A stretch of 40,176 nucleotides of DNA from a virus. Lineage: Duplodnaviria; Caudoviricetes. A program made the position numbers and the translations under genes. The notes beneath the pieces were generated by a model. It saw nothing but the letters and a program-made list of their open reading frames with translations, did not search any database and was not told where the DNA came from. Where the stretch lies: IMG/VR virus record IMGVR_UViG_3300019874_000001, positions 1 to 40,176 of that record, one strand, 5' to 3'. Shown one piece after another: positions 1 to 40,176 of this stretch; within the stretch, counting starts at the first letter, position 1, and each line of letters starts with the position of its first letter.

Positions 1-127
1 GCGTATCTATAAATTGATATAATACACTATTGGGATCTTGAGGATTTGGTCCACTGCTCATATTTACCTATTTACGTAAATTTACTCTATCGTATAAATA
101 TATATTAACAAAGAGAAACACTATGCC
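1..127. repeat. Terminal overlap, identical to 40050..40176 (circular contig)
   Basis: Exact 127-bp identity between the contig ends; the length matches a common assembler k-mer, and the gene at 39667..40110 runs through it. Confidence 0.95.
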
Positions 128-266
128 TAAAGCCTTATATGAAAAGACCATTCGCATCACTCCTAAACCTCCTAAGAAGGTTGGAATCATGCCTTCGTAT
201 AGCGATGGCCAGAAGCAAGCTAAAGTAGATAAGCCTAAGAGCTTGACTCCTCTAAAGAAAAAGTAG
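123..266 (+). CDS. Small Lys/Pro-rich basic protein (47 aa, MPKALYEKTIRITPKPPKK...)
   Basis: Translated by hand; ATG at 123 after a purine-rich stretch, divergent from the FCCH-domain gene. Confidence 0.5.
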   Translation: MPKALYEKTIRITPKPPKKVGIMPSYSDGQKQAKVDKPKSLTPLKKK

Positions 267-468
267 GGTGTCTGTAAGTGACTCGAATATCTCCAGCTCC
301 CCATATCACAATTAACCCTTCGTCTCTATTTAAAGACTTAAGGATTTGTGTACATATATCTTCCATTCTCTCTTTACTATCATAGATATCTGCATTGATT
401 CGTACGCCTTGAGAGACGCTACCATCATCGAAGAACATCTGGGCCCATACTTGAATATCTTGCATCAT
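235..468 (-). CDS. Hypothetical protein
   Basis: ORF whose start overlaps the RNA ligase stop codon. Confidence 0.6.
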   Translation of the reverse strand: MMQDIQVWAQMFFDDGSVSQGVRINADIYDSKERMEDICTQILKSLNRDEGLIVIWGAGDIRVTYRHPTFSLEESSS

Positions 469-1442
469 TTCTCGTAGTTTAGGTTAATCACTTTAAAGCT
501 AATAGGCTTGCCATTGAGAAGATTCTCCCTAGAACGCACTACTACGCCTTCTCGTTGCTTGCCGTTGGCATACAAGCCCTCGCCTAAGAGTTCTACGCCA
601 TCACTAGACCACTTTTCGCCGCAGTCTACACACATGGCACATGGGAAGTCAATAGCATCTAAGAGCGCTATTAACTCTTCTGCAGTGAGATATCTATGCT
701 GAGAGATATCATATCCACTGAAGGCGAAAGCAGAAATCTCCTTAAGTCCCATTGGATTACTTTGTATCCCAGGTCCACAAGTTTCCCATTGAAGACATAT
801 GCCTTCAGGAAGCTTATTCTCTAAGTCATACTTTATAGCCATCTGCCAATATCCGTTATTCTCATCCCTTTCTAATTCCCAGTTTCTAGAACAGACCCCG
901 AACTTGTTTTTATACTTATAAGCACTTGAAGAGCTTCCATCGCACTTTTCTGTAATGTAGTAAGGTTTGCCTTTAAGTAATTCAATATACTCTTGCCCTT
1001 CAGCATTTTGGTAATTAGGCTCATCAGTCTTAGGCATAAATCCTGGAAACTCTCCTACCATCTTGCCTTGAAGATTTGGAGGTACAGGCTTGTGATACTT
1101 AGTGACGTTATATACTCCAGTTAAATCACACCCTACATCAAACTCAAGCGTCTGCCAAGGGTAAGGCATGATAACTACTTCACTAGGCGCTCCCTTAAAC
1201 CTGCGCATCTTCACACGCCAGTTTGTAGCCTTCATGAAAGCCATATCTTCCCATTCAGGAAGCAATGCATCAGGCAGAAATACTACGCATTTGTCATTGA
1301 GAGTGAAATCAGCTTTTTTGACTACGCCTCTCCATTTCCCTCCTGCACCGCATATCACAGTAGCTGAGACAATGAAATCTGCATTGAGAATAGGCTGTAA
1401 ATCTGTAATTTTACCTACATAAACTAAACCTGTGTCGCTCAT
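465..1442 (-). CDS. ATP-dependent RNA ligase, Rnl2/DRB0094-like
   Basis: Motif I YITEKCDGSS, CSRN, motif IV EGVVVR, motif V SFKVINLNY; N-terminal domain (I..AD.I...V...W..VVKK) of DRB0094 type. Confidence 0.9.
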   Translation of the reverse strand: MSDTGLVYVGKITDLQPILNADFIVSATVICGAGGKWRGVVKKADFTLNDKCVVFLPDALLPEWEDMAFMKATNWRVKMRRFKGAPSEVVIMPYPWQTLEFDVGCDLTGVYNVTKYHKPVPPNLQGKMVGEFPGFMPKTDEPNYQNAEGQEYIELLKGKPYYITEKCDGSSSSAYKYKNKFGVCSRNWELERDENNGYWQMAIKYDLENKLPEGICLQWETCGPGIQSNPMGLKEISAFAFSGYDISQHRYLTAEELIALLDAIDFPCAMCVDCGEKWSSDGVELLGEGLYANGKQREGVVVRSRENLLNGKPISFKVINLNYEK

Positions 1443-1492
1443 ACTAATCCTTATAAGGGTCCCAGTCCCTCTCTTTATTGAGGCTAGAGATT

Positions 1493-1693
1493 TTATTTAT
1501 CTTCATGAGGATTTTCCTTACATGTTGATGGATTATATAAATGAGCTATCAGCTCTTGAGTTTGCCTAACGCTTATGCCTATAGGATCTCCATCTTTTTC
1601 AAGCATATGGATCTCATTGACTATGAGTTGACATAAGTCTTTAATAAACTTCTTTGAGCGCTCAGGAGGGTCATACCAGCATGTACAAGGCAT
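1493..1693 (-). CDS. Hypothetical protein
   Basis: ORF coupled (TAATG) to the SPFH gene. Confidence 0.6.
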   Translation of the reverse strand: MPCTCWYDPPERSKKFIKDLCQLIVNEIHMLEKDGDPIGISVRQTQELIAHLYNPSTCKENPHEDK

Positions 1694-2577
1694 TATTTTA
1701 TACCTTGGTTGTTTAAGCTAATGCCAAGTAAAGGCATTGCTCCTGAAGTGACTTGAGGCATCTTACCGTCCCACTTCTGTACACTCTGCCACTGAATGAG
1801 CTCTAGAGTGATAGACTTAGCTAGTACTAGATTCGCCTTAGCCTCCGCTTCTGCCTGGAGTATTGCACACTTCGCCTGTCCTTCGGCTTTAGCTACCTGC
1901 TTCTTGGCCTCTGCTTCAGCTTCTCTAAGCTCGTTCTCACGCTGTTGAGCCCTTTGCATCGCTTCTATCTTAGAGTTCAATGCTGCAATGACGGTGCTAG
2001 GGAAGTGAAACCGGCCAATGAGATATATTCTGCTTATCTCTATGCCAATCACAGACAAATCACTCCTCACATGCGACTCTACATCTTCAAAGAAAGACTC
2101 TTTGCCGGAATACAAGTCCTCTATCTTCGTCTTAGAAGCGGATTTATTAATAGCGTCCCGAATATAATTCCTGATGAAAACGTGTGTAATCTCATCCATC
2201 CCTCGTCTGTATCTTTGAAATATAAGAGGAATAAATTCAGGCTTAAGATGATAAGTAATCCCGATATCGGCAGATACTGCCATTCCCTCAGAAGTCTGGA
2301 AATTAAATCCCTCACGCTCCCCTTCCCAGTTGTCATTTTGTTCGAAGATTGGGAACTGATACACATTCTTCCATGGAGCGATCCAATGCATACCTACGTG
2401 TAGCTCTTTCGTCTCTACGCCTTTAGAATCCCCAAGCATATCAATCACTACGCCTACATATCCCGGAGATATCATCTTAAAGCACATACACCATGTTAGA
2501 AATAACACGATGCAAAGAAGCAGATAACCCTTAAACTTCCAAAAGAAGTCAAATATAGGAGTCTCATTTTTATACAT
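1693..2577 (-). CDS. SPFH/band 7/prohibitin family membrane protein
   Basis: N-terminal TM segment, PGYVGV...G.HW..PW motif, C-terminal AEAEA coiled coil and QKWDGKMP; start moved to ATG 2577 (RBS AAGGA) because the longer ORF overlaps the tRNA. Confidence 0.9.
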   Translation of the reverse strand: MYKNETPIFDFFWKFKGYLLLCIVLFLTWCMCFKMISPGYVGVVIDMLGDSKGVETKELHVGMHWIAPWKNVYQFPIFEQNDNWEGEREGFNFQTSEGMAVSADIGITYHLKPEFIPLIFQRYRRGMDEITHVFIRNYIRDAINKSASKTKIEDLYSGKESFFEDVESHVRSDLSVIGIEISRIYLIGRFHFPSTVIAALNSKIEAMQRAQQRENELREAEAEAKKQVAKAEGQAKCAILQAEAEAKANLVLAKSITLELIQWQSVQKWDGKMPQVTSGAMPLLGISLNNQGIK

Positions 2578-2595
2578 ACGGTCCTTTTTTGAATA

Positions 2596-2678
2596 TGCAG
2601 AAGGATGGAATTGAACCATCGACCTCAAGGTGGACAATCATGAAACCACCCTGTGCTCTACCGCTGAACTACCTCTGC
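2596..2678 (-). tRNA. Atypical tRNA-like gene with expanded anticodon arm (CAU within the loop; Met/Ile-like, uncertain)
   Basis: Acceptor GCAGAGG/CTTCTGC plus A discriminator; D arm GTTC-AGCGGTA-GAGC; T arm GATGG-TTCAATT-CCATC; anticodon stem CAGGG/CCTTG encloses 18 nt instead of 7; no encoded CCA. Confidence 0.8.
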
Positions 2679-2881
2679 AATTTATATAACGTTACCATCT
2701 TAATGCAATCCGAGACGATTTGTCCTTCATCAGTAAGCAGTAGCTGTTGGCTATGCAACTTATTCCAAGCATCTATGAATTCAGACCCAGTAGCGAGTTC
2801 TTTATACGCTTCACCAAAGGCCCACAGTCCGAATTCATTTACCTCATCTTCTGATCCTTGAGATTTCCAGAAATCAATCAT
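2669..2881 (-). CDS. Hypothetical protein
   Basis: ORF in a tightly packed minus-strand run. Confidence 0.55.
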   Translation of the reverse strand: MIDFWKSQGSEDEVNEFGLWAFGEAYKELATGSEFIDAWNKLHSQQLLLTDEGQIVSDCIKMVTLYKLQR

Positions 2882-3080
2882 TATTAACTATTTCCGATAA
2901 AGGAGTCACTAACACCTGCATCTTAGAATTATCAGTGATACCCATCCCTTCGATCTCTATGAACTTAATGCACGGGATGATAGTAGATAATATCCCTAGA
3001 TCCTGCTGACCTATCACCAATAGGTAAAGCTTAGACTTAGGGATCTCTGAAGGGACTATTGGTGTAATATCTTCACTCAT
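2874..3080 (-). CDS. Hypothetical protein
   Basis: ORF overlapping both neighbours. Confidence 0.6.
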   Translation of the reverse strand: MSEDITPIVPSEIPKSKLYLLVIGQQDLGILSTIIPCIKFIEIEGMGITDNSKMQVLVTPLSEIVNND

Positions 3081-3385
3081 TCTTTATCCTTACATTTTTG
3101 AGCGGTTTTCTTATATTCCAAAAGTTCTAGCTTTTCTTTGATCTCTTGAACCTTTTTGTATCTTGTTACAAATGCTTCCATGTTGCAGACCATCCAGTCC
3201 ATAGAGGAATCTAGATCTTCTTGTTCTTCTTTAAGGCTTTGTCTATAGATTTTCTCTAGCTGTTCAATTTCTTCCTTAAAATCTTCATCACTCACGTTAA
3301 ATCCTTTGTAATATTTATGTTTCTGGACAAAAGAAGCCTTGTATTTATCAAACGCTCCTACATCACAAAGCCATTTATAAGTCAT
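3077..3385 (-). CDS. Hypothetical coiled-coil protein
   Basis: ORF with GGGGA RBS. Confidence 0.6.
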   Translation of the reverse strand: MTYKWLCDVGAFDKYKASFVQKHKYYKGFNVSDEDFKEEIEQLEKIYRQSLKEEQEDLDSSMDWMVCNMEAFVTRYKKVQEIKEKLELLEYKKTAQKCKDKE

Positions 3386-3445
3386 AATCCCCCAAAGTAA
3401 AGGTTAATTTACATAAATGAGTCTTTTTTCTCAAAGACTTTTGGC

Positions 3446-3619
3446 TTATAGATCAATTTGCTCTTGAATGCTTAGGATTTTCTTCTTAAGTGTCCTTGTC
3501 CTATTGCTTTTACATGCAGGACATGAGCCATGATTTCTGCAAGAGGCATCTATAGCCTTAGATTTACGATATGCCTTCCTTTTCTCTTTGCCTGAAGCGA
3601 TTGCTTTATCTAGGCTCAT
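3446..3619 (-). CDS. Small Cys/His protein (57 aa, MSLDKAIASGKEKRK...SCRNHGSCPAC)
   Basis: Hand translation; CRNHGSCxxC resembles a recurrent phage hypothetical family. Confidence 0.7.
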   Translation of the reverse strand: MSLDKAIASGKEKRKAYRKSKAIDASCRNHGSCPACKSNRTRTLKKKILSIQEQIDL

Positions 3620-3728
3620 TTAAATCCGAATCCCAAGGTCTTCTAGTCTCAAATCTATGCTGCATTATGCTTTTTATTTCTTCCATTTCCATCAACTATC
3701 TTTGAGCCGCACATATCACAGTTATCCA

Positions 3729-3842
3729 TTATCCCAACCTCTCCGGCCATGCAGGGCCATTCGGTCCTTTCGGAGGCTTAGGAGGATAATTGTCAGGTAT
3801 CGCAGGCATGTTCACTAACATCAGGCATAGCAGTATAATCAT
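3729..3842 (-). CDS. 37-aa peptide with hydrophobic N-terminus and Pro-rich tail
   Basis: Hand translation MIILLCLMLVNMPAIPDNYPPKPPKGPNGPAWPERLG; GAGGA RBS, ATGA-coupled to the upstream gene. Confidence 0.45.
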   Translation of the reverse strand: MIILLCLMLVNMPAIPDNYPPKPPKGPNGPAWPERLG

Positions 3843-4009
3843 TTATCCTCTTTAACCTCTTTCATCTTCCAGAATCTATCGCATGTATTATCTATATATG
3901 GTGGAGTTACGAAGTAGCTTTGTAAGTACTCATCAGGCTTTGCTTTATATCTATAACATTGCTCTTTTAAAGGACAATCGTCACCTCTACACATCGTTAT
4001 ATCAGGCAT
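3839..4009 (-). CDS. Small Cys-rich protein (56 aa, MPDITMCRGDDCPLKEQCYRY...)
   Basis: Hand translation; DITMC..CP.K..CYRY resembles a recurrent phage hypothetical family. Confidence 0.7.
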   Translation of the reverse strand: MPDITMCRGDDCPLKEQCYRYKAKPDEYLQSYFVTPPYIDNTCDRFWKMKEVKEDK

Positions 4010-4244
4010 TCTTATACACCACTATAGGCTCCTCTGGTGGACCACCCTTAATAAACTCATGAAGTTGACTTACGTTTCTATAGCTTCTTTGCATTAGCCT
4101 TTCAGCTTCGTCTTCAGGTAATTTATCTATATATATAAACCTATGTATATCCACCATAAGCCCTGCACATAGCGTACATACCGTGTTAGGATCTTGCTTT
4201 AGAAGATACTCACTCATCTTCTCTACTACTTCAAAGTTCTCCAT
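4002..4244 (-). CDS. Hypothetical protein
   Basis: ORF in packed run. Confidence 0.6.
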   Translation of the reverse strand: MENFEVVEKMSEYLLKQDPNTVCTLCAGLMVDIHRFIYIDKLPEDEAERLMQRSYRNVSQLHEFIKGGPPEEPIVVYKNA

Positions 4245-4276
4245 AACACCCCATTAATATCTCATGCAAACCGCTC

Positions 4277-4582
4277 TTAGGACTCCATGCGTCTAAATGT
4301 GCAAGTAGTTCCTGAATTCGATGGCAGGGATCTTTTCGTCTTTGCTTTAATTTTTTCCCTATACTCATCTTCTTCTTTCTTCTTCCGCTCATACATCTCC
4401 TTAAAGCGTGTAAGTAAATCATTGAACTCTCTTTGCTTGCCTAAGCATTTCCTAAACTTCTTTATAGCTTTAGCCTGTAGCTCTTGACATCTTAGGTCTA
4501 CTCTTTCCAGATATGTCATCAAGAGGTATTTGTTAAACTTAAACCTAATCTCTGGTGGCGATATAGTAATAGTCTCAATCAT
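4277..4582 (-). CDS. Hypothetical basic protein
   Basis: ORF in packed run; competing ORF 4231..4422 in another frame. Confidence 0.45.
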   Translation of the reverse strand: MIETITISPPEIRFKFNKYLLMTYLERVDLRCQELQAKAIKKFRKCLGKQREFNDLLTRFKEMYERKKKEEDEYREKIKAKTKRSLPSNSGTTCTFRRMES

Positions 4583-4661
4583 TTATCATCAACATTATAG
4601 CAGCTCCTATAAGCATACCTGACAGTAAAAACGCTATTGCATAAGTCCCTAAAGTAACCAT
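4575..4661 (-). CDS. 28-aa single-TM peptide
   Basis: MVTLGTYAIAFLLSGMLIGAAIMLMIND; strong RBS GGAGG. Confidence 0.55.
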   Translation of the reverse strand: MVTLGTYAIAFLLSGMLIGAAIMLMIND

Positions 4662-4716
4662 ATTCCTCCGTTGCCTAGCTTGTTAACTTCTCTCTAAGCC
4701 TTGAAGAACATATCAC

Positions 4717-4878
4717 TTATTTCTTTAAGATCTCATCAACAATCTCTGCCACTGAGGTATCACGCTTCATCGCTAGCCGTATACATTCATCTATACCCCT
4801 GGATCTTCCAAGATCATAAAACGCTTTTAACATAAGCGCATTAGCAACCAAATATCCTAGAAGTACTACATATATCAT
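4717..4878 (-). CDS. 53-aa single-TM peptide
   Basis: MIYVVLLGYLVANALMLKAFYDLGRSRGI...; AAGGA RBS, ATGA coupling. Confidence 0.55.
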   Translation of the reverse strand: MIYVVLLGYLVANALMLKAFYDLGRSRGIDECIRLAMKRDTSVAEIVDEILKK

Positions 4879-4991
4879 TTTATATCCTTAAGCTTCTTCT
4901 CCACTATAGCTGTAGCAATCTGCAATCCCCTGCGTATACCAAGACGGTAAAACCCTATAGCAAAGATCAGTATCCCTACAGTCCATATCAT
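4875..4991 (-). CDS. 38-aa single-TM peptide
   Basis: MIWTVGILIFAIGFYRLGIRRGLQIATAIVEKKLKDIK. Confidence 0.5.
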   Translation of the reverse strand: MIWTVGILIFAIGFYRLGIRRGLQIATAIVEKKLKDIK

Positions 4992-5292
4992 TAGCCTAGC
5001 CTACACATCTCTATTTTTTTGGTAAAGTTTTTTTATCCGCTAGTGAGGTAGGGTATTTTTATAGAGGAGGCTTAGCTCTAGAAGATTCGTGTCAGGTTCT
5101 GGAATTATTTTATTTGGATTTGGGACTCTCTTTGGAGGAGGGATAGAGATATAGATCTCTCTAGTACCGGTACTGTCTAAGGTTTCACTTCTTAACATTC
5201 CTAGCTTTCTGGCTTTAGATGGTACCTTGGTGAGCTGTATTGGTATCTTGTAACTACATGTTCAAGCTGTTACTTATGGAAGTGCCTCTACA

Positions 5293-5712
5293 CTATGATA
5301 GAGGCTTGGTCTTTGAGACTATGAAGTCGAATGCAGCTGTGGCTATATCCTTAGCTGCGTTCTTAGCTTCGTCTTGGTCGTAGCCTCTATGCTTACCTTG
5401 TGTCTTAAGCAAGAAGAGCTGTAGAGTTGTATCATTTGAATCTATAGCTCTTTCGAATACTGAAGCTTCTAATTGATCAATCTGTCTTTCTCTTTGATCT
5501 TTGAGCAATTGTTGTAACTCTGAATCTTTATCAACAAAGTTACGTATAGCCCCTCTACTAGATCCAATCGCATCAGCAACCCTAGATAAGTTACCCGAAT
5601 GACATATAATAAGCTTCTCAATTTGATTTTTATCAAATGGAATCCCCGGTCTAGGGTGTTTAGCTTTTTCACCGATCTTATTACCTTTCTTAACAGATGG
5701 AAAGCCGGCCAT
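5293..5712 (-). CDS. terS: Probable terminase small subunit (HTH)
   Basis: HTH (GNLSRVADAIGSSRGAI), then LEASVFERA and DTTLQLFLLKTQGKHRGY, typical of one TerS-like family. Confidence 0.7.
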   Translation of the reverse strand: MAGFPSVKKGNKIGEKAKHPRPGIPFDKNQIEKLIICHSGNLSRVADAIGSSRGAIRNFVDKDSELQQLLKDQRERQIDQLEASVFERAIDSNDTTLQLFLLKTQGKHRGYDQDEAKNAAKDIATAAFDFIVSKTKPLS

Positions 5713-5805
5713 AATTCCTTAGTGAAGTAGAGTTCAATAATACAATAAATCTAAGCCCCTACCTCAGAGCCGGTAGGTGGCTATGTTCAAGACTGATTAT
5801 AATCA

Positions 5806-5834
5806 ATCATGGGAATTAGGCCTATTTATGTCAA
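5806..5834 (-). promoter_or_regulatory. Sigma70-type promoter for terS
   Basis: TTGACA-17-CATGAT; perfect palindrome TGATTATAATCA at 5794..5805 lies over the expected start site. Confidence 0.5.
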
Positions 5835-5884
5835 CTATTTTCTTGAATACCTGGGGAGAACGCAAATAAACTAACTACTTACCC

Positions 5885-5914
5885 TTGACTTATAATCTTA
5901 TCAAGTGATATAGT
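5885..5914 (+). promoter_or_regulatory. Sigma70-type promoter of the rightward early operon
   Basis: TTGACT-18-TATAGT with extended -10 TGn. Confidence 0.65.
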
Positions 5915-6013
5915 ACATTACATAAGCAAAGAACGTGCGGTAACGGTAGAGAACACCACTCTATGTACAGTGTAAATACTAGTAGGGCTTATATAACAAC
6001 TAAAGAGAGCTAT

Positions 6014-6232
6014 ATGAACAAAGACTTAAGCGATTTAACACCTCAACTAATTGGGCTAGAAGGCTGGAGAGTGGAGGCTATCACTACCTATAACGAAAAG
6101 AGAAGATTTATTGTGGGTAGATCATGCGGTATTAGACCTATTCACTTAGAGATTTTAACTAAAAGATCTTTAGGGGGTAACGGCGCTGAAAAAGTATACC
6201 TAGAAGTTAAAAGAATAGAGCAGGTGAGATAA
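6014..6232 (+). CDS. Hypothetical early protein
   Basis: ORF 5963..6232; ATG 6014 preferred (AAAGAGAG upstream). Confidence 0.65.
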   Translation: MNKDLSDLTPQLIGLEGWRVEAITTYNEKRRFIVGRSCGIRPIHLEILTKRSLGGNGAEKVYLEVKRIEQVR

Positions 6233-6507
6233 TGCGATACACAAAATCAGAAGTCCTAGGCATGTTTAAACGCCTCATAAAAGCCCTATCTAAGGCTAAC
6301 CCTAACTTAGACTCTACTAAGTATAATCTCGACTACGTGAGCCATTATGGGGGCTATGTAATAGAACAGGCTATGAATGATAGTGCTGGTATAGATCATC
6401 CTATGGGCTGTATGCGCAGAAGCTCGAAAGAAATGTATTTAAGTATGTACATGACAGCTCAAGCATTAGAGAATTTACGTAACACTTTTACAGGAGCTAA
6501 CACATGA
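6232..6507 (+). CDS. Hypothetical early protein
   Basis: Coupled ORF with GAGCAGGTG RBS. Confidence 0.7.
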   Translation: MRYTKSEVLGMFKRLIKALSKANPNLDSTKYNLDYVSHYGGYVIEQAMNDSAGIDHPMGCMRRSSKEMYLSMYMTAQALENLRNTFTGANT

Positions 6508-6824
6508 AAGACCCTATTACTACAAAACTAGAAGATTTTGGCTTTATCGAAAGAGAAGCCCTTATCGGGATTCTACAAGCATGGAATAGAAACGGCTTAC
6601 CAGCAGAATTTGACGCTTGGGGAGTTACGGTTATGTTTAACAGAGATAGCGGATGCGTATTTCTTACTAACGACGAATGTCAAACCGCTATGATTACAGA
6701 TTCTATCATGCACAATGGCACTCTCGAGCTATGGCACAATTGCCGTGAATGCGGACATGAAGGCTTTGAAGAAGATTGCCTACTAAATGATAACGGCTGC
6801 AATGAATGCACAGGAGAAAAATAA
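6504..6824 (+). CDS. Hypothetical protein with C-terminal CxxC Zn ribbon
   Basis: AGGAG RBS; CRECGHEG and CNEC. Confidence 0.7.
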   Translation: MKDPITTKLEDFGFIEREALIGILQAWNRNGLPAEFDAWGVTVMFNRDSGCVFLTNDECQTAMITDSIMHNGTLELWHNCRECGHEGFEEDCLLNDNGCNECTGEK

Positions 6825-6883
6825 TGAAAGACTTTGACGACATGAATATATACGACATAGCTTCAGTACTGAGGAGCGAATAA
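6824..6883 (+). CDS. 19-aa coupling peptide
   Basis: MKDFDDMNIYDIASVLRSE; AGGAG RBS and TAATG overlaps at both ends. Confidence 0.45.
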   Translation: MKDFDDMNIYDIASVLRSE

Positions 6884-7239
6884 TGATAACCAATGATTTG
6901 ATAATTACAATGTTAGCAACGGGCTATATTTCGGCTGCGTTATTCGCAACTACAGATCAAAACCAAGATCCCTTAGATGATCGCTTCGGGCCTGAAGATA
7001 TAGACCGCGCTTCTTTTGATCTAATAGAAAGCGATTGCACTCAATTTCTTGCACTACTTCCTTTTGATATCAATGATTTTGATATCGAGCAAGTAGGAAT
7101 GGATTTTTACTATACTACCGCCGGGCATGGAGTAGGTTTCTTTGATAGAGGCTACAAACCGGAAATAGCAAAAGAACTCGATAAAATTGCTAGAATGTTT
7201 AATCAGCGTAACTTTTACGCCTCAATAGGATGTGAATAA
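6883..7239 (+). CDS. Conserved acidic phage/plasmid early protein
   Basis: G.DF..T..GHG.GF.DRG motif seen in mobile-element hypotheticals; GAGGAG RBS. Confidence 0.7.
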   Translation: MITNDLIITMLATGYISAALFATTDQNQDPLDDRFGPEDIDRASFDLIESDCTQFLALLPFDINDFDIEQVGMDFYYTTAGHGVGFFDRGYKPEIAKELDKIARMFNQRNFYASIGCE

Positions 7240-7484
7240 TGAATGATGATATCGAACATTTAGACAAAATGACTAATGAAATGGGGAGGGCTATCCTTCC
7301 CATACTTAGGAGAACTAAAACCGACTTGCTTCCTGAAGCTTTATCAATGTTTTTCGGAGCCACGGCCTATGCAACCTCTAAGGTATTTGTAAAGCTTAGC
7401 GACATAGGCCAACGCGAAATCGCTTTATCCATGCTTAAAGAGGCAATTGAAATGTTAGAACTAAAATTCAAAGATGATTCATAG
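7239..7484 (+). CDS. Hypothetical protein
   Basis: Coupled ORF. Confidence 0.65.
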   Translation: MNDDIEHLDKMTNEMGRAILPILRRTKTDLLPEALSMFFGATAYATSKVFVKLSDIGQREIALSMLKEAIEMLELKFKDDS

Positions 7485-7495
7485 GAAGATTAAAA

Positions 7496-7741
7496 ATGTT
7501 TATAGACCATAAAAGAGTAACTAATTTATCTACTGAATTTTGTTTAGCGTTAGCTCCTCTGATTGCCTCGAATGATCCTAAAGAAACCGCTGCGGCTTTA
7601 CCGATATTCTTCGCCAGGACTCTCGGCGCTTTTATGAATTGTACCGGCATGAACGAAGGAGCTAAGGAGGAATTCTTAGAGCTTTCGATGGATTGTATTA
7701 ACGACATAATGCAAGAATTTATCAAAAAGGGGCCTTTATGA
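7496..7741 (+). CDS. Hypothetical protein
   Basis: ORF in operon. Confidence 0.65.
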   Translation: MFIDHKRVTNLSTEFCLALAPLIASNDPKETAAALPIFFARTLGAFMNCTGMNEGAKEEFLELSMDCINDIMQEFIKKGPL

Positions 7742-7959
7742 AAATTAATGAATTAATGGAAAGTAATAGAAAAAAAGAACTAATAGCAATTTGTAGATTT
7801 ATTTGCACGTGCGATTGTGACGAATTAAGAACAATCATAGAGGAAATTAGATGCTTTCATGATAATTTGTTATGTTTTAATTCTACTACCGGGTCTTTAA
7901 GCAAAGTCGAAAGCGTTTGCATTAACGGCGAATGTTTACAACTAAATTTAGAGCCCTAA
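7738..7959 (+). CDS. Hypothetical protein
   Basis: ATGA-coupled ORF. Confidence 0.6.
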   Translation: MKINELMESNRKKELIAICRFICTCDCDELRTIIEEIRCFHDNLLCFNSTTGSLSKVESVCINGECLQLNLEP

Positions 7960-7960
7960 A

Positions 7961-8470
7961 ATGAATAAAAGCAATACACGTTATTCTTATCTTTCATATG
8001 AAGAAAAGCTTTTCATTAAAGAAGAATTACTTAAACAAGAAAACATGTGGGCTATATGCTTAAAGCTAAAAAGATCGCATAGCACTATTACGCAAGAAGT
8101 TAATCGCCATGGAGGGATTCACAATTATGATCCCCTGCTATCCAAGCGAAAATTAGGCACAGGAATTCCTGTAACTTGTCAAGATAAGTTAATGATTAAG
8201 TCTTTAATAGACCAGGGTTTAAACGCTTCAAGTATTGCTACTAAAATGAATAGATCTCATAACACTATCAGAGGCGAAATCAACCGTAATGGAGGAATTA
8301 AGAATTACAATCCTAAGATTGTAGACTTATCGCCTGTAAGAGCTACACAATTAGCTTTTCCTTTATTTGATAGCAAAGAAAATGAAAGAATACAAACATT
8401 AGAAAACAAAATAGCTTCAATAGAAATGCAACTAGATATTTTAATTGATAAAATAAGAGAAATACAATGA
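7961..8470 (+). CDS. Tandem IS30-like HTH DNA-binding protein with C-terminal coiled coil
   Basis: Two repeats, LKRSHSTITQEVNRHGG and MNRSHNTIRGEINRNGG; no DDE domain. Confidence 0.7.
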   Translation: MNKSNTRYSYLSYEEKLFIKEELLKQENMWAICLKLKRSHSTITQEVNRHGGIHNYDPLLSKRKLGTGIPVTCQDKLMIKSLIDQGLNASSIATKMNRSHNTIRGEINRNGGIKNYNPKIVDLSPVRATQLAFPLFDSKENERIQTLENKIASIEMQLDILIDKIREIQ

Positions 8471-9198
8471 TACAAAAAACGAAAGACTACTTTAAGTTTA
8501 ATAAGCTTAATGCTAATAGAGTACAAATCTTACCTAGACACGTTCAAGCTTTGAAGGCTTCGATACTTCAAAGAAATATGCTAGACATGCGGCCTATCAT
8601 CGTTAACTCGAAATTTGAGGTAATGGATGGCAATCACAGGCTAGAAGCAGCTAAACAGCTTGGAATAGATATCTACTACACTATAGACGATAAATCCACT
8701 ATACAAGACTTGCTTTTAGTGAACGTTGTACGCCGTTGGACTCTGGACGATTATTTTAATTACTATTGTGAGGAAAAATATCCCGAATACCTGAAGCTTA
8801 AAGAGTTCATAAACAAAAATGATATAAAGTTAGGCAATGCTATTGCCTACTGCACGCAGTCAAACGCCAGAACGGATTTCTATCAAGGAAGATTTAAGTT
8901 TGAGAGCTTCGGAAATGTGGAGACAATCCAAAGAATCAAAGAAACTATTAATTTTGTAAAGAGACTCAAGATGGGCTGTAATATGAGTTACACAAATACC
9001 ATTAAGTTTTGGAGGCCTATCAAGCTTCTTTTCTCTCATAATTCTTTCTCTTTTGATAAATGGATGAAGAATTTAGAGCTTAACATAAGTACCTTTGGGC
9101 CTAGGGGTACTACGATGCAATACGTTGAACTCTTTGAGAAAATATACAATTACCATAACAGAGAGCGCATAAAACTGAATCAGGATGATTTAGAATAA
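8467..9198 (+). CDS. ParB/Srx N-terminal domain protein
   Basis: PIIVN...VMDGNHRLEAAKQLG motif. Confidence 0.85.
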   Translation: MIQKTKDYFKFNKLNANRVQILPRHVQALKASILQRNMLDMRPIIVNSKFEVMDGNHRLEAAKQLGIDIYYTIDDKSTIQDLLLVNVVRRWTLDDYFNYYCEEKYPEYLKLKEFINKNDIKLGNAIAYCTQSNARTDFYQGRFKFESFGNVETIQRIKETINFVKRLKMGCNMSYTNTIKFWRPIKLLFSHNSFSFDKWMKNLELNISTFGPRGTTMQYVELFEKIYNYHNRERIKLNQDDLE

Positions 9199-9221
9199 AA
9201 ATGAGGGCTGGGAAGCCCTCA
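9195..9221 (-). terminator. Intrinsic terminator facing leftward transcription
   Basis: 8-bp stem TGAGGGCT/AGCCCTCA with a T tract only on the minus strand. Confidence 0.5.
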
Positions 9222-9297
9222 CCGAGTTGCTATCATGAAAAACTTAACACTTTGGAAGATATGAAAGATAAATATTATAAACAAGTGAGATAATCTC

Positions 9298-9603
9298 GTG
9301 CTAAGTGAAAGAGTTAAACATTCTTTACGCCTCAACTGGGGCGATAAAGCCGAAGCGATGGATTGCTTTGCTGAAGTAAAGTTTATTGATGAATCTTCCG
9401 ATTGGCAATGCTATATATATGCCTTAGATGAAGATGAAGATGCTATAAAGTGTCTCATAGTGCATTACCCTTGTAGCTGTTTAATAGTTACTTGGTCTTT
9501 GCAGGAGCTTTATAGCTTTTACAATACTCAAGGAGAGTTGCCTATAGTGGATAGTGAATACAGACGAATGAAAGTTTCAGAACTCTATAAAAGGCTTATA
9601 TGA
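9298..9603 (+). CDS. DUF2958-like protein
   Basis: VKF...S.W..YI....D and WSLQEL pattern; GTG start. Confidence 0.5.
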   Translation: MLSERVKHSLRLNWGDKAEAMDCFAEVKFIDESSDWQCYIYALDEDEDAIKCLIVHYPCSCLIVTWSLQELYSFYNTQGELPIVDSEYRRMKVSELYKRLI

Positions 9604-9809
9604 CTCCTGAAGAAATACAAGAAATTAGAAAAATGCTGTGTGTATCGCAAGAAAAGTTTGCTCAACTTTTGGGTGCTACCGTAGTAACCGTTAACCGCTG
9701 GGAGAATGGTAAAAATTCTCCCTCAAGGCTTTATATTAAAGAACTCAAAGAACTAAGGGATAAAAGTGGATCTTACATATGTAGACGCGAAGAGCTTAAA
9801 GAGTCTTGA
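9600..9809 (+). CDS. XRE/Cro-family HTH regulator
   Basis: IRKMLCVSQEKFAQLLGATVVTVNRWENGKNSP. Confidence 0.9.
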   Translation: MTPEEIQEIRKMLCVSQEKFAQLLGATVVTVNRWENGKNSPSRLYIKELKELRDKSGSYICRREELKES

Positions 9810-10098
9810 AGATTATGCAGTAGCCTTAGTCACTGGCATGTTATCTTTAAAGACTCTCGAAGCCTTTCATATCAAGGCTGTAGACTTAGGCATACTCTCT
9901 GAAGATATGTCATGTAGAGCTAACACAATCATCTGGGATCTTAGGAGAGATATTAAGCTCTATAAAGACCAATTAGAAAGCGTTTTAGAGCTCGTCCCCG
10001 ATGACTTTAACGCCAATACGATCATTGAGTCGCTTAAGAAGCTAGAGCTCACTAAAGCACGCTCTATGACAAGGAAGGCCAAGAAATGCGATACGTAA
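9766..10098 (+). CDS. Hypothetical protein
   Basis: ORF in operon. Confidence 0.6.
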   Translation: MDLTYVDAKSLKSLEDYAVALVTGMLSLKTLEAFHIKAVDLGILSEDMSCRANTIIWDLRRDIKLYKDQLESVLELVPDDFNANTIIESLKKLELTKARSMTRKAKKCDT

Positions 10099-10814
10099 TA
10101 TTTAGTAGAGTATCCAGCGATCAGCAATTAGATGAAAGCCAGTTATTCATGTGTAGAGAGTATATAAACTCTGTAAAAAAAGAAGGCGATGAAATCATTG
10201 AATTCAATGAGCCTCCTACGAGTACGAGACTTAAAATGGAAGATAGAGAAGTGCTTGTGTCTATGTTAAAATTTCTGAAGAAAGGAGATACATTAGTTGT
10301 TTTCTGCCTTACTAGGCTTGCTCGAACAGGCACCGAGCTTGTTAAAATTTACGAAGATCAGATAACCAACAAAAAAGCTATATTGCACTCTATCGCTCAG
10401 CCTAAAGTAGATAAGAACTTCATTCACCTCTATGCAATGATAGGAGAGATGGCAAGGGATACTATAAGCGCTAATACAAAAGCTGGACTCCTTAGCAAAC
10501 AGTCTAAAATGGAGAAGGTGGGAACCTGTTGGTATGGCTATACTACAGATCCCTCAAAGCTTCAAACTAGGGAGAATGTTCGCTCAACCGGAAAGCCATA
10601 TATTCTGATCCCTCAAGAAAAAGAGTCGCAGCAGGTCGCTCTGATGGTAGAATTGAGTCATTTAGGCTACAATTACCAGCAAATAGCGAACGAACTTGAG
10701 AATAGAGGCTATAAGAACCGAAAGGGTAATCCTGTGCACAAAATGACGGTATATCGGACTCTTCGCCGTCTAAGAAAGCTGTGTCCAATTCCCAAGGAGT
10801 TAGCTTTTGCGTAG
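10086..10814 (+). CDS. Serine recombinase (resolvase catalytic domain plus short recombinase DNA-binding domain)
   Basis: SRVSSDQQ catalytic Ser, GDTLVV..LTRLAR, WYGY, QIANELENRGYKNRKG. Confidence 0.9.
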   Translation: MRYVIFSRVSSDQQLDESQLFMCREYINSVKKEGDEIIEFNEPPTSTRLKMEDREVLVSMLKFLKKGDTLVVFCLTRLARTGTELVKIYEDQITNKKAILHSIAQPKVDKNFIHLYAMIGEMARDTISANTKAGLLSKQSKMEKVGTCWYGYTTDPSKLQTRENVRSTGKPYILIPQEKESQQVALMVELSHLGYNYQQIANELENRGYKNRKGNPVHKMTVYRTLRRLRKLCPIPKELAFA

Positions 10815-11208
10815 TCTCGTGAATCCAGATAATAGTTTTAGGGCTTGCGTCATACACTTTCATACAAGGGCCAAGAGAAACTTTTTGGTCGCCTTGTATA
10901 ATTATGCCATCTAAGCAATCGAGATATAGTTTAACTAAATTATCTACATCTGGTTTCTTGTCGTGTTTTAACATACTAGAATTATATAACTCTACATCTC
11001 TTTTTCTTATGCTTTTAGGTATAGGCATATGAAATAAAAACGATATGCGTGGGAAGTTAAAGTTAATATCAAGCCTTTGCTTTTCGAGGAATAATCGAAT
11101 ATCTTTCTTCTCTTTTGCTCTAGGGTCGTAAGTGTTAACAAAGCCTCTTATGTTACTATGCTTCATTCGCGCTTGGGGGACAGGAATGCCAGGGATGATT
11201 ATTTTCAT
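10567..11208 (-). CDS. rusA: RusA-family Holliday junction resolvase with C-terminal extension
   Basis: IPG.PVPQAR N-terminus; KPDVDNLVK..LDCLDG...GDQKV catalytic motif. Confidence 0.9.
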   Translation of the reverse strand: MKIIIPGIPVPQARMKHSNIRGFVNTYDPRAKEKKDIRLFLEKQRLDINFNFPRISFLFHMPIPKSIRKRDVELYNSSMLKHDKKPDVDNLVKLYLDCLDGIIIQGDQKVSLGPCMKVYDASPKTIIWIHETTQKLTPWELDTAFLDGEESDIPSFCAQDYPFGSYSLYSQVRSLFAGNCSLNDSILPSERPAATLFLEGSEYMAFRLSEHSP

Positions 11209-11444
11209 TGTATATCTTCCTGGGCAGCTCTAAGTCCTACTATGCGTTTTACTGCTTTGCCTAATTTCGTCTCATCTTCCATTTCTTGTTTTAAATCCAT
11301 CCATACATCGAGCTGAGCAATGAGAAAGACGCTTAATATCAAACTCTCTTCGGCAAATTGATATATATAATCCGCATCAATATGATTTTTAATCCAATCA
11401 ATATTTGCAAAAAACTTAGTCTCTACTTCCTCATTCATGGGCAT
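11205..11444 (-). CDS. Hypothetical protein
   Basis: Coupled ORF. Confidence 0.6.
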   Translation of the reverse strand: MPMNEEVETKFFANIDWIKNHIDADYIYQFAEESLILSVFLIAQLDVWMDLKQEMEDETKLGKAVKRIVGLRAAQEDIQ

Positions 11445-11619
11445 ACTCTCTTAAGCTTTTGACTTCAAAGTAGACGTGAAAGCCGTCGATATCTTCTTCC
11501 TGGTAAACACGTATCACTTCTTTGCCATTTTTGCCATATAGATTGGCTTTAGTAATGAGATAGTGAAGATCGCCTATGCTTAATTTATCTTTGTAAGTGA
11601 TAGCGTGTTCGTTAATCAT
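11431..11619 (-). CDS. Hypothetical protein
   Basis: ORF with AGGA RBS. Confidence 0.6.
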   Translation of the reverse strand: MINEHAITYKDKLSIGDLHYLITKANLYGKNGKEVIRVYQEEDIDGFHVYFEVKSLREYAHE

Positions 11620-11625
11620 AAAATC

Positions 11626-11916
11626 CTAAAATGGTAAATCTTGGTTGATAGATTTATTTTCCCATGAGCGTTTTTCCAGAAAGTCTCTAATGTCTTTTTC
11701 CATAAAACTAGAGTCCATCATAAAGCCTTCATAGTAAACTTTGCTGCCATTTTTGCTTATGCTTGTAGAGATAACCGACCAAAATTTGCCACCATTTTTG
11801 GCTTGCTTGCGTACATAAGCTACGCGATATTTATCATCTAGGCAGAGATATACCAGCTCCTGGGTATATTGATCTTCCGGGAAGTATTCATGGCTTACGA
11901 ACTTGATATTAGACAT
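11626..11916 (-). CDS. Possible ssDNA-binding protein
   Basis: SSB-like C-terminal DLPF tail, beta-rich KNGGKFW segment, position in the replication operon. Confidence 0.45.
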   Translation of the reverse strand: MSNIKFVSHEYFPEDQYTQELVYLCLDDKYRVAYVRKQAKNGGKFWSVISTSISKNGSKVYYEGFMMDSSFMEKDIRDFLEKRSWENKSINQDLPF

Positions 11917-11923
11917 AGGTTTC

Positions 11924-12745
11924 CTATATTTTTATTGGTTTTCTTCGATCTTTTCCTTCGTATTCGAATAGCACTCCGGTATTAATTCTACTGGAAAGTG
12001 CTTCTCCGCAAACGATAGAGAAATCTTTATTGTTAAGATTAGTATTGATAATAGTTCCCTTATCGCTCCATTGCATACGAGAATTAATTAAATCCATAAG
12101 AAACTTCATGAAAGATGGCGAAATTTCTCCCGTTGCAAAGTCATCTATGACTAGTAAACAACAAGTCTTAACTCGATGAATAAAATTAAAATAATCATCG
12201 CTTTTAAAAGTATGCAGCCAACGCTCATGGAGTTGAGTTTGAGTGCAAAAGATGCAAGATGAGTCTTTACGAGTAAAGAATTCGCATACGCCTAAACAAG
12301 CATAAGTCTTTCCCGTTCCAGGAGCGCCTTTCATGAAAATAATGCCATAAGGCTTTAGAGCAAATTTAAGCAAATAGGCCAATTTTGAGTTAGATTGTTG
12401 TATTTTCTCAAACTTAACGTCATGATGCATATCGCCAATACCGCTTATTTCGCAAAATAAGGCCCATTCCAGCTCTCTTATTGATGGGGGAGCTATGTCG
12501 GTATTGCTCGAGTTTTTTGGAAGCCTGGAAGCCTTGCAAACGCTTCCACACATCCAGACCCTTCGGTCTTTGTCGATCATTGCCATAAAAAAGTCCTCGC
12601 TTCCGCAGAAAGGACAGCTCATTTCTTGGGAATACCTAGGGGGATCAATAGGCTTATACCCTTCGCTACTGGCATAAAAATGCACAAGCTTGTTGTCGCT
12701 TTGAAGCGGTATCTCTTTTTTAACCAAGTCACTCATGGATTTCAT
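11924..12745 (-). CDS. DnaC/IstB-like AAA+ helicase loader with N-terminal Zn finger
   Basis: Walker A GAPGTGKT, Walker B LLVIDD, TIINTNL, GKDRR; follows the initiator gene. Confidence 0.9.
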   Translation of the reverse strand: MKSMSDLVKKEIPLQSDNKLVHFYASSEGYKPIDPPRYSQEMSCPFCGSEDFFMAMIDKDRRVWMCGSVCKASRLPKNSSNTDIAPPSIRELEWALFCEISGIGDMHHDVKFEKIQQSNSKLAYLLKFALKPYGIIFMKGAPGTGKTYACLGVCEFFTRKDSSCIFCTQTQLHERWLHTFKSDDYFNFIHRVKTCCLLVIDDFATGEISPSFMKFLMDLINSRMQWSDKGTIINTNLNNKDFSIVCGEALSSRINTGVLFEYEGKDRRKPIKI

Positions 12746-13698
12746 ATGGCTCTCTTCTGCATTTCTTCCATGATTTCAAAAGCTCTTTGATCGTTAGAGC
12801 TAGGGGCAAATCTTCGAGGTTTAGCGGCAGGCTTCGGGAGCATTTGATTTTTAAACTGTAAGTATTGATCTCTTAGGTATTTAGCTGGATTAGTTTTAGG
12901 CTTAAGCATCTTAGGCTTCCAAAAGGAATCCGAGAGAGCCCAATTGAGAATATCCAAGAGCTTAGATGGCTCTCGTTGGTCATTCCTAAGCATTAAGTCA
13001 ACAGCCGTAAGTATAGGCGCTAGGTTCTTAGGGGGGAAATATTCAGGCTCATGCTTCTGGATTGTTTGTATTAACTTATTCCCGAAGTCTTGGACTTCTT
13101 CAGAGAATTCGGCTTTAGGCTTTATGATTTTCTTATCGGCAGCTTTAGCTGCCAGCGGTTCCTCTGGAACCTTTAAGGAGGTTCCCTTTCTTTGAGATAG
13201 TATTTCTTGAGATGGTACTTCTTTATATAGTACTTCTTTAGTGAACTGACCATCAGGATACTGATGTTCAGGATACTGATGTTCAGTTTCCTGATAATCA
13301 GTACATCGTAAACTCTTTTTGAATTTTGGAGTGCTGGCTACTGTGTACTTATAGCCCTTAAGCTTTCCCTTACCTTTCTTCATAGGTCGCATTACGATAT
13401 CTCTGCGAATATACCCAGCAGTAATGGCTTCATTGAGAATTTTTCGCATAGAGTCACGACCGAAGAATTTTTTATTCATCTCTGCGAGTTGATGGAACTT
13501 GATAGTCCATCCAGGCTTGTTGCCTATGAGATAAGTTATCAGCCATCTACAGTTTGGTGAGATCGTTGAATCGCGGATTAAGTCATTAGGAACGATGGTA
13601 TATTTAAACGTTTCCTCTCCTTGATCGAGAGAAATATTATCAAATTCATCTTCTTCGTTGACGGGTAAAGTTTCATTTGCTAAGCTATGATTATTCAT
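12742..13698 (-). CDS. Phage replication initiator (O-like, N-terminal wHTH)
   Basis: YTIVPNDLIRD..IS...WL..YL....GW and EAITAGYI pattern; internal iterons; adjacent loader. Confidence 0.8.
   Translation of the reverse strand: MNNHSLANETLPVNEEDEFDNISLDQGEETFKYTIVPNDLIRDSTISPNCRWLITYLIGNKPGWTIKFHQLAEMNKKFFGRDSMRKILNEAITAGYIRRDIVMRPMKKGKGKLKGYKYTVASTPKFKKSLRCTDYQETEHQYPEHQYPDGQFTKEVLYKEVPSQEILSQRKGTSLKVPEEPLAAKAADKKIIKPKAEFSEEVQDFGNKLIQTIQKHEPEYFPPKNLAPILTAVDLMLRNDQREPSKLLDILNWALSDSFWKPKMLKPKTNPAKYLRDQYLQFKNQMLPKPAAKPRRFAPSSNDQRAFEIMEEMQKRAI
13200..13301. repeat. Putative replication origin: 15-bp-period iterons plus AT-rich 15-mers
   Basis: TCAG-N4-CTGA at 13253, 13268 and 13283 (degenerate at 13238, 13298); GTA(C/T)TTCTT at 13200, 13215 and 13230. 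Confidence 0.7.
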
Positions 13699-13743
13699 TA
13701 TAGCTCTCCTTGGGGTTCAGATTTTAAGCGTCTGGACCCTTTT

Positions 13744-14043
13744 TCATTTGGTCTCATCTCTTTTTCTCCTTGCATAGTTTTTGTAATAATCTGGGTACTT
13801 TTCTTTAAACTTACGGCGGTACTCCGCAAATTTCTCTTTATTTTTGGCATAGTACTCAAGCATGTACGAGCGTTTTTCATCGTTGTCTACGTATCTATGC
13901 TTCCAAGCTTCTGAGCTTTTCTGGTACTTAACATTTTTGGTGATTGTGCATCTTTTGCACTCACTGCGCCATTTGCCTTGGCACATGTAGAAATCCATGT
14001 GTGTAATTTTAGACTCATGGCACTTACTGCATGTCTTGTTCAC
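13744..14043 (-). CDS. Zn-finger basic protein (resembles N-termini of HNH/EndoVII proteins, no nuclease domain)
   Basis: KTCSKC...SECKRC; GTG start at 14043 with GGAGG RBS. Confidence 0.6.
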   Translation of the reverse strand: MNKTCSKCHESKITHMDFYMCQGKWRSECKRCTITKNVKYQKSSEAWKHRYVDNDEKRSYMLEYYAKNKEKFAEYRRKFKEKYPDYYKNYARRKRDETK

Positions 14044-14317
14044 ATTTCCCTCCGCAGTAAAAAGTGCCGACTGAGTCTTCTTGTTCCCCTTGCATCTTGA
14101 CGAGTATATATTCAGGTGTTTCGGTGCTAATGATAAACCCAAGAGTCTCTAGCAATCGCAATATAGGGAAATCGGGGGTCTTTAAGCCAAAGATGGACCC
14201 ATGCCTGTGACTTATATCGCATAGATCAAGCCAAAGCGTAGCTGCTTGCGCACTTCTTTTAGCGATCAAGGAAAAGCAACTATCGCAACATAGTCCAGGC
14301 TTACTCATCTTCATCAA
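14024..14317 (-). CDS. Hypothetical protein (possible wHTH)
   Basis: LRLLETLGFI helix-wing pattern. Confidence 0.6.
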   Translation of the reverse strand: MMKMSKPGLCCDSCFSLIAKRSAQAATLWLDLCDISHRHGSIFGLKTPDFPILRLLETLGFIISTETPEYILVKMQGEQEDSVGTFYCGGKCEQDMQ

Positions 14318-14603
14318 TTGCCGCCAAAGTTATGGAAATTCCGTTATTGAAGGGGTGCCATTCGAGTAAATTCTCTAGAGCAAGCTTTCTTACGTTGTTT
14401 TTAAACTTGCACCATTTTTCAGACATGTCGATTTCTACAAGTTGTTTACTGAAAAAAACTTTACCATCATGGTCGGATCTATTTATGCATTGAAGATATA
14501 CCCAAAGAGCTTCTGGGCAGTGGCGAGAGATTCTGTCTAGAACCTCTTGTGATGTTATTGTATATAGATCCATTGTCCCCCAAAAGAACTTTACTCTGGA
14601 CAT
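14301..14603 (-). CDS. Hypothetical protein (possible wHTH), first gene of the replication operon
   Basis: ALWVYL...RKLALENLLEW pattern. Confidence 0.65.
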   Translation of the reverse strand: MSRVKFFWGTMDLYTITSQEVLDRISRHCPEALWVYLQCINRSDHDGKVFFSKQLVEIDMSEKWCKFKNNVRKLALENLLEWHPFNNGISITLAAIDEDE

Positions 14604-14712
14604 ATACCTTGCTGTATATTAAGCTAACACCTACATATTCCTGGCAAGGTTTTGTAGGTTCTCTGTTGTTGAGATTGTTAGCAGCAGCTTAATCTACAGA
14701 AGATATATGTCC
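14599..14712 (-). promoter_or_regulatory. Long leader hairpin sequestering RBS and ATG of 14301..14603
   Basis: Nested pairings GGACAUAUAUCUU/AAGGUAUAUGUCC, CUGUA/UACAG, AUUAAGCU/AGCUUAAU, ACCUACA/UGUAGGU. Confidence 0.7.
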
Positions 14713-14713
14713 T

Positions 14714-14742
14714 GCTCGAGGTTCGCCTCGGGCTTTTTTTTT
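14714..14742 (+). terminator. Intrinsic terminator
   Basis: GCTCGAGG-TTCG-CCTCGGGC followed by T9. Confidence 0.8.
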
Positions 14743-14832
14743 AACAAAGTAAGTTATTTCTTTATTCTTGTCATTCAGTTTCAACTTTTCGTCTGTCAAA
14801 GCTTTATTTAACATAAAATCTCAAAAAATAAC

Positions 14833-14861
14833 TTGTCATAGGCAGATTAGTCTGCTAGCTT
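14833..14861 (+). promoter_or_regulatory. Promoter of the recombination operon with a palindrome in the spacer
   Basis: TTGTCA-17-TAGCTT, extended -10; GCAGA-TTAG-TCTGC at 14842..14855. Confidence 0.5.
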
Positions 14862-14911
14862 GAGTTAAAATAAATATTTAAATCTTAAGTAACTCAAACA
14901 AACTTTACTAC

Positions 14912-15460
14912 GTGGAAGACAAAAAAACTACAGAAAACTTCACGAGAGTAACAAGCGTATTATATCCCTTCAGCGGATTAGATAAAATAGACCCAGCAAT
15001 TGTTGCCCATGCAGGAGAGAGAGGCACTAAAGTTCATAAGATTTGCGAGGGTATAATTTCCGGCCTAGGAGAACTTGGAGTAGAAGATGAAACTCGGGGC
15101 TATGTAGAGTCTTTTAAGCAATGGTGGGCTCTAGGCCATCAAGTTATCTCTATGGAACAGCGTTTCTGGTGCCATAAATTGAAGATAACCGGCCAGGTTG
15201 ACCTTATACTTCAAACTCCAGATGGGCTCGCTATAGCCGATTTAAAGACCTCTAGCAAAGAATCCCCGACATGGGCTGTTCAAGGTGCCGCTTATGCCTA
15301 CCTAGCAAAACTCAGCGGCTTTGACATAAAGAAAATATATTTCATTCATCTCAACAAGCATGGCAAGGAAGCTAAAGTTTACGAATACCCTGTAGATGAT
15401 GATTTTTTTTTCGCCATATTAAGAACATGGCAACACTTCTATCAAAGGAATAAACAATGA
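14912..15460 (+). CDS. PD-(D/E)XK (Cas4/RecB-like) exonuclease
   Basis: RVTSVL, RGTKVH, GQVDLI, IADLKTS, QGAAY motifs. Confidence 0.85.
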   Translation: MEDKKTTENFTRVTSVLYPFSGLDKIDPAIVAHAGERGTKVHKICEGIISGLGELGVEDETRGYVESFKQWWALGHQVISMEQRFWCHKLKITGQVDLILQTPDGLAIADLKTSSKESPTWAVQGAAYAYLAKLSGFDIKKIYFIHLNKHGKEAKVYEYPVDDDFFFAILRTWQHFYQRNKQ

Positions 15461-16047
15461 GTCAATCTGAGCAAATTAAAGACCTCGTAGCTGCCTTAGC
15501 TAAAGCGCAAGCAGTGATGAAGCCGGCAATCTATAACAAAATCAATCCACACTTCAAAAGTCGCTATGCAGATTTCTCTTCTTGCATGGATGCTTGCAGA
15601 TTGCCTCTAGCAGAAAATGGTTTAGCTATTATCCAATCCTGCGAAACTATCGACGGCAAGCTCAATCTTGTCTCTATGCTTGCGCATATCTCAGGCCAAT
15701 GGATGAAGTCGGAGTTTCCTATCATTACCACAAAGATGGACTCTCAGGGCATCGGTTCAGCAATGACGTACGCTAAGCGCTATAGCCTATGCGGACTCAT
15801 TGGCATAGTAGCTGACGAAGAAGGCGATGATGATGGCGAAGCGGCTGTAGGAAGACCTAAGCAGGAAGTTAACCTACTGCCTTCTCTGTTGCAAATGTTT
15901 GATCCTAGCGACAAAGAGCTAGTGAAGGAATATATCAGTGAAGTCAAAAAACTCTTCAACTGGACCGAGCAAGAGACAATAAAGAAATTCCTTGATGAGA
16001 AAGAAATTTTAATTAAATTCAACACCTGGAAAACCAAAAGGAACTAA
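15457..16047 (+). CDS. erf: ERF-family ssDNA annealing protein
   Basis: NPHFKSRYAD and QGIGSAMTYAKRYSL...DDDGE. Confidence 0.9.
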   Translation: MSQSEQIKDLVAALAKAQAVMKPAIYNKINPHFKSRYADFSSCMDACRLPLAENGLAIIQSCETIDGKLNLVSMLAHISGQWMKSEFPIITTKMDSQGIGSAMTYAKRYSLCGLIGIVADEEGDDDGEAAVGRPKQEVNLLPSLLQMFDPSDKELVKEYISEVKKLFNWTEQETIKKFLDEKEILIKFNTWKTKRN

Positions 16048-16049
16048 GC

Positions 16050-16265
16050 ATGTTTGATAAGAATAACCTTATTCTAGGCATCTCTATCACTGTCTTCATA
16101 TGGATAGTTGCCATCATCATAGGGATGCTTTGCACTTCTTGCACTTACTCTATCACTATGGTACATACCGAAGGGCAAGCTAGTGACGTAGTAGACGAGA
16201 CAGCTACTAATACCCCAAGCACAAGTGTTTCAGTTCCAGTAAGCATTATCCCTAAACCCTTGTAA
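16050..16265 (+). CDS. Small predicted lipoprotein
   Basis: Hydrophobic signal followed by a lipobox-like LCTSC. Confidence 0.55.
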   Translation: MFDKNNLILGISITVFIWIVAIIIGMLCTSCTYSITMVHTEGQASDVVDETATNTPSTSVSVPVSIIPKPL

Positions 16266-16278
16266 ATCCGCTTTACAT
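16260..16278. repeat. 19-bp repeat with palindromic core, copy 1
   Basis: TTGTAAATCCGCTTTACAT, identical at 26561..26579. Confidence 0.8.
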
Positions 16279-16591
16279 GAGAGAGAAAAAATGCTGCAAC
16301 TGCGAAAGATGGTACATAGGCGAGGGAGTGAAAGGATTCTGCACCTCTGAATGTTTTTACAAAGTCGAATATTCAAAGATTCATCAATGTAAACCCAAAA
16401 GAGTAGAAAAGCCAAAGAGTGCGCTCGTTAAGAAAAGAAGAACCCCTCTGGCTGAGATAAATGCTAATTGGATAGAAAAGCCTTATATTAAAGAACCTGC
16501 TTCAAAGCATAAAATCCAAGAGAAGATGGAATGGAAACGTACATATCCTGAGCCCTCTTGCATGAAGAAATTTAAGGCCTGTAGAGGTTAA
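16277..16591 (+). CDS. Basic Zn-finger hypothetical protein
   Basis: CCNC...FCTSEC. Confidence 0.55.
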
Positions 16592-16617
16592 TTTGCCTAA
16601 AAATAAATGGAGTAAAT

Positions 16618-16758
16618 ATGCCCTTAAAGACGGGAAAGTCAAAAACAGTTATATCCGCGAATATTGCAACAGAAAGAAAATCAGGAAAACCGGAGAAGCA
16701 AGCCATAGCGATAGCCATGAGCAAAGCCGGAAAATCCAACAAGAAGATGAAAGTTTGA
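16618..16758 (+). CDS. Small basic conserved phage protein (46 aa, [16 protein letters not shown]...[17 protein letters not shown])
   Basis: GGAG RBS; matches the recurrent MPLK.GKS..IS.NI...G.P.KQA.AIA.S.A phage motif. Confidence 0.8.
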
Positions 16759-16890
16759 GATATTTAATCAACCATTCATCTTGTAATTTTGAAGATGTAA
16801 AGCTGGTTTACATAGAACCCGTAGATTACCCAAAAAACATAGACCCAGTGATCTTAAACGAATCATGGGTAATAAACTTAAAGGAATACT

Positions 16891-17022
16891 ATGAAAGCGA
16901 CAGAGAAGAAGACCCTCTTGAAACATATCAAGAAGGACGACAAGGAATTTCGAGCGCAAATCAAGGACGATGTGAAGCTGAAGAAGGACATTCTAAAAAC
17001 AAAAACAGAGAAAAGAAAATGA
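16891..17022 (+). CDS. 43-aa Lys-rich peptide
   Basis: MKATEKKTLLKHIKKDDKEFRAQIKDDVKLKK...; AAGGA RBS. Confidence 0.55.
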   Translation: MKATEKKTLLKHIKKDDKEFRAQIKDDVKLKKDILKTKTEKRK

Positions 17023-17138
17023 AAGAAAAAGTAACTGCTAAAGAAAAAAAGTATGAAGCTAAAGAAAGCAAAGCTTATGAAAAAAAAGAGGATAAACGTG
17101 AGGTAAAAAAACAATCTAAAGGTAAGAAGCCTAATTAA
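17019..17138 (+). CDS. 39-aa Lys/Glu-rich peptide
   Basis: MKEKVTAKEKKYEAKESKAYEKKEDK...; ATGA-coupled. Confidence 0.5.
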   Translation: MKEKVTAKEKKYEAKESKAYEKKEDKREVKKQSKGKKPN

Positions 17139-17373
17139 GCTTTACCCAAGAAGCGACATTAGCGACTATCTTAGATAAATAATATAAATCTCCCTCAGTG
17201 CCTGAAGTCGGGTCTTTGGATATAATCCATAGAGAAGCTAAAGGATATAGCTTACCCGTCTCAGGCTGTCTATAATCAGCCCCTGAAGGCTGTCTATTGC
17301 GTGCTACAGAGACAGTAAGGTATACATTAGGACCTAAGTACTTATTGGGATCTTTAGGGCTTAAACCGGCCAT
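17131..17373 (-). CDS. Small tail-associated protein
   Basis: AAGGAG RBS; similar to the N-terminus of the 20732..22156 product. Confidence 0.65.
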   Translation of the reverse strand: MAGLSPKDPNKYLGPNVYLTVSVARNRQPSGADYRQPETGKLYPLASLWIISKDPTSGTEGDLYYLSKIVANVASWVKLN

Positions 17374-17382
17374 CTTATCTCC

Positions 17383-18318
17383 TTAACATACTAGGGTACC
17401 ATTAAACCACGAACTTACGTTCTGCCCGTAGAAGTCTACGGTCTTAGTACCACCTGTCACAGTAAGGATCGTAGAGAATGTCTGAGCGGCTGTCAAGTCT
17501 ATGATGATCTGCCCTGTAATGGAAACAAGTCCATCTCCTCCCACTATTGGGAATAAAGCGCCACATCGCTGTGTATATGTAGCTACCCCGATATTGCTAA
17601 AGGCAAGAGCGGTTATTGTGTGCGCAACACCCAATTGTTCTAGGGTCACGCAGCAATTGAATTGGTATCTGCCTGTAACGGGTGCCGTGAAAACCCCTGT
17701 AGTCGCATTGTAATTAGAGCCTTGATCGTATACAGATACATCATAAACCAAAGTATACGCCGTGCCGTCTCCGGTGACGTTCGCTACAGTGCCCGACTGC
17801 CTAGCAAAGAAGCAAGGCTGCGTAGAGTTCACCATGATAGGTGAAAAGGCTAGTGTAGGGTTTGCAGTAGCTCCGCTACCATTTGTTACAGCAATTTGAT
17901 TAGCTGTTCCAGTAATCGTTCTTCCAACCATGTTAGATGTGCCATTACCGGAGACAAGTCCCGTTATGGTCGCAACGCCTGTGCCTCCTTTAGCGACTAA
18001 TATAACAGTTCCCGACCAAACGCCTGTGGCAATAGTGCCTAAAGTCGTTATTGATGCCTGCCCAACATAAGATGCGGAGATGTCGATAGCTGGGGTTGCA
18101 CCTCCACTGGAAGTGATGCGATTCGTTGTGCCCGTTACGCTAGTTACTGTACCAGAAGTGGCAGGAGCTGAACTTGTCCAGTTTGTACCATCAGAAGTAA
18201 GGATATTTCCTGATGTTCCGGCAGTTGCAGGATAAGTTGCTGTTGAAAATGATCCACTATTTCCAGCGCCACCAGCTCTAAATACTGTTCCGACTGCTGC
18301 TGTTCCTATATCTGCCAT
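17383..18318 (-). CDS. Tail fibre with C-terminal C1q-like domain
   Basis: Gly/Thr-rich shaft; YDQGSNYNATTGVFTAPVTGRYQF C1q motif. Confidence 0.85.
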   Translation of the reverse strand: MADIGTAAVGTVFRAGGAGNSGSFSTATYPATAGTSGNILTSDGTNWTSSAPATSGTVTSVTGTTNRITSSGGATPAIDISASYVGQASITTLGTIATGVWSGTVILVAKGGTGVATITGLVSGNGTSNMVGRTITGTANQIAVTNGSGATANPTLAFSPIMVNSTQPCFFARQSGTVANVTGDGTAYTLVYDVSVYDQGSNYNATTGVFTAPVTGRYQFNCCVTLEQLGVAHTITALAFSNIGVATYTQRCGALFPIVGGDGLVSITGQIIIDLTAAQTFSTILTVTGGTKTVDFYGQNVSSWFNGTLVC

Positions 18319-18330
18319 GATTAACCTTTT

Positions 18331-19827
18331 TTAGAGTATGTTCCACTGAGTTCCATTAAAAACTATGTCTACACTACCCCAGTTAGTAGCGATGACAAAA
18401 GAAGCCGCCCCATCAATATTTTTCCCAGAAGGAGTGATCGTAATGTTATTAGAGGCGGCTGATCCTATATTATCTTTAATGCGATGTCGCTGACCTGTAG
18501 TAGGAGAGGCCAAAGGAATGATAGTTCTTGCTGAGCTAGAATCGACTAATATGACAGCATCTTGAGGAATTGTTGTGTAGGGATAAGCTCCCGGAGTTGT
18601 TATCTTCACCGCATCATTGGATTGAATTAAAGGCACTTGACCTGTAGAGGCGATAACTTTTCCAGCACCGACTAAAGAACAATTCGCATAAGAGAAAGTT
18701 CCTGCTCCAGATACGCAGTTTGTTCCACCTGAACTAAGGACACAGTTTACGGCGACTACAGTTCCTCCATTTACAATAATGCTTTCATTAGAGGAATTGA
18801 ATTGGCAATTGTAGAATGTTCCGCCATTTGCGGTAGTTAGAGCCGCAGGCGTGCTTAAAGAAGGTATTCCAAATGAAGTGTTGAAACCTATTGGTACTAC
18901 TGCTCCAGAACAACTTATCGGTAATGCTAGAAGACTATTATAAACCTGAAATGTTCCACCTGTAAATGTCGATGCCGATAATGAACCGACAGAGGCAAAT
19001 GAACAATCATAAATATTAACTTGACCGGCACTCGTGAACATCGCTTTCCCAACTGTCCCATTGCATCTGACCAAAGTCAAATAAGCAGATGAAGTTAATG
19101 AAAATAGCATATCCTTAAGGTAGCAATTAGTAAACGTCATAAGTCCGGCAGTAAAAGTGAAAGTACTGGTTAAACCCTCTAAAGTACAATTAGAAATCGC
19201 GCATTGACCTATTACGCCGGCAGAATTATAAGTAATATTTCCACTTATATAAACACCGGAATCACCTCCTGCAAAGTTAGATGGAAAGATCCCAACAAGA
19301 GAAACCCCATCTTTTAAAGTCAGGGTTTCAACATATGTACCGGCGCGAATAAATATCGTTTGACCCGCTGAGGCAGCATTAATAGCTGATTGGATAGTAG
19401 AAAAAGTACCGCGAAGCCCTATGGTAGTCGATGGATCTACGACAAATGAAGAAACCCAAGTGCGATCCTCAATGCGAAGAGTGCTTGGAGCTGTTCCTAA
19501 TGTATCGACTACAGGAATAGTTCCTGCTTGTTGACCTAAGATGTTCCAGTTACCTGCCGTAGGACTTAAAGCTCCTCCAGAATCTCCAGTGATCGTTTGT
19601 CCTACGATTGCTCCATTGACCACAGCGGTGATATTGGGAGAAGAATAGCCAAAGGTGATGCTAGAGTCGGGAGAGGTGAGGGTTCCTACTTTAACATGTC
19701 TTGCAGCCGTAGAACCAATCCAAAGCTGAGCATTTGTGGTCATAGCTCCTCCGCGAGACGTTCCGTCGAACGAAGCATTATCGGCATGCATAATAGTCTC
19801 AAGACCCGTTACGAAACTAAAGCCCAT
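18331..19827 (-). CDS. Tail spike with pectin-lyase-like beta-helix
   Basis: FSTIQSAINAASAGQTIFIRAGTYVE helix cap; repeated NC.F/L rungs; C-terminal IDG...W knob. Confidence 0.8.
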   Translation of the reverse strand: MGFSFVTGLETIMHADNASFDGTSRGGAMTTNAQLWIGSTAARHVKVGTLTSPDSSITFGYSSPNITAVVNGAIVGQTITGDSGGALSPTAGNWNILGQQAGTIPVVDTLGTAPSTLRIEDRTWVSSFVVDPSTTIGLRGTFSTIQSAINAASAGQTIFIRAGTYVETLTLKDGVSLVGIFPSNFAGGDSGVYISGNITYNSAGVIGQCAISNCTLEGLTSTFTFTAGLMTFTNCYLKDMLFSLTSSAYLTLVRCNGTVGKAMFTSAGQVNIYDCSFASVGSLSASTFTGGTFQVYNSLLALPISCSGAVVPIGFNTSFGIPSLSTPAALTTANGGTFYNCQFNSSNESIIVNGGTVVAVNCVLSSGGTNCVSGAGTFSYANCSLVGAGKVIASTGQVPLIQSNDAVKITTPGAYPYTTIPQDAVILVDSSSARTIIPLASPTTGQRHRIKDNIGSAASNNITITPSGKNIDGAASFVIATNWGSVDIVFNGTQWNIL

Positions 19828-20378
19828 TATGTCACCATCCTATATTCTAAAAGTGAATTCCAATTGACGCTTACTGAATTAATGCCAAGAACTTGCACGA
19901 GAATATTATTAGCACTGACTGCAAGGAAAATGTCAGCATTAACGAAAGCTGCTTCTTCAAACTCATCATGATATTCAGATGCTATCTCAACCGCAGCGGC
20001 TCCGGTAGTTCTAAAGGCTCCAGAGAAGCCATAAGAAGCACCTGCAGGAACTGATGCAGCAAAGGCTTGAACGTTGCCAAATACCATAAATGTCCCAGGA
20101 GTTGCTCCCATCGGAATAGTTAGAATCGTAGTCAAAGCATCTGCAGGTGTAATTATTTGACCTGTAGCTCTATTAGTCAATTGCACGGTAAGAACGTTAG
20201 AGCCTGAGCTCCCGTCTGTTCTTATGCCATTGTCGTTATTTGCAGTAGTATCTGCGCCAAAGACATCTAAGATATTTAACGCTGGAATGGCTGGAGAATT
20301 GACATCTGTTACAAAAGTAGTTGGTACATCTGGAGGGGATGGCCCTCCGGCTGTATTAATGATTCCGGCTTGACTCAT
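19827..20378 (-). CDS. Tail fibre/adaptor protein
   Basis: Beta-rich composition and position in the tail cluster. Confidence 0.65.
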   Translation of the reverse strand: MSQAGIINTAGGPSPPDVPTTFVTDVNSPAIPALNILDVFGADTTANNDNGIRTDGSSGSNVLTVQLTNRATGQIITPADALTTILTIPMGATPGTFMVFGNVQAFAASVPAGASYGFSGAFRTTGAAAVEIASEYHDEFEEAAFVNADIFLAVSANNILVQVLGINSVSVNWNSLLEYRMVT

Positions 20379-20722
20379 GTAGGTTCTCCATAAATAATCT
20401 CAATGTAAACAGACCCTGACACAGGCGCAGCTAGTTGTTTTACATAGAATTGAGTACCTACAGCTAAAACAAAGCTATCATCTTTGCCGGAAACAAGATT
20501 TGCAGTGAAGTCATAGAGTTTAAAAGAATTGGCAGGCACAAGGATCTGTCCGTCAGCATTGGTACTATCCGTGCTTATGATGACATCCCCTTGTGTTCTA
20601 TTCGTAAAGCAGATGATTCTGCCATTTACATCTAAAGGCGTACCCAATGCAGCATAGGTCCCAGAGATGGAACCAAATGCTATTGAGCGTATCGTGTCAA
20701 AGTAAACCTTCTTTGCAGACAT
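20375..20722 (-). CDS. Virion structural protein (beta-sandwich-like)
   Basis: AAGGAG RBS; position. Confidence 0.6.
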   Translation of the reverse strand: MSAKKVYFDTIRSIAFGSISGTYAALGTPLDVNGRIICFTNRTQGDVIISTDSTNADGQILVPANSFKLYDFTANLVSGKDDSFVLAVGTQFYVKQLAAPVSGSVYIEIIYGEPT

Positions 20723-20731
20723 AGTTACTCC

Positions 20732-22156
20732 TTATTGAGGGCCGCATGTGAATGAAACCCAGTCAATTGCTCCAGGAGCTGCAGCAGCGTGTGTTAATCT
20801 AATGAAAGGAATAACTACATCGCCGTTGTCAAAAGTGAAGGCTGCAGTAACTACCGGAGCTACGCCAGCAATTGTATAAGTAACTACTCCTGCTGCAGAA
20901 ACGAGGATCTTCAAGACTTTATTCTGTCCATCTGTCCATGCATTTGTAGTGTCTGTAGAAGTTTGTCCACCGGCATTAAGTTCAGTTTTAAGCCATATGT
21001 TAGGCCCATCAGTAGCAGAAAGACCTATCGAGGCATAGTCGGTGTAGTTGGCAAATGTAGCGTTATTGGCCTCTACTTTTCTAAAGCCTATGATTAAAGG
21101 ATCGCATCCACTGACATCTGCTGCAGTTAAGGAAGCTTGGAAAGCAAATGCTGGAGAGGTTCCAATAGTGTAGGAGTACTTGGTGTTATTTCTAGGCCCT
21201 GGGTTATATTCCGCACCTTCGGCAGTAGTTAAATCTAAAGAGATTAGCAATCCAGTAGCATCCATTCTAGGCGCTACAATGGTTTGTCCAGCTCCTAAGA
21301 TAAACTCTTCCCATACTTCTCCACCTTGCATCATCATGATGTTTGTGGCACCGGTTGCACCGCTTGGGGCAGCTCCTGTAGTTAAGACAGATTGGAGGAT
21401 TGGATTTTCTGTAAAAGTTACAGATCCAAAACTTGTTGCTCTTGTAGCTAAAGTCAAAGGAGTGATGAAAGTGGTGTTAGAAGTACCTGCACTTACTTGC
21501 GCTTGAGTTGCTACATTGACATCAAATGCTTGGGTTGTTGCATTCGAAGTAATAGTAAGAGTGGAACCAGGTGTTGTAAATGCTACATAAGCTCCATCGG
21601 CTGCAGCTCCTCCAGAAGTGAAGGCCATCCCGGCAGTCCCGGCTGCGGACCAAGATAATGCAGTAGTGGCTCCTGTAGAACCCATTGCTACTCCATGAGC
21701 AGTTTGAGTTCCAATCTTAGCTTGTAGAGATGCAGGCGTTACGGCGACAATAGCAGAAGAACCGGCAATTGATTCTGCAGTTGTAGAAGTTTCTAGACTT
21801 CCTCTTTGAGTTGTCGAAGCGGCTGCAATATTGATAGTTAAAGTCCCGGCAGTACCAACTACGCTTGCTCCATCAGTGGCATCTCCAACAATGTCAATAT
21901 TTCCGGCTACAGGAGAAATTGCTCCACCGCTGTCGCCTGTAAGAGTGACTACAGCCCCGGTAGTTCCAGAGCCTAGAGAAATCCAGTTACCAGAACCAGG
22001 CCACATGTAGGCAGTTGCAGCAACTTTATCTAACCATAGAGTTCCTCTTACATAAGCTTTATCTGCAGAAGTAGGGGCTCTATTAGCAGTTTGAAGATCT
22101 GGAGGTAGGATGGCCCTTACGCCCAGGTATTGGGTTGAAGATCTGGCTAGTGACAT
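20732..22156 (-). CDS. Tail fibre protein
   Basis: Gly/Ala/Thr-rich; AT.A....G......ITP..L fibre repeats. Confidence 0.8.
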   Translation of the reverse strand: MSLARSSTQYLGVRAILPPDLQTANRAPTSADKAYVRGTLWLDKVAATAYMWPGSGNWISLGSGTTGAVVTLTGDSGGAISPVAGNIDIVGDATDGASVVGTAGTLTINIAAASTTQRGSLETSTTAESIAGSSAIVAVTPASLQAKIGTQTAHGVAMGSTGATTALSWSAAGTAGMAFTSGGAAADGAYVAFTTPGSTLTITSNATTQAFDVNVATQAQVSAGTSNTTFITPLTLATRATSFGSVTFTENPILQSVLTTGAAPSGATGATNIMMMQGGEVWEEFILGAGQTIVAPRMDATGLLISLDLTTAEGAEYNPGPRNNTKYSYTIGTSPAFAFQASLTAADVSGCDPLIIGFRKVEANNATFANYTDYASIGLSATDGPNIWLKTELNAGGQTSTDTTNAWTDGQNKVLKILVSAAGVVTYTIAGVAPVVTAAFTFDNGDVVIPFIRLTHAAAAPGAIDWVSFTCGPQ

Positions 22157-22231
22157 ACTCTCTCCGAGATTTAAAGTTTTTTCTTTACACTAGCATTTGA
22201 GGATGCAAAAGTATATACAAATTACTTTAAA

Positions 22232-22261
22232 TTGACTTTTACCTGGGGAATATGATATATT
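22232..22261 (+). promoter_or_regulatory. Sigma70-type promoter antisense to the late operon
   Basis: TTGACT-18-TATATT with extended -10. Confidence 0.6.
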
Positions 22262-22300
22262 GGTTTATAACTATTACATATCACTATATAAGGACATCAA

Positions 22301-22366
22301 ATGGTTCACGCAATATTTATTGGAATTTGGTTAGCACTATTAATTGATGGCGTTAGAAGAGCTTAA
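22301..22366 (+). CDS. 21-aa hydrophobic peptide
   Basis: MVHAIFIGIWLALLIDGVRRA; AAGGA RBS and own promoter. Confidence 0.55.
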   Translation: MVHAIFIGIWLALLIDGVRRA

Positions 22367-24876
22367 TCTTCATCGGCTGCATCAGCTATAGAGAATATGC
22401 TTCTCATTAGCTCTACTGGACTAGAGTTCGGTGCTGCAGCTCTTTTGATAGCAGATTGCACTTTCTTGTTCTTCGCAAGTCTCATGAATATCTCATAGCT
22501 GGTTGCAAGAGCAATCCCTTCGGCAGTACCATATTTTAAAACACCTAGAGCTGCAAGAACTCCTTTCCCCTTCCATCCATAGCTTGATACTAAGTCATCG
22601 AGTTTATAGAGAAGTCCAGACTTCTGTTCAGCTTCTTCAGCGCTTAGGCGTTTGTCTTTAATCTTCTTAAAGCGCTGCTCTCCTCGCTTTGTTAGATCTT
22701 TTTGTATAGCTTCTCTTTCTTTAGCACTTCCTTTACTGATCTTACCTTCAAGTATAGAAGCATTCTTTTTGACTCTTGATGAAAGAGTTTCTAAATTCTT
22801 AAGAAAGTTAACTCCATCTTCTCCGGCGACAAGTCTAACGTTATTTAAAGTAGCCTTGTCTTTCAAAAGCTTGTCTAACTTTTTAAAATCAACCAGGCCA
22901 TCAGCATTTACTACAGAAGCGGAGAAGTCTTTAAAAGATTGATCTTGAAGATATTTAAGTACTTCTTTCTTATTAGGATTGTTCTCAAGCGATTGTTTAA
23001 TCAATTGCTGGCCTTCTGAGGTCTTCCAGAGATCTAGGGCTACTTCCGGCCTCTCTCCGGTGATCGTGGCCTTGGCGATGTCATCTAATGCTTTCTTCTG
23101 TATAGCCTCTCTTTGAGCTACCTTTCTATTAGAGGAATTCTTAGGAGCTTTGGACTCAATGATCTCTTCAGCAATAGATCTTATATCTTGAGTTAAAGAA
23201 GGACGCATCTCTCTATAGAAAGCAGCAGCTTTTTCTTCACTTAAACCACGCATATGCTCTAGTAACTCACGCTCTACTTGAGCGAATTGCTCAGGAGAAA
23301 CTACATCTTTGATATCTGCAAGACCCGAAGGAGTTCTTATTGTGTTCGCTATAGATTCTGGCTTCTCAGAAGTACGCATTGAGCGAATAGATTTCTTGCC
23401 TTTCTTCTCTGCGAATTCACCGAACTTAGTTTCAGCCTCTTCAAAAGCTTTTCTAGCTGGAGAGTTTTTATCTCCATAGCCGACTCTAATTTCTCCACGA
23501 AGCTCATGTGCTGGGCCTTTTAGAAAGTCTTGAGCGCTTGTGTCTATGAGATCATAGTTTATGATATTGTTAAGCCTACGCTTAAGCTCTACTGCTTTAG
23601 AGAGAGGTATGTCGGAATTCTTTACAGCTCTTATAACTTTTCCAGCCTCATCTACTTCTATTCCATAGCCTAGATCGGTTAGCGTTTGTCTGAGTTGTTT
23701 TTCAGCTTTAGAATAACCTTCGGGAGTAAGGTTAATGCTTTCTCCTTCAAGTTTATTAAGTTGCTCTACAATAGAGTTAGCAGTTTTTTCAACATTGGGA
23801 CGACTTGTAGATTCTACTTCCTTAGCTACGTCATATAAAGCATCGGTTTCTTTCTTACTTTGAGTTATATTTCTCTCAATATCTTTTTGTACACTTTGTC
23901 CTAGCTCTCTTTCGGTAGTAGCTCTTTGAGAAATGCCTTCAATTCTTTGCGTTAGATCATTACTTAAGACATCTTCGGCAATTGTCTCCGCTTGAAACTC
24001 TGCAGGAAGATAGGGTTTAGGCTCAATAGCGATACCAGACTCTAGTTTAGTAAAATCCTTTTGGGCGATCTTACGATTTCTTAAATCAGAACTTCTTTCT
24101 TGGACTCTTTGCTCTATAGCAAAGGGAGATATGTCAGGTGTCTTTTGAACTTTAGCGGCTTGTTGTTCAATCTCTCCAAGAGGCTTATTTTCCAGGATAG
24201 ATAAAGCTTTCTCAGCGACTTTGTCTCCTGTAATCTGCTGAGAGATATTCTCTAAAAGCTCCATAGCAGGAACTTTTAATTCTGAAGATTTATCGAAGAG
24301 GCCTTTAACAAATCTACCTCCCCACCCTAAAGCTCGTAATCCAAGATCTAAAGCACCCCATTTAGCGCCTTGTTCTGCAATAGTATCTAAAGAAGGAGGA
24401 ACGAACTCATTGGCTTCTACAGACTTTTCAGCAGACTCCTCAAGACCTTCATAAATTCCTCCTGCCGCAGAAAGACCTAAAAGATTGCCTAGATGCATGA
24501 TAGGCTTAGCAAGTTTAGGTGCTGCATAAGCAGCCGCTTTTAAAGGATAGGCAATACCCTTAGCAGCTAGACCTATAGGCGCTAAAGAACCTACGACCTT
24601 TCCCGTAGTTCCTTCAGCATTGTCTTCAACTTCAAAACCTGGAATAGCTTCAGAGAATCCAGCAGTAAGACCCGATGCGACACCTTTTACAAGATTTCTA
24701 TTTCTTCCAGCTTGTAGCTCTTGCCCTTCAGTAGTGAAATTCTTCTCAAGCCAGCCTAAGTCTTCTAACTTTCTTTTAGGTACTTCTTCAGGCTCAAAGT
24801 CATCAGGAGTGAAATCATCTTCTTGTTCTACTACTTCTGGCTCAAAGTCATCGACTTGATTATTTAACGACATCAT
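22363..24876 (-). CDS. Large internal virion/DNA ejection protein
   Basis: Helical 837-aa protein with hydrophobic Gly/Ala segments; third of three genes after the nozzle. Confidence 0.7.
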   Translation of the reverse strand: MMSLNNQVDDFEPEVVEQEDDFTPDDFEPEEVPKRKLEDLGWLEKNFTTEGQELQAGRNRNLVKGVASGLTAGFSEAIPGFEVEDNAEGTTGKVVGSLAPIGLAAKGIAYPLKAAAYAAPKLAKPIMHLGNLLGLSAAGGIYEGLEESAEKSVEANEFVPPSLDTIAEQGAKWGALDLGLRALGWGGRFVKGLFDKSSELKVPAMELLENISQQITGDKVAEKALSILENKPLGEIEQQAAKVQKTPDISPFAIEQRVQERSSDLRNRKIAQKDFTKLESGIAIEPKPYLPAEFQAETIAEDVLSNDLTQRIEGISQRATTERELGQSVQKDIERNITQSKKETDALYDVAKEVESTSRPNVEKTANSIVEQLNKLEGESINLTPEGYSKAEKQLRQTLTDLGYGIEVDEAGKVIRAVKNSDIPLSKAVELKRRLNNIINYDLIDTSAQDFLKGPAHELRGEIRVGYGDKNSPARKAFEEAETKFGEFAEKKGKKSIRSMRTSEKPESIANTIRTPSGLADIKDVVSPEQFAQVERELLEHMRGLSEEKAAAFYREMRPSLTQDIRSIAEEIIESKAPKNSSNRKVAQREAIQKKALDDIAKATITGERPEVALDLWKTSEGQQLIKQSLENNPNKKEVLKYLQDQSFKDFSASVVNADGLVDFKKLDKLLKDKATLNNVRLVAGEDGVNFLKNLETLSSRVKKNASILEGKISKGSAKEREAIQKDLTKRGEQRFKKIKDKRLSAEEAEQKSGLLYKLDDLVSSYGWKGKGVLAALGVLKYGTAEGIALATSYEIFMRLAKNKKVQSAIKRAAAPNSSPVELMRSIFSIADAADED

Positions 24877-25879
24877 ACTTTTGTTCCATTCCAGGATAAG
24901 GGGTTACAGAACCATATTGCGGTGGATTGCTACCTTTAAGCATTACTCTAACTTTTCCTTCAGGAGCTTTACGGGTTTCTTTTTTCTTAGACTTTTTTTC
25001 ATCTAATTGCTGAAGAGAAGCATCATCAAGTTCTAAGATAGTAGCTAAGCCCTTGAGCTTACCTTTAATCTCTGCCTGAGTATCCGTAGCCTTGGGAAGC
25101 AATGTGTCTTTAATGTAATTAAACCTAGCGTTAGAAAGAGTACCGCGGCTGACTTTGTCAACGAGGATAGACTCCAAAGCTCCTGTTAGAGAAGTGAACT
25201 CGCCGAGCGTTTTAGCATTCTTTCCACCAAAGTAACTTAAAGCCCCAGTGCCAACTCCTGCGTCAGGGACCAATTGTACGATATTATCGTATGCCTTCTG
25301 AGCTATTTGCTTTTCTTTGTCTTCAGATTTTTGCTTCTCAGTCTTTTTATCTTCTACTTTCTGCGTAGCGACATTAGTTCTATATCTTGCATTTGCAGAT
25401 GATGGAGTAAGTATAGTAGATAATCTCTGTGCTTCTTCTTCAGTCTCTCCGGCCTTCGTTAATATCTCTTTAACTTCTGCAGCAGTCTTAGTGGCTTTAT
25501 CTTTTAGTGCAGCTTCTTCTTTGGCTTTCTTCTCAATAGCAGCCGTTTCAGCAGCTTTTTTCTTAGCTTGAGCTTCTAAAGCACTAGTGTGAGCATTTAA
25601 AGCTTTGTCTTTCTCTAGGACATTCTTTCTTATGGCATTGAGTTCCGATTGTGCTTGCAATCTTTTAGTCGGACTTACGTTGCTTTTTTGTAGATTGAGT
25701 TGCAAATCTTCCCAAGCATTAGCGTCTTCTCGGTTTTGCTGGTAAGAGCTGATAATATTGCCAATCTCTTCTTGGTCTTTTTTATCTTTAAGGCTCTTTC
25801 CTAGCTTAGAGAAAAACTGTTCAACTCCTGTTGGCTCAGGCTTATTCTCTGTAGAGTCTACAAATTGAACTTGTGGCAT
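24860..25879 (-). CDS. DNA ejection protein (middle)
   Basis: Coiled-coil rich; synteny with podovirus ejection genes. Confidence 0.65.
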   Translation of the reverse strand: MPQVQFVDSTENKPEPTGVEQFFSKLGKSLKDKKDQEEIGNIISSYQQNREDANAWEDLQLNLQKSNVSPTKRLQAQSELNAIRKNVLEKDKALNAHTSALEAQAKKKAAETAAIEKKAKEEAALKDKATKTAAEVKEILTKAGETEEEAQRLSTILTPSSANARYRTNVATQKVEDKKTEKQKSEDKEKQIAQKAYDNIVQLVPDAGVGTGALSYFGGKNAKTLGEFTSLTGALESILVDKVSRGTLSNARFNYIKDTLLPKATDTQAEIKGKLKGLATILELDDASLQQLDEKKSKKKETRKAPEGKVRVMLKGSNPPQYGSVTPYPGMEQKYDVVK

Positions 25880-26550
25880 TATGGAGTTCCTCCGGCTGGT
25901 GTAGCTTTCTTAAAGTAAGATGCCAATTGATCCGTCATCTCGGGAGTGATGGAATTTAATATAGTGTTAATATCAAATCCTCCACTACTTGAAGCCGATT
26001 TATCATAGGCAAAGGTCTGTCTATTTTGTAGATTCTCTACAGCATTTCTCTTAGCAGTCCTTGCGTCAGATTGCTCGCCATATAGATATTTAGATCTTTG
26101 AGCATCTAGACTCTCTTGGATATCTCTTCCGGCTTTGGATAACGCATCCCCAGCATAAGAACTATTCTGTAGTCCTTTTCCTCTGAATGATCCAGTGATT
26201 TCAGGAGCAAGTTTCTCTTGAAAACCTCTGTATGCAGGATTAGCAATAGTTTTATCAAAGACATCATTAGCTTTCTCGGGGTCGTAGTTATATAGGTCTG
26301 CTAAAGGACCTTTTCCAAGAATAGAGTCATGTTGCTGTTCGTTAAGCTCCTGCTGGCGTTTGTCTAGGGATGAAAGCTTTTTCTTCTTTTTTTTCTTGCC
26401 GCCAAATAGTCCCGCTACTCCTCCGATTAGTCCACCGACTACTCCTCCTACAGCAGTACCAACACCAGGGACTATAGATCCAATAGTAGCACCTGTCGAA
26501 GCGCCACCAAGTGCCCCTGTTGCTCCACCTGTCCAATCAGCTTTAGGCAT
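25879..26550 (-). CDS. DNA ejection/pilot protein with glycine zipper
   Basis: GATGALGGASTGATIGS...GGLIGGVAGLFG then poly-Lys. Confidence 0.7.
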   Translation of the reverse strand: MPKADWTGGATGALGGASTGATIGSIVPGVGTAVGGVVGGLIGGVAGLFGGKKKKKKKLSSLDKRQQELNEQQHDSILGKGPLADLYNYDPEKANDVFDKTIANPAYRGFQEKLAPEITGSFRGKGLQNSSYAGDALSKAGRDIQESLDAQRSKYLYGEQSDARTAKRNAVENLQNRQTFAYDKSASSSGGFDINTILNSITPEMTDQLASYFKKATPAGGTP

Positions 26551-26560
26551 ATATTATCCT

Positions 26561-26579
26561 TTGTAAATCCGCTTTACAT
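26561..26579. repeat. 19-bp repeat with palindromic core, copy 2
   Basis: Identical to 16260..16278; directly upstream of the RBS of 25879..26550. Confidence 0.8.
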
Positions 26580-26589
26580 TACATTTTTA

Positions 26590-26871
26590 TCAAGATATGA
26601 GTGTCCACACAACAATATTAGGACTTGTCCTAGATGTCATAATCCAAGCCATATCTGTATCAGTTCTTACAGCTATATCGCCAATGGAGAATATAGAGTT
26701 CCTTTGGTCATTAGCGGCAGGATCTGCACCTGTGAGTACATTTTTCTTAATGCCTAGATTCAAAGCTCCTACGATATCGCTATACATCTGAGATAATTGA
26801 TTAGATAGCGTAGGTGATAACTCTCTAACTTCTGCACCAAAGTTCTTATATTGCGGTAAGTTAAAAGTCAT
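26590..26871 (-). CDS. Small tail protein
   Basis: Coupled to the nozzle gene. Confidence 0.6.
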   Translation of the reverse strand: MTFNLPQYKNFGAEVRELSPTLSNQLSQMYSDIVGALNLGIKKNVLTGADPAANDQRNSIFSIGDIAVRTDTDMAWIMTSRTSPNIVVWTLIS

Positions 26872-29300
26872 ATTAATCTTCCCATAGGTTGCAATCCTGG
26901 CATCATAGCGTGAACTTTTATCTGCGCCCCGGCTTGGTTGTTTCTCATCCTAAATTGCAGGAATTTACCTACTTGGTTAATCCAAATCTTAACCCATTTC
27001 TTGCCACCCTTTTCGTTATTGATAGGCGAGCAATCTATGCGATATTTGAACTGAGGATCAGAAAAGTCCGTATCTTCGTTATTATTCACTAAAACATCTA
27101 TATCAAGAAATGCCGGTACAGGCTCCCCATCTTCATCTGTCAAAATCGTATCTGCAGTGCTGACGTAGAAGTATATCCATCCGCATTTGATTTTTTTATC
27201 AGAGTCTACCCAAGGATTAAGCTTCTTAGTAACGGCCTCTAGAGGAATAGTCCTAGTAGCCTGACCTCCTGAAACGTAAGTGCTAAAACCTGTAAAATCC
27301 TGACCGAAGTCTACAGTGAAAGTATTGTAAGGCGTATCTATAGAGATAATAGGAGCTTGTTTATGATTAGCTTCAGTCGTTCCAACTATTGCTTCAAAAG
27401 CAATGAAGTCGCCAACTTCATAGTTATTCCAATCTGTAGTCACCTGTAGCGTTTGTGTGTCTATTACTACAATATCTCTAATCATCTGAGGGTTATCTTC
27501 AGATTCGGTATCGTTAAGCTTCCATATCTCTCCCTTATGTCCTCCTCCTATTGCTATAGGGTTGCCTTTGTCAAAAGGAAAAGCATTCCAGTTACCATAT
27601 TGCGCAGACAAAGCATCCCAATTCGGAAACCCATTTGCAGCAGTAAGATTGCTCCAAAGAATAGTGAAAGCTGCCTGAAAGTTACCCATGCATGAAAGAG
27701 GTATGCGATAGATAGCAAAGTTATCTTCTTCAAAGTTTGTCACTAAGATTCTATCGCTAGAGCCTGAAGGAACGTTAGGCAGTTTCGGTATTCCGCTAGA
27801 AGGGTAAAGCAAGTAAACATCTCTATCTTCATCAATAAACCCAGAGAAGCAGGCAGTGAAATTTCCTCCATCAATATCATTAAAGGAAAACTGAGGAATA
27901 TTGTTATCCATCCTATCTACCTGATAGCCATCGCAGAGTATAAGCCCTCTAGGACTTGCTGCCATAGTGCGATTGAGGTAGCTAATGACAGAAAAAGCGG
28001 CAGCAGAGCCTCTACTAGAATCTATGCGCTGTAGGTTGAAAGGAGTTACATCATTGTTTGTATACTTTAGAACCCATGTAGCTGCTTCAGTGAAGAATAA
28101 TAAATCATCTCTATTAGCTGCTGCTCCAAAGAACCAGGTATTGTCAGGTATGTCGATGAATCCTGCACCTGGAGCAGTAAGATCAAAGTTATCTGTATTA
28201 GCTCCAAAGCCGGAAACTCTTATCCTTCTAGGATAGAGTACTCCTCCCTCTATAGTTCCAAATAATACAAGCCTATCTTTGAACTCAAATATCTGCCGGG
28301 CATTAAGAGTCCCTCCAGCAAAAGTAGGTGCATAGTCAGTGATTACACTTCCATCATATTGCTGAATTACATTGCCTACTACCCCATTGGCAAACAAAAG
28401 CCTAGGAACGCTAGTAGCGCTTTCATAGTTAACCCATGACCAAAAGTCTTTAGAGTTACCATTATAAGAGCCTGCAGGGATGTCTACTAAGGTATCTGTA
28501 GCAGGAACGTACTTATTGACATACCTTGTGTCTGCTACAATAAGCTCCCTAACGTTATTAGTCGGATAAAAGTTCATTATCCCCATTACCGGAAGTCCTG
28601 GAAAGAAATCAGAAGTGATAGTGATAGCAACGCCTATAGCGACTACGGCATTGAAGGTAATGCTTATGGCTCCTGTATCATAATCTACAGTTCCTGAGCC
28701 TCCTGCAGGCGTAGTAATAAAGCCACCAAGTCCATCATCAACGGCAGATTGCGCTCCTGCAGTAATAACTACAGTGCCTCGACGTAATGGCAGATTTGTC
28801 AGGGTATTGCTATAAGGTCCAGCCGTTCCATTGCCTACAGCAAAGTTGCCATAAGTCACAGTAATAGTAGAAGCTACGGCAGGAGGAGCTGTAAAGACTA
28901 AAGCAATAGCTCCAGTGACATAGTTTACAGTTCCTGTCCCATCGCCAGTAAGTCCTCCTATGCCATCATCTGTAACAACTTGGACAGGGTTAGAGCCATT
29001 AATTGTCAAACTTCCTGGAATTACGGGAGGAGTGACTTGAATTGCATAGGTGTCATTAGCGCCATCAATGACTCCTGTAACGGTATACGCAAAAGTGATG
29101 TTATGGACCATTCTACTTTCTGTGTATGTAGAAGTCTTTCCTGTAGCAAATCCAGAATAGCCGTCTCTTTTGTTAGTCACTCCTCTATAGACATAGCCAT
29201 CTAGCAGATCAGTAAAAGCATCATTAGGCAATAGCCAAGGCTGAAGCTCTCTGTCATAACCTGTCTTATAGTTGGATATTAGAAATGATTGATAACTCAT
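26868..29300 (-). CDS. Tail nozzle/stabilisation protein (P22 gp10 / T7 gp12-like position)
   Basis: 810 aa, beta-propeller-like repeats (FKDRLVLF..., RRIRVS), synteny. Confidence 0.75.
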   Translation of the reverse strand: MSYQSFLISNYKTGYDRELQPWLLPNDAFTDLLDGYVYRGVTNKRDGYSGFATGKTSTYTESRMVHNITFAYTVTGVIDGANDTYAIQVTPPVIPGSLTINGSNPVQVVTDDGIGGLTGDGTGTVNYVTGAIALVFTAPPAVASTITVTYGNFAVGNGTAGPYSNTLTNLPLRRGTVVITAGAQSAVDDGLGGFITTPAGGSGTVDYDTGAISITFNAVVAIGVAITITSDFFPGLPVMGIMNFYPTNNVRELIVADTRYVNKYVPATDTLVDIPAGSYNGNSKDFWSWVNYESATSVPRLLFANGVVGNVIQQYDGSVITDYAPTFAGGTLNARQIFEFKDRLVLFGTIEGGVLYPRRIRVSGFGANTDNFDLTAPGAGFIDIPDNTWFFGAAANRDDLLFFTEAATWVLKYTNNDVTPFNLQRIDSSRGSAAAFSVISYLNRTMAASPRGLILCDGYQVDRMDNNIPQFSFNDIDGGNFTACFSGFIDEDRDVYLLYPSSGIPKLPNVPSGSSDRILVTNFEEDNFAIYRIPLSCMGNFQAAFTILWSNLTAANGFPNWDALSAQYGNWNAFPFDKGNPIAIGGGHKGEIWKLNDTESEDNPQMIRDIVVIDTQTLQVTTDWNNYEVGDFIAFEAIVGTTEANHKQAPIISIDTPYNTFTVDFGQDFTGFSTYVSGGQATRTIPLEAVTKKLNPWVDSDKKIKCGWIYFYVSTADTILTDEDGEPVPAFLDIDVLVNNNEDTDFSDPQFKYRIDCSPINNEKGGKKWVKIWINQVGKFLQFRMRNNQAGAQIKVHAMMPGLQPMGRLI

Positions 29301-29911
29301 GTCTTAGACCGCCAGAAGACTTTATAGTTCCAGACACCTAGAAATGGCGCACCGCTTCCATTATTTTCGACTGTTAAATTAAGACCACTAGCTCCTGTGC
29401 CATCGAAGCCTAATTGTAAAATTGCTGAAGCTGATGCTCCGGTTGCATATTTTTGAGCATATGAATATCCATTAACAACAGTTGCATCAGATACAAAATT
29501 ACCGGTTTGTATAAATCGCCCTTTCCATAGAAAAACTTCTCCAAATACGTTAGCAGGGATTGCAGTGATAGTATAAAAGGTTGCATTAGCTACTATATTT
29601 ACAGTGCCTGTTATCACCGTTGGCGCAGGAGTAAGGGTATATTCAAAACCTGCATCGTTCATGTAGAATAGATTAATAAATCCATCTGGACCCATCTTTG
29701 CATAAAGTCTCCCAGTTGCAGCTAATGCTCCAGAAGGTGCTTGCTGAGTCAAATGTATTAGATTGTGGTACCCATCGTTAGCTAAGGCTGCAAGATTAAA
29801 CTGATGGTCTGCACCTACAATGGTTCGCAATCTAGTCATATTTGTCTGATTCTGCGCAGGAAAAAGCGAAGGAGAATCACTATTTAGAGGAACAGCAGCA
29901 TTGAAACTCAT
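29297..29911 (-). CDS. Tail-associated structural protein
   Basis: Position and composition. Confidence 0.6.
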   Translation of the reverse strand: MSFNAAVPLNSDSPSLFPAQNQTNMTRLRTIVGADHQFNLAALANDGYHNLIHLTQQAPSGALAATGRLYAKMGPDGFINLFYMNDAGFEYTLTPAPTVITGTVNIVANATFYTITAIPANVFGEVFLWKGRFIQTGNFVSDATVVNGYSYAQKYATGASASAILQLGFDGTGASGLNLTVENNGSGAPFLGVWNYKVFWRSKT

Positions 29912-29920
29912 TGTAAATCC

Positions 29921-30688
29921 TTAAAAATCTGGTCCTGTTCTTTGTGAAGACAATTGATTCCAAGTACGGGCCACTACCTGACCTCTATAGCGTCTATAAA
30001 CTTGGTAAACTTCGTTATATCTATCCATCTCACCGTAGTCGCTTAAGATATCTAAAGCAGCTCCATAGGCGAAATATCTGGTGAGGTAAGCTCTTGGAGC
30101 ATTCTTAAGTGTAGGAGTATTTACGGTCCCTGTTCCTGCAAGGATAGAACCTGCATTATCAAGAGATCCTCCGGCAAAAGAGTAGTCGATCTTATAAGCT
30201 GCAATTCTGACGTTATACTCTTGATTCGGCGGTCCGCGAAAAGTCAGCTCGTTGTTATAATACAAAACTGCTGTAGGCTGCTGAGGAGTGAAGACATTAG
30301 CCCAAGGCCAGCGATAATAGAAATCTCTAGGATCTTCATACCAAAATAGCGTAAAGGTGTTGGGATTAAGCGCTACATCGGTATATGAGATATATGCTGG
30401 CGAGTTGATAGAGCTAAAGCCTAGATCATCTAAATCTACGGGAAAAGGGTCTGCAGTGGTTGGATCTATAGTAAAATCCCACCAAGTTCTATTCTCAAAA
30501 ATCTGTACTTCTTGAGGATGCTCTTGCTGCATAAAGGCATTGAGATAATCTATCATGATAGCATCAGTAAAGGCCGGATCACTTCTATCGACCCGACCTG
30601 TTACATTTCTCAATATCTGCAAAATATTCGAACCGTTATCGCCATCTAAAGGTTGGAATAAGACAGGTCCTGTTGGAATATTTGCCAT
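29921..30688 (-). CDS. Head-tail adaptor protein
   Basis: Helical termini (IDYLN; YFAYGAALDIL) around a beta core; synteny. Confidence 0.7.
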   Translation of the reverse strand: MANIPTGPVLFQPLDGDNGSNILQILRNVTGRVDRSDPAFTDAIMIDYLNAFMQQEHPQEVQIFENRTWWDFTIDPTTADPFPVDLDDLGFSSINSPAYISYTDVALNPNTFTLFWYEDPRDFYYRWPWANVFTPQQPTAVLYYNNELTFRGPPNQEYNVRIAAYKIDYSFAGGSLDNAGSILAGTGTVNTPTLKNAPRAYLTRYFAYGAALDILSDYGEMDRYNEVYQVYRRYRGQVVARTWNQLSSQRTGPDF

Positions 30689-30697
30689 TGATGATCC

Positions 30698-31192
30698 TTA
30701 TGCGAATTCTAGTACGTTGCAAGAGAAGCGATTGCGCTCTCCTACCTGTTTAGTCTCTGTATGTACTGCATTGCCATGTTCGCTCTTAACTTCTGCAAAG
30801 ACAGGTACGGCTAAGTTATTCAAAAACTTAATGACAGGGATGGGTAATTCGTAAGTTCCACCGGCTTTCAATTGCCCTTTCCAGTCGATGTCTTTATTCC
30901 TTACACGCACTTTCAAGACATTCTCTGGCTGGTCGAATCTTTGGAATTTAATCTTAACTTTCTTATGAAAGCTTTCATCGGGGACTTTGATACTCATCTT
31001 ATTGCGTTCATGGAGACATAATCTGTTATGTTTTCTAACATGAGCGTTATAGATGGCAAAGTCTTCAATCTTCTCTAACTTGAAAGAATCAAAGTCAAAG
31101 GGCTCTAGCTTCTCTCTGCCTGGGATATCCATGCCTTTGAGCGTTGCTGCCTCGATGATTTCTGAGTCTTTTTCTCTTTGTGTTTTTTTCAT
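30698..31192 (-). CDS. Hypothetical head-associated protein
   Basis: GAGGA RBS; position. Confidence 0.65.
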   Translation of the reverse strand: MKKTQREKDSEIIEAATLKGMDIPGREKLEPFDFDSFKLEKIEDFAIYNAHVRKHNRLCLHERNKMSIKVPDESFHKKVKIKFQRFDQPENVLKVRVRNKDIDWKGQLKAGGTYELPIPVIKFLNNLAVPVFAEVKSEHGNAVHTETKQVGERNRFSCNVLEFA

Positions 31193-31208
31193 TTTTCCTC
31201 AAGTAAAT

Positions 31209-31233
31209 GGGTGAGGACTTAATGTCCCCACCC
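31209..31233 (-). terminator. Stem-loop after the capsid and decoration genes
   Basis: GGGUGGGGAC-AUUAA-GUCCUCACCC followed by AUUUACUU. Confidence 0.55.
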
Positions 31234-31240
31234 TGGTTTT

Positions 31241-31990
31241 TTAAGCTACATCGCCAAGGTTGAAATAGGCGTTGAACTTAGTTGCAACGAAGTAAATTAC
31301 ATCGTTATCTGCACCCATAACTGCAGATCCAAGAGTTAGGCGATACTGAATCGGATAATCTTGAATAGCGTTCTGAGGAGCTGGGAAATTGGACTGAGAG
31401 CTAACTTGTCCAAGAAGAGGAGCAATCTTAGTGACTTGTCCGCTAGATGAATAAGCTCCTACTACTGTGATAGGCAGGCCGAAAGTGTCATACAACGCAA
31501 AAGTAGTCGCTGAAAGCACACGAACTACATAGGTATTGTTATTTAACTCTGCTGCTGCCGTTCCAATTACTTTAGTAATAACTACACGATCATAATCAGA
31601 AAGATTATGGTTCGCAGAAGTTGTTACCACTCCTGGAGTAGCTGTAGTAATACCTGTGATTACCAAATGTTCATTGGCAAATCCACCAGTTGTGTTAGCA
31701 ATCGTAATACCGTTGGTTGTCTCTAAGACAGAAGACAAATCGGTAGTCCCTCGTGATACGATAAGAGCATCCCCTGCAGGAAAGTCTCTAAACCAAACAC
31801 CCGAAAGGTTGCTTGCATTAGTTGCATATTTCGTGTAGTTGTACCATTCAAGCTTATCTGCCTGCCAAGGTAGAACTAAGTTGTATGCCGCACCTGCTGA
31901 TTGCAGATAGCCGGCATATGTATTCGTCACTTGACCAAGCTCTCTCAAGCCTGTAAAGACGTTTAATGCTGTTCCAATTGGAGCTGTCAT
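31241..31990 (-). CDS. Probable capsid decoration protein with E1-FCCH-like domain
   Basis: ITGITTATPGVVTTSANHNLSDYDRVVI...ELNNNTYVV...TTFALYD; follows MCP. Confidence 0.7.
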   Translation of the reverse strand: MTAPIGTALNVFTGLRELGQVTNTYAGYLQSAGAAYNLVLPWQADKLEWYNYTKYATNASNLSGVWFRDFPAGDALIVSRGTTDLSSVLETTNGITIANTTGGFANEHLVITGITTATPGVVTTSANHNLSDYDRVVITKVIGTAAAELNNNTYVVRVLSATTFALYDTFGLPITVVGAYSSSGQVTKIAPLLGQVSSQSNFPAPQNAIQDYPIQYRLTLGSAVMGADNDVIYFVATKFNAYFNLGDVA

Positions 31991-31993
31991 ATT

Positions 31994-32734
31994 TTATCCT
32001 TTTGTACTTCTAAGGTTTACGCACCATGAGTCGTCCAAGATCACTGACCCTAAACGGCCCTTCCAACCCATCGTTTGTCTTTGATTTAACGGGTCCTGAC
32101 CAGCGCCAAGAGGCTTGATGATCATTTCCATAGATTGATCGTCAATCATGATTCTTCCGTAAGCGTTAGCTGCAAAAAGCATGTTTGAGTATACTGCAGG
32201 GGCTACCGTAACATCTTTATATCCCTCAGATGTCATGACAAGGCGAACCTCATCACATGAGCCAAGCTCACTTTCAAGAACACTCTGCTGACGGGGATAA
32301 TCGGCAGTAGCCAAAAAATTCGCCAAATTCTTGAAATCTGTACGTAAATCGGTGCTAATTATCATCCAAAAAGCGGCCCAAACTGGGGCAGTCCCGAAGG
32401 CATTTGTTCCCTCCTGATTAGGTGACAGCTTCTTTCCGTTGTTTTCAGTAACGTAATCAACTGCTAACTCTAAGTCAGTAGTAGTGACCTCTGTGATAGC
32501 GTTACCATTGACTCCGTTAAGGCAGTCGATCTGCGCTGAGGTAGCTACAAGCATATTTCTTACTATTTTGTCGTAAGTACTTGCCATGTTCTGTGCAAGC
32601 ATATCTGCCACTTCGTTAGCTGTCTGATCTTGAACGGTGATGATTACATCATCGCTAAGCTCAACAACTTTACCGTATTGCGATACAGTCGCTGTGATGT
32701 CGAATTTAGTCACTTGCTCAGCGTTTGGTGTTAC
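31994..32734 (-). CDS. Major capsid protein (N4-gp56 family), exon 2
   Basis: VTP...QYG....SD, ELGSCDEVR, DPLNQRQTMGWK motifs. Confidence 0.9.
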   Translation of the reverse strand, partial: VTPNAEQVTKFDITATVSQYGKVVELSDDVIITVQDQTANEVADMLAQNMASTYDKIVRNMLVATSAQIDCLNGVNGNAITEVTTTDLELAVDYVTENNGKKLSPNQEGTNAFGTAPVWAAFWMIISTDLRTDFKNLANFLATADYPRQQSVLESELGSCDEVRLVMTSEGYKDVTVAPAVYSNMLFAANAYGRIMIDDQSMEMIIKPLGAGQDPLNQRQTMGWKGRLGSVILDDSWCVNLRSTKG

Positions 32735-33053
32735 CATTCTGTTACTTCAGCTCTCGCCTACTGACCATTTCTGGCGGAGAAACCTCTTCGGATCTCTCTC
32801 ACTATGTTTCCATAGTGTTCAGACTATCGCTTCCTCTTTCGAGGTCTTCTCACTTAGTCGTTCAGGCTGGATAAGATCTACAATCCAACAATCACAAAAA
32901 ACACATTTGCATTTGCATTTCTCGCAAAGCATCTGTGACATCATTTCAATTATTGGATCACGCATATATTATCCTTGCCCCTTGTCTTCCTTCTGCTTAC
33001 GCAGCGAGGAGTTCCAAGTCAATCAGAGAAGATTTATAGAGAGCATACATTTT
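32735..33053 (-). ncRNA. Group I self-splicing intron (319 nt) in the major capsid gene
   Basis: P1 AGAGGGU/GCUCUCU with U.G at the splice site; P3 UCUUCUC/GAGAAGA; P7 GACUA/UAGUC; P8 and P9 GAAA hairpins; terminal G; removal restores LTEG-VTP in frame. Confidence 0.93.
32819..32965 (-). CDS. Intron-encoded 48-aa Cys-rich mini-ORF
   Basis: MRDPIIEMMSQMLCEKCKCKCVFCDCWIVDLIQPERLSEKTSKEEAIV; AAGGA RBS; starts in the P6a loop. Confidence 0.45.
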   Translation of the reverse strand: MRDPIIEMMSQMLCEKCKCKCVFCDCWIVDLIQPERLSEKTSKEEAIV

Positions 33054-33257
33054 ACCCTCTGTTAATGGTGTCAACGCATCAGCTAAGTTATCAAACCTAC
33101 GGAAGATAGCGTTCTTGCTATTCTTCTGCGGAATACGTCTCTCTTGAGCAAAATACCCATAGACGTAGTAAGGCTGGTGTCTATCCAGCAAAATGTTATC
33201 GAAGAACAAGTTGACTTCTGGGTCTACTTGTACTGTCGTTGTTGTACCGGCGGCCAT
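33054..33257 (-). CDS. Major capsid protein (N4-gp56 family), exon 1
   Basis: IPQKNSKNAIFRRF.....TPLTEG N-terminal motif; AGGAG RBS; spliced product 314 aa. Confidence 0.9.
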
Positions 33258-33304
33258 ATTTATCTCCTAGTCAAAATATGTTTTGACAAGAGCGGCAAAA
33301 AAAA

Positions 33305-33931
33305 TTATGCCTGACCTTGGAGCACCTTCTGTCGATATTCCCTAAACTCTTTTTTGCCTTGGATGCTTTTAAGATATTCAGTCCCACTCGGCTGCGCAGA
33401 CTTCCCGACTTCTACAGGAGATCTAGGCTTTTGAGAGTTCTCTACTATTCTTTTAGCATCTAATGATCCACTTCTCTGCTTAGGTTTATCCTCAAGCAAA
33501 TGCATGTAATCATCGACAATTTCACTGGCTCTAGCCAGCCTGTTTACGGCACTATCAACACTCGCTGCTAACCAAGGCTTCTTGTCTAAAATTGGTTTCA
33601 AATAAGTGTTAATCTTTTGAACAGCCTCGGGATTCATATCTTGATAGACCTGCTCGAGAATCTCTCTTTTTGTTAGAGCTTTCTCTTCTCTGAAAGATCC
33701 CTTAGTCACTAATGCTTCTGGGTCTTCCTCTTCTTCAGGCTCTGAGGGCTTTTTCGCCATCATCTCTTCATACACTCTATTGCGTACTTCAAGGTCTTGG
33801 CGCTTCTTCCTTTCTGCCTGTAAAGCAGCAAGAGGAACCATCGTTGGCTCTTCCTGATGTTTTTCCTGAGACTCGACTTCAGCTTGCTCGGAGACAGCCG
33901 CTGTAATGTCTTCTTGTTCTTCTATTGTCAT
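33305..33931 (-). CDS. Scaffolding protein
   Basis: Acidic N-terminus, VPLAALQAERKKRQ coil, directly upstream of MCP. Confidence 0.75.
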   Translation of the reverse strand: MTIEEQEDITAAVSEQAEVESQEKHQEEPTMVPLAALQAERKKRQDLEVRNRVYEEMMAKKPSEPEEEEDPEALVTKGSFREEKALTKREILEQVYQDMNPEAVQKINTYLKPILDKKPWLAASVDSAVNRLARASEIVDDYMHLLEDKPKQRSGSLDAKRIVENSQKPRSPVEVGKSAQPSGTEYLKSIQGKKEFREYRQKVLQGQA

Positions 33932-33953
33932 TGGACTCCCTTTATTCCTACCG

Positions 33954-34328
33954 TTACTTCGGTAGCAAGATTGTTGAACCCGTTACATTCCCGCCGGTTA
34001 CACGGATGGACTTTCCTAATGTTGGAAAACTTAACAAATCCCCAGGGTGCATGACCCAAAGAAGTGTTTTGATTCCTCGTGTATTGTCCACTTCATACAC
34101 GAAGCTTTGTTTGATGATTCCAGGCTTTTCATCACAGGCTTGTAAAAACGGCCTGACGATGTCTTTGCCTTTCTTTTTCTCAATAACTGCCTTACCAAGA
34201 ATCCAGTACTTTTCCTTGTGTTTGTTATCTACAAGGATCTTCTCGAGCATATGATTGAAATGAGAAGTGATACCTTCTCTTGTCTCAACATGCTTCTGTA
34301 ACTGAACACTGGCAGGCGTTATTAGCAT
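33954..34328 (-). CDS. Hypothetical protein
   Basis: ORF in head operon. Confidence 0.65.
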   Translation of the reverse strand: MLITPASVQLQKHVETREGITSHFNHMLEKILVDNKHKEKYWILGKAVIEKKKGKDIVRPFLQACDEKPGIIKQSFVYEVDNTRGIKTLLWVMHPGDLLSFPTLGKSIRVTGGNVTGSTILLPK

Positions 34329-34585
34329 GGTTGTCCTCTAAGAGATTCTTTCTTAGCTTCTTCGTCTTTAGCACTCATTGCTTTTATACGATCTGAGTTA
34401 CCATAGCCAGGACCGATTGCGGAACCTTTCTTTGGAACACTCAATGGATTGTTTTTAGTGCTATATTCACCAAATGCTTTTGCACCTGCGGAGCCTTGAG
34501 GTGGTTGATAACCTGGGTTATTTTGACCACCATATGTCTCCATACGAGGCATCATCTGCTTTGATGTAGCTGTACCTTTAGCCAT
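34322..34585 (-). CDS. Hypothetical low-complexity protein
   Basis: ORF directly after portal. Confidence 0.65.
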   Translation of the reverse strand: MAKGTATSKQMMPRMETYGGQNNPGYQPPQGSAGAKAFGEYSTKNNPLSVPKKGSAIGPGYGNSDRIKAMSAKDEEAKKESLRGQPC

Positions 34586-34593
34586 ATGTTTAC

Positions 34594-36654
34594 CTATTGT
34601 TTAAGAGCTTGCGCCCGTTTCATGTCTTTCTGCAATTCGGCATCTGCCTCTTGCTTCTCTTGCAGCCTTAAATCTGCTGCGAGCTGTAGAACCTCGATCA
34701 AACGCTTACGAGGTATATCTTCAATCTGTGCGATAGTCTTGGCGTTATCCAAGAATGCTTTCGCGTGGTTCTGTGTAACCTCAGACTCTCTTTCTTTAGC
34801 TAGGCCTATGTCTGCTAGCACTCTAGCTCTACGCTCTTCAGCTAAGGCATTAGATTGGTTTACAGAAGCCATATCTAACATTTTCTGCATCTGTGCGGCT
34901 TCTTGTTCCATCTGTGCGACTTGCTGCTGTTGTTCTTGCTGCTGAGCTAAGATTTCATGTAGTTTCGTACTTCCCTGTAGAGGAGCTACTTCTAAGATCT
35001 TATCCCAAGGAATAGGAGCGCCTAGAGCTACTAACTGAAGCAATTGATAATAATAGGCTTCTCTTTGCGTCGAAGTCTTAACAGCTTGCTTGATAGCGCA
35101 GTCATATTCTTCAAATTGACCCGAGAAGAATTCTTCTGTAGGCTCTTCTCCAATGATTCTAGCGATCTTCCCTGGAGAGTAATTCTTCTGAATAGCTTCT
35201 ATGACTAGCTTGCCTAAGTATTTCTTGCTTTGCTCAAGATTGTCGAAGATGCCTCTATTGCCTTTGAGCCCATTCGAGGCTCTAACTTCTGCCAACTTCC
35301 CTGACACTTGTGAGTCACCAACGCTAGAAAGACCCAAGAGCTCATCAGAAGCACCAGGGATCTCCATGATGTTTTTGTCAATGATGTCTTGGTATTGCAA
35401 ATATCCTGGAGGAATATTAGGAGCGCTAATCTCTTTAATGTCTGTATTAACATCATAACCCTCGTTCATTACGATCTGCTTACCTTGCCCGGCTTGCATC
35501 AGCATATTAGGATCTAATACAGCGCCGTTCTTAGTGATCCAACCGGAGTTAATAATAGACTCCATAAGGTCTATAATTTGAGAATGGCGACGATTATATT
35601 GTCTTTGAGCATCTATGACACTTCGTACTATGCCTTGTATCTTAAGCTCAAAAGTGTCTATTAAAGGCTCGTGATATAGTAACACTGGGATGAAAGGGTA
35701 ATTATCAAGGCCAGTCGGATCTGGACCGGAATACAATAATTGCCCTGAGACAATGATATTTAGCTCTACGCTGCGCTTATGTGAGTTTATGAGCTCTAGC
35801 CTAGGAGGAAGACCTTGAGAAGCTAACCTAGCTGCTTCTTGCTTAAGTTCCGCTTTAAGAGCTCTTTCTTCATCTCTATCGCCATTCCACTCTTCCGTGA
35901 CACCTGTCTCCATGTCTACGAGAAATTTCTGCTCTTTGTTTATGCGCTTCCAATATTGATCATAAGTGCATAAGTTTTTGGCAATGTAGGTAGAGTTGTA
36001 TTGTCTATAGATGCCTAGATATTGATACTTGTTGTCTCTAATGCCTGTAGGTAGATTATCTATGACGCTTGGATCTATCCAAGGCATTATAGACTTGATT
36101 TGTTCTTTGGATAGTAAGTCTCTAGTACTTGCCTGATCGCAGTCGCTCAGATCTCTTTTAGTGAAATAAGGATCTAACATCAATGCATTGAAAGGCTTCC
36201 AATACATCTTAATATCGCCATTAACCTTATCTCTGGAATAATCCATATATAAGCCAATGATCGCTAGCCCGGTCTTTAAGCTATGTTCAAACGCTTCTGA
36301 AACGATGTAATCTGCATTGGCTTTATCGTAGACGTAATACATAACATCTGAGAATTGATCGGCTGTTTTGACATCCGAACCCTCTACAGGAGTGCAAACG
36401 GTAGCGGTCCTATTCTCTCTTTCGTAACCGGAATATAGATTTACAACTCTGCGTATTTTATTGAGTTCCAAAACCATTCGATTTTGCTTAAGGAGCTTTG
36501 ACTTCTCTAGATTAGTCCAATTATCCCCGGCATAGGCTCTCAAGTCACGATATGCTGCGCTATAAAAAACTCCCCAAGTTCTATAAGCATCGTAAAAAAA
36601 ACTTGAAAACTGTGCAACTTTGTCATTTCCCCCTAGTCCGATATAAGTACTCAT
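34594..36654 (-). CDS. Portal protein (P22-like, with barrel coiled coil)
   Basis: YAGDNW, LELNKI...V....GYE, GIVR...DAQRQYNRR.S, Gln-rich C-terminal helix. Confidence 0.9.
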   Translation of the reverse strand: MSTYIGLGGNDKVAQFSSFFYDAYRTWGVFYSAAYRDLRAYAGDNWTNLEKSKLLKQNRMVLELNKIRRVVNLYSGYERENRTATVCTPVEGSDVKTADQFSDVMYYVYDKANADYIVSEAFEHSLKTGLAIIGLYMDYSRDKVNGDIKMYWKPFNALMLDPYFTKRDLSDCDQASTRDLLSKEQIKSIMPWIDPSVIDNLPTGIRDNKYQYLGIYRQYNSTYIAKNLCTYDQYWKRINKEQKFLVDMETGVTEEWNGDRDEERALKAELKQEAARLASQGLPPRLELINSHKRSVELNIIVSGQLLYSGPDPTGLDNYPFIPVLLYHEPLIDTFELKIQGIVRSVIDAQRQYNRRHSQIIDLMESIINSGWITKNGAVLDPNMLMQAGQGKQIVMNEGYDVNTDIKEISAPNIPPGYLQYQDIIDKNIMEIPGASDELLGLSSVGDSQVSGKLAEVRASNGLKGNRGIFDNLEQSKKYLGKLVIEAIQKNYSPGKIARIIGEEPTEEFFSGQFEEYDCAIKQAVKTSTQREAYYYQLLQLVALGAPIPWDKILEVAPLQGSTKLHEILAQQQEQQQQVAQMEQEAAQMQKMLDMASVNQSNALAEERRARVLADIGLAKERESEVTQNHAKAFLDNAKTIAQIEDIPRKRLIEVLQLAADLRLQEKQEADAELQKDMKRAQALKQ

Positions 36655-36664
36655 GCATTTCTCC

Positions 36665-36694
36665 TTGACAAACCATCTACAGCATAAGTACGAT
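36665..36694 (+). promoter_or_regulatory. Promoter of the HNH gene
   Basis: TTGACA-18-TACGAT. Confidence 0.5.
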
Positions 36695-36719
36695 AATATT
36701 CATAAACCGAGTATGTTTT

Positions 36720-37283
36720 ATGTTTAAAGTTTTTGCAGGAAGAAAGTTTAACGTTGATGAATCTGGCTATTTGCATATGAAGGGAATTCGTCTGCATAGA
36801 ATTGTTTGGGAAATCCATAATGGCCCAATTCCTAAGGGATTTGATATTCACCATAAAGATGGAGACAAACTTAATAACGCTATTAACAATCTTGGATGTT
36901 TGAGTCACTCTGAACATCTTTCCATTCATATGAAAGAAAACTCCGAAAAGGTTCACGCTTGGCATAAATCTCCTGAAGGAAGAAAATATCTTGGAGAAAA
37001 AGCATCTAAATTAATGGCCGAGCGTCCATTCAAAACCTTTACTTGCCCCCAATGCAAAAAAAACTTCCTATCACAAAATGTGCATCGAGTAAAATATTGC
37101 GGTATTAACTGCCAACAAGCTGCTAGACGCTTAAGAGGAGATGATTCTATTGAAAGAAGTTGTGTCATCTGTTTAAAATCCTTTATTATCAATAAATATC
37201 AAAAAACCCTCACTTGTGGCTATAAATGTGGATCTCTCTATCGCACTCGTCTTGCTAAAGGAAAGAGAAAGTCTAAAAAATAA
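36720..37283 (+). CDS. Free-standing HNH homing endonuclease with C-terminal Zn fingers
   Basis: LHRIVWEIHNGPIPKGFDIHHKDGDKLNN...NL...HSEH; CxxC...CxxxC repeats. Confidence 0.9.
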   Translation: MFKVFAGRKFNVDESGYLHMKGIRLHRIVWEIHNGPIPKGFDIHHKDGDKLNNAINNLGCLSHSEHLSIHMKENSEKVHAWHKSPEGRKYLGEKASKLMAERPFKTFTCPQCKKNFLSQNVHRVKYCGINCQQAARRLRGDDSIERSCVICLKSFIINKYQKTLTCGYKCGSLYRTRLAKGKRKSKK

Positions 37284-37306
37284 CTTGACACTCAAGATAA
37301 ATTTTT

Positions 37307-38797
37307 TTAGATCCATTCTTTTCTCATTCTATTCCACTCTTCTGCCGTCATTCCGGCTCCTGAGCCGGTACGCTGCACTGCTTCTGAAGCGTAAATCAAA
37401 GCCTTAGATCCGTGAGAAGCCCAGTCGTGGTAGCTTTTTTCTCTATAGCATCCAAGCTTCTCATTCCACTCTTTCCTAAAGCTCTCGAGGGCCTTGATGC
37501 CTTTGTCGCATTTATTCGCATCGAAGAAGAATCTTGGTAGCATGCTTCTTAAGCACTCTATGCCAAACATTTCGTTAGTATCTCTTGGCAATATGTCTAT
37601 CTTTAGTCCCATTGTTCTTGCTAGATCGGCAAATGACTTTCCTGATCCCTTCTCTCTCGATGCGGCATCATGAGGCAAAAAGTGCTTCTCGAAGATATAC
37701 GGCTTATTCTTAAGCCATTTCACATAGTGCGCTAAGGCTTCGTCACTGTTCTCGTAGTAATCTATACAATGAACTTCTTTGCCTATGAGCTGGAAGATCC
37801 ATATGGCACATGAATCGCCTATGCCTATATCCCAGGCACTATATGTCCTAGCGTTCTCATCGTAAGGTAAGTGACATATCCTATGTTCTTGCCTAGCGCT
37901 AGATATCATCTTAGCGAAGTAATAGCCTTCGTTAGCTGTCTCAAATGCTTCTTCGGGTGTAGAGGGGTATTCCCTCTTCATGTACTCACCTTGTGTCAGC
38001 ATTTTCTTTACATACCAGGCTTTCTGCTCGGGAGTTAAAATAATATCTTTATTTTCTAAGCCCTCAAAATACTCTGACATGTCCTTACTTATCAATACAT
38101 TTTTTGAATCTAAAACATAATCTGGATGTTGCCACCAAGCGAAGAACCAAAGCTTCCAATCTAGAGTACCTAAAGGAGTCTGAGAATCTTCCATTGCCTG
38201 GGCTGATTTGCATAGAGAGTAAAAGTGTCCATCTCTGCCTCTGGCTGTAGACTCAATGCACACAAACTGACCTGCTTGGACAGCATTAAGAGCTCCAGAG
38301 ATAATTTCGTTAGCTTTCGTGGGGTTTTCCTGACAAACCTTCGCAAACTCTGTGATGTGTAAGAGCTGAAGGGTACCGCCTCGTAGAGAAGTAGCCACTC
38401 TAAATACTGAACCATTGGCAAAGCGCATCTCATGAACGTTATCCCTATACGCACAGCACATGTCTCTAACGAACTTAGGTAAATTGTCATAGGCGAATTT
38501 AACCTTATCCACAAAGATTTCTCGGGCAATGTCTTTATTGTCGGCAACTATTGCCGCATTGGTATTAGGCTGGAATAAGCAATAATCTAGAAATAATAAC
38601 GCATGAAAGGTTGTAATCCCAAGCTGCCTAGCTTTTAAGACAATGTTCAGATTATGCGCCTTAAGCAAAGTCTTCTGGGCCCAGTTTGGAGAAAAATCTA
38701 CGACATTTCCTTCTTTATCTTTGATTTTATATAGATTATTCATCCGCCATTCTTGATCTCTGAGGAGCGCGAAAGCGTGTTCTTGCGTTAATGTCAT
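37307..38797 (-). CDS. terL: Terminase large subunit
   Basis: Walker A LKARQLGITT, Walker B LHITE, motif III IESTA, nuclease AWDIG.GD, LPHDA, HDWASHG. Confidence 0.95.
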   Translation of the reverse strand: MTLTQEHAFALLRDQEWRMNNLYKIKDKEGNVVDFSPNWAQKTLLKAHNLNIVLKARQLGITTFHALLFLDYCLFQPNTNAAIVADNKDIAREIFVDKVKFAYDNLPKFVRDMCCAYRDNVHEMRFANGSVFRVATSLRGGTLQLLHITEFAKVCQENPTKANEIISGALNAVQAGQFVCIESTARGRDGHFYSLCKSAQAMEDSQTPLGTLDWKLWFFAWWQHPDYVLDSKNVLISKDMSEYFEGLENKDIILTPEQKAWYVKKMLTQGEYMKREYPSTPEEAFETANEGYYFAKMISSARQEHRICHLPYDENARTYSAWDIGIGDSCAIWIFQLIGKEVHCIDYYENSDEALAHYVKWLKNKPYIFEKHFLPHDAASREKGSGKSFADLARTMGLKIDILPRDTNEMFGIECLRSMLPRFFFDANKCDKGIKALESFRKEWNEKLGCYREKSYHDWASHGSKALIYASEAVQRTGSGAGMTAEEWNRMRKEWI

Positions 38798-38862
38798 GCA
38801 TTTCTTTTATCAAATAAAAAATTTACTTTACACAAATATTTACACTCGCAAAGAAACTTTTC

Positions 38863-38891
38863 TTGAAGAGGTATATATACTTTGATATATT
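38863..38891 (+). promoter_or_regulatory. Promoter of a two-gene moron
   Basis: TTGAAG-17-TATATT with extended -10. Confidence 0.55.
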
Positions 38892-38913
38892 GCTCCATGA
38901 AAAGGAGAAAATA

Positions 38914-39180
38914 ATGAATCAATCTTACATGGAAATGAAACTTCATCTTGATGGTGAAGACCCTAAAATACTTCGTATCCCTACTCTATGGGATGCTATA
39001 GAGAATCAATGGATAGGCTTTATCCAAACGCCTAAGACCAAGAAGATACTCTCTGGAAAAGGGAAAACCTCTTTCGACTTGCAAAATGATTTTAATATAA
39101 ACATGAGCTCCATCTTCAATGATCCTTTATATTTCGAAGAAGTGTACTCTATGTTTAAGCCTGAGAGCGAATGGAAGTAA
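38914..39180 (+). CDS. Hypothetical protein (88 aa)
   Basis: Start moved to ATG 38914 with AAGGAG RBS. Confidence 0.7.
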   Translation: MNQSYMEMKLHLDGEDPKILRIPTLWDAIENQWIGFIQTPKTKKILSGKGKTSFDLQNDFNINMSSIFNDPLYFEEVYSMFKPESEWK

Positions 39181-39704
39181 AGATTCTCCCTTCAAAGCTT
39201 TATCATTATTCCAAAGAAGAAATCAAAGAACTTAGACAAGATTTCCATGAACCTCAAATAGATGCCTGGGGTTTCTGCATGAAGCCCTATGGCCTATGGG
39301 TAAGCGTTGAAGACTATGAAGATGATGTAAATTGGAAGCAATGGAGTCTTTCTGAAGAATTTAGACTAGAACATCTTAAATATAGATATTCTGTAAATAT
39401 CGTAAAGAAGTCCAACATTTTGTTTCTTAACAGCTCAGAAGAATTAACTATATTTTCTCTAGAATATGAATCTCCACAGGTTAATCATAAATACGAATAC
39501 TTGAAATACATATACTCCATAGACTGGGAGAGAGTGATGACAGAATATGATGGCATCATCATAGCGCCATATATATGGTCATGTAGATTAGACAACCCTG
39601 CTACTTCTTGGTATTACGGCTGGGACTGCGCTAGTGGCTGCATATGGAATATAGATGCTATAGAGATTAAGGAATGCCAGGAGGAGGAAAATGCGAAGGA
39701 TTAA
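39171..39704 (+). CDS. Conserved hypothetical protein, possible ADP-ribosyltransferase-like fold
   Basis: LYH...KPYGLWVS...IDW....EYDGI...WYYGWDCAS motifs. Confidence 0.65.
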   Translation: MEVKILPSKLYHYSKEEIKELRQDFHEPQIDAWGFCMKPYGLWVSVEDYEDDVNWKQWSLSEEFRLEHLKYRYSVNIVKKSNILFLNSSEELTIFSLEYESPQVNHKYEYLKYIYSIDWERVMTEYDGIIIAPYIWSCRLDNPATSWYYGWDCASGCIWNIDAIEIKECQEEENAKD

Positions 39705-40110
39705 CGCACAATATCTCTGGGCCATTTATGATAAATTGTCCACCTTGAATATACGTAGTAAAATTACGCCCATCAATAGGAACACCACTAGCATCATATA
39801 GCTGAAAAGTGTCGGCGGTTGCTTGCTGCACATAAAAAAGCCTATTATTAAGCTGTTCCATGCCAGTAGCATTAGAAACCGGAGTATATATAAACTTAGA
39901 AGTTCTAAGCGCTTGCCCATTACTTAAGCCATGTCCTGTTTTTGTGACTACTATAGGAAGACTTGCCGTTATTGCTTCTGGAGTGAATTGTCTCACCGTG
40001 AAATGACTTGGTGAACTATCGGGAGTATTTGGATAAGGCGACAAAGGCTGCGTATCTATAAATTGATATAATACACTATTGGGATCTTGAGGATTTGGTC
40101 CACTGCTCAT
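39667..40110 (-). CDS. E1-FCCH-like domain protein
   Basis: AITASLPIVVTKTGHGLSNG...GMEQLNNRLFYV.....DTFQLYD....IDG..FTTY..GG. Confidence 0.75.
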   Translation of the reverse strand: MSSGPNPQDPNSVLYQFIDTQPLSPYPNTPDSSPSHFTVRQFTPEAITASLPIVVTKTGHGLSNGQALRTSKFIYTPVSNATGMEQLNNRLFYVQQATADTFQLYDASGVPIDGRNFTTYIQGGQFIINGPEILCVNPSHFPPPGIP

Positions 40111-40176
40111 ATTTACCTATTTACGTAAATTTACTCTATCGTATAAATATATATTAACAAAGAGAAACACTATGCC
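40050..40176. repeat. Terminal overlap, identical to 1..127
   Basis: Exact identity. Confidence 0.95.

What the first reader, a model, noticed from the sequence alone, without database searches (positions are those of the whole stretch)
32735..33053. Group I intron interrupting the major capsid protein gene
Seen: the two capsid ORFs are in different frames. Removing 32735..33053 joins GAG GGT to GTA ACA CCA (LTEG-VTP, the conserved N4-gp56 motif), giving 314 aa. Core helices are present: P1 with the IGS at 33038..33044, P3 (33026..33032 with 32845..32851), P6/P6a, P7 (32855..32859 with 32822..32826), P8, P9 and terminal G. Known: classic phage group I introns are mostly in DNA metabolism genes (td, nrdB, nrdD, polymerase); capsid introns are less commonly described. 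Inference: the most abundant virion protein depends on guanosine-dependent self-splicing, a possible metabolic checkpoint for assembly.
Basis: partly seen in the sequence, partly recalled or inferred. Interest (0 to 1): 0.82.

Follow-up and report, generated by a model that had tools for sequence, protein, structure and literature searches.

The report
Capsid-gene intron hiding a mini-gene
A 319-base insert with the full anatomy of a self-splicing (group I) intron splits this soil phage's major capsid gene, a known arrangement, but one loop of it holds a small reading frame of a kind found in nearly every related intron with a long loop, which suggests these loops are likely kept translated.

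Summary
The intron is real at 32735-33053 (minus strand). Removing it gives a 314-aa N4-gp56-family capsid protein, the length of intron-less relatives up to 98% identical. Splicing itself was not tested.

Capsid group I introns are known (LittleE, spliced in vivo; crAss-like phages), and this scan found this lineage before on other DNA. The GTP-checkpoint idea has no support: 79 of 80 relatives lack the intron here, while 11 of 80 carry others at seven different capsid sites.

What is new lies in the P6 loop: a 48-codon ORF running into the ribozyme core. Of 44 distinct 80-330-nt P6 inserts in this family, 41 hold an ATG-started ORF in that one frame (28 of 28 in a fresh set, 0.26 expected). 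The ORFs sit behind a Shine-Dalgarno-like run in the P4/P6 strands, and related pairs show purifying selection. Twelve antisense endonuclease genes in the same loop keep the intron strand nearly stop-free. The loop is likely translated; shielding of the capsid pre-mRNA is my inferred reason.

The parts
33054..33257 (-). Major capsid gene exon 1 (codons 1-68), ends in U of the P1 U.G pair
   Evidence: TIGR04387 profile 1-63
32735..33053 (-). Group I intron, 319 nt, terminal G at 32735
   Evidence: HMM of 41 relatives without the window finds only this locus, E 3e-36 and 3e-16
31994..32734 (-). Major capsid gene exon 2 (codons 69-314 and stop)
33038..33060 (-). P1: exon end 33054-33060 paired with IGS 33038-33044 (7 bp); intron 33045-33049 could form P10 with the first bases of exon 2 (one bulge, inferred)
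32845..33032 (-). P3 pseudoknot: 33026-33032 with 32845-32851
32981..33018 (-). P4 (33015-33018 with 32981-32984) enclosing P5 (33008-33011 with 32987-32990)
32997..32999 (-). TAA that ends the unspliced exon-1 frame after 18 intron codons, in the P5 loop
32864..32980 (-). P6 (32977-32980 with 32864-32867) and P6a with a 108-nt AU-rich insert that folds as a long hairpin
   Evidence: z -4.2
32972..32981 (-). Shine-Dalgarno-like runs GGGG (32978-32981) and AAGGA (32972-32976, 6 nt before the ATG), inside the P4/P6/P6a strands
   Evidence: sequence; function inferred
32819..32965 (-). 48-codon Cys-rich ORF: 33 codons in the P6 insert, 15 through P6, P7, P3, P8, stop at the end of the P7 3' strand
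   Evidence: no homologue other than itself
32821..32861 (-). P7 (32855-32859 and 32861 with 32821-32826, bulged C at 32860): predicted guanosine-binding site; encloses P8 (32833-32844)
   Evidence: role of the site from established knowledge
32777..32817 (-). P9 (32800-32817, GAAA loop) and P9.1 (32777-32798)

Best explanation
The 319-base insert has the anatomy of a group I intron and is predicted to splice itself out of the capsid mRNA to give the 314-residue protein; it is most likely a selfish passenger at a conserved site, and its P6 loop holds a 48-codon reading frame that is likely translated. Predicted chemistry (established for the class, untested here): a guanosine bound at P7 attacks after the exon-1 U of the P1 U.G pair, then exon 1 attacks after the terminal G. 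The intron has no endonuclease of its own; relatives at other capsid sites carry LAGLIDADG genes, so it likely spread by homing in trans or by guide-directed reverse splicing. Across the family, long P6 inserts are almost always open for translation on the intron strand, whatever they encode. I infer that ribosomes load at a Shine-Dalgarno-like run in the not-yet-folded P4/P6 strands and cover the long loop, which would protect the capsid pre-mRNA from premature termination or cleavage, and that folding of the core hides the site again. Odds by step: group I intron with these boundaries 0.97; spliced in vivo 0.93; family P6 inserts translated 0.8; this window's ORF translated 0.65; shielding as the reason 0.4.
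For: Shown: precise U|...G| boundaries restore a 314-aa capsid frame equal in length to relatives up to 98% identical; covariation of P3, P4, P5, P6, P6a, P8, P9; exon-matched P1 in 36 of 42. Patchy spread: 11 of 80 relatives carry 12 inserts at codons 32, 37, 89, 102, 123, 182, 277, all U|...G|, with LAGLIDADG ORFs in 4 of 4 scanned. The closest core (0.89) is a compact intron at another capsid site with the same exon hexamer and IGS (L146). P6 ORFs: 9 of 9 first inserts (0.22 expected); 28 of 28 in a set fetched without asking for ATG, 19 of 19 of them new, all in one frame (0.26 expected); 41 of 44 over all loci, the other 3 being a GTG start and two ORFs in another frame. ATG lies 2-5 nt after the conserved AA in 40 of 41. 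GGGG variant of P4/P6 in 43 of 45 insert-bearing against 53 of 142 compact introns. pS above pN in 3 of 3 close pairs: 0.32/0.06, 0.77/0.35, 0.37/0.13 (binomial p 0.0008, 0.003, 0.018). In 12 antisense LAGLIDADG genes in P6 the codons that would read as stops on the intron strand make up 7 of 274 Leu+Ser codons, against 30 of 71 in 3 sense-oriented genes.
Against: No RNA or protein data. Rfam does not detect the intron. No second copy at codon 68 was found (0 matches), so mobility at this site is inferred. This window's ORF is the least typical: ATG at offset 9, and its start site is paired in a strong hairpin (z -4.2); alone it has a 3% chance under shuffling. The pattern fixed the bases CAS at the junction, so genes ending in a stop there were not sampled. 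The GGGG enrichment is confounded by ancestry (ORF-bearing cores cluster on the tree). Purifying selection on the small proteins points to protein function, not only to translation. Ribosomes crossing P7 would unfold the core, a cost the model must absorb. 2 of 3 inserts of 40-79 nt have no ORF. Of 11 inserts over 330 nt only 1 met the ATG rule; 7 have a sense frame open over nearly the whole insert (6 with an antisense LAGLIDADG motif) and 4 are probably mis-delimited, running into a neighbouring intron.
Confidence: 0.7

Rival explanations
1. The intron is a guanosine-sensing checkpoint kept by the phage to time capsid production.
For: Group I splicing needs guanosine (established). The idea is proposed for phage introns in PMC11878797 (Discussion), which also reports that T4 nrdB splicing falls in stationary phase.
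Against: 79 of 80 close relatives lack this intron and 69 of 80 show no insert in the part held; the others carry introns at seven scattered sites. An intron-less relative occurs in the same run X1. This is the pattern of a mobile element.
Confidence: 0.07
2. The P6 mini-ORFs are functional cargo genes: the intron carries small, often zinc-binding proteins expressed from the strong late capsid transcript, and the protein is what selection keeps.
For: pS above pN in 3 of 3 close pairs. One family keeps its Cys pattern at 33-50% identity in introns at different capsid sites. 15 of 41 have two or more Cys-pair motifs. All 4 database relatives of that family carry the core-derived tail.
Against: Most ORFs are unrelated to each other (11 similar pairs among 41); none reaches a Pfam cut-off and none beats E 0.001 in PHROGs; 40 of 41 lack a stop of their own before the core; antisense endonuclease inserts keep the intron strand open with no apparent cargo. 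Not exclusive of the best explanation.
Confidence: 0.35
3. In this window the P6 insert is only a non-coding hairpin or a decayed endonuclease remnant, and its ORF is chance.
For: Hairpin z -4.2 pairs the start site; no homologue; start offset is an outlier.
Against: Same frame, same stop and similar Cys content as the family pattern; 29 of 44 inserts also fold with z below -2 while coding; it has its own AAGGA 6 nt before the ATG.
Confidence: 0.25
4. The split is an assembly error or a dead pseudogene.
For: No second record with an intron at codon 68 apart from the window's own sequence.
Against: A contig from a second sample and study (X3) spans the exon-1/intron junction with 0 differences, 32932-33293; both exons are 98-100% conserved in protein and the intron helices are intact.
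Confidence: 0.01

Closest known systems
Mycobacteriophage LittleE capsid-gene intron (Pope et al. 2013, PMC3706429; passages read)
   Same: Probable group I intron splitting the major capsid gene, U at the exon end and G at the intron end; splicing shown by RT-PCR and N-terminal sequencing; endonuclease gene on the bottom strand like 12 relatives here.
   Different: 820 nt with an endonuclease; the window intron is 319 nt with a sense mini-ORF and no endonuclease. Sequence kinship was not tested.
Group I introns in MCP genes of crAss-like phages (Yutin et al. 2021, PMC7886860; passages)
   Same: MCP is named as a typical intron site; one gene is split into five pieces.
   Different: Found through endonuclease domains in large gut phages; no RNA anatomy or mini-ORFs in the passages seen.
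T4 td intron with I-TevI in the P6 loop and 'core creep' (Edgell et al. 2011, PMC3073962; passages)
   Same: An ORF in the P6 loop runs into P6a and P7; explained by loss of a stop codon.
   Different: There the ORFs are homing endonucleases. Here they are 27-95-aa non-nuclease frames, mostly unrelated, starting at a fixed spacing from the core and nearly all in one frame.
Small ORF-less group I introns of Jug jumbo phages (PMC12880540; passages)
   Same: Introns of about 206 nt in essential phage genes; 37 of 76 supported as spliced by metatranscriptomes.
   Different: Named hosts are terL, nrdD and DNA polymerase; my control pattern, rich in very large contigs, has mixed hosts.

Membership tests
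Group I intron | 5' exon ends in U paired with G of an internal guide (P1) | tested here: met
   7-bp P1 in the window; 36 of 42 family members with 5 or more pairs
Group I intron | Terminal G before the 3' exon; removal restores the host frame | tested here: met
   G at 32735; 314 aa as in relatives
Group I intron | Core P3-P7 pseudoknot, P4-P6 domain, P8, P9 | tested here: met
   Covariation in P3, P4, P6, P8, P9; P7 complementary but nearly invariant; Rfam alignment of L172 places P1, P3, P8, P9 alike
Group I intron | Guanosine site: G-C pair in P7 next to a bulged base | tested here: met
   A-U pair, bulged C at 32860, G-C pair, both pairs invariant in 42 of 42; the rule itself is recalled
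Group I intron | Self-splicing with a guanosine cofactor | not testable with these tools
   Needs RNA or in vitro assay
Rfam RF00028 model (a detection threshold, not a defining feature) | Score at or above 50 bits | tested here: not met
   No match in the window; compact relative 20.6 bits. PMC11878797 notes the model misses phage variants
Subgroup IA (T4-type IA2) | Extra hairpins between P7 and P3 (feature recalled) | tested here: not met
   P7 5' strand and P3 3' strand are 3 nt apart; not filed under IA. No subgroup models were on hand, subgroup left open
Mobile (homing) group I intron | Encodes a homing endonuclease | tested here: not met
   Only a 48-aa ORF without family match; relatives at other sites have LAGLIDADG genes
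N4-gp56 family major capsid protein (TIGR04387) | Score above the curated cut-off of 60 bits | tested here: met
   Exon-2 ORF 126 bits; intron-less 98% relative L001 180 bits

The most novel reading that the evidence does not exclude
In this capsid-dwelling intron lineage the P6 loop is a translated cassette slot: the ribozyme's own P4/P6 strands supply the ribosome-binding site, dozens of unrelated mini-genes and even the back strands of endonuclease genes are kept open for ribosomes that run into the catalytic core, and translation and folding exclude each other, so that ribosome traffic inside the intron guards or times splicing of the most abundant phage mRNA.
Probability: 0.4. Interest if true: 0.72.

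Novelty: new variant of a known kind. Interest (0 to 1): 0.5.

Why it matters
The intron alone is ordinary biology that annotation misses: Rfam does not see it and the capsid gene is called as two fragments. The family-wide pattern is the part worth a look. It gives a countable, natural test of the core-creep idea with non-nuclease ORFs, points to a set of small phage proteins hidden inside ribozymes, and suggests a rule (long intron loops must be translatable) that can be tested with simple start- and stop-codon changes in a reporter.

Tried and rejected
Rfam: no group I match in the window. Same-site intron by junction pattern in IMG/VR: 0 matches; in 80 metagenome loci only L399, the window's own sequence, is split at codon 68. 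No RNA holder listed among sequencing runs. Host: only 2 genome loci, 44% and 31% identical, so no host assigned. Mini-ORF homologues: only itself; Atlas hits at 0.82 or lower with low recognition, not used; 41 mini-ORFs gave no Pfam match at cut-off and no PHROG better than E 0.0019. Free-standing relatives of one mini-ORF family: none among 4 hits, all with the core tail; the search is word-limited and covered 24-91 aa only. A second intron in the window: none by HMM, pattern or own-genome search. P9.0 could not be assigned. One search used a strict 5' pattern that left 67 matches unresolved; one search repeated it with 8 unresolved and is the one counted. Literature searches for small non-nuclease ORFs in P6 or for stop-free strands over antisense endonucleases gave no paper on it; the library lacks most subscription journals, and bioRxiv supplements were closed. 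Scan look-ups for the mini-ORF pattern found nothing. Sandegren and Sjoberg 2007 was not held; seen only as a title and as summarised in PMC11878797. PMC10580990 (passages) and PMC11835236 (abstract and part of results) did not bear on the site.

Full report
Setting. The window is a complete 40,176-bp phage record with direct terminal repeats, with a terminase, a P22-like portal and a split major capsid gene on the minus strand. Its best sequence holders are soil metagenome runs. The host is unknown.

The observation. The two capsid ORFs (32997-33257 and 31994-32737) match profile positions 1-63 and 64-321 of TIGR04387, the N4-gp56 major capsid family. Removing 32735-33053 gives 314 codons without a stop. 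Of 80 related IMG/VR loci (the best 80 of 96), 79 cross codon 68 uninterrupted, up to 98% identical in protein, and 1 is a fragment that does not reach it. Among 93 distinct intron-less contexts, 75 read TEGVTP and 8 have the same exon hexamer as the window. A contig from a second sample and study spans the 5' junction with no difference, and an intron-less relative crosses the site in run X1, which may be the window's source.

RNA anatomy. I aligned the window intron with 41 relatives and counted pairs. P3, P4, P5, P6, P6a, P8, P9 and P9.1 each show two-sided changes; P7 is fully complementary but nearly invariant. P1 re-forms with different exons in 36 of 42. An HMM built without the window finds only this locus. 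Rfam misses it; one compact relative aligns to RF00028 below threshold with the same helix placement. There is no P2, no P5abc and no hairpin between P7 and P3, so it is not T4-type IA2 by the recalled criteria; no subgroup is assigned.

Distribution. 11 of the 80 relatives carry 12 other inserts, at codons 32, 37, 89, 102, 123, 182 and 277, all with U|...G| ends; 4 of 4 long ones scanned encode LAGLIDADG proteins. The pattern came from the window, so it favours near kin. A control pattern for another group I type gave a host for 21 of 57 loci scanned (96 of 142 flanking frames given, repeats from the same jumbo contigs dropped); 7 of 21 were capsid genes. So capsid genes are a common site in general and the main site for this lineage. 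Related cores also split a P22-like coat gene in MW202674 and follow an nrdD-like frame in PV062637. The closest core to the window's (0.89) is a compact intron near codon 177 of a related capsid gene with the same exon hexamer and guide, which fits guide-directed movement but does not prove it.

The P6 loop. Compact relatives close P6a with a tetraloop; the window has 108 nt there, with an ATG that opens 48 codons through P6, P7, P3 and P8 to a stop at the end of P7. In the loci then in hand, 9 of 9 inserts of 40-330 nt not selected for ATG had such an ORF (0.22 expected; the window and L074 prompted the test). I then fetched introns by a pattern that does not ask for ATG: 28 of 28 distinct inserts of 80-330 nt had the ORF, all in one frame, 19 of 19 among new ones (0.26 expected; 8 matches unresolved). 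Over all loci the count is 41 of 44, two of the 44 having been fetched by an ATG pattern; the three others have a GTG start or another frame. The ATG lies 2-5 nt after the conserved AA in 40 of 41, which puts the GGGG of the P4/P6 strands at ribosome-binding distance; that variant is in 43 of 45 insert-bearing and 53 of 142 compact introns. 26 of 41 stop where the window's does, 14 elsewhere in or past the core, 1 at the junction. Three close pairs with identical junctions show pS above pN (two distant same-length pairs were near saturation, 0.64/0.52 and 0.62/0.53, and not used). On a tree of 76 cores the 20 ORF-bearing ones cluster but need 9 changes, at least 3 forced by well-supported branches (rough bootstrap; only cores that my pattern could delimit were used). 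The inserts also fold better than shuffles (median z -2.4); the window's is among the strongest and pairs its own start site.

A second line. 12 P6 inserts hold a LAGLIDADG gene on the opposite strand. In them TTA, CTA and TCA, which read as stops on the intron strand, make up 7 of 274 Leu and Ser codons, against 30 of 71 in 3 sense-oriented genes; random recoding reached the observed open length in at most 2 of 300 trials each (the genes are related, so these are not 12 independent cases). Most of those open frames have an ATG near the start, several behind a purine-rich run.

Mechanism. Shown: boundaries, helices, restored frame, patchy distribution, the open-frame pattern. From established knowledge: two-step guanosine-dependent splicing. 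Inferred: in vivo splicing; spread in trans or by reverse splicing; translation of the P6 loop from a site that folding hides; shielding from termination or cleavage as the reason. The cargo-protein reading is a close rival and may hold as well. The GTP checkpoint has no evidence specific to this locus.

Known and new. Capsid group I introns are in print: LittleE with splicing shown and Tuc2009 cited (PMC3706429, passages), crAss-like phages (PMC7886860, passages). ORFs running from P6 into the core are known for endonucleases (PMC3073962, passages). This scan holds 415 findings with the words group, intron, major, capsid, phage, and at least three describe this lineage. I found no paper or scan note on non-nuclease mini-ORFs in P6; these searches are narrow.

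Verdict. Observation confirmed; interpretation partly supported. The intron alone would score about 0.25. With the P6 pattern I rate it a new variant of a known kind, interest 0.5.

Noticed in passing
window 36720-37283 (+): Free-standing HNH endonuclease gene on the opposite strand between terminase and portal, 3.7 kb from the intron; whether it could mobilise the intron in trans was not tested.
   Followed up: no
L056, L065, L093, L098, L106, L114, L140, L449, L466, L479, L508, L522: LAGLIDADG genes antisense in the P6 loop with the intron strand kept nearly free of stops.
   Followed up: yes
L053:2258-3000, L058:1821-2532, L056:2245-3000, L065:2243-3000, L078:2730-3012: Codon 89 of this capsid gene holds introns with a sense LAGLIDADG, an antisense LAGLIDADG or none; all have an extra hairpin in the P1 loop.
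   Followed up: partly
L415:35-1658: A close relative whose capsid gene is split three times, near codons 35, 102 and 289.
   Followed up: no
L082:2380-2650 (MW202674.1): A GenBank phage record annotates its coat gene as two proteins plus a hypothetical one; the gap holds an unannotated intron of this family.
   Followed up: partly
L083:1900-2800 (PV062637.1): Related intron core after an nrdD-like frame that also appears to hold an intein, with an HNH gene after P9.
   Followed up: no
window 32735-32737: The intron's last three bases form an ATG in frame with exon 2, so unspliced RNA could give a 247-aa truncated capsid protein; no good ribosome-binding site precedes it.
   Followed up: partly
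window 2596-2678 (-): A tRNA gene with a long anticodon region overlapping the start of a Band 7 gene.
   Followed up: no
window 31241-31990 and 26868-29300 (-): Two virion-region genes with weak E1_FCCH-like domain matches below cut-off.
   Followed up: no
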